This document shows positions 1 through 63,796 of a stretch of 63,796 nt of DNA, in pieces; position 1 is the first letter of the stretch, and the number at the start of each line of letters is the position of its first letter. The DNA is taken from contig NKIB01013142.1 in the NCBI GenBank assembly GCA_002256025.1, positions 1 to 63,796 on the forward strand, in the 5' to 3' direction. The notes beneath the pieces are model-generated. The model saw nothing but the letters and a program-made list of their open reading frames with translations, did no database searches and was not told where the DNA came from. This DNA is from Asterionella formosa. Lineage: Eukaryota. A program made the position numbers and the translations under genes.

Positions 1-1900
1 GCAAACGAGTGGTGCCGTGTTATATCGCATAATCCTATTATGCCTGCACTAATAAATCATTTTTTTGGTGGTGACTTAGAAGGATTATTTGGTGCAACTC
101 CATTTGAGGTTCTTCATCAATTACTACTTGGAATATTTAAGTTCGCACATTTTGGAATCTTTGTACAATTATCGGACTATCCCTGAAGAATGGACATGTT
201 TTTTAAAAGAAAGAAAATCTCCAGATATTCCAGAAAACAACTCCAATCATATACGTAACACTGAAACAAAAGACTCTGCTTTTCTTGATCAAGAGCAACC
301 GAAGAAACGGGCAAAGACCAAAAAGGACACACGCACCAGCTATCAAAAATATCTACACTGGCAAAAATCAAGACCCAACACTTGTACCAGCACCAGAAAT
401 GTATTTTCGAAACTATAATTCGAACAGGGTGCTATATATATCAATAGTCACTTGGAAAGGCAAAGCGATCGTGATATTCCAAAATTGTCATACAGATCTG
501 GGATGATAGCTTTGTCGAAAATGTCAGGGCAAGAAATTCCCGGATTATGTCTGTTAACTATTTTTTCAATGGGTGGAATGATGGGTTCAGAGAACCTGCA
601 CCTAGAAAAGGATTTCACATTGCTGTTATGGCTATGTATATCTATCAATGACACTTTATTCATACCACAATATACATCAACATGTATTGATATTTTAGAG
701 GAAAGGGTGAAGAGATTTATGTCAGTTACTAAGATTATGATTGGGCCCCAACGGGAAATGATATCTCAAATTGGCCTGGCTTACGAATGGCAAAATTTCA
801 TGGAATGAAACATTACCCTCATCTGATTAGGAAGTTCGCTCTGATCTCCTCTTAATTTCTTTGGTGGATATTTGGAGTCTTTTTTGAAAGACAAATTGAA
901 AATACCCAGTAAGCGTGTCAATGGACAATTACATCGATTAAAGCATGACATTTTAACAAGGTCATATGAAACAAGGCAGTTTGCCTTGGCACGAAAAATT
1001 GTTTTTGTAAGTGATTCATTACATATAGAAAACAAACAAAAGAAGATGAGTGAAGTATACCATCAATGTAAATGAGGGTATTTCAACAGAAATTGGTTTC
1101 GAAGGAATGATTCCGGAAACAATGATGTTGCCTAGAAGGTCGCCTGAAAATTTTGGAATATCGCCTACCAAAATCCATTCACCAGCCCTTCCTGTTAAAG
1201 TTCAATTTTCTGCTTCATCATCAAATGGTCTATGGACTATAGCAGGTGTCCCTAATAAGATTGGGCATGTATCACGGAGTAAGGATGCACCCTTGTCTCA
1301 ATTGGTTCATCCTGATTTACCGAAGGGGGCCAACTAAGTAAAGAGCATTGCGAATTCAGCAATAGAAATAGCAAAAATCAAAAGTCTTGAAGATGGGATT
1401 GGGCCTGTTTCCATTGTAAGGATTGACTTTTATTATCATGTTAAAATTGAAAGTAATGTTCCCGGCCAAACTACTATTTTCAGATGCCATCCGAAATGGA
1501 ATAATGATTCAAAGGCAGGAATCTCTGGTCGTGAATGGTTTGACTGGGTCGAAGTGAACTGGGAGAAGGGAGATGGATCAAGTTCCTACACAGTTCCTGC
1601 AAAACTACTTCTTTGGGGAAATGTTTTTTTTTCTCCAACTCAACAACCATTCTCTGAGCGTGTATTCGTTCCTTGAAAAGTTCAACTGAAATGAAAATTC
1701 ATAAACGTATGTTTTTTGCAAAAGGAGACACATTATGCAATGATACAACTGAATTGAGCGTTGTTGAATTTCATACCATGAATACTTTCGGCAGCATTTG
1801 TTGTTCCTGCTTTGAAACCACAGGAATCAAGTCAAGGAAATCTCTGAAACACACCGCAACAGGTTTTGGAACAGATACGGAAAGATAATTTTTATGTTGC
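1..1900 (+). pseudogene. Frameshifted Plavaka-like (CMC/CACTA-related) DNA transposase, 5'-truncated by the window edge
   Basis: Motifs appear across frames in Plavaka order: GATPFEVLHQLLLGIFK (~91-141, cf. PDILHQLxxG); RQSDRDIPKLSYRSGMIALSKMSGQE; GLRMAKFHGMKHYPHLIRKF..LNFFGGYLESFLKDKLKIPSKRVN (~775-920, cf. PKLH..HY...IR.FG); and FRCHPKWNN..GREWFDWVEVNW (~1480-1562). Multiple frameshifts. Confidence 0.7.
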
Positions 1901-2049
1901 CATGCCTCCACAAACATCATTTATGGAAATCAATCGGGTGGGACCAAAAACTAACAAGCGAACGTTGATAAATATATAAGAATAATATAAATGATAATGG
2001 TAACAATATAGTTTCACATACTAAGTTGGTCATTATGAGGTTTTCACAA

Positions 2050-4300
2050 ACTACAATTTCCTAAGAAATGATTATCCAATGGTCCATTATTTGTTCTTTT
2101 TCACTCCCAAAGAACCTAAGATGGTCCTTCTCGTTTCGTCCGAAATTTTGCTTCTCCACTTTTCAACTGCAGTTTGATATGAGTCTGTAAACTTTTTCAA
2201 TTTGATTCCAGAAGGGCTATCATCAGATACAAAATGATTTTCAACTTTTTGTCAATTTTGATGGATCGAGAAATTTGGCCAAGAGGTGCATGATTAAACC
2301 ATTTGAAGGGAGCAAGTTTTTCATTACTTTGTTGTATCATGGATTTGACGTAGACAACTTCATCCTTCTTGAAAGAAGAGTTGCAAGGAACTCGTCCAAA
2401 TACTTCGTTCCATATTTTACAATCTAAATAGGATGTCAACATTTTGTCGATACAAAATTGAAGAACAGTTATTTCCAACTGAAATATATCCTCACTATAA
2501 TTTGTCGTTGTCACTTCAGGCCAAACTGTTCCAAGATGAAAGTATGTTGACTTGGTTGGTGGGTCAGATGTAATGGATAAGAAATCGTCTGTTCGATCTG
2601 TTGCTACCACCTGACGTTTTAAAACTTTCCAGGACTCGGTCTCCGAACGGAAATGTGCCCGTTTGCCAAGAAATTTGGTTGAATCTGCCATTCCTTTCTA
2701 ATTGCAATAGAGTTTCGAACACTGCCTTTCACAATTGTAAAAGGTCCACATGACCATCCACTGTCATCTTCTGGTTGAAATAAAACAACCTGGAATCATG
2801 CATATTCAGTGGCAATACTGATCTGCAATGGTGCTTTGGTGACAGTATAGAAAGATTCCGAGAACCCAGCCAATTTCTTCAGGTATATGGGATTCTTGTG
2901 GAAGATATCCTGTATCGGTGCATAACAATTCCAATTCTTTTCTGCATCCGGGGATGATGCAGTACTTACGGGCAAGGTGAAATACTTGATCATAATGTTC
3001 ATCCAAACTTGCATCTTTTCCTGGATCACGGACTTGACATAATCCATCATTTATAGCAAAAAGATAATGCACAAAATGATTGTTTTCCTCCTCATCTGAT
3101 CTTTTGCAATACACAATTAGCACATAGTTACTTTCGTGATGAAGTGGATGACAATCACCTTGGTATATATATGGATTGTTATTACCCTTTTCTGGGTTCT
3201 CATCCAGGATATCAAATATAACCTTTACATCAGTTGGATGAAGTTCATGAATTATATAATGAATCATAGAGGTTATTGTTTCAAGGTCCCAATATGCAAG
3301 ATCTTTAAAATCTGAAGATGAGTTTTTGATACCTTTGACTCCATAAAATACAGAGGCGTAATTGCATATATCTTGCGGGGTACGAGTGTACAACTCTTTC
3401 CACAATTTTAGTTGTCCATGCGATTTCGGCAAACTCAAGGAAAATGCCGTTTGCTTTGGCATAATAACTCTACACATTTCACATGCCGACTCTTCACAAA
3501 AGTAGCTGCCTTCTGGATTGTTTTCAATGATTTTACAAAGAAATTCTTTTTCTTCCATGTATGATTTGGAAAAAGATTCAATTTTGTGCTTCTGAATTCG
3601 TTCCCTATTCAGAGCATCAACTGCCTTAGCCAGCATCACATCTCTGTCTGCATTGATCTTCTTGAATTCGAGGTCTTGATCTAGCTCGGACTTTTTCTTG
3701 AATATCTTTTCTTTTAGAAATGCAATAGTTTCTCTGCTTTATGATGTTCGTCTTGATGTTCTGGACGGATAGTGAGATATCTTTCTTGGTTTTGCAACTT
3801 TTCAACCATTTCTACTTCTGAAGTGTTGTCTGCCACATTTCCGCCGATATTTTCATTCATCGCATGAATTTGTTCATCAAATGAATGAGAATCACTGAGT
3901 TCTTCTTCATTATCAGCGATTTCGGGAGAATGAGGAGCAAAATACGACACTGGATGGTGGAACTGTGACTCTGTACGAATAGAGTCTTCATCCAGGAAGA
4001 CCAACTGTTTGGGTTTCCTCTTCGAAAGCAATCTTTCCTTCTTTTCAATCTCAGCCACTATTTTATCGGCATACTTGCTTCATTATTTTTTCTGGAGTAT
4101 TATGAATCTGTTCAAATTCATTTGATCTTCGAGTGTATTCAAAGGAATCTTCCATTGATTGATTTCATAAGTTTTTTCATCATCTTTTCCGAAAACATAA
4201 AGTCGTGTAGTGTAAACAATGGAAGTAAGTCTCATTTCTTGTTTGACTGATCCTTTCCGTGAAATCTGTGAAATGCCATTTGGAAAGTTGTCAAAGGGCC
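2050..4300 (-). pseudogene. Broken second ORF of the same element, with Ulp1/SENP (C48)-like protease motifs
   Basis: Co-oriented fragments 3714-4058, 2806-3639 and 2197-2691. NNHFVHYLF..DGLCQVRDPG gives candidate His/Asp; after a stop and a frameshift, QPEDDSGWSCGPF (~2740-2778) gives candidate Gln and catalytic Cys. Convergent with the transposase. Confidence 0.45.
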
Positions 4301-4549
4301 AGAAGACAATGATGTAAAACAGTGGAAGGGAAACGCAGAGCTTTTCGCAGAGCTTATTGCGGCGCCTGTGGAGGTGGAACTGGTGTGATGGTAACCGAGT
4401 GTAGTAATTGTTGAACAGAGCACAGTGAATATGCATGTTCCGCCAGTGTAGTGTTTACACAATACACATGCTGGCACATACTATATAGCTAAAACAAGGA
4501 AAGACGACACAACAATGAACGTGATGGCTGGTTGTTGAGGATACCGGTA

Positions 4550-4998
4550 TGTGATATGCATCAATCCATATCACAAATCATATTATAGTGATGTACATAT
4601 CAACGCATCCGTATACTTAGATCCTATCCACTGTATAATACTATCATTTTAAGTGTTGACTTTAACTGTATACATTAAACGACAAACACATATATTAATT
4701 AACATACTTTATGATTGCTTGATTTATTTTCTATGATGTCTTGGTAACACTTGCGTACATATTTTATCGTATTTCATTATCATTGTATTATTTTAACATA
4801 ATCATATTTTGATCAAAATTATATCATAAACATTTTATAAAATCATCATAGTTTTATGATCAGTGTATCATAGCTCTGTGATGTACTTTATTCAATATTA
4901 CGTATCATGCTTTGGTGATGTATGCATCGATGTAACCCTATCATGATATCACAGTATCATCTTATCAATCATGATGAGATGATTGGGAAGCAACTGTA
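4550..4998. repeat. AT-rich tract with many TATCA/TGATA motifs; possible subterminal region and right end of the Plavaka-like element
   Basis: Dense TATCAT/ATGATA/ATCATG motifs in both orientations. Ends ...GGGAAGCAACTG|TA at ~4996, which reads TA|CAGTTG on the minus strand. The partner terminus is not in the window. Confidence 0.35.
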
Positions 4999-5074
4999 TT
5001 CTGCATCGTGCTACAGGTTTTATTATTATATCACGCAATTTAGTAGCCAAGTCACTCCGCCTGTAATGTACTAA

Positions 5075-5535
5075 AGTCGACAGTGCACATACCGGTACTC
5101 ACACGCTTAACAGGTTTGAGGCAATGGACAGTGGTTCGAACGAGCGAATGATGATACCACGAGTACCAATTTTTCCAACAAAAGAACTTGTCTCTCTATT
5201 GATGAGGATGACACAGACACCGACTTTTCCAGGAGCAAACAACAATGAACAGACCCACTTCGTCTGCGTGGCTCTATTGATGGTAACAAAGATGCGGACA
5301 AGTTCAACAGTGAATACAAGAACAACATACCATTGAAAACAAGTCGACAGTGTGTGCACGCACACGCCAAGCAAGTTTGAGGCAACGGACAATTCCAACA
5401 AGCAAATGACGATACAGATATCAAATTCTTTCTACGAGCAAACAACAATGAAGAGAGCCACTTGCTTTCGCTCTCTTGATGGTATCAAAGATGCAGACAA
5501 GTTCAATAGTTAATTCAAGTACAGTATACCAAATG
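5075..5535. repeat. Degenerate tandem duplication (units of ~265 and ~195 bp)
   Basis: AAGTCGACAGTG..CACACGC..GTTTGAGGCAAYGGACA..GAGCAAACAACAATGAA..TTGATGGTAWCAAAGATGCRGACAAGTTCAA occurs twice, starting ~5075 and ~5341. Confidence 0.8.
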
Positions 5536-6179
5536 CAGAAACGAGCGAGCGATATGAAAATGAAATGCGTTCTAATCAGAATCATTCTATAACTATAGCT
5601 ATGTGGACAGTAGTCTGTTATGCACATTTTAGTATCTCCTTCTATGCTGAATCGAAATAGTAGATGTAGTATCATGTGAGAATTGAAAATTTCAACGAGA
5701 ACAAGTAGAATGTGTTTGTTTACAGGACAGGTTGATTGGCGAGATTGTCATGCTGAAGTGGACGAAACGGATATACTTTGTGTGCTGTGTGCGGAAACAT
5801 TACGAGTTCGAATGGTTTCTTCTCTACTGTAAACTCTTAATTGAATGATTATGAACAAAGGTTCACTGCACATGACGATTACTTGAAGATATAAAGATCA
5901 GTTGACCAACAAATTGAAGACGTTATCGCAAACATTCATTCCGCTTGTCATCGCTAGTATTTCGTTGTTGTTGCAAAAATCGGAGTGATGATGGATGTAA
6001 ATGACGAGCAAAATTACATTACTTAATCTGGTACATTATCCTTCCAAGAAATTCGAATACAGGAATCAAATAGAAACAATACATATATTAATTAAATATA
6101 TGTTGTCAAAAGGGTTACTATTTAAATTACAAAGGCATTTATCAAAATTATTAGATGATATAACGAAAAATTATGATCA

Positions 6180-9100
6180 GATGATCACAATCCTATGATG
6201 CATCATGGAAATATGATAGTTTTTATTTGCAGACGCTTCGATAAACAGTTTTGTCCAGTACAACACCTTCAATATGATGTTGTCGACACCGACCAACTCA
6301 GTCGAACTTCTTGTGTTAACTTTCTGTTTTGTAGACACAGAACAAACAATCCCTTTTCCAAGTGACAATGTGGTAGCTCGAGTGTGACTTTTGAAATCCT
6401 TGTGGACCACTGGAAACGCCACATCAACATGCCACTTAATGCTCTGAGTGTCATCACCACTCATAGATGCACCCTCATTTTGAATTACTTTCAAGAAATT
6501 CATACTAATCTTGATTGATTTTGCCGCAGGCTTAATTTAATGCATGACCTTGACTTTACTAATTTCTTCAGAAGCATATTACTTTTCGAGCCATTCCAAA
6601 ATTTGATCATTCACTTTGGTTTCCACATGACTAGATTTTAAATCATCAACGTGCCAAAAAATTACTGTGTGCTGTTTGCAATTAACAATGCGATTTGCAA
6701 CGCATAGATCATAAGGATTGACTTTGAATCCAATTGACTCAATATCCTTCTAAAATTTCTTGTCATTTGACAATGATGACTGTAACATGCCATATAGTGC
6801 TCAATCATCCTAACAAAAAGGAGCTTGCTGTTTCCTTCATCAACAACACAGTTTTCAGAAGTCTCAGGGCTGAGTTCTATCAACATATTCACAAGTAAAC
6901 CTCGAATCTTCATGATGATTCGTTTCCCTTTTTCTTTCTTGTCGATTTCCACTTGCACAAATGCATTGGGTGTATCTGCCATCATCATGACATTGCAACT
7001 TTGCTTCGCGTCAATTATTGCTGTCATAATGACAGATTCAGTCAGCCATGGTGGTGGGACTAGCTGCCTCGCTTCTTTCCAAATATTCTCGCTGAGAACT
7101 TTCATTGGCACAAGCCCTGCGTTAAATAATTTTGTCTCTCTTTTCAACCAAGAAAATTAAGCTTTGCATTGCGCGTGCATCGCTTTTCAAGATCGGTTAC
7201 TAGTTCTTGGACCGTAATTGGTTCAAATACAACTCTATCGTGTAGCTGCTTCATTTCCTTGTATGCGGCATCCCTTGTTCCTTTTTGGCCCAATTTCTTG
7301 AGACCTTTTGTTAAGCTGCATGATTGAATGAAGTGAAATGCATCTTTGTTGATATACATCTCGTTGGTATAACACATTGTCATTGCAATCACTTATTTTA
7401 ACTTTTGGATCTCTGTCATCCTTAGTGCTTGGATTGACTTCTTCTATCATTGCCACATCGTCTTCAGTTTAATCTATACTAGGTTCATTGTCCTCATCTT
7501 GTATTTCATAAGCATTTGTTTCAATTTTATCATCTTTGTCGCTCTCAGGTTCAGGGTCATCGTCTTGGATATTAACTTGTTCGAACTCTACAGCTTCATA
7601 TATTTCATCCGGAGCCATTTCATTTCAGTCTCTTTCGAGAAGTTTGTCATTACCATCATTGTCACTAGCATTTTGACGATAATTGTAATCTTCATCTTGT
7701 GCATCTTCAAATGCTTCATTCTCATAGTAGCTAGTCCAATCCTGCAATCTAAGCACTATCATAAAATATTTGTCTCATTCGATTAGATATGTTGAGACTG
7801 TTTGGCATCTTTTCCTGTTCTGTAAAGGTGTGCACTTGATTTATGATGCCTAATTTCGCCCAATTGTGGAATATCAACCTTCATATAGGTGACAATGGAT
7901 TCACTATTCTTAGTGGCAAGGTGCATGCTTCCATTAGTAGTAGAAACTCAAATGTTGGCTTCTTTACAAATTTTGGATTGCAAAAGACTGTGGCACTTGA
8001 TTGATTTTCTAGTAAGATTATCCAGCCATTTGCGCATCTTAGATGCTTTGTAAAATTGTAATTCGATATGAACTCTGATTTTTGTGTCCTCCATTTCCAC
8101 AGCAGTAACATTTTCCTACTACTATTTGCGCAAACGATAAGCAAGTTCACGTCTTCTTCTTCCTTCTTCCCTGCATCCTTTTGATCCCTATCTTTAATAT
8201 GATCCCCTCGATTCTTACGACTGATGGTGGGCTTAGTTGTTACATCGAACCTACAATTACTGAGAACATTGTTTGACTTGGTGATACTCTTTGGGTATTG
8301 ATCAATGCTAACAATATGATGGCCTTAGCAGCATTGTCAATATATAAGTAGGCAAGGAATCGACTTAAAGCCTTGATATCCATCTTGTTGTACTCATCCA
8401 TGGCTTTGACAAACTTGAGTAGGATTATAGGTCCCCAACGTGGGACTTGAGCACATCTCGTGCCACACAAACCTTCTTTGTATGATCTTGGAGATTTTCT
8501 CCTTTCCTCCTCTGCTTTGTAGGTAAAATCGTTCTCATCGCATCAAAAATGATCGACTTTGAATATCAAATCTCCTGATAATTTAGATTGTGTTGATGAA
8601 TTGCTACAAGCAATGTTATCGGGTTATTCTTGATTTTAATGTAATCCGATCTTGCTTTAATCTTATTTTTCATGGTCCTGCTGGATCTCTCCCAGAGCAA
8701 CGCAGCCATATGCCTTGGTATTATTTTCTTTGTAGATCTGTAGACTTTTGCTGTAGGTGTCATAATCAGCCTTGAATTCGATTTCATATTGCCAATTCTC
8801 TGCAGCATGATCTTCATCTGTAGCTAGTTGCAAGACTGACCTGGATTCTTGGCTTCCATCACGCTGATGTGATCATTGGTTCTAATAATGCGAGCGCGGT
8901 TCCTATGTGCCGTCGTTGCTATAGTCAAACACTTTCTTGATATAGCTAGTTGATCAGGTATTCTGTAGAAGTTTCATAGTCAGATGCCTGCTTCGCCGAT
9001 CTGAGGTAGTAGCCGTAGTCAGTAGTCATTAATAGACTTCTTGTTGCTTGGGGGTATGAGAAGCATTATTGCTCCCTCCCTTGTTGGCTTGGAACTTGCC

Positions 9101-9420
9101 TTTGGCATGAGTATTCTTGGCAAACCTTCCTTTGCCACTCATTTTACACCATTTGCTACTTTTTTCAGACTCTTGAACAGTCTGGTACACCCAATTCTTG
9201 TCGTCGGACTATCCACTGTCCGCCTGATTTTGTCTTTTGACTTGTGGCACTTCTTCCTGGCTGGAAAATTCTATTAAATCTGTTGAAAATGCGTCCTGAA
9301 GAAGCCTTCTATTGCTTTCTTGTAACCCTTTGTTAGGATACATCAGGGACCAAATAGTCTGTAGATATGAAAAACCATGTGACAGAGATCGATTGTAATT
9401 GTTCAAACCTATTCATAAAT
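6180..9420 (-). mobile_element. Degenerate Ty1/copia LTR retrotransposon (CoDi type), internally deleted
   Basis: On the minus strand in copia order: gag-like (8240-9000); protease WIILLENQSSATVFCNP (~7970-8025); acidic linker (7500-7750); pre-RT SLTKGLKKLGQKG..AAYKEMKQLHDR; RT TESVIMTAIIDAKQ..DTPNAFVQ and WHVDDLKSSH (~6627-6656); RNase H IKWHVDVAF..VHKDFKSHT..STKQKVNTRSSTELVGV. Many stops and frameshifts. Confidence 0.92.
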
Positions 9421-9790
9421 TCAACTGCCCATTGGCATTGGCACCACAATTGCACCACCGAATGCACCACTATTACATAGAGAAACCAAAATTGCACCAT
9501 CAGACTACCCATATAAAATCCGTGCTACTGCCTGCACTACGGTAGTGATATTTTCTACATAGCATCACGATCAGATTCATATAAGATATGTATTTTGTAG
9601 TAGCCAACGGCCGTAGGCTACCCGGTACATACATGTAATCGGACATACCTGCACTGATAAAATATTGCAAACATTTTTTATCATATACCGTATATATATT
9701 TTAGGTTACTACTGGTAATGAATTTTTAACTAAGGCACTCCTTGCTGACGTCATATTGTCGCTGCACCACATTGCACCACCATAGACCAA

Positions 9791-9825
9791 CTGGTACCAG
9801 GTACCAGGTACTGGTACCTGGTACC
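9791..9825. repeat. GGTACC / TACC(A/T)GG palindromic motif cluster
   Basis: CTGGTACCAGGTACCAGGTACTGGTACCTGGTACC, ~115 bp upstream of the ATG at 9942. Confidence 0.85.
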
Positions 9826-9941
9826 GTGTATAAACCGTTGTCCTATCATTAATAATAGCACGTGCGTGTTGGAGGCAAGAAAAGGTGACAACTCAGATGG
9901 TGCGCTTGTGCGCCTTTGCTTGCCACAAATTCAGTTGGACC

Positions 9942-10889
9942 ATGAAATTCGTTGCTGCCGTCCTGTTGGTGCTTTTTGCCGCTCCTCTCGGGACATGTTT
10001 TGTTACTCGAGCCACCTTCGGTCCTCGCGTTTCTGCTATTAATCTCTCGGATGGAAACACCGGAAAATATCTTCGCAATAACTCGGGACTAGAGGGAAAT
10101 CAGCGCAAGCCGTCGCCTCAAGAACTCTCGATTATGGATGAAATGATTACCAAATTAGCAAATGCCAAACCATATGATCTGCCAAATGCTGTTCGAAGAG
10201 CCTTTCGTGTATGTAGTAGTCCGCAATTTTTTATGCGCATAGCAGAACGAGTTGATGAAGCTAGGGACGCCTCGGAAATTGAAAAGTTATCCGCATTTGC
10301 CTCTAATCTTGTGGCCACGTTGGAGGCTGTCGTCGAAACCACAGAGGAAACTCTGGATGAGCGTGCCAAGAATGTGGAAATCATTGTAAAAGCAGCGGCA
10401 GAACCAGATTCAGGAGAATTCTTCGTGCCTCTAGCTCCTCAGCGGGTTGACGCCATGTTTTCCGTTATGCTGGAGTTGCCTGTCAATGAATTGGACGAGG
10501 GATTCTTGTCTACTATAGATGCCTGGACACAAAAGTCGTTCGAAGATGGCATGGATGGTATGGTGACAATCTTGCAAAAGGTCTTGCAAATATATGCTGG
10601 GTTGCAGGTCAAGCGGGCTCGAGAACAGCTAGGGTTGGTGACTGTCCCGACGCCTGCAACTGACTTGCTTGAGTCCCTCCTGATGACCGATACGGATCGT
10701 TGGGACATGGAGATTCGGAGAGGATTTTCAGTAGGAGATGAAACCCTATCATCAGGAAAGCTTATCTCAGAGATTCAAAAGACTATGGAGAGTGTTGTCT
10801 TAGGACTGGACAATGGATCTATGGCACAACGTGTCCAAGCTGAGTACCTGCGAGAATTACTGACCAGAGTTGAGACATTGCAGAAGTAA
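9942..10889 (+). CDS. Plastid-targeted helical protein, PRDA1 (PEP-related development arrested 1)-like, 315 aa
   Basis: The likely start is ATG 9942: signal peptide MKFVAAVLLVLFAAPLGTC|F followed by a basic transit-like segment. LDEGFLS..LQKVLQIYA and GSMAQRVQAEYL resemble plant PRDA1 from memory. Intronless. Confidence 0.6.
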   Translation: MKFVAAVLLVLFAAPLGTCFVTRATFGPRVSAINLSDGNTGKYLRNNSGLEGNQRKPSPQELSIMDEMITKLANAKPYDLPNAVRRAFRVCSSPQFFMRIAERVDEARDASEIEKLSAFASNLVATLEAVVETTEETLDERAKNVEIIVKAAAEPDSGEFFVPLAPQRVDAMFSVMLELPVNELDEGFLSTIDAWTQKSFEDGMDGMVTILQKVLQIYAGLQVKRAREQLGLVTVPTPATDLLESLLMTDTDRWDMEIRRGFSVGDETLSSGKLISEIQKTMESVVLGLDNGSMAQRVQAEYLRELLTRVETLQK

Positions 10890-11703
10890 TGAGAATTGAC
10901 AATGTGAATTAAGTTTGCGAATCTCTGCATGTTTTGACTGGTTCACTGTAGATGCCAATAGTCATTCGTTTTCACACTATTTCCCGTCTCACTCTCCATT
11001 AGCTATTTGTGTCACCCCATAAATAAAACATGGAGTGCTGTAAAGCTCCCCATCACATGATACACCAACATGTCATTAGGGCACATTACTTTGCTCCATG
11101 CCAATATCACATGCCATGCTAATAGAGAAAACACACATTTCGTTAGTAGCAATTGCCTGATGAGCAACACTACCTTGTTCACTTGATTTGGGTACAAAAA
11201 TTGGCAATTTATGACACAGAACAGAACCTGCAACTTTAGATAGGATGTGGGAGTCCCAATCTCTCCAAGTTCCTATTCCCTCACTACTCAAAGGATGTGC
11301 CACACTAGTACACATAACATGAGTTACAATGTCTTTGATGAATTCTTTCCATATGATATATTATATGGTATATTCATCAAGGTCTAGTTTCCAGTCAATG
11401 AATGTTTATTGATAGGTAGAATATTGGCATGGCTCTGATAATAAGTACAATGTAGCTAACATGTAAGACTGTGTTGTTGTGCCATGTATTGCAATAGCTC
11501 AGAGAGGACATCCTGGGGATTGATATTACCCATGATAATTTTTCTTCTTCCCTCTCATGTCAGTAATGGCACAAGTGCAATTATTAGATTAATTTTAATG
11601 CAATTGAGTGATGCATGAACAATTCAAAACAACAATGTTACAAGCAGATTTGAAACTTTCACAGTACCTGCACAACAGATATGATGATGAACAGAACATT
11701 ATC

Positions 11704-11743
11704 AATTAAGGCAATAGATGTGAAATTAAGGCAATAGATGTGA
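11704..11743. repeat. 20-bp perfect tandem duplication
   Basis: AATTAAGGCAATAGATGTGA x2. Confidence 0.9.
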
Positions 11744-12563
11744 AGAAGTTATTTCTCATCTGAGAATTTGATTGATTGTATCAGCAATTTGTGTAATCAT
11801 GTATGCAGGTGTGGGCACCATCAAATGTGAAGTAGTACTACTATGATGTCAAAGCTAATGCCTTAATGTCAGGCAGCCCCCTCCAAGTCATGCTTCTACT
11901 CATCAGGACAATTACAATGCTACAACTGGGCTTACAAGGGGAGGAGTGCAATGACAACAAGAGAAAAGTAACATCATGTGGGTCAGCATATTGCTAGCAA
12001 AATAAGGCACGAAGAAAATATTAATTGATGAACACCAATTTCAATGCATCAAAGTGAAAAGCTCAACGGATGAATAAGCGATGCTGGCTGGCGTGTATAT
12101 GTATTGAAAATTTGTCTGGTCCGTTGACAGTAACACTTAAGGACTGGCGCAGGGATCAACATAACGTTTCCATGACTGCCGGCGAATATATACAATTCTT
12201 GGATTGGTAGTGTGAGTCAAGCTCTTATAGTGAGGCAGTAGAACCGAGGCAATATATATATACATAGTTGAATATTGTTTTCAACACTTTCGCGGACTCT
12301 CTTACTGTAGAACATTTTTATGATACAGTGCATAAAAACTGTACTTGATCATTCTCAGTACCAGGTAGTTTTTCATTGGGCCTCACTACATTGTTCTTTA
12401 CTTGCTATTGAACGAGACCATTGCTCCTATTAGCTACCCATCTATAGTATTGCTGTCCTTCCGGTATTCATTCTCCTCGAACTCGAAACGAATCAGCGCG
12501 CACAGCACACAAGACACAAACCTCCCTGGACCAATTGAGTTCTATTTTTAAAATTACAAAGCC

Positions 12564-15500
12564 ATGTCAACCGAAACCATTGTCTTGCAACATGTCTTGC
12601 CCAATGAAATTTTTCTCAATGTCGACGGCGCTGATGGCGCAGATGGCACTTCAGGTGAAGACGGGGAAGATGGAAGGCAGGGATCGGATGGAGAGCATGG
12701 TCGCTCAGCCACCAATCCAACAAATGGAAAGGATGGGGATGATTTGATTTTGACACTGAAGTGTAGAAATCAAGGCGATATGGTTCATGTCCATGCCATT
12801 ACGACCAAGGGAAGTGTCATTTGGGATCAAATTTATCCATTGGATAATTTACCGTCGATCCGGTGGTCCTCTAGAGGAGGGAAGGGCGGAAATGGAGGAG
12901 TTGGTGGATACGGTGGAGACGGAGCTCTAGGTAAAGATGGAATAGACGCGACGAAAGAAACACCTGGAACAAACGCTCAAAATGGTGGTGACGGTAAGTG
13001 ATTGCAGTGCCGAGTTCTTACCTTGTTGCTTCTCTCAAGCTATAATTTGTTGCCATTTTTGTGTCTGTAGTCATGTACTAATCATTTTCAATCGTACCTA
13101 ACCTTGCTATTTTGGTGCAGGTGGCGATGGAGGTGAAGGAACAAATGGAGCAAATGGTGGAAAAGCTGGGAGCATGACAATCATGGTGGAGCCCAAAGAT
13201 GCATTTCTACTCATGGCAGTCGAACCTTGTAAGTTTGACTCCAATGCTCTCAGGGGTGGAGCACCAGGTGAGGCGGGAGAGCACGGCAAGCCTGGAAAGG
13301 GAGCACCTGGAGGTAAAGGAGGGAAACATTTTGTATACGAGGACCCTACCCCTATTTTGGCCAAAAGGGTGCAGAATAAAATCCCAGGAGGGAAAGATGG
13401 GACACATGGGGTGGCCGGGCATGTTCCTACGTGGGACCTGATTTCTGGACGGGAAGGCGCAACAGGAACCTTCAAGATTGTGGTTGCGGGCGACGATGAG
13501 CGTTACGATGGTCGATACCATGTGACTTTCTCTGGATTGGGGTTGCATGGGTGCATGGAAGTCGACGACGCATGTGAGTTTGGCGACGTCATTTCGGTGA
13601 GTCGCATCAAAATAAAAAATACCGGACAAATGCCAATTCCATCGTCACAGTGGATTTCCTTTCAAGTAAAGGACTCGGGAGACCAGAATGTAAACCCAAT
13701 AAGGACGAGCAAGGCATGTATTCCATCAGGTTCATTCTTGGATCCAGGAGAAGAAATGGTGGCGGACGGGGTTCTACAATTCTTTTCCGGCTTCCCAAAT
13801 GACATTGCTAATCCCGATGATTTTGACCCCATAATCCACACTACTTCGTTTTCATTGCAAGCCTTTCAGTGGGGTCCTGTAGATAAAAAGGATCAGACCC
13901 CTTTTAAGTACGAGTATGAGAATTTTCACTCGGGTCCCGGATATCAAATCAAGATGCGATACCCAGTGGAGAACCATTCTGGAATGCTTGGTGTGTCCTC
14001 ACTTTTCCCCTGCGAGGAAACTCTTCTAAAGCTACAAATTGACAATATTGGTGGTGATACTATGGGAGGCTTTAGTTCGATCAGCACATCAAGTAATCGT
14101 CGACTGGCAGTTCGTTTTGTTCTAAATGGCTCGGAGGAATATGATATTCGCAGTGATCAAATTAACTTCAACACAAGGTCAACCGGGATGCAGAATCGCA
14201 AAGTTGACTTAAGTGATCGCGGAAAGATTCTTGATTTACCTGAAGTGCAACCGAACTCGTCATACGATTTCACAGCTCGGATGTCATTCAAGCAGAATGT
14301 CAAGTACTATTCTCGCGCTGCCCTTCAAGTTGAAATTTTAATCAAATCTTTACCACTTCCTCGAGGCATATTGATTGACCATGATATGCCGCAAATGTCT
14401 GTCGTGCAACGTCGAAAATTTGAATTAGTCTGTGAGCCCAAATACGAGTCAGTAGCGAATGCCCGTGTTGTTCTCGTTACTTCATTCGCGACTTCACTTA
14501 AACAGTATGAGGCTTGGTCCGATGAAGTCCTCAAGAAGCCGATGGATCTTCTCTTTGAGACATTTTCTATTTCCAGATACGGGACGCTCGATCCGTCATT
14601 TGTAGTCGAAAACGGGAAGACACTGAAAGAAAATTTCTGTGGGAAACTTGTGATTGTATTAAACGAGAAATACAAGATCGACCAACGCGACGCGACTGGA
14701 ATTCATCCTGTTCAACTGTTTAACCGTGGATGTATGTCACAAAACAGTGGATTTGATTCGACAACTACATGGCTTATCGTCGGTGGAGGAAACGCTACCT
14801 CGAATCGGGATCTTTTGGAAAGTCATTTGGCAAATGAAGTGAGTATTGTTGCTGAGCATGCCGACGTAGCACAGTATCAAAAAGTTCTGCAGCAAGAAGT
14901 GCTTGAGCGGTCGTTGACTGGCCATGGTTCAAGTGGGATTGCATTCCGGGAGGATGTCATCCACATCACTCTCCCTGTTGGAGAAAAAGCTGCAAGGGCT
15001 CCAGAGAAAGCTGCAAAAAAACTTTGCGAGTGGCTTCGCGATACCGACCCCCTTTGTCAGTATACAATTGAGTACGAAGGCAAAAAAGAGGATTCTCCTC
15101 AAAAGGGTCTCCTCTTCAAACGTGCAACTGGCCTCTTGACTGTTAGGCGAGGATTCTGTCGAACGTCTAATTCTGTTGTTGTTGTTAGTGGCATGTACAC
15201 ATTCCAGTGGAAATCTATAACGAGCAAGGGAATGCTGCTATCAATTGCGGAATCTATGACAAGAGAACTGAGAGTGGCATTGCTGTGCGACGCCATTCGC
15301 AAGTCTCTTGCCACTGAAGTTTTGACAGCATTCAAGTATGCGGCAGTGTCCGCGATGGTTCGAGACATGGTGACGTTCGTTGATTGCAACATGAAGTTGA
15401 CAGAGGATCTTGATCTATCATTCCCAGCGGTTGCGGTTTTCTTGGAGAGTGTCGAAGTCCTAAGCCTATTGCGAGACTGTAAAGCGGACAAGGAATTGCA

Positions 15501-16092
15501 CAAGCGGACATCTGAGGAATTTTCCGAGCTTTTTGCTCGTTTCGAGCTTGTTTCGCGTTCGAAGGATCTAAGACCTCGTTTCACGTTAACGGGAAGGACT
15601 CAAAAGAAGACTGCCGTGGAAGCAATGACCGAGATAGTGGATCGCCTTCGCTTGCATTGGAAGACTGTCTTGGACATCAGCTTGGTGGAGATGCACAAAA
15701 AGGAAATTAAAGCTGAAATCAAAGAGTTCCTGAAGGAAGACATTGGCGAGGGGAAGAGTGTCAATGTCCGAGCAGACCAACGATGGATTCAAGGTCTCAA
15801 CTATGTTCACTCTACGGACAACCAGAAGCAATTCGGTGTTTCCAATCAATCAAAGCGTTTGATAGAACTTGACTTCGATGGTGAAGTCGAAAATTTCAAG
15901 ATCCTTCCACCGTCCGTCCGTACCATCTCGTCCGATGACATGCAAAATCTTTTGAGGAACCAAACTCTTAGACAGGAGCTTGGGCGTTCAGTGATCGAGG
16001 ACATTCAGTTGACTCGGAAAAATATGTGCATTGTTTGGGAAGATGACATGGAAGATGTATCTGTTTGGGAAGACGACGAAGAGGAAACCTAG
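12564..16092 (+). CDS. Large protein with N-terminal Gly-X-X (collagen/PGRS-like) repeats and a DUF7932-like body, 1133 aa, 2 exons
   Basis: Exons 12564-12993 and 13121-16092; intron GTAAG..TGCAG joins the 145-aa and 972-aa ORFs in frame. Blocks of GxxGxxG interrupted by beta-strand-like segments. VVLVTSFAT..FSISRYG resembles the fungal family by recall. No signal peptide. Confidence 0.8.
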
Positions 16093-16225
16093 TTTGGCCT
16101 TAGCGAAGAAATAGCTAAGCAGGTTTAGCCAAGTCGAGAAGGCCAATCCCAACCTATAATAGCGTCCCAAAAGGGGCTGTAAAAAGAAGTACCGGTATGC
16201 AAAATCATCGGATAAAATGTTTGGT

Positions 16226-18658
16226 CTAAAAAATGAATTTATTTGTCGCAGGTACATCTTGTCGCTGGTGGGTTCGAAACATTTCTAATTCCGCATCAAC
16301 AAAGTCGTCATCGTCATACTCAAGAGCATCCATGAGCTTAGCCAATGCAATGATACTGCCCGTTTGCTGCAAGTACAGAACAAAATCAATCGGAGGCTGC
16401 TGCTGTTCAGGGTCTTCGTCGCCTTCGTCCTCCAATTCATTACCAATGTCGTCGTCCTTGTCAAGGTCTTTGGTCTGTGCAGCCTTAGTATCACTAGCAT
16501 CTGATCCCGCTGTCGACGACTGGTTCGCACTATCCTTGTTGTTGTTTTCTGAAAATCGGTTGACATCCGGAGCAAACTCTATATGATCATCTTTCGCTTT
16601 TATGGCTTTTTGCTTTTGTTTCTCCTTCTTCTTGGCTTTTTTCGACTTCTTTGACGCTTTTTTCGCTTCATTCTGTTCTTCAGTCGCCGCCCACAATTCT
16701 TCCTGATAGTCCAAATGATAAATCTTACAGTCGCAGCTAGAACAGACATAACATTTGCATTCGTCACAAAACGTAGCATCCGACGTTCGATGCTTCGAAT
16801 ACGATTTGTGACACAGGGCACAGCTAACAAAGTGCTGCTTCCAAATGCGAGTGGCCCGTTTCGTCACGGCACTAGATTGGTGCTTGTCCAATGCCTTTTC
16901 AATCAAGTTGGCCGACACGAGGGCTTCGTCACTTGCTCTTGCTTCTTCCACCTGCAAGACTCGTTCCAAGCCTTCCAACGCCATCATGACCATGCTGGTT
17001 TCGCCTAACAAGACCCCCAACACACTGACACACCCTTCATCGACGAGGACTTCAATTTGTGCATCACTTCCGCATGATGTGGCATTCAATACCACCCAAC
17101 ATGCCTCCGACCTCACTTCTTGATCCGTCGTCTTGTCGGACACTAAAACGACCAATGGCGCAATGGCTCCAGAATCAATTACTGCTTGAATTTGATCTAC
17201 CGTTCCAGCAGCTATATTCGATAATGTCCAACACGCTTCCTTTTGAATTTCTCGATTGCTATGAGTAACCAATTCCTTTAATTTCGGAACGGCATGACAA
17301 TCCAATATAATTTCCGTATAATCTGTGGATGATTCTTCCGAGCATTCTGCACAAACAATGTTGCCAATAGTCCGTAGAGCCGGTTTCGTGACACGCCAAC
17401 TGGCATGTCCCAACAATTCCACTAATCGAGGGACCAATCCACCTCTAGGAGAAGATGACGATTTGGAAGTGGTAACTGCGGATATATGAGACGACGGACC
17501 ATCGCACAAATGAGAGAGCGTCCAACATGTATAGGACAAAACTTCAGCATCCGTCATAAAGAGCAATCGTCGTAAGCATGGCAACAAAGTGTCCATTTCA
17601 ATTTCATCTGATGAACTATAATCCGAAGATATGTGATGTGAGGTTGACGTATGACTGCTGCCGTTGTTGCTATTATTCGTCAATGACGAATTTGCTTTGG
17701 TATTCCCTCCGTGCGAGGATGATGACGATGGTTGTTGCTGTTGAAAGATCCCCTCCACCAAATGTGATAAACACCACGATCCGATTCTCTGCAAACTCAA
17801 TTGTGATTTGTGCACTTCCATACATCGCAACAATGGATTCATAATCCCAGCCGCTAAAATAACATCTCGTGCCGCGACAGCTTTGTTGATAGTGGATGTA
17901 GTTGAAGCGTCAGCACTTGTGTTGCTTCCTGAGTCTCCCGCCGCAATACTCCCCAATATCCACAAGGATTGTTCATAAACGTCTGGATGTGACAAGAGTG
18001 ATATGAGTGTGGGAATGGCATCGGCATGCCGGAGTAAAAAGTGCTGAGAGGCTGGTGACAACTGTGCAGGAAAGGACGCTGTTGTGGGAGGTGGGAGGAA
18101 AGGCGACGAGGATGAAACTGTATTAGGACTAGCAGTAGTTGCCTGACTGTTGTTGCTGCCCGCGTGAATGTGGGAGGTAAGGCTTGCATCCAACGAAGCC
18201 ATTGAATCCGGTGAAATGACTTGACTGAAGGAAAGCGGCGGAAACGGGAATTCGTGCATGGCATTGTTTGCCCCGAACTCTTTCATGGCACTGTTGGCTC
18301 CGAACATGGAGGAGGGCTGAGTAGAGCAAAGCTCCGCCATGTAGGTCAGACACAAGAGCGCTTCGACTTGGACGGCTGGTCGATCATGCAGGTTCAGCCA
18401 TGACAACAACACGGGTACCCAGCGACCTTGCTGAACTTGAAGGAGGAGCATGGGGTTGGTCGGTAGCAGCTGCCGCAACGTTCTCGCCGTGGCGAGTTGC
18501 ATGGCTGCCACATCGGACGATACCACATTTGTATGACTCAGGACCGCTTCCAGTTCCTTCGCCAGTCGCTTCGCGCTGTCGTCCGCTGATTCGGGTGGAT
18601 TCGCTGTTGCCTTGCTGTAGTTATGATTGTGATTGTACATGTTGCTGAAATTTGACAT
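16226..18658 (-). CDS. Importin-alpha-like ARM repeat protein with a C-terminal Cys-rich module and basic cluster, 810 aa
   Basis: Importin-alpha ARM signatures WILGSIA, CWTLSHLCDG, PALRTIGNIV, IQKEACWTLSNIAAG and EACWVVLNATS. No N-terminal IBB domain recognisable. Single long ORF. Confidence 0.9.
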   Translation of the reverse strand: MSNFSNMYNHNHNYSKATANPPESADDSAKRLAKELEAVLSHTNVVSSDVAAMQLATARTLRQLLPTNPMLLLQVQQGRWVPVLLSWLNLHDRPAVQVEALLCLTYMAELCSTQPSSMFGANSAMKEFGANNAMHEFPFPPLSFSQVISPDSMASLDASLTSHIHAGSNNSQATTASPNTVSSSSPFLPPPTTASFPAQLSPASQHFLLRHADAIPTLISLLSHPDVYEQSLWILGSIAAGDSGSNTSADASTTSTINKAVAARDVILAAGIMNPLLRCMEVHKSQLSLQRIGSWCLSHLVEGIFQQQQPSSSSSHGGNTKANSSLTNNSNNGSSHTSTSHHISSDYSSSDEIEMDTLLPCLRRLLFMTDAEVLSYTCWTLSHLCDGPSSHISAVTTSKSSSSPRGGLVPRLVELLGHASWRVTKPALRTIGNIVCAECSEESSTDYTEIILDCHAVPKLKELVTHSNREIQKEACWTLSNIAAGTVDQIQAVIDSGAIAPLVVLVSDKTTDQEVRSEACWVVLNATSCGSDAQIEVLVDEGCVSVLGVLLGETSMVMMALEGLERVLQVEEARASDEALVSANLIEKALDKHQSSAVTKRATRIWKQHFVSCALCHKSYSKHRTSDATFCDECKCYVCSSCDCKIYHLDYQEELWAATEEQNEAKKASKKSKKAKKKEKQKQKAIKAKDDHIEFAPDVNRFSENNNKDSANQSSTAGSDASDTKAAQTKDLDKDDDIGNELEDEGDEDPEQQQPPIDFVLYLQQTGSIIALAKLMDALEYDDDDFVDAELEMFRTHQRQDVPATNKFIF

Positions 18659-19376
18659 TCTGTTTGCGTGCGAATTGTAGAGTACCGGTAAACTGATACG
18701 GATCAGATACAGATCAGATCAGATTTAGTGCTGATGCTGATGCTTCCTTGCTTGCTTGCTCGTAAAGCAGAGGACTGTTCTAGTGACTGTTGCTCAAAAG
18801 CGGAACTGCTATAGTATGCATGCAAGTAGAGTACTGGTGGTATGGTAGACTACTATATGGCTGTGATAGCTTGTTGATCGAATGGTGCAATTTTAGGATT
18901 GTTGTGTATCCCATCACCATCGTGGCCTGGTACTGGTAGCTGATCTGATCATTTATGTATGTCTACGAACAATATGAGCGTATGCTGCTATGATTCATAC
19001 CACGACATGGCCATTTTTGTTCTCGCTCTGTTTACAATTGATTTACATAACTATAGTTTATTTTAATATTAATACATGAATATATTTATGATTTGTTTAC
19101 CGGTATTCATTACTTGATAATATTATGTACCGGAAGACCATGCATCCCTCCAGCCACTGGTAATTTACTGGTGGCTTGTCTGGATTCTGATCCAGGCCAG
19201 GCAGTATTGATTATGGTGAGATGAGGCAACGGGCACGCCGCACTCTTTGATAATCAATACTGTAACAAAAATTGAATAATTTAGCAACCACAATTTTCCA
19301 GGAGAGCGATAATAACCGTCATTCCTCACCGGACCGGACCGGACCTTTCTGCACCTGGTAACCAGGGACTCCAGCA

Positions 19377-19438
19377 CCAGGGTACCTGGTACCAGGTACC
19401 AGGTACCTACCGGTAATATATATAGTACCAGGTACCAT
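19377..19438. repeat. GGTACC / TACC(A/T)GG motif cluster in the divergent importin/CSN2 spacer
   Basis: ACCAGGGTACCTGGTACCAGGTACCAGGTACCTACCGGTA..TAGTACCAGGTACCAT. Confidence 0.85.
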
Positions 19439-19625
19439 ACATACCACGACCACCTAAATTTACAATGCTTGCTGTTCAGGAGTCGTTCTTTGGAAGTGCC
19501 CCATCAGCGCCAGCAGGATCTGAATCCACCAGCGGTTTGAACATGCTGTGAAACGCTAGTAAGGAGCATCTTTAAAGAAGAAAGCGCTTGATCAACAAAT
19601 GGAACGAACTCTGTTGGATCTATGT

Positions 19626-19657
19626 TGCTAGATGCTAGATGCTAGATGCTAGATGCT
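19626..19657. repeat. Heptamer microsatellite (TGCTAGA)4 upstream of CSN2
   Basis: TGCTAGATGCTAGATGCTAGATGCTAGATGCT. A second heptamer run, (CTATTAG)3, lies in intron 1 at ~19824-19847. Confidence 0.85.
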
Positions 19658-19726
19658 TCCAAAGGGATTTACCATACACTAGTATAATACAATACAACAC
19701 AACGCATCATTTATTATCCATCCAAC

Positions 19727-21374
19727 ATGTCAGATGATGAATATGAATACGATTATGATGATCAGGTACGTGTTCCTGTTTCTGCTAATTAATTTGATCA
19801 TGGGGCCATGACTTGACAAACTACTATTAGCTATTAGCTATTAGCTACAACTCCTGCTTTAGTGTATTTGTTATACTCTGATGAATGTCATCTCATGGTT
19901 GTATGTTTAATATACACATCCAAATATGACCACAACAACAACAACACACGACAGGACGAAGAAATGCAAGACACCTTTGAATACACAGACGAAGAAGAAG
20001 AACAAGACGATGGTCAAGTGGCACTGGAAAATGCGTATTACAATGCCAAGGGCCTCCGCGATTCAAGTGTAGAAAAGGCCGTTCAGGCATTTGAAGAATT
20101 GTTGACTAAGGAACAACACAATCCAACCCTGTGGTCCTTCAAGGCATTGAAACAACTTGTCAAACTACATATTAGACACGCTCACAAGGAACGGTACCTT
20201 AGGGACTATCAACGCCTATTAGCAGTTGTGGCGAAAGGAGAGATACCTCCCAATGCCATGGAAAAAGGGATGCATACCATGTTGGATAGGTTGCCATCGG
20301 AGGGGGCGGTCTATGATGCGACCATTACTTGCTTCCATCCAACGACGGGGGCGTGTCCCAACGAACGACTGTGGTTCAAAACAACGCTCAAATATGGACA
20401 ATTGTGTATGGAGTTGAATCAACTTGCCAAGTTGCAAGTTGTCTTGAGAGACTTGTCCAAATTGGGAAGTAGTGGGAGTCATCAGATGGAAATTTATGCC
20501 CTAGAAATGCAATTGGCAACACATCAAAAGGATTTAAAACAAGTTAGAAAAACGTTTGAAAAAGCAATGGCAGTGAGAGGGGGGATTCCACATCCACGAA
20601 CATTGGCACTCATTCAAGAGTTGGGAGGGAAAATGTTCATGGCCAGCAAGGAATACGAATCTGCCAGTACTACCTTCTTTCAAGCATTTAAATCTTACGA
20701 TGAAGCCGGAGACCCCTCCAGACTGAAATGTCTCAAGTACTTGGTCATGGCAAGCATGTTGCACGCCAGTACCATCAACCCGTTTGATTCACAAGAAGCC
20801 AGGCCTTGTAAGTTACACACACTCAACATCCATGTGCAACTTGAATTATTCCCACACGTTGTTTCTCACCTTTTTCTATTTACAAAATACTTTAAACTTA
20901 GACAAGGATGCTCCAGAAATTGTTGCCATGACGAGCCTCGTTTCTGCCTTTCACAATAATGAAATTCAACAATTTGAATTAACATTGAAACGAAATCATG
21001 ACACGCTCATGGGTGATGACTTTTGTCGAGAACATATGCAAGATTTGTTACGAACCATTCGTCGTCAAGTTTTGACCAGTGTCATTCGACCATACACACG
21101 AATTTCTCTCGCGGCACTGGCAGAGGAATTGAATGGAATCTCAATTGTAGATGTGGAACAATTGTTGATTGGTTTAATTTTAGATGGAACATTGCAGGGA
21201 GACATTGATCAAGTGGAAGGAGTCTTGTACAAAACAACGACTGCCACGACGGAGATAGTAGACAACAATGATGAGTTGCTACAAGAATTGGTAGAGTCCT
21301 TGGAAGCGCTGTCAACGACAGTTACATCGGTCAAATTTAAGGGTGCGAAGAGTCAGGGTATGAGCGTACATTAG
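19727..21374 (+). CDS. CSN2: COP9 signalosome subunit 2, 454 aa, 3 exons
   Basis: Exons 19727-19765, 19955-20807 and 20902-21374 with GT-AG introns. Motifs LENAYYNAK, WSFKALKQLVKL, NERLWFKT, EIYALEMQ, IPHPR, FFQAFKSYDEAG, CLKYLVMASML, INPFDSQEARPYKDAPEI (restored by splicing) and a PCI domain (IRPYTRI). Confidence 0.96.
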
Positions 21375-22057
21375 ATGATCACATACATGCAGCATACATG
21401 GTACAATGCATGTCAATGCCAAGTACAGGCTCACGGGAATGCCAAGGATGATGAGACGAGCAACACTTTGGATAGAAGTATGTGCCTTTGTGTCTATCAG
21501 TAGCACCAGTGTAAGGGCACTCTTAAATTAGGATGGTAACATGCATCTATACATGCAGTCGCAGCCATTGATAAATACAGACACATTGTTTAGAGTTTAT
21601 ATACAGCATTTGGATATGAAGGTACACAAGACCACATATCATCAAAAGCAAAATCCCAACAGCAGCAATTTAGCAGTAATTTAGGTACTTCCATGTCCTC
21701 ATTACTCCAAAAAGGCAGAAGTATTCAAATTCTGGCAGGTGCCTGTTCGAATCCAGACCAAATTTCGCACAAGCAATTGAAATTGCATTCAGAATGCTGA
21801 GTTTACGGACTTTCTTTTCACCACTTTGTGCTCGAATCTACTAGGCCATTTCGAAGCAGAAACCAAGTTGAGCAAACAACCAGAAGCGCCAGGCGTTCGT
21901 GATGCAATATCTCAATGTTTTCAATCCATGTTTGGGGCATTCTGTCCTCCCGATGGACCATATTCCTCATTGGGGATGTAGCTGCAAAAAGTCGGCGAAA
22001 TAAGAGATGTCGATAATCATGACACGTACAAACGTGATCTAAAAGTAAAGCCCCAAT

Positions 22058-24967
22058 CTAACTATACACAACCTTTTGCATCAAAGAAGTCGATTCCTCC
22101 AATTCTTGTTGGAGCTGCAACCATTCTTCTTGTGAGACCTGCATACCACTCAAAACCCGGCCATATATTCTCGATACATCTGTCGACAAAACTGCGATAG
22201 CTGCAATTAATTCAGAAGGGGGGGAACACCCTTCTTCAATCACCAACGGGGTTCGGTCTGTTGAATTCGAATTTACTGAATGCCTTGAGATACTAGAATT
22301 CTTGACAGGCGCGGCAACAAATGAACGCCTGCCCTCTCGTTTCGACCGCATGGTCGTTGTACCCAGAGCCTCCGCTCTGTCATACGCTATTTGCTCATTT
22401 TCAGTAGTACTATCGTTGAGTCCAATAGAATAATTGGCCCTTCCTTCCACCGGCCCTTCTTTCCAACAGGACAGCTCCGAAATTGTTTCATTTCGTTTCA
22501 CTCCTTCCGCCATTCCATTATTTCGATTACCTTCGACTAGTTGCTCATCACCCTCAGTTTTTTCCTCGCGACCATTGATGGACGTCGTCATTTTGCGGTT
22601 AGCCATGTCTAACAGAACTGAATCTTCCTCTTGTCTTTTCACCTTGTCGTGCTTCTTCTTCCGATGTTCAGACATGATTTTGCTTACAATAATCTTTTCG
22701 CCACTCCAAATTAGTCTCAGTTTAGGAAGTATGAGACGAACCATCATGTTCAAATTGAAATTAAGGAAGATGATGACATGCATCAAAAATGGTACGTCGG
22801 GAGGGTTTTCCGGGCTGTTACTTACAATAACGACAGCAAATGAAAAAGTTGATACAAAGAGTGTAGTGATTAAACCGGCAATGACCGACGACGCCTCGTT
22901 GAACAAAGAAGGTAACTTGGACGAAATCCTGCCTTGCCACATGCAAGCAAACATTGCGCAAAAGGCAACAGCTGCTCCCACGAATGTGAAATACTGATCT
23001 GAAGCAGTTCCACATTCATAACGACCAATGGACTGTGAACTATTCAGATCAATCCACAGGTCAGGAGAGAACAGGACAAGACCAATGATCTGGACAATCA
23101 CTTGTGGCATGGTAACAGCTACAATTGAGATCCAAAGCTGGATCACGGAAAAATTCTTCTTCAGTTTTCGAACCTTGGTTTTGGTAAATTTGCGCTTGAA
23201 AAGTGTTTTGCCATGGCCACCCTCCGAGCTGCCATGTGATGGTGGTTGGCTGGCACTTGCCTGGTCGCAACTTGAGGTGGATGATCTGCTCCATTGTGCA
23301 GCAATCCATTGGCGCACATTTGCCTTCCTCTCTTTCTTCGTTTTGACAGTACTCCAGTTCATTAAAGATCCCATAATTGTGTTGATTCGCAACAAGCGAC
23401 TGAACACAATTGCGAGGACGAACTGTGTAGGGATTAACGTCATTGGATATTGTAGGATACAATACGTCTCCGAGGATGGCGAGAATAGGGCAGCGCTGGG
23501 AGTGGAAATGAGTGACGCACACTGAGCAATGATTAAGAAGCGTCCTTGAGACAGTTTCATAATTGGGTTGTCCCGGTGGACAATCGATAAGCCAAGTAGT
23601 AAAAGTTGTATCATCCCTGTCAGACCAATAAGAACATATGCAATGATTTCCGACGCTGATTGAACCTCTCGGATCTCAGGAGGCGGCTCAAATTCTAATG
23701 CTGCATGTTGAAGAACATTTGCCATATCAAATTTGAGCTGGACATCACTATTGTTCGCGAGAAAGAAGAGCAGAGAGGCTGTATCAACGTTGACATGGGA
23801 TTTGAATTAGACACACGAACAATTTGTATGGCGATAGCACAGCACTCGTTCCCCACTTACCAAGGGGAATATATGTTCCAGGCACGTGGACTGTTACGTG
23901 ATTGTCGACGTGTATTACGAACTTTGTTTGTGTTGGGTCCGTCGTCACCAAGTAGACCGATGAAGAAAGATTCTTATGATCTTCAATGTCAGTGTTATCC
24001 TTCTCCCGATGAGCGATCATGCCATCAACGACGATATCGTCATCAATTGAATTTTCCGTGATTGTGTATTCGTAATGATCTAGGTTGCTTTCTTCCTGAT
24101 CATTTATGGCAAGCCCTCGTAACCGTAGCCGCCTTCGGTTTCCACCAGTATTTCCGCTTCCATTGTTCTCTGCCGAGTTCTGATTCACCCCCCTTTCCAT
24201 TTTACGTTTTTCGAAGATATTAGCCATTGACTCCTGTGCTGATTTCTTCCTATTGGAATGATCTACAATCAAAGTCCGATTGACCCCCAGGGTGCTTGAT
24301 GTTGAATTCGAACCCGAAGAATTCATGCTCTGTTGAACACTTTTCAAAATATCATACGTAAACGGCGTGCAAAACGTCCCGTCAGTTGGACAGAACGATA
24401 TTGTTGCTTCTATTCCCATACTTCCATCTTCCGAGAAGAAGTACGCATCCGCTGCAAGCCCGAAGTGCTCCCGAATTTGGTCAAGATCGATCGTTGCCGT
24501 AATCAAGTAATGATAGCTCTGACCGGCCCGAAGAATGTCCCCATTCACGTATGCTGCTGGAGGATCGACCCGCAAATCGGTTCCATTTGGGCAAGCGTAT
24601 AGCCTCGTCATTGCACCCGCTAGGAAATCCGGAACCAGCCCGTTACTGAATGTCATGCCCTCCGCATTCGATGACGAGGAATTGGTAAGCGTTTCGTTCT
24701 GATAAGGACGAGCCGACCAACAGATAGGCTCCGCGCCAGCGGTGTTGTCATAGCCATCCGCAGTATATGAGCCACCCTCATCAATTGGTTTATCAACTAG
24801 TCCATGAACCTGGACGGCCAGAGGGGCTAATACTAGTAACGACACCACCAACAAAAAGTCATGGAGGGCCGATTCACGTCTTGGAATCCCCCGACGCTTG
24901 CGGGGACACTCGAATCGGTGAAGCTTATCGTTCTTATTTTTATTGTTCTTGTGGTTGTGGGTGATAA

Positions 24968-24998
<31 letters not shown>

Positions 24999-25019
24999 AC
25001 GTTTATATGTGGTGTCCAT
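22058..25019 (-). CDS. Class C (GABA-B/7tm_3-like) G-protein-coupled receptor, ~959 aa, 2 exons
   Basis: Exons 25019-23861 and 23778-22058; intron GTAAG..TACAG is in frame. Seven hydrophobic helices with HRDNPIMKLSQGRFL, C before TM3, RLLRI, YECG, KLPSLFNEAS and LILPKL. Long extracellular N-terminus with a hydrophobic signal-like segment. Start codon uncertain. Confidence 0.88.
24969..24998. repeat. (CTG)n microsatellite encoding poly-Ser in the GPCR N-terminus
   Basis: About 10 CTG/AGC units. Confidence 0.9.
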
Positions 25020-25658
25020 TGTTGTTGAAGAGGAGATGGGAGAGTAAGAAGACACAGAGTGCAAATCATCCAGAAAAAAAAGCTATGGAAAATTCATTGT
25101 ATCAGCTAAATTATGATGTGAAGCATGGAATGTATATACCGGTAATAGCAAAGCAAATGAGCGACAAGCAAATATAGATTTACCAAATCAAAGAAGGTGG
25201 TGATCGTTCATGTAGAATCGAAACTACCTGGTACAAAGTATGAAGAATGACTTCACAGTAATGCCTGCTGGGAGTTGACCTAAGAACTCCGAAGAACGAA
25301 CAGAAACGTAGAAAAAATCCTATATATTTAACTAAAATCGTTTTCTAGATCGAACGAAAACGAACGTGAGGTTCGCAAAGAACATGAAATTCCGCAGAAG
25401 GCGGAGCATAAACAAACAGTATATCCGGGTTTCTTGTTCTCTCACTGTTTTTTTGCTCGTCTCCGGATTCGGGCATTCCTTTCATTCGTCACCGGGTCTT
25501 AGTATGGCAGATGGCAATTTATGGGGTCACCAGGTAAATCGTGTCAGCCGTTTTTGTATATTAGATTTGCACCATAAATCCTTGGTAAAATCACCTTTAC
25601 CATGTGAGCATTATTCAGTTTCTTTATTCAACAACAGATCAACCTCTTATGCCACTGG

Positions 25659-25740
25659 ATATATCAATATTTCCGCCATGAGCAGTCGTGCTACGGGTTA
25701 ACACATTGTATATCAATATCTCCGCCATGAGCAGTGCTAC
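25659..25740. repeat. Short direct duplication
   Basis: TATCAATATYTCCGCCATGAGCAGT..GCTAC occurs twice. Confidence 0.75.
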
Positions 25741-27266
25741 TGATAAACACATTGAGCAGTGCAGGAGAACATGCACGATTTGGTGTAAACATGAACTATT
25801 TTTTGTTGAGCATGGTAGATCCATGCCTACATGACCAAAGGTTTCAAGTAGAAAAGCTCTTGAGCTTGATGGTGGGCAAGCTAAAGCAGAAACTTTTCAG
25901 GAATGCCTCATGTATGACTACAACGATTTCGAAAATGTTGCTACTGTGCAATGGACTTCGATTTCAAATTCATCATGAATGAACTCAGCCACAATTACAA
26001 TGAGAATGGATGAAAAATTATTTAAATGTATACATTAATAAATTTATTCAAAAGAATCTTATTTATGTAAAGAAATTAACTTAAGCTAATATTATGTTTT
26101 ACTGGTAACTACAGGGGCTACCTCATGTAGTTTTAGGATGCATCACCCAGTCAGATTTTCGTTGCTAATTATTATGGAACAAAACGACAAAACCAAACTT
26201 TGTTTTGGCGTAGGTACCCTTGAAACAATGCTAACAGGACTGAAGACCCAAATGAAAATGCATTACATAGTAGCTCCATGCCCATATTCCAATAAGTTGC
26301 TTGCTCACCCAAACTTTTAGAGGATTCCATAATGAACACTTTGCATGTAGCAAGTTGCAGAAACCCAACTAATTCCCGAATAGTCATCATAATAATTCAT
26401 TGTAAAAGTAGTCCTATAAAAATATTTTACTTCTTTTCTCGAGATTTTGTCATCCTACGACGACAATGTTTAGGTTTTCCCAAAAATTGTTAGCATCAGT
26501 TTTCCATGTCTGTCGACCAAAACCAAAACCAAACCAAAATAAAATTATAATTTTTGAAATTGTTTTTGGCCCATTGTTAGTATCCATCTGCTTCACTCTT
26601 ACTCTACAGCCCAATAAGATACCCTCAACACTTTCATCTAGCTAGTATGAAGCATCTACCCAACAAGAAGCCACTTCCGGACATTCAGAATCTTAATCCA
26701 AACAACCAAATCTGATGAAATTTATTCTGTAGTTTTTGGCAAATTCTGTAGTGAGCCAGTGTCAAGTGTGAAAGAGAAGTGAAGCGGTGCCACTGTGGTT
26801 CAAAGCAATTGATGTGGTTTACCCTAAATGGACGACCTGTTAACACAATGTTATGTTCTCCTTGTTTCTGCTTGCTCTTGGATTCAGCACTGCTCAAAAC
26901 AGTCTTCTGTTTCTCCCAAGGTTGCTTTCAATCATGTTAGAGGTTTTTTTCAAACTATGATAATCTTATACTTTTCAAATGACGGGATTTAGTTAAATAT
27001 AAGATTTCAATAGGAGTTTCCCATTTGCAATCTCTTACCAGCACTTCCTTTTACCCTTAGTAGTATAGCTTGGAACCCCTCCCCCCACCAATTCTACAGA
27101 TGCAAACATTTTGTCAAAAACTCCAAATTGAGGAGAAGGCACCACAAGAAAAAATCTGGGTCAAGATCATTCTGACACACATGAATTCTCAAAATCATTC
27201 TTGAGTGAGTGTACTCAACATATTCATTCTCGAGTGAGTGTTCTCCTCATAGCTAATACCAATGGC

Positions 27267-30077
27267 TCAAAAGGAGTGAATTCTGTCAGGATGGTGGCCT
27301 AACTTGACAAGATTTGGTATGCATCCTTTCTCAAGCATCACAGGAGGTCCACACATGACATTCAACACATCATCGCTGGCTGGAAATAAATGTTCTTCCA
27401 TCAGCTCCTTGTTGATAAACCCAGTCGAATGCTCCCAATTGTGGGGCCATGAGTCAGAGAGAATGTAGTGGACCCTAAACTTGTTGAAAAAAATGTTTTG
27501 CCACTGGTCCAAGGCAGACCGTAGCATAATATCTGATTCTTGCCGACATGCGTAAATGAGGGTCATCTCAGTGTTATCCTCCAAACGACGTAAAATATGC
27601 GCAGCAATTTGCATAATGGGAGAAATTCCAGATCCACCCGCTATCATGTTTATTTTTGTGCAGTATCCATCATGACCTTCAATTGTGTATCGACCTCTAG
27701 TGACGTACTCAAATGATCCCACTGGTCCTCTCATTTTCAACATGTCACCTTCAATTAAGTTCGATAAGTACTGACTCATCTTGCCACCCTTTGGAAAGGT
27801 TGGCGTTGGCCGATATATCTTCACAACAAACTGTACTCGACCCAAGTCATGGTTTGAAGAGACTGGTGTGTATCGCCGATTCACTGCCACACCATTGATT
27901 TCTGCGGAAATCAAAATGTGCTTGCCAGTAGGAAGGCCAAGAACATGTTTGGGTGATTGCAGGGCAAAGTCTAGCAGTACGGAATCATCAGAAAGGACAA
28001 TCTTCTTTTGCAATCGAAATTCCATTGTTTTCTTGGGGTGCAATGCTATTGGTGATCCATGATCATCCAAATACTCGCCATGATCAGATGACATGCTCAT
28101 GGAGGAACAATTGGATACCACTGACCCTTCATCCGCTTCATCGACCAAATCTCCGATGTAATATCGCGACAGCATCTTGGTGGCTCGTTTCGAGTGAATT
28201 GCAATAAATTCGTCTGTTGCATCTTGCCCTCCATTGATAATTATACTTTCAATTCCACCAGGATGATATTGTAAATATTCTGTACAATCAAAGACTCGGT
28301 TACGAACAACGATCCAAACATCTCCATTGGTATTATGCTGTCCAACTTGAGTCATTGTAAATTTTTTAAATGGTCCATTTGGTACTGCTTCAATCGACAA
28401 GTTATATTCATCATCATCATCTTTGCTATTGAATTCTATCAATGGACCAAAGCCAGCTGAGTATAACTGATTGGCTGTAGAATTCATCCACCCACCAACA
28501 CCTGTGGGATGCTGAAAGTATACATTGAATTGATCCTTAGTAACACGAATCTTGTACACATGATTTGCAGCAACTCCGAGTATGTTCCATGTGGGCAACG
28601 TTGGCTGGACATGAAAGGCCTGATCCCAAGCTCGGCACCACAATTCCGTAGATCGTACGACTGTAAGGACAGGTACTTCTAGAGACCATAGTGTCCAACA
28701 CCAGTACTTGTCATGTAGGGTTGGTTGTTCTGGGCGACGGAGGTTGGCTAAATGCCAGCTGGTTCCACAATCCCAACTCACTTCTACTCGACTTACAGCA
28801 ACTCCACCGCCAGAAATGGCATAACCCGAAAGTTCCACCTTTTTATACATATTATGAACAATAGACCATGATTCCAAATGAGCTGGTGATATCATGGTCG
28901 AGTTGATGTTGACGAGTCTCTGTATATATTCTCGATTGTAAAAGTCCGTAATGGCCGATGATGTGAGTATGGTTGGCGGAAAGAGTAAATGTTCATGAAA
29001 ATGAAACGGTCCCTTGGGAGCATCAACAATGTTAATTTCTGTTAACCACTTGACTGAGTACCCAGCAACGCACCCAGGGACAATCAAGCGAACAGGATAT
29101 CCATGATCTGGTAGTAGTGGTTGTCCATTTGCCAAGTATGCCACAATAACATCATTTGCGTCATTCCATACATATGAGAATGGTAAATACTTGGTATACT
29201 TGACGACTCCCTTGTTGCATAATGTCTGTCCCATCATGTTTGGATTAGGTAGATCTTCCTTGCCCACGAATTCCACCCATTTATTTTGAAATGTTGCTAA
29301 CTGTAGTGGTGATTTGAAATCATTTCTCATCAACAGCGTCTTGACCAGAACTCCCTTATAGACAGCTGTCCCGACACCTCCAATGCCCCATCCAACCCCC
29401 AATGTTGATTGTATAGCATTAAATTCACTCCGTCTCAATGCAGCACTGACTAGCGTCACTGGCAATTCCCGGCAAGGCCGAATAGCAATCAAGGCATTCA
29501 TTGCGATATTATTGTTGCTGGTACTATTTTTATTGTTGTTGGTGGTGGTGTTGTGATTGATGTTTAGTACATGCGATTCCCAAGTACACTTTGGTGTAAC
29601 TCCATGATTCCTAACAAAGTGCAAGTGTTGTGGTGTTAAAAAGTCTTGCAGGTGTTCCTGTAACGGCAAACACGCATTCATGGGGTGTTTGCCAGTCAAT
29701 CGAACCAACCGTCCATCCCGTGGGATCCAATCGTCCGGGGTGTGAACATCTCGATAATCAATGGGCAGATCCCAAAATAATGTGGTTTTCTCTTCATCGT
29801 TATTGTCGTTGTTGCCACTTTTGGTTGAGAATGGTTTTTTGTGTTCTGATTGGAACGGCACAGGAAGGCTGTGGTCGTATGGTCCATACAAGCGCTCGAA
29901 TTTACTCAAGGCGCTTGATTGCTGTTGCTGTTCCAGCAGTAGGAGCTGCTCGTCTTCTGGAGTATCCCAATACCTGGCAGATGCTTTCAACGTTCCATAA
30001 CTACCACTGTTAGTAGTATTAGTAGTAATATTCAAAACATCAGTTGTCATGTTGTGCTTCAAATGGCTGATGAGCAT
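27267..30077 (-). CDS. NAD(P)H nitrate reductase-like flavo-hemoprotein, divergent paralog with Mo-ligand Cys replaced by Ser, 936 aa
   Basis: Full eukaryotic NR order: TPDDWIPRDGRLVRLTGKHP, HFVRNHG, PDHGYPVRLIVPG, dimerisation domain WCRAWD, cytochrome b5 (HPGG..FIAIHS), FAD domain (LGLPTGKHI, RRYTP, GKMSQYL), NAD domain (GGSGISP, CGPP, terminal F). Intronless, no stops. Confidence 0.93.
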   Translation of the reverse strand: MLISHLKHNMTTDVLNITTNTTNSGSYGTLKASARYWDTPEDEQLLLLEQQQQSSALSKFERLYGPYDHSLPVPFQSEHKKPFSTKSGNNDNNDEEKTTLFWDLPIDYRDVHTPDDWIPRDGRLVRLTGKHPMNACLPLQEHLQDFLTPQHLHFVRNHGVTPKCTWESHVLNINHNTTTNNNKNSTSNNNIAMNALIAIRPCRELPVTLVSAALRRSEFNAIQSTLGVGWGIGGVGTAVYKGVLVKTLLMRNDFKSPLQLATFQNKWVEFVGKEDLPNPNMMGQTLCNKGVVKYTKYLPFSYVWNDANDVIVAYLANGQPLLPDHGYPVRLIVPGCVAGYSVKWLTEINIVDAPKGPFHFHEHLLFPPTILTSSAITDFYNREYIQRLVNINSTMISPAHLESWSIVHNMYKKVELSGYAISGGGVAVSRVEVSWDCGTSWHLANLRRPEQPTLHDKYWCWTLWSLEVPVLTVVRSTELWCRAWDQAFHVQPTLPTWNILGVAANHVYKIRVTKDQFNVYFQHPTGVGGWMNSTANQLYSAGFGPLIEFNSKDDDDEYNLSIEAVPNGPFKKFTMTQVGQHNTNGDVWIVVRNRVFDCTEYLQYHPGGIESIIINGGQDATDEFIAIHSKRATKMLSRYYIGDLVDEADEGSVVSNCSSMSMSSDHGEYLDDHGSPIALHPKKTMEFRLQKKIVLSDDSVLLDFALQSPKHVLGLPTGKHILISAEINGVAVNRRYTPVSSNHDLGRVQFVVKIYRPTPTFPKGGKMSQYLSNLIEGDMLKMRGPVGSFEYVTRGRYTIEGHDGYCTKINMIAGGSGISPIMQIAAHILRRLEDNTEMTLIYACRQESDIMLRSALDQWQNIFFNKFRVHYILSDSWPHNWEHSTGFINKELMEEHLFPASDDVLNVMCGPPVMLEKGCIPNLVKLGHHPDRIHSF

Positions 30078-30599
30078 GTGTGTGCCACGCTCACCATGAT
30101 ATCAGTTCTTCTTGATGGCAACAAGGATACCGATATGTGTGGTACCTGGTAGTTAGAAACTGCTATGCATCATAATAATACCGACAATCATAATTGCATG
30201 GTGACGGAAGTTGTGGTGTCTGATGCTGGCAGAAGTGAAAGTTTAAATTGTCAAATGTGATGATGTGTCTGATAGTGTGGGCCAAATCCAAAGGGCACGT
30301 CATGGACATTGAAGAACATTAATGCAAAAAGTCGGGAACTTCTTGCATTTGCTGTCGTTGTTGCGAGGAGTGTGAGTGAGTTGATATATTATACCGTACA
30401 CCAAGCAACTTGCGGTCATTTTGCTTATATCAACAATTTAATCCTGGATAAAGACAGCTAAACCTTTAGTTAGGCAAAATTACCCCAGCAACTTGCAGGT
30501 ACTTGTGGTCGTGGCTGGCTGTAAGGGCCTTAAACCTCGCGGTAAACTGGGGAAGGTCCGGTTACCTAAGATATATAGCTTTGTCTTGTTCAGAAATAA

Positions 30600-33500
30600 A
30601 AACAATCATTTACCTGACCTTTGTATATACCAATCCATGGTATGAGTTGAGCATACATATTCTCCAGCTGACAAAGATGAAAAGATTATGGCATTTATCA
30701 ACCAACAAGAACATGAAACCAATAGATGACTATGCGTGATTGGAGTCTATTCATAGCTAAGAATGGCAAGCAGGAGAAATATGAGTTAACTAGCAAGGCT
30801 TATCAACTGCTATGGATTTATGTGTCAGTGAAATTGCTTTAGTGAACTCACCACATCAAATCAACATATCACATTACTATTTGAAATTACATGTTCAGAG
30901 TGGTGGTCTTATCAATTTGTACCTTCACATATAAAAATCGTACTGTTTTTGGAAGCAAGGATACTTTCCTGGTTTTCATGTGAAGTTTCAAATTAAAACA
31001 TTGATCATGCCACAATGAAATTAAAGATGAAACAACTCGTTTCAATAATCATATATCTTGTATTCTATTTAAAGGAAATGCTGGTGCACAACTTTATTTA
31101 CAAATTTGTTGCAATTGTTAAAATTGTGTCAATTCCTTCAAAGAAGTTTTTTAATTTGATCAGGAATTCAAGGCTAGATGCAAGTCCAAATAGTTCTGTT
31201 CACATGGAGCTAGTATTGCTAGTGGTTGCCCCAGCATCCTCCAGACCTGAACATTATAGTGCCCATTTCTGACCCCAATTTACCTTTCGGAGCACCTCGA
31301 GTCAGTCTTGGACTTATCTACGATGTATGCATGTATATTCTGTGTGATTACACAATGTTCCCCTTTCGCCTGTCTCAATGATCTGCCTTGATGAATGCCT
31401 CCCGCCTCCCTTGTTTCTACTCTGATTCTGAAACTCGTCTCACTTCTTGCTGCCTCTCTTCCTTCTTCCTTTGCTCCCATTCTGAAATAGCATGTGCTAT
31501 TACATTGTATTGTCCGTTTTGTTTTCCTTATCATACTAACAATGATAAGGAATTACTTGCTAGCTAGTCAAGTTTTGTTTTAACCTCAAGCAATGCATCT
31601 CCATTTTACTAGTATCTTGCTTCACTTCCCAGAAATCAATGTACCTTTCGCATATTTCTGTAAAATTATGTGTCAGGCGAATATTTTGCACAAGTCCATA
31701 TCGTCAAAAAATCATGACACTGAGCGATGTAATTTATAACTTAGCTACAACAAATACTGTTTGGTTTAAATTATCCTGAAAGATAAGCATGCATATGACT
31801 GTCAGTTATGTTCTAACAGTTGCAAATAGAGGATCCAACGAGAGCACTTCTTACAAATTTTGTTTTGTCCACATCATTGGTGGTTCCCACAAAATGCAAA
31901 ATGAGTTATTGACTCATTTGAGAAGAAAGCAATCATTTAGTCTTTGTCAACCCAACAATTGAGCATCCTGGCGTGTGCCCTTGATGTACCATAGCTAGAT
32001 TCCATTTACTTTTGCATTTTCAATCCTTGTAAGCGCAAGTTGTATCATTTTTTTATCGTGGCATCCTCACTTCAATTTTCCCTGTTATGTGGCTGATTTG
32101 ATCTTTGATTTGCAGGAAGTGTATGCTTAAAAAGGAACGTGTAAACATGATTTCAAATTTATCAGCCACGAATACCACAGTAAAATTATAAAAATTTGGA
32201 AATGTATATACCGTAAACTCCTTAATATCTCCACATGGACCCTCTGCATCATAAGTCGATCCACATTGACTGTCCAGTCAATCTTAATATCTCCACATAA
32301 AGGTCGCATCTTTACATGTAAGATGACGCTGTAGGCTTACATGATGGTGATGTAACATGATACATACAACGGTACCAGTAGCATGTTTTTGTCTCCCCAT
32401 CCCGTAATCATGCATCTGTTTTGCATTACATAGTATATATGCAGTTGAACATTTGCATAGTTCAAAGACTTTCTTTATTTAAATATTGATTAGTAAGAAA
32501 AATATAAACAAGTGATGAACATATCAAAACAAAAGCTTATGCAACTGGACACTCCGATAAATCCATTCACTTCAAGTTAAGGCACATACATATGTACATC
32601 AGCACCATACAATGTTCCTGTTCCCCTTCATTCAATTTGTAAAAAAAAATTAGGTTCAAATGATTATTGCACCAGGTGTAACACAGATCTGCTGCAGCAT
32701 TCTTACTTATCATCAACCATAAAGCTCTGAAAGAATCTGTTGAGTTTGCTCATCAATTCATGTGGTAGCTGACAAGTGTGCATAGTTCCCCAATTCTATC
32801 CAATGCCTTCCTCTGGCATTAGGTATTTACATCATGGCACTGTCTGGGGCAAACATGGCATGATTGTTTGCCGTGTCAAGAGCATAAGGCAGACCAGCCT
32901 TAAGGCTTTAAAATATCTGTTCAGTTTCTTTAGTGTAATATGTCTTCCCTGTCTGCAGCAGGCAGCCTTCTCCATTGTACACATTGGAATATCTAATCCA
33001 TTTCATTGGTGTAATATGTCTCCTCTGCCTGATTTAATTTGACAGTCAGACAAAGACATATCTCCCCTATCTGTCAGCTGTCTTTCCATTCAGATGTGGT
33101 GTTCAGGTGGCGGAGGGAAATAGAGTCAATATCCCCCCTTTTTCTCCCAAGAGTGAAGGGTTGGAACAGACAAGGAGGAAAGTGGAGTCCTTGGCTGTTG
33201 GGAGCACAAGTAACAAAAGAATGAGGAAGAAAGAAAAACCCCATTTTAGGCTCTTGTGGGTGCTGTGAGCATCTATTTATACTCAGTACAGAGTAGTGTG
33301 TGATGGTAGCGGGGGGGGGGGCACAACCAGTCAGAGCATCATGGTGGTGGTCTGCAACAATGCTGAAGTGCCATTATGGGCAGTGAAGGTCCACCGGAAA
33401 ATGCCTTCAACAGCAAACTTATGGTTCACAGCATTTCAACACATTGACATTTTGTATGCAGCAGCAATCACTTCTGTAGGATGGGGAAGTCCTTTGCAGA

Positions 33501-33780
33501 AGTGAAACAATAGATCCAAGGCAAAGGAGTGGTAAAGTCTGATAAACTAGTAAGCTACACATTAACAATTGCTGAACATATCACAAACGAAATCATAGGC
33601 TGCCAGACACAGCGAAATACAGTTACTAATTGTTTGCTTCTACTTGACTACACAGTGTGCTCTATAAATTTATTACATGCCCTGTTGGAAATACATACTG
33701 TTGGTAGCAGTTGCCTGCCTCCTATAAATCCCGTGAATTAAATTTAAGGCACATACTGGTACATATGAGCATCATTGCCA
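30600..33780. other. CpG-poor, stop-riddled non-coding block; probably old transposon debris
   Basis: No coherent ORF, very few CG and excess TG/CA. No family motif recognised. Confidence 0.45.
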
Positions 33781-33828
33781 TACTACCTGGTACCTGGTAC
33801 CAGGCTACCAGTACCTGGTACCGTACCA
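33781..33828. repeat. GGTACC / TACC(A/T)GG motif cluster
   Basis: TACTACCTGGTACCTGGTACCAGGCTACCAGTACCTGGTACCGTACC. Confidence 0.85.
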
Positions 33829-34034
33829 TTTCTATTCACCATTGAATGATGATACCAGAGGCATGCTCCAATATTCCCCTGCTATTGCACATCATGTATA
33901 TACTGTCATTATATCATCAATTACACTTATTCATACTTCGCAATAAACTTAGTTTTAGGAAGGGCTGTTAGACGGAGAAATATTGGGAGCTTGCGCCATG
34001 ACCTAAAGTTTTGTTGCAACGACCGGTATACCGG

Positions 34035-35360
34035 TAGTTGAACAGCAGGAGTGCATGATTCAATTACCGGTATGTGCATTGCATTTTGATATCATTGTTT
34101 TCCATGACCTGAAGTACCCGTATACTTCATTGTCCTGGACCCCCCAATGTACACTGCCGTGACTGAATTTGACTGATTTTACTTAAGGGGGGCCCAGGAC
34201 AATGAAGAGATTTCCCTTATAATGGACATAAGTAAATTTCTTTAGTTCTACAGGATAGCCCACATTTTTCTAAGATGTATTAATATGACAATTATTTCCG
34301 TCTTGTGAAAAATGAGAGACTTCTTCACCTCGCAAGAAAAACGCGACTTCATGTTGTTGTCGGCGATCTCAATTTTCATTGTCATTATTAGTGTTATTAC
34401 TTTACTTCTTTTACGATTATATTTTCCATGTCGTTCTTAATACAGGTAGCAAGTAGCAAAGCGTCGTTCTCTATTTTCGTGGAGATATTCGTATTTTCGT
34501 CATGGTCAAGGTTGCGACAACATCATGAAGGATTCTCCAGCTGCTCACAGCCACTACCTGTCGTCTACTGTGTTTTGTGTGTACAAAAGAATCGCAAAAT
34601 GGTAGCTAAATTATTATATACTAGTGCCCACGAGGACAAAAAGAATTATAGCACGTTACTTTGTCTGACAAGAAAATTATTGGGTGTTTGGTTCCACCTC
34701 GAGAAAAATGTACAGGGGGGTCCAGCAACCACAGGGGGGGTCCAGGATAATGAAGTATACGGTACTGCTTTTGAATTTTTTCAATATATAGCGGGTATAT
34801 CATTTACAATAAGTCAGTGATTTAATTAAGCCTCTCAATTAGCGGGAATCATAGAGCATTTTTCATATGGTACAAAATGGTCCCCCAGAAATTTGAAAAA
34901 ATCGATGCAGATATTTTCGAACTCCAGATGACGATCAAGTACCGGTAAACCGGTATGATTTACCGGTACCGTAGTATTGTCGAGTTATGTTATTTTTGCA
35001 GATTCTCTCCGTTTCGGCCGCTACAATGGTGCATCTACTCATTAACTATAGTTGAACAGAGGGGGAGTGCATGATTCAATTATATATACATTGCATTATG
35101 ATGTCATTGTCTTCCAATTTTTTTAAAATGAAATCATTACAGCACCTACAAAATGTTAGTTATTTAAGCCTCCAATTAGCGGGACTGCTGTACAGCCAAA
35201 ATGCATAATTTTCGGATTCCTGAGTCACACTTAGCACCTTCCTGGCATGCCGTACTGGTAGTACTTGGTACTCAGTACCAGGGAATACCGGTGAGTATTG
35301 TTTATTTTGCAGATTCTCTCCGTTTCGGCCGCTGCCGGCCATGGCACAACTACTCATTGT
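34035..35360 (+). repeat. Tandem duplication of the promoter and 5' end of the secreted Cys-rich gene; first copy interrupted by the MITE
   Basis: Paired blocks: TAGTTGAACAG..GGAGTGCATGATTCAATTA (34035/35049), TAAGCCT(CT)CAATTAGCGGGA (34827/35165), TTTTGCAGATTCTCTCCGTTTCGGCCGCT (34994/35305), ATGG..CA.CTACTCATT (35026/35341). Confidence 0.85.
34117..34762. mobile_element. Non-autonomous TIR element (MITE), Tc1/mariner-pogo type, ~645 bp
   Basis: Left TA|(C)CCGTATACTTCATTGTCCTGGACCCCCC; right GGGGGGTCCAGGATAATGAAGTATACGG|TA. TIR ~28 bp with one mismatch, TA on both sides. An extra inverted TIR copy at ~34186-34207. No transposase ORF. Confidence 0.88.
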
Positions 35361-36296
35361 AATAATTGGATTGCTTCTCGTCCATCCTGCTCTGGTGGTG
35401 GAGGCGCAGCAAGTAATTCAAACTCCAAATCCTGCCCTTCCCAGCGGCAAGACAGACAAGCAGGGCTGGCCATTACCACGCTGGTGGCAGAAATACCGTC
35501 AGCGTTTTGGTAAGTTTTTTTACAACAATGAACGACAATAAAATCATTTCTAACGCTCGAATAATCTACAGGAAGGAACGCTCTGAAGAAATGCAAGTTC
35601 CTTGACGACCAGTCCACGACCACGCCTGTGACTGGTGATTCATGTCCGAATCGGACCACTGACTATTTTTGTCTATTCGGCGATGCCTACTGCTGTGATC
35701 GGGGATGTGAACCCGCTTATCGTTGTGATTGCAGGAATAATGTGTTTCAATGTGCTTTCATCAACAACAACAATAACATTGCCAATCCATGTACTTCTGT
35801 AGCTCCTGTTTGTCCAAAGCAAAAACCTCGCGTGGGACAGGTCTGTACCATGCCTGACTCTGCCATTCACTGCTCCTACATTGATCCGAACGCTGCTAGT
35901 ACTGGTCCCTCATGCAACAAGGTAACAGATATTTGCCAATGCGAGAATGGAGTATTCACTTGTGCTGTTAGCTTTGTCAACACATGTGTCCCTGCGTCCG
36001 TGGCAAATGCGACTGCACCATCCTTAGAATATACCTGTCCAAGTAGAATTCCTGCACAAGGGGCCGCTTGTACTCTGACGACGTATGAACCATGTACATA
36101 TGGAAAAGGGTCATGTCCTGGACCAAATGACGGAAATGGAAACATTGAAGTTATTTCATTCCCTGATGAAATTTGTACCTGCAATAAGACTGGGCAATTT
36201 CGATGTATCAAATCTATTGATCTGCTACACACTCTTGGATGTCATCAAGCCAATCCTCCGTCTACCTCATTCCCTTCGGCATCTCCAATACGATAG
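35341..36296 (+). CDS. Secreted protein with three Cys-rich repeats, 297 aa, 2 exons
   Basis: Signal peptide MAQLLIVIIGLLLVHPALVVEA. Exons 35341-35509 and 35572-36296 (GTAAG..TACAG, in frame). Repeat pattern C..P..G..C....C.Y/F....C....C.C...F.C x3. Confidence 0.88.
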
Positions 36297-37923
36297 TCGT
36301 TTAATATGCTACTTTATTAATGTTTTGTATAGTCACTTTAAATATGAAGCTTATGCAAGATGCTGGCACATTTCTAGCTGTTCTTTGGGACTTTTTCTTT
36401 CCTCTCTGGTATTGTTAGGTCCAAACAATCCATTGATAACTATTCATTCACAGGGCAATTTCAATGTACTGTATGTTTTATTATTTTTGCTGCTTCTAAT
36501 TACAACAAAGCACTCTGCAGCATACTCCCTGCCACCCATCCTGCTTTCATGATTGTTTGAAAAAAAATTGTTTGTTAGTATGTGAAAATTCACTCTTGTG
36601 GTATAACAATATGAATGTGAGCAATCATATACTGGTATTTGTATTTATGATCAAACATGCAAAAAGATATTCATCGATAAATTTTATGAATGATCAATCA
36701 AAAAAATTATGTCAAACTGTGATCATTTTGGGGCAGTCGATAATTGGAGTAAAAATGTTAGGCCTAGCACTTTTTTCATACACAGACAAAACAAGATGAC
36801 CAGGGGGGTTGCAGGTATGAACAATCCTGCTGATTTTTCCTTGACAGCTAAGGAAGATTGATGATACTAAATGACAAGCCCATTCAACAGATATCTCTAC
36901 AACAACTTTGGTGTATTTGTGATTTTACTTTAAAGTGGCTAGATACATTAACATAACCATGCCCATAAGAAATATTACACTCATTAAGAATTTTAAGAAT
37001 TGTTTAAAGACTACTATTGATCTTCTAGATGTGATGGGGGTTACAACAAAATCATCCAAAAATCGAAAGAGTATCTGAAACGAAATGGAACTCCTAAATT
37101 GTCAAACAGGAAGTCACCTTGCCTAAGCAGCATCACCCAATATATATTATCCTGAAGGAAGGTTGGTTATATTCTGAAAAAGCTGTGTTTTTTCAAATGT
37201 TTTCTGATCTGGATATTTTCCTTGTGCCGCAACAGCAAAGTATCATAGAAAACAACAGTTACTGTTGCAAACAGCTTGAACATCTAATTCATGCAACATA
37301 TAATGCCCAGACCAATATGCTTGAGGGAAGCCAAGATTAATTGCATTTTATCTAGCTAAAATCGACCTCACAAGAGGTTTCCAGAATGAATGGAAAAGAA
37401 AATGCATAGTTTCAAAAAGATGCAAAACCCAGAGACCAAAGCACACAAAAAAACGAAACCTGGAGACAAACACAAAACTTATAACCAGGAGATTTCCCAT
37501 TTGTTGTAGGGTTTTTCGCAAATGTCTCCAGGTATTTTTGTGCATTTATCTCTGGGTTTCAGATCAATTTGGTCTCTAGGTCCATTTGCTTCTTCTTCCT
37601 AGAATCCATTTGAAGAGTCGAGAAAGATTCTTTGGAAAGTTCGTCTCTCAACTGTGGCATTTAATACAAGATCTTCAACCATGTACTGGAATGTATTGGT
37701 GAATTACCGGTAATCATTAATGAGTTTGTGGTCGTTTTTTCTATTTAGTAATCAGGTCAAGTGAGAAGAAAAAAAATTGACACGCTTATAGCCTGATCTG
37801 GAATTAGGAATCTCTATGTTATGTGTCATCTGAGTTATAATCTCATTTATACTGTTCTTTGTTCTCGTTGTAAATTATAATTTTCTCATTTTACTGCTTT
37901 TACTTCACATCACTATTCAAACA

Positions 37924-38775
37924 ATGCTTCTACGATTTGCTGGTTCTACCGCTACCAGTACTCGTTGCGCCTTAGTCGTATACGAACGACCTGTTCGAGC
38001 ATTTAGTAATGTCGTACAGCGACTTGCTGGAGTCCAAATGCATCCAGATGGCCACGGCAAGGACATTCTTCCTGGAGGGGACCATGTGTTGAAGTTTGAT
38101 AAGAGCAGTGGACAGAACAGAAGGGTCCTCCTTGAGCGCTCGCTCGGAAGTTTTTGGATGATGAAGGATCTACAGGTTGTCGATAGCAAGCCCATTCTAG
38201 CATCCACCATTGATGAAGAGCACTCCATAGTAATGCCAACCTTGGACGGAGTTACCGTGCTCTCGACTGTGGACAAGGTCTCCATTCCGCACTACTTGTT
38301 GAGAAACAATCGGACCAAAGACCCCAATTCGCAATGTACGATTTTGGGGATTAGTTTCAAAGAATTCGGGTATCAGTTGGTGGAATCTTGGCTGGGTGAC
38401 GTCGAACAAACTTATGTGGCAAATCCAAGAGTCGAAGTCGCCCGATTGACCATTACGGAAGGTACACTCATCAAGAGCTTGCTTTCGGGGATCATGACTC
38501 GCTCCTTGAAAAATAATACACCAGTAGAGCGGCAGGACCGCACATTGGTTCATTTTGGCACTGAAGCTTATTTCAAGGACTTTATGAGAATGCACAATAC
38601 CTTGACGGGATATATTTACGTCTTGGATGGAATTGGACGTGTACGATGGGTAGGGTCTGGAAAGGCAAGTTCAGAAGAGCTCGATGAAATCAAAAGATGT
38701 GTCAAAAATATTTTGCCCGCTGAAAAGTCAATGCGACTATCATCAAAACCAAAGGATCGCGAAATTAGAAGATAA
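37924..38775 (+). CDS. ATP10: Mitochondrial ATP synthase assembly factor ATP10, 283 aa
   Basis: R/S/T-rich mitochondrial presequence; C-terminal MHNTLTGYIYVLDGIGRVRWVGSGKAS is typical of ATP10. Confidence 0.88.
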   Translation: MLLRFAGSTATSTRCALVVYERPVRAFSNVVQRLAGVQMHPDGHGKDILPGGDHVLKFDKSSGQNRRVLLERSLGSFWMMKDLQVVDSKPILASTIDEEHSIVMPTLDGVTVLSTVDKVSIPHYLLRNNRTKDPNSQCTILGISFKEFGYQLVESWLGDVEQTYVANPRVEVARLTITEGTLIKSLLSGIMTRSLKNNTPVERQDRTLVHFGTEAYFKDFMRMHNTLTGYIYVLDGIGRVRWVGSGKASSEELDEIKRCVKNILPAEKSMRLSSKPKDREIRR

Positions 38776-39044
38776 AAGCACGAATTACTAATAAGCCAAA
38801 ATCTGGATATCATCAGGCAGAATAATTATTAAAATGGGGTGGTTTTAAGAAATATGCAGTTCAGCTCATCATTCCTCACATAGGTTTTATGAATGTGAAG
38901 TGAACTACCAGTACTAAAGCTAGTTTTTAATTGAAAGCAGCTATAAGGTGATTTGCCCTGATTCCCTTTTCTAGCACTCGACCGATTGTACGGTATCATT
39001 TTGCAAAGACATTCATCTCCAAGAATTATGAAAATGCAGCTCCG

Positions 39045-40289
39045 CTATTCATCATCATCATCATTTTCCTTTGTATTGTTAGTAATAGCAGTAGTAGTAG
39101 CTTTACTGACTCTCCAATACGAAGCCAGCATACTTCCTAAGCAAGAGTGCACCGTGGCACTCAATGCTCCTGGAAGACTTGCTATTGCCGGAGCTCCCAA
39201 TGACCGAGCCAATACGACAGCCAATGCTGAATTCTGCATTCCTGTTTCGATAGAAATGGTTCGACTTGTTTGTTCACTGAATCCTAGTACCTTTTTGGGT
39301 ACCAAGTACCCTGCTAAAAATCCAATGGAGTGCAACAGTACAACAGATCCCACTACCATGGGCAACATTGTCGATCCAACCATAGTGGCAGCATTTTGAG
39401 CCACAACTCCACCACAAATTAATGCCACCAAGAGTACGGATGAGAATGGAGTAAAACGCGACAAATATTTGGAAACCCTAGGTAATTTGGCGTTAAGAAT
39501 CATTCCAAGAAGGACTGGCATCAAGACCACACGTGCCGTTGCGTGACATAGGGCCCATCCATTGATATGGACTGTGGATCCTACCAACATTTGTACCAAT
39601 AAGGGCGTCATGATACTGGCCAAAATGGTAGAGCATGCCGTTAACAAGACCGACAGAGCAACATTGGCTCCTGCAATTAAGGAGACAAGATTGGAAGCAG
39701 TCCCTCCAGGTGCACAACCTACTAGGATCAATCCTAAAAACAAGGGCGGACCGAGAAGTGGGTCGGCCCGAAGCAAGAATTTGCTCCCCACCAAATACGC
39801 TGCCAATGGCATGATCCCAAACTGGCACACAACCCCTGCTGGGACGGAAGTGAATTGTTCGGCCAAGACTTGTTGAAAATCCCGTTTTTCCAAAGTCATA
39901 CCAGTTCCCATCATGACAGCTGATAGCATGAAAGAAATGAAGCTCCCCTGGTTAACCCACGTCAATGCTGATGGAGCGACCATTGCAAGAATGGCCGATC
40001 CCAAAACAAAGAGCGGAAACGCATTGGTCAGTGTCAGCAATACCTCGTCGAGCGGGTTGCTCTCCGACGATGACACGGCATGAAACAAGGCGCCAGATTT
40101 CCGGGAAGACGATGCCAAGGAAGTAGGATGGTTCCAAGGAGGCTGTTTGATAGTTCCTGAATGAGTCGTTCCAGCAATTACTGACTTAATCTTGAGGTTG
40201 TGATGGTGGATCCTGATGGCAAAGAACGAGTCCGCAATTCGCAGCAGTGTTGCCAGGAGTAGCGCAATGGCTATCGATGCAGATTTCAT
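39045..40289 (-). CDS. BASS: Plastid bile acid:sodium symporter family transporter (BASS1/BASS2-like), 414 aa
   Basis: Signal peptide ..IADS|FF plus transit segment. Motifs MGTGMTL, QFGIMP, LVGCAPGGTASN, NVALSV and RTISIETGMQNSALAVVLA. Confidence 0.93.
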   Translation of the reverse strand: MKSASIAIALLLATLLRIADSFFAIRIHHHNLKIKSVIAGTTHSGTIKQPPWNHPTSLASSSRKSGALFHAVSSSESNPLDEVLLTLTNAFPLFVLGSAILAMVAPSALTWVNQGSFISFMLSAVMMGTGMTLEKRDFQQVLAEQFTSVPAGVVCQFGIMPLAAYLVGSKFLLRADPLLGPPLFLGLILVGCAPGGTASNLVSLIAGANVALSVLLTACSTILASIMTPLLVQMLVGSTVHINGWALCHATARVVLMPVLLGMILNAKLPRVSKYLSRFTPFSSVLLVALICGGVVAQNAATMVGSTMLPMVVGSVVLLHSIGFLAGYLVPKKVLGFSEQTSRTISIETGMQNSALAVVLARSLGAPAIASLPGALSATVHSCLGSMLASYWRVSKATTTAITNNTKENDDDDE

Positions 40290-40461
40290 GCCTTTGGCTT
40301 GCTTGCTCCTGACCTTGGAATATCTATTCTGTATCTGCCTGGTCTGTTCGCCTCGAATGATGAATTAAACAAAGGCGGATGTTGGAGGCAACAACAAGGA
40401 CTGAAAATAGAAAATAGCATAGCTGAGAAACATCAATTTTTGAAGCAAGTTGACATCTACC

Positions 40462-40665
40462 ATACCGGTACCAGTTGCCAGTAGACTCCGGGAGCTATGA
40501 CGAGGAAGGGCATTTTCACACCGGTATATCACCCTACCGGTACGAGGTATATACCAGGTACCAGAGGTACTCGGAGTACGCACAGTACACGAGGTATCCA
40601 TTACGTATCATTCACGACAGCAGCAGGTGACGAAAATGTTTTTCATACTACCTGGTACCGGTATC
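40462..40665. repeat. TACCGGTA / TACC(A/T)GGTA motif cluster in the divergent BASS/nucleotidase spacer
   Basis: ATACCGGTACCAG, TACCGGTACGAGGTATATACCAGGTACCAGAGGTAC and CTACCTGGTACCGGTA. Confidence 0.8.
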
Positions 40666-40916
40666 AGTATCAGTATCATCCTCATCAGCCATCATCCTAT
40701 TGATAAAAATCAGATATTTTTATTTAAAAAATATATTCCGGTATATATATATAAAATGTATAAAATAAAAAAGAAAGAAGAACGTAAAAAAGTCGTTCCG
40801 ATTTGCTTCCGTTCTGTTGCTTCTATTTGACAAAACGAGTGATCTTCCCCATAGTAGAATATGGTCATTACCGATAGAGCTATACATCAACTCTCCTCCC
40901 CTCCCGCTCAATACCC

Positions 40917-42635
40917 ATGCCGCCCTCTTCATTGGCGCGCATACGATTGGTATCCATCAATGATGTGTACTCGCTTTCGAACTATGCCCGTCTCTCCACC
41001 ATGTTGTCTCAATTGTCCCCCGCGCCACAAGCTGTGACTCTGTGCGGTGACTTCATTTCTCCGTCGCCCCTATCATCTATTGATAGTGGTGTGGGCAACA
41101 TTGCCACCATTCGGGCGTCCGGAGTGACACATGCCTGTCTAGGAAACCATGAAGCTGATATGAAACTTGACGTGTTGCAAGAACGATTCCGGAAACTTGC
41201 CAAGCAAGTGCAATTGGTCAACAGCAACGTTCGGACGATCCCACCATCCAAAGCTAGCAATTTGCAATGGTGGAATGACAGGATGCCGGAATATTCGATT
41301 CTTCAAAGTGATTGTAAACGAGTTTCGATTGCCTTGATTGGACTATTGACGGATGAACCTGGTGTCTTTAGGAACGGAACCTTTCGAGGCCTGGAAATTA
41401 GCAATGTCATGAACACGTACAGAAAATTGTACAAATCACTCGTCGATACTGCCAGCACTCGTCAAGTTGATATGCTTCTGCCATTGACACACATGTCTAT
41501 TGAACGTGATAGAGAACTTGCCGTGTGCATGTTGGAGCTGGCCCCCAACGACAAGAATGTTATACTTGGTGGTCACGACCATGCAGTCATAGAAGAGACT
41601 GTCCTTTCAAAAGACGCCGACGGAGACATTTCTATTTTAAAATCCGGTATGGATGCCATATCGGCCAGAATCATTGACTTGGAATTTGATTGCTCAATGG
41701 TAACAGCGACAAGAACAACGCCGTACAAGCTTTTGAGAGTGGAACAAACCCTCATTCCCTTGAACCAGTACGATCCCGCTCCAGCCGTACAAACCATTAT
41801 TGATTCTCACATGTCTGTACTAAAGAATCTAAAAGAACAAGTGATTATTGATGCGAGTCGCGTGCTCCCACCAGGAAAGGTGCTAAGTAGCGAACACTCG
41901 CGACGACAACAAACAACGGTGGGGGCTACCTTTTGTCAGTCCATCAAAGATGAGTTGGACGTGCAAGTTTGTATCATGAACGGAGCGGTTATCAAGGGGT
42001 CATCCTCCTATCCCAGTGCCAAATTAACGTATGCGCAGCTCCAAGAAGAATTACCCTTTCCTACCAAAATGGTTACCGTAGAAATGACACGACGCCAACT
42101 GCTCGACGCCATTCAGTACTCTCGCACGTACGATCAAGACGGAAACAAAACAGATGGTGACAAACGAGGGTATTTGCAAACAGATTTGGACTATGAATTG
42201 AACCCTCAACAGGATGCACAAGATAATGAGATTTTGCAAGTTGCACTTCCGAGAAATCTCTTATCTGGATTTTGCAACATTATTCCCTTGATGACTCTGA
42301 AGAAGGAGTTGGAGACTGCTGGCAAGGCCTCCCATGCCGATGATTTTACTCCTGCGATTGATTTGGTGATTCGACATGCTTGTAGACAGAAATGGTTTGA
42401 CCTTGTCTATGATGAGATATCCTTTGACGAAATTGACATGAATCACGATGGCTATTTGGATAAGTCCGAAATTAAGGTCTTCTTGGAAAAATATTTAAAG
42501 AACGAGGTTCCAGATTTTGTTGTTGATGATATGATGAGTTCTATTGACGCCGACAAAAATGGCTTGATTGATGTGGGAGAGTTTAGCTATCTTTTGGCGA
42601 AAATGGAGCGAGAACTTCAGTGGAAGAAGTTTTGA
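40917..42635 (+). CDS. 5'-nucleotidase/apyrase-family metallophosphoesterase with two C-terminal EF-hands, 572 aa
   Basis: INDVY, CGDFISP, LGNHE, LTH and GGHDH; 5'-nucleotidase C-domain NGAVIKG..ELPFP; EF-hands DMNHDGYLDKSE and DADKNGLIDVGE. No signal peptide. Confidence 0.9.
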   Translation: MPPSSLARIRLVSINDVYSLSNYARLSTMLSQLSPAPQAVTLCGDFISPSPLSSIDSGVGNIATIRASGVTHACLGNHEADMKLDVLQERFRKLAKQVQLVNSNVRTIPPSKASNLQWWNDRMPEYSILQSDCKRVSIALIGLLTDEPGVFRNGTFRGLEISNVMNTYRKLYKSLVDTASTRQVDMLLPLTHMSIERDRELAVCMLELAPNDKNVILGGHDHAVIEETVLSKDADGDISILKSGMDAISARIIDLEFDCSMVTATRTTPYKLLRVEQTLIPLNQYDPAPAVQTIIDSHMSVLKNLKEQVIIDASRVLPPGKVLSSEHSRRQQTTVGATFCQSIKDELDVQVCIMNGAVIKGSSSYPSAKLTYAQLQEELPFPTKMVTVEMTRRQLLDAIQYSRTYDQDGNKTDGDKRGYLQTDLDYELNPQQDAQDNEILQVALPRNLLSGFCNIIPLMTLKKELETAGKASHADDFTPAIDLVIRHACRQKWFDLVYDEISFDEIDMNHDGYLDKSEIKVFLEKYLKNEVPDFVVDDMMSSIDADKNGLIDVGEFSYLLAKMERELQWKKF

Positions 42636-42981
42636 TGGAGAGTTACATGCTCTGACTACTCCACATGTTGTGAATTTTTTGCTTTGGGTGTGATATTTGT
42701 AAAAATAGCGTCGATGGTCTATGACAGTTTTAAGTTTCCTTTTGCCATCATCTACAGTCTTGTGTAGCTAAATGGATTAGGATCAATTGCCCTTCCTTTC
42801 TCTGTGTTCCGTCAAACTGGACTCAAGTAGTGGAATGTTTCAGACATCGGAGATCGCCGTGTGCACACTGATAAAAAAACCCAAAAACGATGCTGATCGA
42901 TGCCGAGGCAAACTCGTGACCCTAAAATCCCTCCGTCCACATCTCAGTCAAGTTATTATGTTTTCTCTAGCATTAGCATAT

Positions 42982-44169
42982 CTAAACTTCAATATTCTCA
43001 CACTCCAACTTCTTATCGAATCGCTTCAAAATTCCTGCTGTGACTTTTCCAGGTCCCAATTCGTACGCTTTTTCCAAGCCACCAGCAATAATGCTTTCCA
43101 TAGTTTTTTCCCACATGACAGGAGACGTGACTTGGGTCGCTAACAATTTTTTGATCACTTCTGGATCACTATGTGGCCTAGCATCGACGTTCGAAATAAC
43201 TGGAATACGAGGTTTCTTGAATGTAATACCTTCCAAGACTTTTTCCAGTTTCTCCACGGCTGGCTTCATGAAGTCAGTATGAAACGCCCCAGCAACCGCG
43301 AGCTTCACAGTCATACGTGCCTTGAACTCTGGCTTGGCCAATTCTACAACAGCGTCGCAAGCTGATGTTGCTCCCGAGACAGCATAGTTGCCCGTGCACA
43401 AATAATTCGCAATTTCCACTTTGGCTCCCGATTTCTCACTTGCCATGAGACACAGCTCTTTGACAGTATCCGAATCGAGTCCAATTACACTAACCATGCC
43501 TGAATCAACAGCATCACTCGCAGCTTGCATGGCTTCCCCCCGGGCCTTGGTAATCTTGACTCCATCCTTAAAGTCAAGTGCACCCGCATAGCACAGGGCA
43601 CTGTATTCTCCCAAGGAGAGCCCCATGGCCACCGTTGGCAAGACGTGGGGAGATGTGGCTTTGAGCTGCTCGACGGCTGCCATGCTGGCGACGAAAATTG
43701 CCGGCTGTGACACGGCCGTCGTGTCTAGGACTTCCTTTGGACCGTTTGTGCACTTGTCCAAGAGGTCATATCCTAAAATTTCTGAAGCTTCATCAAAAAG
43801 CGCCTTGGCTGCGGGTAGATTGGCACATACTTCGGCACACATACCGACAAATTGCGCGCCTTGGCCTGGGAACATGAAGGCAATCTTTGTAGGCACGATG
43901 AAAAGAGTTTGATAGAAAGTAGATTAGTGACTGCACATGCGATATAATATACAATACAAGTCGCCCGGAACAGAGTGGAGTGGAATGCCGGTAGAATTCA
44001 CTTTCTTAGGCCTCACCTGGCTTGAGAAATCAGCAAACTCATCATCACTGACAGATTCCGAACGTCGCGTTGACGACGGAGCAAATGCCCGCTTGCTCAG
44101 TAGACGAGAAGGAGGAGAAAAGGCTCGCACCGACGAGGCAGATAGAAGAAGAGCGAGCATAAGCTTCAT
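42982..44169 (-). CDS. fabD: Plastid malonyl-CoA:ACP transacylase, 351 aa, 2 exons
   Basis: Exons 44169-44017 and 43884-42982. Bipartite peptide MKLMLALLLSASSVRA|FSP. Motifs FPGQGAQ, SQPAIF, GLSLGEY, RGEAMQ, LAVAGAFH and ELGPG. Confidence 0.96.
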
Positions 44170-44764
44170 GGCTTGTATACGTTGTACGGTATTATATGGA
44201 ATTGTGGGAGGTCAAAGAAGCGTAACAACGAGTGATAGATCTACAAATGTGTATATATATTATGTATGCTGAATGCTGGTTGCCATTGTGAGAAAAAAAA
44301 TCATCGTCGCCTTTGAAGTCAACATCACTTTTGGAGGCTGACGTACGTATATTTAGTAATGTATGTACCGGTAGCTCTATGTACCGGTCAAGCAATGTGT
44401 ATGTTCTACATTACTTGTACGGTATAATAATCATACAGTCCTTGAGTCAGGAGGTACGGTACCATGGGATACCTAACTCGTGATTGAATGAATGCATCTC
44501 AATAAAATGCCACATGAGTTTATCACTGTCTTAAATAGGGTGCCAAATACTCCCTGGAAACATTCTATCACTTAAATACAACCATTCCAATGACTTTGTT
44601 ACAAATATTAAACCCAAATGCATCATGGTGATGAATGAACCAGCAAAAATGCAGGAAATTGACATACATGCCAGGAATTTACTATCTGGTGGAGATAGTA
44701 GCAGTATCGTAAACCTTAATCAAACAAATAGAGTAACTGATGATGTCTTGACATGATCCCAACT

Positions 44765-44854
44765 GTCAAAAATCCATCCATTTCAGGCACCAGAGTCCTA
44801 GCTACTAAGGTCAAAAATCCATCCATTTCAGGCACCAGAGTCCTAGCTACTAAG
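44765..44854. repeat. Perfect 45-bp tandem duplication
   Basis: GTCAAAAATCCATCCATTTCAGGCACCAGAGTCCTAGCTACTAAG x2. Confidence 0.95.
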
Positions 44855-45309
44855 AACCACAACAGTAATTGAAGAACACACAGGAAATACAACTCCTTCC
44901 CACAATGCTACTAAAGACTGGAACCAACAGCAAAAGTTGAATGAAATGAATCTAACACTCAAAAAGTAGCAGTTGGAGCACCAGTACTGGTAGGTGAACA
45001 CTTCACATCCTTCCTGGGTGAGGAATCAGGGATCACAATTAATTCAACTGCTTTACTCTATTTTGTTGGAGATTCCTGCTAATATTTGGTAATTAATCTA
45101 ATGATGCACGCATAAATATATATAAATACATACCGGAAGACCTATGTATAATAAAATAACGATCTGTTCCGACCTGAACACAACCTTCATCATCAAGAAG
45201 AAAAATTATCACATTCATAGAGCGAAAAGAAACAAAAACAAATGTTCAGGCTTCAACAAAGTGTCCATCAACTGACCAATCCCGACGCACACATTACTAC
45301 TCGTTGAGA

Positions 45310-48300
45310 ATGACAGATGCTCCAGTCTTCTTCGGAGACACGGGGACGGCGCGAGCCACTTCGTATCAATCGCCCCTCCAGGAAATATTGACGGATCTCA
45401 AGCGCAAGCATGTCGTGGCGGCAGCAGCCACTGGCAGCATGTCCTTCTGGGACTCGACCGACGCATGGAACTTACAACACAACGCTTGTAGCTGTGGTAC
45501 AACACCAAATATTGCTGTGGTGTGTTCCATTTGTGGAAGACGCAGCAATAGCAAGTCGTCTCATCGAACAGAGCGCCTCAGGGAACGAGAAGATGTTAGC
45601 AACCAACCGCCGCAACATGCACAAGCGTTGTTGCGTCGCACGCCGCATTTGCGACATGTTTCGAATGCATCCATTGATATGCAAGCGACACATAAGGGAA
45701 TATTGAACTTTATGCGCACAGATTCGTCGCAGCCACTAAATCTCGTAGATTACAGGACTTGTGTTGTTCGCGAACAAGCCAACCAACAAGCTGCCAGGGA
45801 ATTGGCGTCCTTTCTCTGGGTCCTGGCACATGAAATGTCACTCGACTCTTTCAGTCAAGTAGAATCTGCTGTATTTACTAAAATATTCCAGTTGGTGCAT
45901 TCGACACACACACGAATGGCGGGAGTGGCAGCCTTGGACGCCCTTATTGAAGCGCCCTCGGGCGACGAAGAGCAAAAGGCAATCAAGTTCGCAAACAATT
46001 TATCCAGCGGACTCCGAGCCAGCCAGGGAGATTACGAATTTTGGTCCAGTGTTAGCTGTGCACTTGGTCATATGGCCATGCGAGCAACCAATGTGGACTT
46101 TGTGGAATCTGAAATTGTGCGAGCCTTGGAGTGGATGAGGACTGATCGAAGTGATAGGAGGTTGGCGGCGACATTGACATTGAAGGAATTGGCAATTCAC
46201 GCGCCAACTGCCTTTTATAGCAAGACGAGTCAAGTAACGGGATCCAATGAATTTTTGGATCATATCTTTGCCGTTTTGAGTGATGTGCAGCCTATTGTAC
46301 GGGCATGTGCAGCAGACGCGCTCTCGCAATGTCTAAAAATTCTGGTTGATCGACACCAAACCTCCTTGACAGCTCTCCTTTGTCAAGTTTACTTTGGGAT
46401 GATGGAGGGGCTAGACCAAAGCATAGAACACACAGTGAAAAAGCAATCTCAAACGCAAATCATTAATGCAGAAGCCCGCTATCATGGATCATTGTTGGTG
46501 GTGGCCTCCATGTTGGAATATACTAGGGATTTTATGTTGCCTCGATATGATGAGGTTTGTGAATCCATACTTAAATTTACAAATCATCCCAAGGCATTAA
46601 TTAGATTGGAAGTAATTCGGCTCGTTCCTCGATTGGCCCGACGATTTCCAAGAGTGTTTGGTCGAAGGTACCTAGAGACCGCTCTCGTTTTCTTGATTCA
46701 CTCTGCTTCGAATCCAACACCTCCTCGAGTTGGGGTGGATATTCGCCCATCAGCATTTTGCGCGATTGGACATCTAATTTTGGCAATGAACTCGGAGAAG
46801 GAATTGATTGGAGGATCACCATCGCCCACTGTCACGATTATGAACCAACCAGATGTGCTTAACAAATCAAACTTGTTAATTCAAGTCTCGAAAACGGGGA
46901 TTATTTATAAAAAGTGCGGTGAGCTTTTTGAACTTGTGAAAGGAGCACTCAGACCTGGAAAACTTGGAACATCTAGTTCTGATATTCGTCGAACGGCCTT
47001 GCATTGCGCTGCAGATCTGGTGGAAGCTCTGGGGCCATTGGCAGATCCATATCTAAAAGAGCTAATAAATGATATGTTCACATCAGGACTCAGCGATGAT
47101 CTTATCAGTTGCTTGCAAGCAATTGCTACATCAGTCCCCTCCCAGCAGAGTGGTATCGAAGACAGACTCTTACAAGAAGTATCCCTTTGCCTTGCAGGGA
47201 CTCCAAATGCTGCTGATATATGTAATCCCTTGTCAGGGTATCATGTCACTGAAAGTTCGCTGTCAATGTCGGGTCGCCTGGAGACAATAGCAAAAGTCGT
47301 CCTTAGTCTACAAACACTTGGTTCGTTCGGAGATAGCGACGGAATGGTTGCCATCGAAGGAATTCGGCTCCCAATCCTCCTATTTGTACGTAAGGTTGCC
47401 GCGCATTACTTGCAGCACCCCTCAAGTCAGGTCCGCCGAGCTGCTGCCCTGACTTGTTGTAAGCTACTAATCCCGGTGCGCTTACCACCGATCGCTGATG
47501 GTGTGCCGCATGATGTTCAGCATGCTGCCATGAAACGTCGTCTCGGAATTCATTCTGGTCGCGTTGTGGAAGAAGTGCTTACCAAACTCATACAAGTTTC
47601 CGTGTCGGACCCTTCGCCGGTGGTTAGGCTGTGTGTGGTACGCGCTCTGGACGAACGCTATGACTACTTTTTGTGTCAAGCCCATCACCTTCAAGCAGTT
47701 TTCTTTATTCTTCAAGATGAAGCCTTGGCAACAAGAGCTGCTGGTCTCCAATTGTTGGGGAGACTCACAAGATTGAATCCAGCTCCGATTTTGCCTTTTA
47801 TGCGACAGTATTTAAAAGACCTTATCATTGAACTCAGGTACGGTGGTGACCATGGTCGAGTGCGGGAAGAAGCGACGCGTTTGCTAGTGGTGTATTTGAG
47901 AGCTGAGCCTTTCCGTCGATTGGTTCAGCCTGTTTTGCCTGCACTCGTTGATGCACTTCCCCTCGAGGGCGTTGCCCCGCGCCTAGCCTCAGTTGCACTT
48001 GAAGCACTTGGCGAGCTTGCTCGTGCATCACAGGCTTCTTTGAAGCCTTGGGTCAAGCTGATAGTTCCACATATATTAGAGACTATGCAAGACCAAAGCA
48101 GCGCGAGCAAACAGCGAACTAGTTTGCGAACGCTTGGGCAAATATCAGGGTCGACTGGATACGTAATAAAGCCGTATTTTGACTACCCCCAGCTTCTGTC
48201 GCAAGCGACCGATGTCCTGCCTGGCACAAAAAGGGCTCCATGGGCTTTGCGACGAGAAGTTATAAGAACTCTTGGAATTGTGGGTGCCTTGGATCCTGAC

Positions 48301-51300
48301 CAATATCATAATTTTGTTCCAAAGACCAGAAAAGGCGGGGCGGTTGGTGGAGTTTATTTTGTGGAGCGTACATCTGAAGGAGACCTTTCACCAGATACAG
48401 GCCAAGAAGGTACTGATTCGGTTTTTAAGGAGGGTTCGGCAGAGGAGTCGAGGTCACTCTCCAGTGCTATTAAGAGACTTCCCATCGACATCAAAGGGGC
48501 TGGATGGACGGAAGCAAAGGGGCTGTTAGCAGCTTCGACTTCCCCAAGTAAGCATACAAAAGAGAACGATGATGACATGCCAGCTCATCTTTACATGTAT
48601 GAGCAGTACGCGATGGTGGCTCAGCCTGTATCAAGGATATTGCCTCCGCGTCGAATGACTCCTTCTGACGACGATTTCTATCCAACTGTAGCAATACAGG
48701 CCCTTACTAGAATTTTCAAAGATCCGTCGCTAGCTGTACACCATGACATGGTAATGCAGGCGATCATGTTCATCTTCAACTTCCTCGGTCAAAAATGTGT
48801 TCCTTTCCTTGATAAGGTTGTTCCTCACATGCTGTATACAATTCGGACGTGTGGACCTTCCAATTTGCGAGAAGCGCTTTTGAAGCAAGTGGCCTCTCTA
48901 AGTGGAATTGTTCGCGAACATTTGCATCCTTATGCAGCTGAGATATTCAGCATCGTTGATACTTTCTGGGCAACTCGCCATCTTGGCACTATATTAAACC
49001 TAGTTTCTCGAATTGCAGCTGGAGTACCCGATGACTTCAGAATATACCTCCCCCAACTGATGACAAAGCTGTTAGCGAGTCTTGGGGAAATCCAAACTTC
49101 TGAATGGGTTTGGCCCCGAAGGCAAGAATCGGCTGGTTCATCTTCGGCTGAGGTCGAGAAGCTGGAGTTGGTTCTCACCAGTATAAGGACTCTGAGAACC
49201 GTCATTGGAGAATATCTCCACATTATTGTTCCCGCTCTCCTCAAGCTCGCTGACTCACTGTTAGCCCCTTCATCATTGTCCATTGGGACTACCATGACTC
49301 GCAACCATGTTACGATTATGACACTTCAGACATTGTCGCATATGTTGCAATATGAAAATTCTCGAGCTTCTGGTGGTGGGACTATGCCAATATTCATGCG
49401 GGATATACACACTGACTCTCTCCCTGCAGGTTGCTTGTTGCCGGCACGAGCTGTGCAGCCGTTAATTCGTTTCTTGAGTCCAGACACGAATTGCACTCGC
49501 ACAGTGGGATACGCCGTAGTTGAAACTATTTGCGTTTGCGTGCGCCAGATGGGGCCACAGAGGTGGAAGATGTATCACGATGTTGCTCGGGCAGCAATTT
49601 TGGTTTGGGAAGAACGAATGGGGGGCCACGAAAGAATCATTTCTGAATCGCAAGACGAGGTCGCAGAAGCGAAGTCAAATGCGAGCCAGAGCGGGTTGGC
49701 ACTTTATGACAGGACATTAACTGAACTGGACTCGCCACCTAAGCCAGTCTTTGCTTTGTCTCTCGGGGCTAGACATGAATCATTCTTGGAGGTGTTACCT
49801 AATCGAAAGGTCAGCGAGTCAAATTTTGGGGAGTATAATGGCGGCGACGATAGTTCCCTCGACCAGGGCGACTTCCAGAACAATCCTTCCATCCAACCTA
49901 TTTTGAACCAAACAAGCAAACATAAGGTAAACCAAATCAGCCTGCAGAAAGCATGGGATGTCTCCCAAAAAGCCTCCCGAGAAGATTGGGATGACTGGAT
50001 GCGTCGCTTTGGTATCCAGCTCTTGAAAGAATCTCCTTCTCCTGCCCTACGGGCTACAGCAAGTCTTGCTCATGCGTATCAGCCCCTTGCCAGAGAACTT
50101 TTTAGCGCCGCATTTGTGTGCTGCTGGGAAGAATTAAGTGACCAGTTCAAAGGGAACTTAGTGCAAGCATTAGAATCTGCGTTCGTTGCTGACGTTTCTC
50201 CTGAAATATTGCAGACTCTTTTGAATCTTGTAAGTTGGAGTTCACTACTCTGAAATCTTAAGTATTTTTGTATACCTAACTTCCTTTCTCCCCTAGGCCG
50301 AATTCATGGAACACGATGGTGTAGCCAGTGATTTACCAATTGATATTTCGAATCTGGCAGAACTTGCACTCAAGTGTCGAGCTTACGCTAAGGCACTTCA
50401 CTACAAAGAACGCGAGTACATCAAGGGCGGGACAGGAGCATGTGGTTCATGCGTGTCACTACTTATTAGTATAAACAAGAAGCTTGATTTGCCCGAAGCA
50501 GGACTCGGTGTACTCAAGACTGTCCGTCTTCCTCGGGACGGACTTTCTATAGGACCCTTGCTTCGTCATGACCAAGGTGATGAGATGAAGTACAGCGTCG
50601 TATCAAGTACGGCGAATGTCATTGCCGATGAAAAGGGCATAACTGAATTGGACGAAATCCACGAGTCGTGGCTGGCAAAACTTGGCTCTTGGTCAGAGGC
50701 ATTGACAATTTATGAGCAAAAACTTGGCCAGAACCCTTATGATTTTGATGCAATCTTGGGATGCATGCGATGCTTGGATGCGTCTGGTGAATGGCAAGCT
50801 GTCTTAGACCTAGCGGACACAAATTGGCCTATTTTCTCTGGAGCGGGTCCCAACTCTGGACATACTATTACTCCCCGTTCCTTCAGTAATGTGTACCTCA
50901 TGCCTAAAAACAAACGGAAACTACTGAAATTTAGTGCTCAAGCTGCCTGGAGACTTGGCCAGTGGGAGGAGCTCGAAAAGTATGCTGCTGAGCTGGTGCA
51001 AGGTCATTCGGGTCACGGGCAAGCTAATTCTCCAGCCACAAATAGGATTGGCCAAATTAGCGACCACCGAGACACATCATCAGTTCCTGGGATTGATTTT
51101 GATGGTGCGTTCTATACCGCCGTCCTTAACATTCACAGAAAGGAGTGGTCTTTGGCCGCTGATGCAATCGACGAAGCACGGAAGTCAATGGACAGCAGGT
51201 TTACAGCGTTGATGGCAGAATCCTATAAAAGGGCTTATCCCAGCATGGTTACTGCTCAAACATTGGCAGAAATGGAAGAAATTATCGAGTTCAGAAAACT

Positions 51301-54300
51301 CGAAAGTAGATCGATCGCGAGTGGCCAGCGCCATCCATTGAATCGTCCAGACAAAGAAGAAGCAAGGAGAAGATTGCTGTCGACATGGAGAGAACGCTTG
51401 GCAGGCTGCCGTTTTGACTCTGATGTGCACGCATCTATTATGGCAGTTCGTTCTCTTGTAATGGGACCCACCGACGCTGTGGAAGCAACCTTGACATTGA
51501 GTGACTTATGTAGACAAGGACAACGATACAAGCTCGCTGAACGAGTCCTTTTGGACCCTCTGGCTGAGTTAGGAGCAAATCTTAGTGGCCCAGTATTTGG
51601 ATTTGGTCTTCCCGACGCCCTTGGTCTTGGTTTGCCTAGGGTCGAAAATTCAATCTCTGGCAATTTGATAGTGAAGCGACTAGTTGCCGGAAATACGAAT
51701 GATTTCTTTCCCCAGTACAGCGACATGCATAAGCAATGTTCCAGCCAAATACTTCAGCAAGCAGGGGGACTAGACCGGCTTCAGATACAGCACGAATTGT
51801 ACTTTGCTTATGTAAAGCACCTTTGGTCTATGGATCAGCGTGGCGAGGCTTCACATCGACTCGAGAAACTATGCAATGTAGTCGACATGATTGCTCATTG
51901 CGAAGGAAGATCTGAAAGCCTTCTTCAGGTTTCGTGCTGGATTGAACTCGGGGACTACAAGCTCGAAGAATCGGCATCTCCTGGATCACATATATCACTG
52001 CAATTACAGGTCGCTGTTTTATCTGCATTCAGAAGAGCAATATCTGTTCCAAACTGTGGATACAAAGCCTGGCACAACTGGGCACTATTGAATTTCCGTA
52101 TCACCCAGCAAATGAACGAAAGCGAGGAAGGTTCTACTGTACGACAGCGTAATCTATCTTCTTCTGACGCCTTGAGAAATCATGTCATCGAAGCTGTCAA
52201 AGGCTTTACCAGCGCCATCAGTTTAGGAACAAAGCGATGGAGTGCATCGGTTCAGCAAGATCTTCTTAATTTGCTAACCTGTCTCTTCAAGTATGGAGAT
52301 CTTCAAGATGTGTCGCTGACAATCGAGCTTGGAATAGGAATTATCACTCTAGAGGCTTGGCTAGGCGTACTGCCCCAGCTATTGGCAAGAATCCAAATTC
52401 AACATATTGCTATTCGTTCTGTTCTGCATTCACTTCTTAAACGACTTGGCGAGAAACATCCACAGGCCCTCATGTATCCCTTATCTGTTTTACTAAAAAG
52501 CCCAGTTACCGAGCGGAAGGTGGCTGCTGAGAGTTTAATGACTTCATTGAAAGCTCATTCTAGCTCCTTAGTTGAAGAAGCTTTAATGGTGTCATCTGAG
52601 TTGATAAGAGTTGCAATTCTCTGGCTTGAAACATGGCATGAAGGCTTGGAGGATGCATCGCGCCTGTATTACGGTGACGGTAATGTCGCTGGGATGCTTG
52701 ATTTGCTATTACCGCTACACGAAACACTTGAGAAGGGAGCCGAAACACAGAAGGAACATGAGTTTGAAAAGAGCTTTGGCCTTGACCTGGCTGAGGCTCA
52801 TGCGTACGTCCGTGAGTACATTCGCCTAGTTACAATAAATGGTGCTGATATTCCCCACCAGGGTGCTCAAGCGATCGACGTGATTGATGGTAACCCTCAA
52901 CAAAGCGACGAGGCCGAAACTGCAATGAACAAAGCCTGGGACATTTATTACACAGTTTTTAGACGGATCAATAAGCAACTACCAGCATTGACAAAATTGG
53001 AATTGAATCAATGCTCCCCCGCGTTATTTCAAGCTTGGAATCTAGAATTGGGAGTCCCAGGATCCTATAGAGTTGACGGTAGCTACATTAAGATTGAATC
53101 GTTCATCCCCTCTGTTCAAGTTATTACAAGCAAGCAACGCCCAAGAAAGGTTACTGTTAGGGGAAATGATGGACGAGATTACGTATTTTTGCTGAAAGGC
53201 CACGAAGATTTACGGCAGGATGAAAGAGTGATGCAGCTCTTTGGCCTGGTCAATGCGTTGTTGGCGCGAGATCGGCAAACAAAAATGTATGATTTGAATA
53301 TTCAGAGGTACGTTCTTGATGTCATGTACATTGGCTGAAAATATTTTGTGATGATTAAATGAATACTAACCTTTCCTTTTAATCAGGTATGCAATTTCGC
53401 CACTTTCACACAACTGTGGAGTGGTTGGCTGGGTACCGCACTGTGATACTCTTCACAGTCTTGTTCGAGATTATCGTCAGCAGAAGAAAGTCCCTCTCAA
53501 TATGGAAAATCGAGAGATGCTTACCATTGCTCCCGACTATGACATGCTTACGGTAATGCAAAAGGTGGAAGTATTTACTGATGCGTTGCGTCGGACCACT
53601 GGCAATGGATACGACTTGTACGAAATACTTTGGCTGAAGAGTACAAACAGTGAAGAATGGCTAGAAAGGAGAACAAAGTACATCAGAAGTTTGGCGGTGA
53701 TGAGGTGCGATACCCGATGATTGCTATTATTATCAATTTTGAAACTTTGTTTTTGCTAACAATAATTGTCCAACATTTGCAGTATGGTTGGATATATCTT
53801 GGGGCTTGGTGATCGCCATCCCTCCAACTTAACATTGGACCAACTGAGTGGTCGAGTGCTACATATTGACTTTGGCGATTGCTTCGAGGTGGCGATGAAA
53901 CGAGATAAATACCCTGAAATGATTCCATTCAGACTAACGCGAATGCTAATAAAAGCAATGGAAGTGTCCGGTATCGAAGGCAGTTACCGAAGCACATGTC
54001 TGCGAACTATGACTGTCCTTCGTGACAGTCGTGATTCCCTTGTTGCAATGCTAGAAGCCTTTGTGTATGATCCATTGATAAGCTGGAGATTGGCGGGACT
54101 ATCAGACAGTGATACCTCACCAGGTGAAGCATTTGATGGAGCTCCTAACTTTTCGTCCAGTGGAAGTCTAGGAAACGATGATTCATTTTCCAACGATGTG
54201 CTAGCAGGTGGTAGTGAGGGAGCACTCATTGACATGTCACTGAGCGTCCTTCATGAATCCATCTCTGAAGGAAATGATGAGGAGGACAATGATGGTGGTG

Positions 54301-54851
54301 AACCAAGGCCAAGGGGACGCCCCATTCGATCTATGTTGATGACGGGATCGTCGTCGCTCGCCGAACGTATCCACGCTGATTCAATGTCTGAACGTAACCC
54401 TGTGTCTCAAGGAGGAAGTATGAACGCTGCTCGAGCCCGGTCTCTTCAAATATTTTCTTCGATTCAAGCGCTGGCAGCCAACTTGAGTGCTTCGTCGAGA
54501 ATTGCCAGTGTAGTTGGTGACAATGTAGTAAGCAATGGCCACCACATCATGGCCGCGGCGGCAAGGGGTTCATCATTGGCGCAGTCTCGTATTGCCATTC
54601 GTCAACGCGAATCGATGAGTGTGTTGGAAAATGCGAATGGCGGTGGTGGTGCGCATGAAGAAGCATTGAATGAAAAGGCTCTCAAAGTCATTCGCCGAGT
54701 GCAAGATAAATTGAGTGGAACAGATTTTCCAGATGCACAGCACGATAGTAATCCATTGGATGTTTCAGACCAAGTGCAACGTCTCATCATCCAAGCCACC
54801 AGCTCCGAAAGTCTATGCCAACTATACATTGGTTGGTGTGCCTTCTGGTAA
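45310..54851 (+). CDS. TOR: Target of rapamycin kinase, ~3105 aa, 4 exons
   Basis: Exons 45310-50229, 50297-53307, 53387-53704 and 53783-54851. Splicing restores [20 protein letters not shown] and [26 protein letters not shown] repeats, FAT, FRB ([18 protein letters not shown]), kinase ([24 protein letters not shown]) and FATC ([12 protein letters not shown]) all present. Confidence 0.98.
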
Positions 54852-55655
54852 AAATAACAGACAGGAAGATTTGAAATGATGCATTAAAGATAAAATAATG
54901 CATAAATGTACAAATATTCATACCGGTATTTACATAAAAATGTAGAGGGAAACATATATACCTCATTGTAAGATACACACAGGTATGTACCAGTAGTCCA
55001 AAGCAAAGAAATCGAAGAAAAAGAATTGCATGTATTTAATTAAGACGGGATAAACATATGTACCGGTATGTAATATATATATATGTGTATAGCAAAGCGA
55101 TATCCTATCTGTCGAATGTTTGATGACGACGACGACGTTGTGTAGAAGAGAGCACACTTTGTCGGGATGATGTGGGACTATATTCTAGACAACAATGAAT
55201 TAGACCAGCTTTACTGGTACTGTACTCTCTGCCTATAGGGAATTGTGTATATTCATGTATGTATATATGGAATACCTGGTAAGCGAATCGAGTCAAAGGT
55301 AACAATAAACAATTGTTTGTTGCCTCGACCTGTCATAATTATTAACGAGCCATTCGTCACCGTTCCTGTATGCTGACCGATCCATCCTGCATCATCGTCA
55401 GCCGGCTGCACATCATCATGGACATACTGGTAATCTAAGTAAGTGTACACATGCCGTCATTATTATCTCTCATCATATGTAGTGTAGCACAGTAACAACC
55501 ATTGATGCTCAATTCTTCACCATAATCAATGTCATTTTAATTGAAAGAGTCAAATTAGTAGCATATTTTTTCCACCGGTATTAGTTATCGTTGTCATTCC
55601 ATTCTAATCCTCAAGCACATACCTCATCAAACCACTTCCGGTAGACTGAACTCAA

Positions 55656-57347
55656 ATGAGGCCTTCCACTTCCGCCTCAGAATCTGTATCAGTATCAGCA
55701 TCAGCGTCAGAATCAGAATCAGAATCATTCAAGAACAAGGATAATAAGGAAGCGTTTGAAGGTAAAGACCAACTGTCGAATGATACAACATTTGTTGCTT
55801 GCTATCCATCAAACACTGCACTGTATTGAACCTCTCACATTTCGTCAACGTTACTGCCATTACTACTACTACTTCACTGCTATTGCTATGACAACTATTC
55901 ATTTACAGGCACAACACGCCCTTCCATCAATTTGCGATTGATTCGTCATGCCGAATCCAAAAACAATCAAGTGTATCGGGATGCACGATTCCTCTTTCGA
56001 GGTGGGACACCAGAATTCGACTACCATGGATGGGAAAGTTACGTGGCACAACATCGATCGTCGGATCCAACATTGAGCGACGATGTGGGGGTCCAACAAC
56101 AAGTGCACTTGACCAACTATCTTGTCCCGCATTTGATCCACCATGCCAGTTCGCCTGTGGAGGTTATTGTCAGTCCCATGATGCGAACATTGGAAACCAT
56201 TCGGCCCACCTTGGAGAAACTGCAGGGGAGGACTCATATTAATGTCAATGCCCTCTATCATGAATCGGAAGGTTGCCATTGCAACAATGTGGCAGAACCA
56301 GGCATGGCACCAAGTGACATTACACACTTGTTGAAGGATTGCATACAAGATGATACGCAAATTTCATTTACTGGATTTAGAGATCTGACCAAGGGCTGGT
56401 ATGAACATGGGACTGGAGCCGAAACAAGGGAAGAATCAGAATTTAGAGCAGCCACCTTTTTTCTATGGCTGTGTGAACATTTGGATCAGCAGCTAGCAAC
56501 TCCAGCAGATGATGTGTATGATGCAGGAGTGATGCCCACTTTGGGAGAACAAGATACTGCTACTACGGAACATACTGAAGATGGTTGTACTACACCGCAG
56601 GAGGTCGCAATTAAGGTGCGGAAACGACGGACATGTCTCTTGATTGGACATGGGGATTTTATGAGTCTCGTCCTGAAGCGGATTGTCACTGGCTTTGGAC
56701 ATGCGGTGGAAAATGAAGGTATTCCTCATCGATCCGCATTTGTTCATTTCAATACTGGCATAACTGAGTTGGAATACTTTGGGAAGGGTAGATTCCTGAT
56801 CATGTCACAAAATGCAACACCACATATTCATCCAGAAGATCACAGTAAATTGCGAGGGGGAGGATACTTGAAGGATGGATGGTCATATTTGATGCCCAGT
56901 GATCAGTTTATTTTGGACCAAGAAGTTGGAATTGCATATGCCGACGACGAAATTGACGATCATGTCAGAGAACAGACGGACGCACTTCGAGCATTGTATC
57001 TCAAGGATAGCGCTTCCGAGGTCGCAACAGTGGCGACTGGCTTGTCAGTGGAAGCATTGGGAGGCAAATCTGTCTCGTTTTTTGTCAAACGAGGCTTACA
57101 AGTGGTGGGATGTGCCAAGTATGATGAAACAACTGCTACCATGACGGATGTTGTCATTCGACCGTCGGCGAGAGACTCAAAGGTAGGAGAAGCATTAGTC
57201 GGTGCTGTACGATCGCATGCTCGTAAGTTGGGCAGATCAGGGTCCTTGTATGTCAAAGTCAGCACATCAGGAGAGTCCAACAATTTCTTTGAACAATTGG
57301 GCTTTGAAGAAGTCAAAGGTGAGGAGCACCACAAAATGGACATTTAA
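55656..57347 (+). CDS. Histidine phosphatase (PGAM superfamily) fused to a C-terminal GNAT-like domain, ~514 aa, 2 exons
   Basis: Exon 55656-55761, intron GTAAAG..TTACAG, exon 55909-57347, in frame. Motifs LIRHAESKNN, SPMMRTLET, HESEG and IGHG; GNAT-like VVGCA..DVVIRPSARDSKVGEALV..FFEQLGF. Exon 1 is less certain. Confidence 0.85.
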
Positions 57348-57568
57348 TTGATATATAGATACATAACATTTGTAATAGAGCTTTCTTGCCATTTGAAAAG
57401 TAATTGCTAGCATATTCGTTTTCTCATGATTCCTTCATCCTTTCATGATAATGTGGAGCAACATACATTCATTCCTACGCCATTATACAAATGTGCTACT
57501 GGCAATAGAAAAGTAAAAAGCAAACATTCATGTAAGAAATTATATATTTTATGCATGTAAACATATAT

Positions 57569-60061
57569 TTAGTCAGAATGGATAGACTCGTTGTCCATCT
57601 CACTTTCGTCCTCCAACATATAGTCAATCTCAGCGCTCGGACTTGCGTCCTCAACGTCATCCGAGTTGTCGTCATAGTCGCCTTCTGAATGGGGTATGGT
57701 TCCATCATTTGCGGATCGAGTATTGTTTAAACGAAGACACTTGAGGGCCGGAAGTCCATCTTGGAAAGCGTCCAACTGCTGGTTTTCTTCCATCCCCTCA
57801 CATCCATACATTGCCAAAGATTTTAGATTCACCAAATTACTCAGAAACTTCAAGGCGGCGGAATCTACGCGTGTGTTACTGAGGTTGAGGGCTCTAAGAT
57901 TAGTCAACGCTGCTAAAGCAGCGGCACCTCGGTTTGTGATTCGCTCATTTTGAGACAAGTTAAGACTCGTTAGATTTTCCAAGGTTGCCAAGTAGGTGCA
58001 CCCACGGTCCCCAATACTTCCACCACAAAGCTCCAGGGATTCAAGGGACGTGATGTGTGAGAGGTGCCTGCATCCATCGTCAGTAACCCGGCCCGAAAAA
58101 ATGTCAAGAGAGCGAAGCTTTGTCAAAGTCCGAAGATGAGCAAGACCGTCATCACCAATCTCCCTACTGTCCAAGTTGAGAACTTCAAGGTTGCTCATAC
58201 CCGCCAAATGTCGAAGACCCGCGTTGGTAATGTTACAATAGAAAAGTGAAATCCGAGTTAACTTGTCAAACTTTGGCAGATGAGCCATACCGAGGTCACT
58301 GATGTCAGTATCTGCAAGGTCCAGGGAAGTTAGGTTTGGCATCACGTTATTGTCCGCCAAGTGTGCGATACTCCAGTCCCCGCAAGGACAGGAGTCAAGA
58401 TTTATTTCTTCTAGAGCCGGTAGGTTCGCAAGCCGAGACAAGTGCCCATCACGAACTCCAGAATAACAAAGATCTAGTGTCTTTAGTTTGTTGATTTTCC
58501 CCTGCCAAGATGTGCGTCTGTGAAACGTAGACATGGCGTGATAACGTTAGAAAATGCAATTCCCCCATTGTAAAATCATTTGAATACCATCTCTACTCTT
58601 ACAATATTCCAGGCACATGGGATACATCCAAAAGTTGCAAATTTTCCAATAACCCCAATGTTTCACCCAAGGATAGACTGCCAATACTTGAACATCCGTT
58701 CAAGTCCAACTCCACCAATTGTCGCAAGCGTCCCAAATATTTAACGCCTTCATCAGTTACCGGGCACCGAGCCAAGCGAAGAATAGATAAAAATTCCGAT
58801 CTTCCTGGTTGTCTCGTCAATTTATCTATTCCATCATCCGATACAAGACGGCACCAACCTAAGGAAAGTTCTTCCAACAGCACTAGTTCTTGCAAGTACT
58901 CCAATCCTTCATTGTTTATCAAGTCACATTGACTTAGATCCAATTTTCTCAAGTTATATAGATTTGCCAAAGCTTCTAATGATCTATTCGTTAAGCATCG
59001 ACATCCGTCCAGATTCAAATGTTCCAAGGCAACTAAATGCGAAACATTGATAATCGCTTCATCTGTCAATCGACGGCAATTGGCCATTGAGAGAGTGTGC
59101 AACATGTGCGAATTCTCTAGTACGACCAAGCCACGGCCAACAATGGAATGACAGCCATCCAGTTTGCAAATTTGCAATTGTCCCATTGGCGCAAGTTGCA
59201 AGAGGCCTCGATCCGACAGCGAAGTGGATCCTCGAAGGTCCAACGTAACCAATGTGGCCCCAAGGTTGGGCGCTGGAGTCCAGACCGTATTCTCCAAGAT
59301 TGTTGGCTCCGGCACTTCCAATGGTGTGGAGGATGCGGAAACAAAGGACGACGTGGAACAAGACTTCTCGTCTTCTTCTGCGTCCATGGTGGTATCAGAG
59401 CAAGCAATGGCAAGGGGTTGGAGCCAGTCATCGGTGACTCCTCTGCAGTGGGACAAGGTGAGTTCGCTCAATTCACAATTTTTCAAAACTCTTAAAGTCG
59501 TGGCATTAAGCGCCCTATGTGAGAGGAGAGAGGTAACAATGTCGCTGACGACATCGGCAGGTAGGCCAGAAGGCAGCTCGCCATTCAAACGTGGGAGTGA
59601 TCGACAAATGGTGTCAACACAAAGGGCTTGAAGGGACTTGGGCGATCTCGTGTTGGTGGTTTCATCGACAACGTAATTGTCTCCAATGGGGTAAAGTGCA
59701 GCAATAGTCTCGTCTGGTAGCTTAATGAAAAGAAAGGAGATAGCAGGAAACATGTCAGTGCACAGGGGAAGTTGGAAAAAGATTGAAGCGTGCGTTGTGG
59801 TGTCATCTTTTTCCAGGTCTTTCGACAAACTAACGGGTTCTGTTCTTACCAAGCTAGAAACAGCATGCCGCATGGATCGATGACATCGATGGCGGCTATT
59901 CCCGTCCTGGGTTCTACCACTTTCCTAAAAGAGATTGGGTAAGCAACGAGAGAGGTCATGTCGATACGAGCGTGGCCAATTCAGTTCCAGTCGTCACGTA
60001 CCAGCGCCTCGTTGCCTTGTCGCGCTGACGTTGACGCCCGAAGACTTGCACAGTTGCCCAT
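57569..60061 (-). CDS. Leucine-rich repeat protein (cysteine-containing/FBXL14-like LRRs) with N-terminal MGNC lipidation motif, ~776 aa, 3 exons
   Basis: Exons 60061-60002, 59924-58603 and 58517-57569 with GT-AG introns, in frame. PKSLQALC box followed by many LxxLxLxxCxxxxDxG repeats. An upstream in-frame ATG lies at 60070. Confidence 0.9.
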
Positions 60062-60261
60062 GTTGCTCATGAGAAGAATAACAGATCTTCTCACAACTAA
60101 TCAAACTGGGAAACGATAATACTGCGCCAAATTAAGAACCCAGAATCGTTGTTCTGGGAATGAGAATGGTGAGTATGCCTGATGACGACGATGGGAACCT
60201 GTTGTTATGTACTGGTATTTGTTCTTTACAATTTTGACATGTCATATCATAGTTTGAGTAG

Positions 60262-60430
60262 CAGTACTGGTACCAGGCCCCTGGTACCGGTAGACAAGGG
60301 CTCTACTTAACTCTACAGTACCAGGTACTGTACATTCTTCAGATAATCCTACGTGGTATGTACAGCTTTCTTATTGCATCAAATGTACCGGTAGTCTGCG
60401 TCATGATTACCTGTACCACTACCAGGTACC
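60262..60430. repeat. GGTACC / TACC(A/T)GG / ACCGGT motif cluster in the divergent LRR/membrane-protein spacer
   Basis: AGTACTGGTACCAGGCCCCTGGTACCGGTA, CAGTACCAGGTACTG and CTACCAGGTACCG. A second cluster lies at 60797-60860. Confidence 0.8.
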
Positions 60431-61103
60431 GTATATCATTGCGTCCATCATCAGTATCTAGTGTACGACATGATCATGAATATCCCCCTCATGGATTTCA
60501 TTACATATACACCGGTATCATAAGGATACGTAAGGACCATATTTTGTACCGGTACCTGTAACAAAGATACCGGTACGTTATTTAGATACAAATAACCGGC
60601 AGGGCAGCTTGCCGTATTAGTCTACGGACCCTCTGGACAACGATGTTTGAAATGCTTGATGCACTGCCTACCCGCTTGTTAATATGTTGATACACACCAG
60701 TGTTCGTCCATTTGTTCATATTCCGCTATGAATATAAATTGTTTCTCAGAACGGACAATTCGTCAGCCTTTCTCGTTAAGGGAACTTGAATAAATAGTAC
60801 CAGGTACCAGTACAGTGCGTAGGGTGAATATACGGTTCTCCTACAAGTGCCGGTACCTGGTTGTCTCCCTCCATACATACAGGGGGAAGTTATGATCGCT
60901 ATCTATGTTTGTATATATACACAAATCCGGAAAATCTCCGAACGGTCGGTTTACTGAAACTGTACTACCGGTACCTAGAAGACGAACTCCTACATCGATT
61001 CCGCCCGCCAAAAACGTTTCATGGACAAACTATTGCGGGTAATGACCAAAATTTCTCCATTTTTTTCGAAAACCCACCCAACCCAACCCAACCAACCGAG
61101 ACG

Positions 61104-63002
61104 ATGATGATACTTCATCAAGCTGCCATTTTCCTCGTTGCTGTGGCCAATGCGGTCACTGCCGAGAGGTATACCAACTACAACGTAGGGGGTAGTAATC
61201 CCAACTTGGACAACCCGATGTATTGGAGCGATGCTGTCAACGTGCTTCAAGATTTGAAGCAATTCCAAGCGCTGTACATCAAGTTTCATAGTTGTGTGTA
61301 CGTTACGTTATCCACTGTTCTACTAGCAATGCTGAACATTGGTGCTCCTCACTAACTCATCCATCGCTCTTTGTGTTCCCACAGTTGGAGTCCCTATGCC
61401 TCTGGATCCTCCAGCTATGCTTGTACAGATGGCAGTGCTGCCGGAGATGATCATTTCTGGTACATTGGCAGTACCCCTTGTTACCGTGCCAATGCTGCCT
61501 TTACCTTGTATGGAGTGTTACTTCCAACTGAAGAAGAAGAAGAAGAGACTCGCCACTTGAAACGACGCAAGGCTCACATGTGCAACAAGGCAACCTACAT
61601 TAATTCCTTCTTCACTACCTACGGTGCCATGACCATCTCCAACGCACTTGGACTAGACTACGATGCCTATGCCACTGTCGCCTGCTCGTATGTTCAAGGC
61701 AGTAACAATAACAACAAAGACAATAAGGACAACCAAGGAGGAGGTGGTGGAAGGGATCAAGGAGGTGGTGACAAATACAGTAACTACATGAGCTACACAA
61801 CCGGATGTGAATCGGGCAAGTTTGTGTACAGTGCTTTTCATGGAAAGTATTGCGATGGCAACAGGTACAACGGAACCATTGATTATTTGGAGACCTACAA
61901 TGCCGAAATGGAAGACATTTCGTGTGCTCAAATTTGGGATTATGATGTCTCGGTTGGCAGCAACCGTGAGCGACGTGACCTTGGATACGGATCGTTGGCA
62001 GAAACGATTTTGTACTATAGCAAGGCCTGTTCAACCGCTGAATATCCTGGAGTGTGTCCTGATCCATTTGGTATCAATACGCAATACTCGAATTTGCTGT
62101 CCGCTAAAGTCGCAGCTCCATACCATTCCAAAGCTCAGCGTCGGTTGGGGTGGTACACCTTGTCCTTTGCCTTGACAGGGATTGCCTTGATCGGACTATC
62201 GGTGGCGAATCTCATCAGAAAGAAGAGACTTGCGACACGAACCAACGACGCATTGTCGCAAGATGGCATTCTTTCCTATAAGCAACAGGACTATCCTGCT
62301 ATCATTGTCAAGGCAAGCTCCAATGTGTCTACCACCAAATCTGTTGCATCAACCGCCAAATCTGTTGCATCGTCCTTGAAATCACTCGTTGCCAAAAAGG
62401 ACAATGCACCAGAAACTGTGGAGACGCCTTGTGACGATTACCCAAATCGGTACCAACATCATTTGGACTCTTCGACTGTGGCATCACCATCTACCTTGTG
62501 GTCTACAGCGAATGTCACGACTATGGACCCAGTGCAGCAATCTCCTGATGCATCAGAAGTGCCAGCAAGCCATGGTTCCTCTACTACGAATCCACCAATC
62601 GTATCAGCCATTTCACAGGAAAGTGTAGCTTTCAAGAAAGATGTGGCAGCAGAATCTAATCAGCATCAGGGGGACAATGTGAGTGTGAAATCCGCATCTA
62701 CATTATCCTTGGCAGGCAGTAAAGTTTCCATAGACCAGATCGAGCAATCTCGTGTAGGATCCAACTTGCCAGAACCACCAAGCTCTGCTAACTCCATGGC
62801 ATATCAACCACCCACTGAGACAGCCATCTTAGAGCAGACCTCCTCATTGGCTTCCAAAAAGGACTTGGCAGAAGCATTCAGTATGCCTTGGGATGAGAAA
62901 CCAAACAGGTATCAAGGTCAGCTGGCATCGGCATCCACTCTATCCTCAGTGGCCAGTACTGATCCCATAGACCCAGTGGAGCAATCTCGTCTTGCACGTT
63001 AA
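61104..63002 (+). CDS. Type I membrane protein with a Cys- and N/Q/G-rich luminal domain, RxL motifs and a repetitive Ser-rich tail (silicanin-like architecture), ~603 aa, 2 exons
   Basis: Signal peptide MMILHQAAIFLVAVANAVTA. Exons 61104-61297 and 61385-63002 give LYIKFHSCVWS. More than 10 Cys; RHL and RDL motifs; single TM WYTLSFALTGIALIGLSVANLI followed by RKKR. Confidence 0.8.
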
Positions 63003-63311
63003 TCTGACATTGACATAGTTTTTTTATACGGTAGTCACCAGCAATGGATGGACCTTGCTGGTAGAACAATTTCGTTACACGTTACGACTACCGGCAGTTG
63101 TGTCGCAGAACCTCTCAGATGAAGTAATACTACAATGGGATGTGGTATGGCTACACTGGCACAGGTATAGCTACTTGTTAATTTTAACCCGAAGAAAGGG
63201 ATGATATTATGGATACATACCATGTTCATCATATGTGTATGTGCATTCTTATCAAGTATGTACCAGTATACCGGTATATGTACTCCAATAATAGTACTTG
63301 CCGGTAGCCTA

Positions 63312-63796
63312 CGAGGTACCACTTAAAAACTGTAAGCCACCGCTACGGCGACTTTTGAACTGTAAGCCACCGCTAAACGGAGTAAACGCACGGTTTGAAC
63401 TTAGTTTACAAGATACGCTATTTATTGTCACGAACGAGTTGTTCAGATTTATATAGCGAGTAAATACTTCCGTACTTGTATTGTTGCATTGTGTACATTG
63501 TTAATTAGGTATTATCGCCCAAAGGTTGCTGTCGACGTGAAATTGCGAAAATTGGATATTTTCACGTTTACTCGATTGAGCAAGCATCACCTTTTATATA
63601 CGTATTCAGGTATGAGAATATTCCTCCTCTGGAAAACTAATTTAGTATCCTCTAAAATTTATTTAATATGACTACGACGGCATTGCGCTTTCGCTCGTGC
63701 GCCATAATAAAGAGATAATTTCATTAATGGAAAACGTCAAATAGGAATTCCTGGTGCGCCCGAATTATGAGTACAAAAATTAAATGCAAACACACA
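63312..63796. mobile_element. Probable left end of a Tc1/mariner-type element running off the window
   Basis: TA|CGAGGTACCACTTAAAAA resembles mariner TIR starts. It is followed by an 18-bp direct repeat AACTGTAAGCCACCGCTA at 63328 and 63358. The other end and any transposase are not visible. Confidence 0.45.

Follow-up and report, generated by a model that had tools for sequence, protein, structure and literature searches.

Results

A nitrate reductase-like gene with all five domains

The window analysed here, a stretch of 63,796 nt from the freshwater diatom Asterionella formosa, carries on its reverse strand an intronless and complete coding sequence for a nitrate reductase (NR)-like protein, P0001. 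The ORF list and its translation give 936 amino acids plus stop without an internal stop, so the unbroken 936-codon frame reported by the first-pass annotation stands. The other genes of the window include those for an ARM-repeat protein, a 7tm_3 receptor, ATP10, an SBF transporter and TOR, and no nitrate-assimilation gene was found in the 63,796 nt around the P0001 gene. P0001 and its orthologues P0003 and P0004 represent three 90% clusters, together called clade A. The gene and its domains are as follows.

27267..30077 (-): NR-like coding sequence, P0001 (ORF list and translation; collinear with the X1 polyA-RNA contig)
29496..29564 (-): Asn/Thr-rich low-complexity insert, residues 172-194, species-specific (13 residues missing from P0003 and P0004)
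29013..29606 (-): Oxidored_molyb (Moco-binding) domain, residues 158-355 (Pfam E 3.3e-29)
28536..28925 (-): Mo-co_dimer domain, residues 385-514 (Pfam E 2.7e-34)
28146..28358 (-): Cyt-b5 domain, residues 574-644, with His605 (HPGG) and His628 (AIHS) (Pfam E 6.5e-23)
27705..28019 (-): FAD_binding_6 domain, residues 687-791, with RRYTP and GKMS (Pfam E 5.7e-29)
27330..27647 (-): NAD_binding_1 (NAD(P)H-binding) domain, residues 811-916, with GGSGISP and CGPP (Pfam E 2.9e-23)
27270-27272 (-): terminal Phe936 (motif location)

All five domains of eukaryotic NR are present in canonical order, each above its Pfam gathering score, which agrees with the NR identity originally given to the gene. The motifs that had been quoted for it, both the drifted ones of the Moco domain and the retained ones of the b5, FAD and NADH parts with the terminal Phe, were each located in the translation: HPMNAC (131-136), PVTLVSAALRR (206-216), AGYSVKWL (338-345) and PFHFHEH (357-363) in the Mo half, and HPGG (605-608), AIHS (626-629), RRYTP (734-738), GKMS (765-768), GGSGISP (814-820), CGPP (909-912) and F936 in the reductase half. 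Both axial His ligands of cytochrome b5 are in place (H605 and H628). Residues 681-936 match NADH-cytochrome b5 reductase (1i7p, E 4.9e-61) and hold the RxYTPxS, GxxS, GGxGxxP and CGPP motifs and the C-terminal aromatic residue of that module. P0001 retains the hinge regions and each of the five modules that make up the intramolecular electron chain.

An AF2 model of the Mo and dimerisation domains (pLDDT 85.9, pTM 0.88) was matched best by Foldseek to the NR of Pichia angusta (2bih, E 6.5e-40, TMq 0.85), followed by chicken and plant sulfite oxidases. The model has the sulfite oxidase fold, consisting of the Moco and Ig-like dimer domains, and both domains are intact. The low-complexity insert has low AF2 confidence, and a 6-nt in-frame deletion in X13 and a spike in DNA depth also fall here.

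Replacement of the Mo-ligating cysteine and changes in the substrate pocket

The residues of the Mo site were assigned by alignment to solved structures and to canonical diatom NRs, and the following positions are of interest.

29610..29612 (-): Arg156, kept; column of Pichia NR Arg89 and chicken sulfite oxidase (SO) Arg138 (structure alignment)
29445..29447 (-): Ser211, codon AGT, replacing the Mo-ligating Cys (HMMER alignment to solved structures)
29436..29441 (-): Ala213-Leu214, where canonical CAGNRR has Gly-Asn (Ala and Leu in all three clade members)
29430..29432 (-): Arg216, kept; column of Pichia NR Arg144 and chicken SO Arg190 (structure alignment)
29388..29390 (-): Trp230, kept; column of Pichia NR Trp158 and chicken SO Trp204 (structure alignment)
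29070..29072 (-): Cys336, clade-specific and conserved, canonical Tyr; just upstream of AGYSVKW (Cys in all three members against Tyr)
29058..29060 (-): Tyr340, where GGRMIKW has a conserved Arg; column of chicken SO Arg298 (alignment; Tyr also in P0154 and P0299)
28989..28991 (-): His363, replacing the NR-specific Asn; column of Pichia Asn272 and chicken SO Tyr322 (His in all three members against Asn)
28572..28580 (-): Leu500-Gly-Val502, replacing Met-Gly-Met; columns of chicken SO Arg450 and Val452 and of Pichia Thr425 and Met427 (alignment)

In the HMMER alignments, Ser211 stands opposite the Cys of Pichia NR (2bih, ..pvtmvCagnrr..); in chicken sulfite oxidase it is matched by residue 185, and the aligned entry there is the C185S mutant 3hbg. 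The loss of the Mo-ligating Cys at the AGT codon, which was the central claim of the first-pass annotation, is therefore borne out, and P0001 has Ser211 where eukaryotic NRs have an invariant Cys. Alignment to diatom NRs, which had been proposed as a check, gave the same result: the canonical proteins read PVTLVCAGNRR, HPFNVE, GGRMIKWL and HYHYHDN at the matching columns, so that Cys is changed to Ser and GN to AL together with other residues of the Mo site. Of 110 canonical diatom NRs, at least 97% have Gly and Asn in the 213 and 214 columns.

As for the pocket, Arg156, Arg216 and Trp230 are what we take to be the anion-binding residues of the nitrate slot (R89, R144 and W158 of Pichia NR), and none of the three varies within clade A. 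In Pichia NR, Asn272 and Met427, in the columns of H363 and V502, are presumably the residues that set the NR pocket apart from that of sulfite oxidase; instead of this NR-specific pair (Met-Gly-Met in diatoms), every clade member has H363, L500 and V502. The Pichia numbering used here was cross-checked with the chain index, which after adding 10 gives R89, C139, R144, W158, N272 and M427, and docking-based residue lists for rice NR served as a second cross-check of the pocket roles (PMC6341063). Taken from the alignments, remodelling of the active site extends beyond the Cys, the NR-specific Asn and Met being gone and the Arg, Arg and Trp staying.

The codon is real and the gene is transcribed and constrained

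Codon 29445-29447 lies within contigs of X1, X4 and X13, RNA runs that come from three separate studies, and of the DNA run X7, and no difference at this codon is among those listed for them; 12 further, less-supported differences fall somewhere in the 5 kb compared. The contigs of the four runs thus agree on the AGT codon, none listing a TGT-type difference, and each of the 21 sequences that represent the clade in JGI, Logan and ENA assemblies reads PVTLVSAALRR. A read error had already been considered unlikely by the first-pass annotation, and with these data a read or assembly error was rejected.

26556..30188 (-): minimal transcript extent, reaching about 111 nt upstream of the ATG and 711 nt past the stop codon (X1 polyA-RNA contig)

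The X1 polyA-RNA contig is collinear with 26556-30188 with 0 differences and 0 gaps. The gene is covered by polyA-RNA contigs in several studies and its flanks are silent: RNA cover is absent past 30475, and the DNA run X7 is present in all 30 bins. RNA contigs from three studies end at 30138, 30188 and 30209-30356, and such contigs, which hint only weakly at transcript ends, show presence in an RNA library rather than level or strand. The population variants within the coding sequence comprise 20 synonymous and 12 nonsynonymous changes (pN/pS 0.168, binomial p 9e-7). The four indels in the coding sequence are all multiples of three, and the two outside it are 16 and 1 nt.

Lack of expression together with neutral change had been named as the outcome that would speak for a young pseudogene; instead, RNA contigs are present and the population pN/pS is 0.17. 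The loss of a residue thought to be essential, and an insert of low complexity specific to the species, are what a decaying or misassembled gene could display. However, the frame is open, the indels are in frame, the transcript is present in polyA libraries, the Ser codon agrees in four runs and is shared with orthologues whose clusters are 64-71% identical, and the low pN/pS points the same way. A young pseudogene was rejected accordingly, and a pseudogene or artefact of any kind seems hardly tenable. The gene is intact, transcribed and under purifying selection.

Change is concentrated in the Mo half of a conserved clade

Overall, P0003 and P0004 are 71% and 67% identical to P0001, and constraint on the domains was judged from protein-level statistics and the population variants. 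Eight derived residues (S211, A213, L214, C336, Y340, H363, L500 and V502) are the same in P0001, P0003 and P0004, and the FVRNHG, PDHGYPxRL and SVKWL segments are likewise invariant in the clade, as are Arg156, Arg216 and Trp230. When columns invariant in canonical NRs were examined, those altered in all three clade members numbered 28 of 97 in the Moco domain, 11 of 20 in the link and 17 of 50 in the dimer domain, against 1 of 27 in b5 and 4 of 48 in the FAD domain. The change is therefore concentrated in the Mo and dimer domains, and b5 and FAD are almost untouched. These counts support the earlier description of the protein as one that lost the Mo ligand alongside other Mo-site residues and kept its b5, FAD and NADH motifs.

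In 40 of the 56 altered Mo, link and dimer columns, the three members have the same derived residue (manual count). Identity in the Mo domain is 0.45 between the clade and canonical diatom NRs and 0.80 among canonical NRs. Within the clade, identity of the Mo and dimer domains is 0.70, 0.70 and 0.88, and canonical pairs matched by their FAD/NAD divergence give 0.80 (sd 0.04), 0.79 (sd 0.03) and 0.86 (sd 0.04). Such a pattern of derived residues is that of rapid change which later came under constraint again, and the loss of Cys is the property of a small conserved clade, beyond one genome. A remodelled pocket that is fixed and conserved argues against a merely dead domain and leaves room for a new function of the Mo site. 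Orthologue DNA was also sought in metagenome contigs by a profile scan, in which 19 stretches matched and 0 were confirmed; since the scan patterns occur in known relatives, contigs of these relatives are evidently not in the collection scanned.

Two readings can be weighed against these numbers. First, P0001 may still be an assimilatory NR, with Ser as the Mo ligand and compensating neighbouring substitutions. The complete NR architecture and the kept Arg, Arg and Trp would fit, and relatives are automatically named 'nitrate reductase (NAD(P)H)' in databases. However, the low Mo-domain identity to canonical diatom NRs and the replacement of the NR-specific Asn and Met stand against such an enzyme, as does the Cys itself, which is found in 117 of 117 canonical diatom matches among the best 120 and is described as invariant across all SOX and NR sequences in a review (PMC10574614). 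We consider this reading quite improbable. Second, P0001 could be a regulatory or sensory subunit, which would form a heterodimer with the true NR through Mo-co_dimer, or bind nitrate, nitrite or Moco without turnover, and would modulate NR activity or report N or Mo status. Pseudoenzyme paralogues often act as regulators, the dimerisation domain is kept, and the anion-binding Arg, Arg and Trp persist with the catalytic ligand gone. On the other hand, the alteration of one third of the canonical-invariant columns in the dimer domain would more likely separate the protein from canonical NR, and a pure regulator needs no fully conserved NADH-FAD-haem chain. A regulatory role is accordingly rated as improbable.

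Cys loss in the wider family

The best 120 word-index matches carry Cys in 117 cases and Ser in 3, all 3 of the latter being clade A, a distribution that chance would hardly produce. Among 150 representatives at 50% identity, 134 cover the site, of which 127 have Cys and 7 do not. Loss of the Cys recurs outside clade A, and red algae and other protists have NR-like proteins that lack it independently. A more degenerate sister lineage, clade B (P0154 and P0299), shares the Cys-to-Ser change; the sulfite oxidase fold and both the FAD and the NAD domain are still there, and the b5 domain is absent. Arg216 and Trp230 are gone from both members, the lineage has lost the 357-363 loop, and P0154 is also without Arg156 and HPxN, the corresponding part being missing from P0299. 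The pattern in clade B implies that the constant parts in the family are the reductase half and the fold, not a catalytic Mo site.

Canonical diatom NRs are the nearest relatives in every tree, with clade A as a separate branch outside all 40 sampled, in LG+G4 quick ML trees that are more prone to long-branch artefacts. Since a grouping of the clade with a pennate group was not rejected by the AU test (p 0.47 for the C-terminal part and p 0.28 at full length), we do not claim an ancient paralogue that preceded the diatom radiation. The clade is best described as a putative NR paralogue, which the trees place outside the canonical diatom NRs.

Discussion

We are confident, short of certainty, that P0001 is a functional protein and not a standard NR: a descendant of eukaryotic assimilatory NR that is maintained by selection. 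Nitrate reduction has probably been lost, and passage of electrons from NAD(P)H to haem probably remains. As our main reading, at a rough probability of 0.45, we propose that P0001 is an NAD(P)H-to-FAD-to-haem electron donor with a remodelled Mo domain that does not reduce nitrate. The protein would be a cytosolic homodimer, in which hydride passes from NAD(P)H to FAD and single electrons then pass to the b5 haem. The haem would then hand the electrons on, as in a diaphorase, to a partner protein or a different acceptor. Nitrate reduction at Mo would not use these electrons, since neither the thiolate ligand nor the pocket residues typical of NR remain, and the Mo and dimer half may be kept as a scaffold that binds a cofactor or an anion and supports folding, dimerisation or the docking of a partner.

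Several observations temper the electron donor reading. The pocket of clade A is stable and not drifting, and within-clade identity of the Mo and dimer domains is only slightly below that of matched canonical pairs, so a working pocket fits as well as a scaffold. In addition, clade B without b5 would be unable to donate through haem, and a function common to the whole family may exclude haem.

It is also conceivable, although doubtful, that P0001 is a Mo or pterin enzyme with new chemistry, which would hold Moco without the Cys thiolate and reduce a substrate other than nitrate. The candidate ligands are a Ser211 alkoxide, His363, Cys336 or no protein ligand at all. Electrons arriving from NAD(P)H through FAD and haem would be used in the remodelled pocket, with nitrite (reduced to NO), a different oxyanion or some N-oxygenated compound as candidate substrates. 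The five kept modules of the electron chain with their hinges, the invariance of the Arg, Arg, Trp set and the pocket segments, and the fixation of the eight derived residues in orthologues would all fit such an enzyme. Structures of C185S and C185A sulfite oxidase (3hbg, 3hbp and 3hbq), one of them with sulfite at the active site according to the PDB titles, show that a Cys-less protein of this fold can fold and crystallise. However, Cys-to-Ser mutants of the sulfite oxidase/NR family are nearly inactive. Within the sulfite oxidase family, our literature searches returned no enzyme that naturally lacks the Cys, and we know of none. Moreover, clade B shares the Cys-to-Ser change and has lost b5 and pocket residues, which suggests that the shared novelty is not a new Mo reaction, and cofactor binding lies beyond a sequence or an AF2 model. 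A bolder form of this reading, which we regard as speculative and unlikely, would make clade A the first natural enzyme of the sulfite oxidase fold that works without the Cys thiolate, with Moco held by Ser211, either His363 or Cys336 close by, and the intact NAD(P)H-FAD-haem chain feeding a non-nitrate reaction, and would unite it with clade B and the red algal and protist proteins in a recurrent and so far unrecognised class of repurposed algal NRs.

Compared with known systems, P0001 has both shared and distinct features. Canonical diatom NRs (Cylindrotheca fusiformis Q4PRJ9, which is P0015, and those of Cyclotella, Thalassiosira and Ditylum) resemble it in domain order, length and hinge layout with 46-50% identity overall, and have in common with it the haem ligands of b5, the terminal Phe and the motifs for FAD and NADH. 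In contrast, clade A differs from them by Cys to Ser, GN to AL, R to Y (340), N to H (363) and MGM to LGV (500-502), and by the 56 changed columns of the Mo, link and dimer parts as a whole. Engineered sulfite oxidases (chicken C185S, 3hbg and 3hbp, and C185A, 3hbq; rat and human C207S) have the same fold and a substitution at the same column, but they are laboratory point mutants of an oxidase, whereas in P0001 the substitution arose in nature, came with many further pocket changes that are fixed alongside it, and is conserved between species. For a C207S variant, bands assigned to the Mo-S(Cys) bond are described as absent in one report (PMC9370002).

A functional analogy may be found in Chlamydomonas, where NR works with ARC/NOFNiR and with truncated haemoglobin and the NAD(P)H-FAD-haem part alone is used, as proposed for P0001. 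According to one account, NO is made by NR:NOFNiR independently of the NR Mo centre, via the NAD(P)H-to-haem chain, and an NR mutant with a defective Moco domain and intact diaphorase still supports NO synthesis (PMC6473468). However, this is the moonlighting of one true NR, whereas P0001 would be a dedicated putative paralogue with a hypothetical partner. The fungal euknr paralogue (Aspergillus nidulans clade, transferred to Acanthamoeba) is likewise an NR-family lineage apart from bona fide NR, for which one study gives indirect evidence that it does not work as an NR (PMC6400420), but it is an independent lineage. In raphidophytes (Heterosigma and Chattonella), NR2-2/2HbN is a stramenopile NR variant with altered modules, linked to NO metabolism in two reports (PMC6128913, PMC9837059); it gains a haemoglobin domain and stays an NR, whereas P0001 gains no domain and loses the Mo ligand.

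In conclusion, the Mo-ligating Cys has been regarded as invariant and as defining for NR and sulfite oxidase, and clade A is a lineage in nature that exchanged it for Ser, remodelled the pocket and kept the new state under selection. First, diatom genes called 'nitrate reductase' in environmental and genomic data are not all nitrate reductases, which matters wherever metatranscriptomes of lakes and oceans are read for nitrate use from their NR transcripts. Second, P0001 is a natural experiment on the role of the thiolate ligand for enzymology and, for cell biology, a candidate for the dedicated electron donor proposed for NO partners of the ARC/NOFNiR type. Finally, the series from canonical NR through clade A to the b5-less clade B, together with the independent algal Cys losses, makes the path from an enzyme to a repurposed protein directly testable.

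A serine in place of the Mo-ligating cysteine

The open reading frame (ORF) at 27267..30077 on the minus strand was translated into 936 codons with an unbroken frame, and its product (P0001, whose residue numbers are used throughout) carries five Pfam domains in the order of eukaryotic NAD(P)H:nitrate reductase (NR).

Features of the NR-like gene
27267..30077, minus strand: NR-like coding sequence
Residues 158-355, minus strand: Oxidored_molyb domain (Pfam)
Residues 385-514, minus strand: Mo-co_dimer domain (Pfam)
Residues 574-644, minus strand: Cyt-b5 domain (Pfam)
Residues 687-791, minus strand: FAD_binding_6 domain (Pfam)
Residues 811-916, minus strand: NAD_binding_1 domain (Pfam)
29445-29447, minus strand: AGT codon of Ser211, within PVTLVSAALRR

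The first-pass annotation had proposed that the Mo-ligating cysteine is replaced by serine at this codon, and both the codon as read and the structure-based alignment columns confirm it. In HMMER alignments, Ser211 shares its column with the cysteine of Pichia angusta NR (2bih, E 3.7e-52) and with residue 185 of chicken sulfite oxidase (SO), for which the top-scoring chicken entry was the C185S mutant 3hbg. All motifs quoted in that annotation were also found in their places in the translation. Inside the Moco domain lies an Asn/Thr-rich low-complexity insert, NINHNTTTNNNKNSTSNNNIAMN (residues 172-194; 29496-29564, minus strand). Thirteen of its residues are missing in the orthologues P0003 and P0004, the RNA run X13 has a 6-nt in-frame deletion within it, and a large spike in the depth of the DNA run at this place means that similar simple sequence occurs elsewhere.

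A single-base read error had been regarded as unlikely, and this view holds, since the codon is present in RNA and DNA contigs and the serine in all sequences retrieved for its clade. Four runs have contigs over the Ser211 codon, three of them RNA runs from as many studies and the fourth a DNA run; among the differences listed none falls on this codon, and 12 weaker differences lie outside the list, somewhere in the 5 kb. PVTLVSAALRR was found in 21 of 21 sequences of clade A, which comprises P0001 and its orthologues, in JGI, Logan and ENA assemblies. One review describes the Mo-ligating cysteine as invariant across all SO and NR sequences (PMC10574614). Cysteine occupies the site in 117 of the best 120 word-index matches, the three with serine being clade A, and in 127 of the 134 that cover the site out of 150 cluster representatives (50% identity) from an exhaustive HMMER search.

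Transcription and gene neighbourhood

A 3634-nt contig from a polyA RNA library is collinear with 26556-30188 with 0 differences and 0 gaps, which shows the gene to be intronless. Two further RNA studies have contigs spanning 26878-30138 and 27904-30209, and the contigs in the cluster of clade members measure 3.2-3.9 kb, a size that fits a transcript. RNA cover stops by 30475; the DNA run covers 30 of 30 bins. As assembled contigs, these data attest the presence of the gene in RNA libraries, and neither the level nor the strand of transcription. The gene was present in 20 of the 24 run rows listed, from lake and freshwater metagenomes and metatranscriptomes and one 'algae metagenome' sample; 8 are recorded as RNA, and 13 studies are represented.

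The polyA-RNA contig extends 711 nt beyond the stop codon (26556-27266), where no ORF of at least 90 aa is found, and this part belongs either to a long 3' UTR or to a neighbouring transcript. Upstream of the gene, the short stretch 30308-30474 combines very high DNA-metagenome depth with a 37-nt skip and numerous loose ends, and resembles a dispersed repeat. The DNA of the window is nuclear and eukaryotic, with genes including a TOR kinase, an ARM-repeat protein, ATP10 and a class-C 7TM receptor. The last of these is a 555-aa ORF (22058-23725, minus strand) two genes from the NR-like gene, with a match to the class-C GPCR family 7tm_3 (E 4.2e-16). The TOR kinase (45310-54851, plus strand) consists of three consecutive ORFs of 1647 aa (HEAT/mTOR_dom), 1010 aa (FAT/FRB/kinase start) and 355 aa (kinase/FATC), presumably parted by short introns. 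The closest named relatives of its N-terminal 1647 aa are all diatoms (Cylindrotheca 54%, Bacillariaceae MAGs 51-53%, Pseudo-nitzschia 46%, Phaeodactylum 46% and Thalassiosira pseudonana 45% identity), and another relative reaches 72%. The source is a freshwater diatom. Among the ORFs of the window, no nitrate-assimilation gene adjoins the NR-like gene.

Remodelling of the active-site pocket

Residue columns were taken from HMMER alignments to structures. For chicken SO, the chain numbering agrees with that of the literature, and for Pichia NR, adding 10 to the chain index reproduces the residue numbers of the structure paper.

Pocket positions of P0001 and their counterparts
Arg156: kept; Pichia R89, chicken SO R138
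Arg216: kept; Pichia R144, chicken SO R190
Trp230: kept; Pichia W158, chicken SO W204
FVRNHG, PDHGYPxRL and SVKWL segments: kept; same in references
Ser211: replaced; Pichia C139, chicken SO C185
Ala213-Leu214: replaced; Gly-Asn
Tyr340: replaced; chicken SO R298, Arg in canonical NR
His363: replaced; Pichia N272, chicken SO Y322
Leu500: replaced; Pichia T425, chicken SO R450, Met in diatoms
Val502: replaced; Pichia M427, chicken SO V452

In addition, Cys336 is new and conserved in clade A, where the canonical residue is Tyr. The drift of other Moco signatures beside the cysteine, as claimed in the first-pass annotation, is real, and the replaced pocket residues are fixed in the clade A orthologues. 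Two of the structural matches, 3r18 and 3r19, are entitled 'sulfite oxidase double/triple mutant with altered activity and substrate affinity'; the titles name no residues, and the mutations were reportedly made at positions Y322, R450 and V452. A docking study of rice NR places Cys192, Arg197, Asn331, Met471 and Met473 around the substrate (PMC6341063). By the active-site map and this docking, P0001 has kept the generic oxyanion-binding residues and has lost the thiolate ligand along with the NR-specific residues.

Residues 100-540 were modelled with AF2 on an alignment of 53 sequences; the model had a mean pLDDT of 85.9 and a pTM of 0.88, and its low-confidence parts were mostly surface loops and the Asn-rich insert peculiar to this species. 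The top Foldseek match was 2bih (E 6.5e-40, TMq 0.85), followed by chicken SO including its C185S and C185A mutants, and then by plant SO and bacterial sulfite dehydrogenases. The SO fold is predicted to be intact; cofactor binding lies beyond the reach of this model.

Selection and location of the changes

P0002, from the same species, is 99% identical to P0001. The identity to P0001 is 68% in the Mo part and 71% overall for P0003, 64% and 67% for P0004, and then drops to 41-46% for canonical diatom NRs. P0003 and P0004 share SAALRR, HPMNA, AGYSVKWL, GPF[HY]FHEH and N[IT]LGVA[AV]NH with P0001. Compared with other strains, the gene has 20 synonymous and 12 nonsynonymous variants, giving a pN/pS of 0.168 (615.7 synonymous and 2192.3 nonsynonymous sites; binomial p 9e-7), and all four indels in the coding sequence are in frame (3, 6, 9 and +3 nt), the two directly upstream being 16 and 1 nt. 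A young pseudogene, which had been named as one outcome that would undo the proposal, is excluded by the conserved orthologues, the pN/pS and the in-frame indels, and a pseudogene or artefact is extremely improbable.

The changes were then located against 110 canonical diatom NRs (P0006-P0121, at least 850 aa; P0005 was excluded because it has no b5), where a column counts as invariant if at least 97% identical in the 110 and as changed if altered in all three of P0001, P0003 and P0004.

Changed columns among those invariant in canonical NRs
Moco: 28 of 97
Link 356-384, bearing the active-site loop: 11 of 20
Dimer: 17 of 50
b5: 1 of 27
FAD: 4 of 48
NAD: 9 of 46

By manual count, 40 of the 56 changes in the Mo, link and dimer parts are to one same residue in all three members. 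Compared with canonical NRs, P0001 has an identity of 0.45 in Moco, 0.62 in b5 and 0.65 in FAD, where canonical NRs reach 0.80, 0.79 and 0.79 among themselves. Inside clade A, Mo+dimer identities are 0.70, 0.70 and 0.88; canonical pairs matched on FAD/NAD divergence have 0.80 (sd 0.04), 0.79 (sd 0.03) and 0.86 (sd 0.04). The sequences point to a burst of change on the stem, mostly in the Mo half, followed by renewed, slightly relaxed constraint, a pattern that reads as neofunctionalisation and not decay.

Relatives without the cysteine

In the 50%-representative library, clade A forms one representative, and the next match is a canonical NR at 45%. Its sister lineage, clade B, consists of P0154 (846 aa) and its 68% relative P0299 (697 aa), both from metagenome assemblies. 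Trees (LG+G4, quick search) were built from 74 rows at full length and from 65 rows at full length and for the C-terminal part, the latter set with ten long-branch rows dropped and P0299 added. The sister grouping received an SH-aLRT of 100 in both full-length trees and 83 in the C-terminal tree. Both clades together fall outside all 40 sampled canonical diatom NRs and inside a diatom-only group (support 96-100); AU tests fail to reject their joining to a pennate subset (p 0.47 and 0.28).

Ser211, Leu214 (Phe in P0299), Trp267, Ala338, Tyr340 and Ser341 are common to both clades. Clade B is without the Cyt-b5 domain, whereas its FAD domain, its NAD domain and the SO fold are all retained. Arg216, Trp230 and the 357-363 loop are gone in both of its members, and P0154 is also without HPxN and Arg156, the corresponding part being missing from P0299. 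Clade B favours the view that what stays constant in this NR-derived family would be the reductase half together with the fold.

Beyond the two clades, five further Cys-less NR-like representatives were found among the 134 covering the site.

Further Cys-less representatives
P0248: SSANRR; cluster including the red alga Compsopogon caeruleus
P0250: SGGNRA; red alga Agarophyton chilense CAN8067576.1; no b5 domain
P0259: DSGNRS; MMETSP transcripts; no b5 domain
P0162: SAGNRG; 15 members; b5 kept
P0243: Arg at the site; 269 members; b5 kept

Judging from these five, proteins that are otherwise NR-like appear to have lost the Mo ligand several times. Separately, P0005 (883 aa, Logan) bears the cysteine and is otherwise canonical like a diatom NR, with no Cyt-b5 Pfam domain and a gap where b5 would align; this may reflect a faulty gene model or assembly, or a genuine NR without b5.

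Possible function

P0001 is a transcribed protein under selection, with an intact NAD(P)H/FAD/haem-b5 chain and a remodelled, conserved pocket without a thiolate ligand. Cys-to-Ser mutants of such enzymes are nearly inactive. In the C207S variant of SO, the Mo-S(Cys) features are lost (PMC9370002). From these two points and the family-wide invariance of the cysteine, we infer that P0001 reduces nitrate at Mo very poorly or no longer at all, and it is highly unlikely that it is still a nitrate reductase. With that activity lost, P0001 would act through its diaphorase half: electrons would pass from NAD(P)H through FAD to haem and leave the haem to a partner or other acceptor, and the Mo/dimer half would serve as a scaffold, dimeriser or docking/ligand-binding module. 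We give this reading a probability of about 45%. The strongest alternative is that the conserved new pocket still binds Moco and catalyses another reduction, as the retention of the entire electron chain and of the Arg/Arg/Trp triad and the fixation of the derived residues would suggest; we consider this somewhat unlikely. A role as a regulatory heterodimer partner or a sensor is clearly improbable.

For electron donation, the NR:NOFNiR system of Chlamydomonas, which runs independently of the NR Mo centre (PMC6473468), is the precedent, and P0001 may tentatively be likened to the diaphorase side of algal NR. It departs from the canonical NR family in two defining characters, having neither the Cys ligand nor the pocket residues specific to NR, and is better filed as an NR-derived variant than as an NR. 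A fungal euknr paralogue 'of uncertain function' (PMC6400420) comes closest among published proteins. In full-text searches, we found no description of a Cys-less NR of diatoms or other algae; papers beyond these searches, and supplements, could hold one. The finding of a Cys-less NR-like protein is real and wider than one gene, and it is open to experiment.
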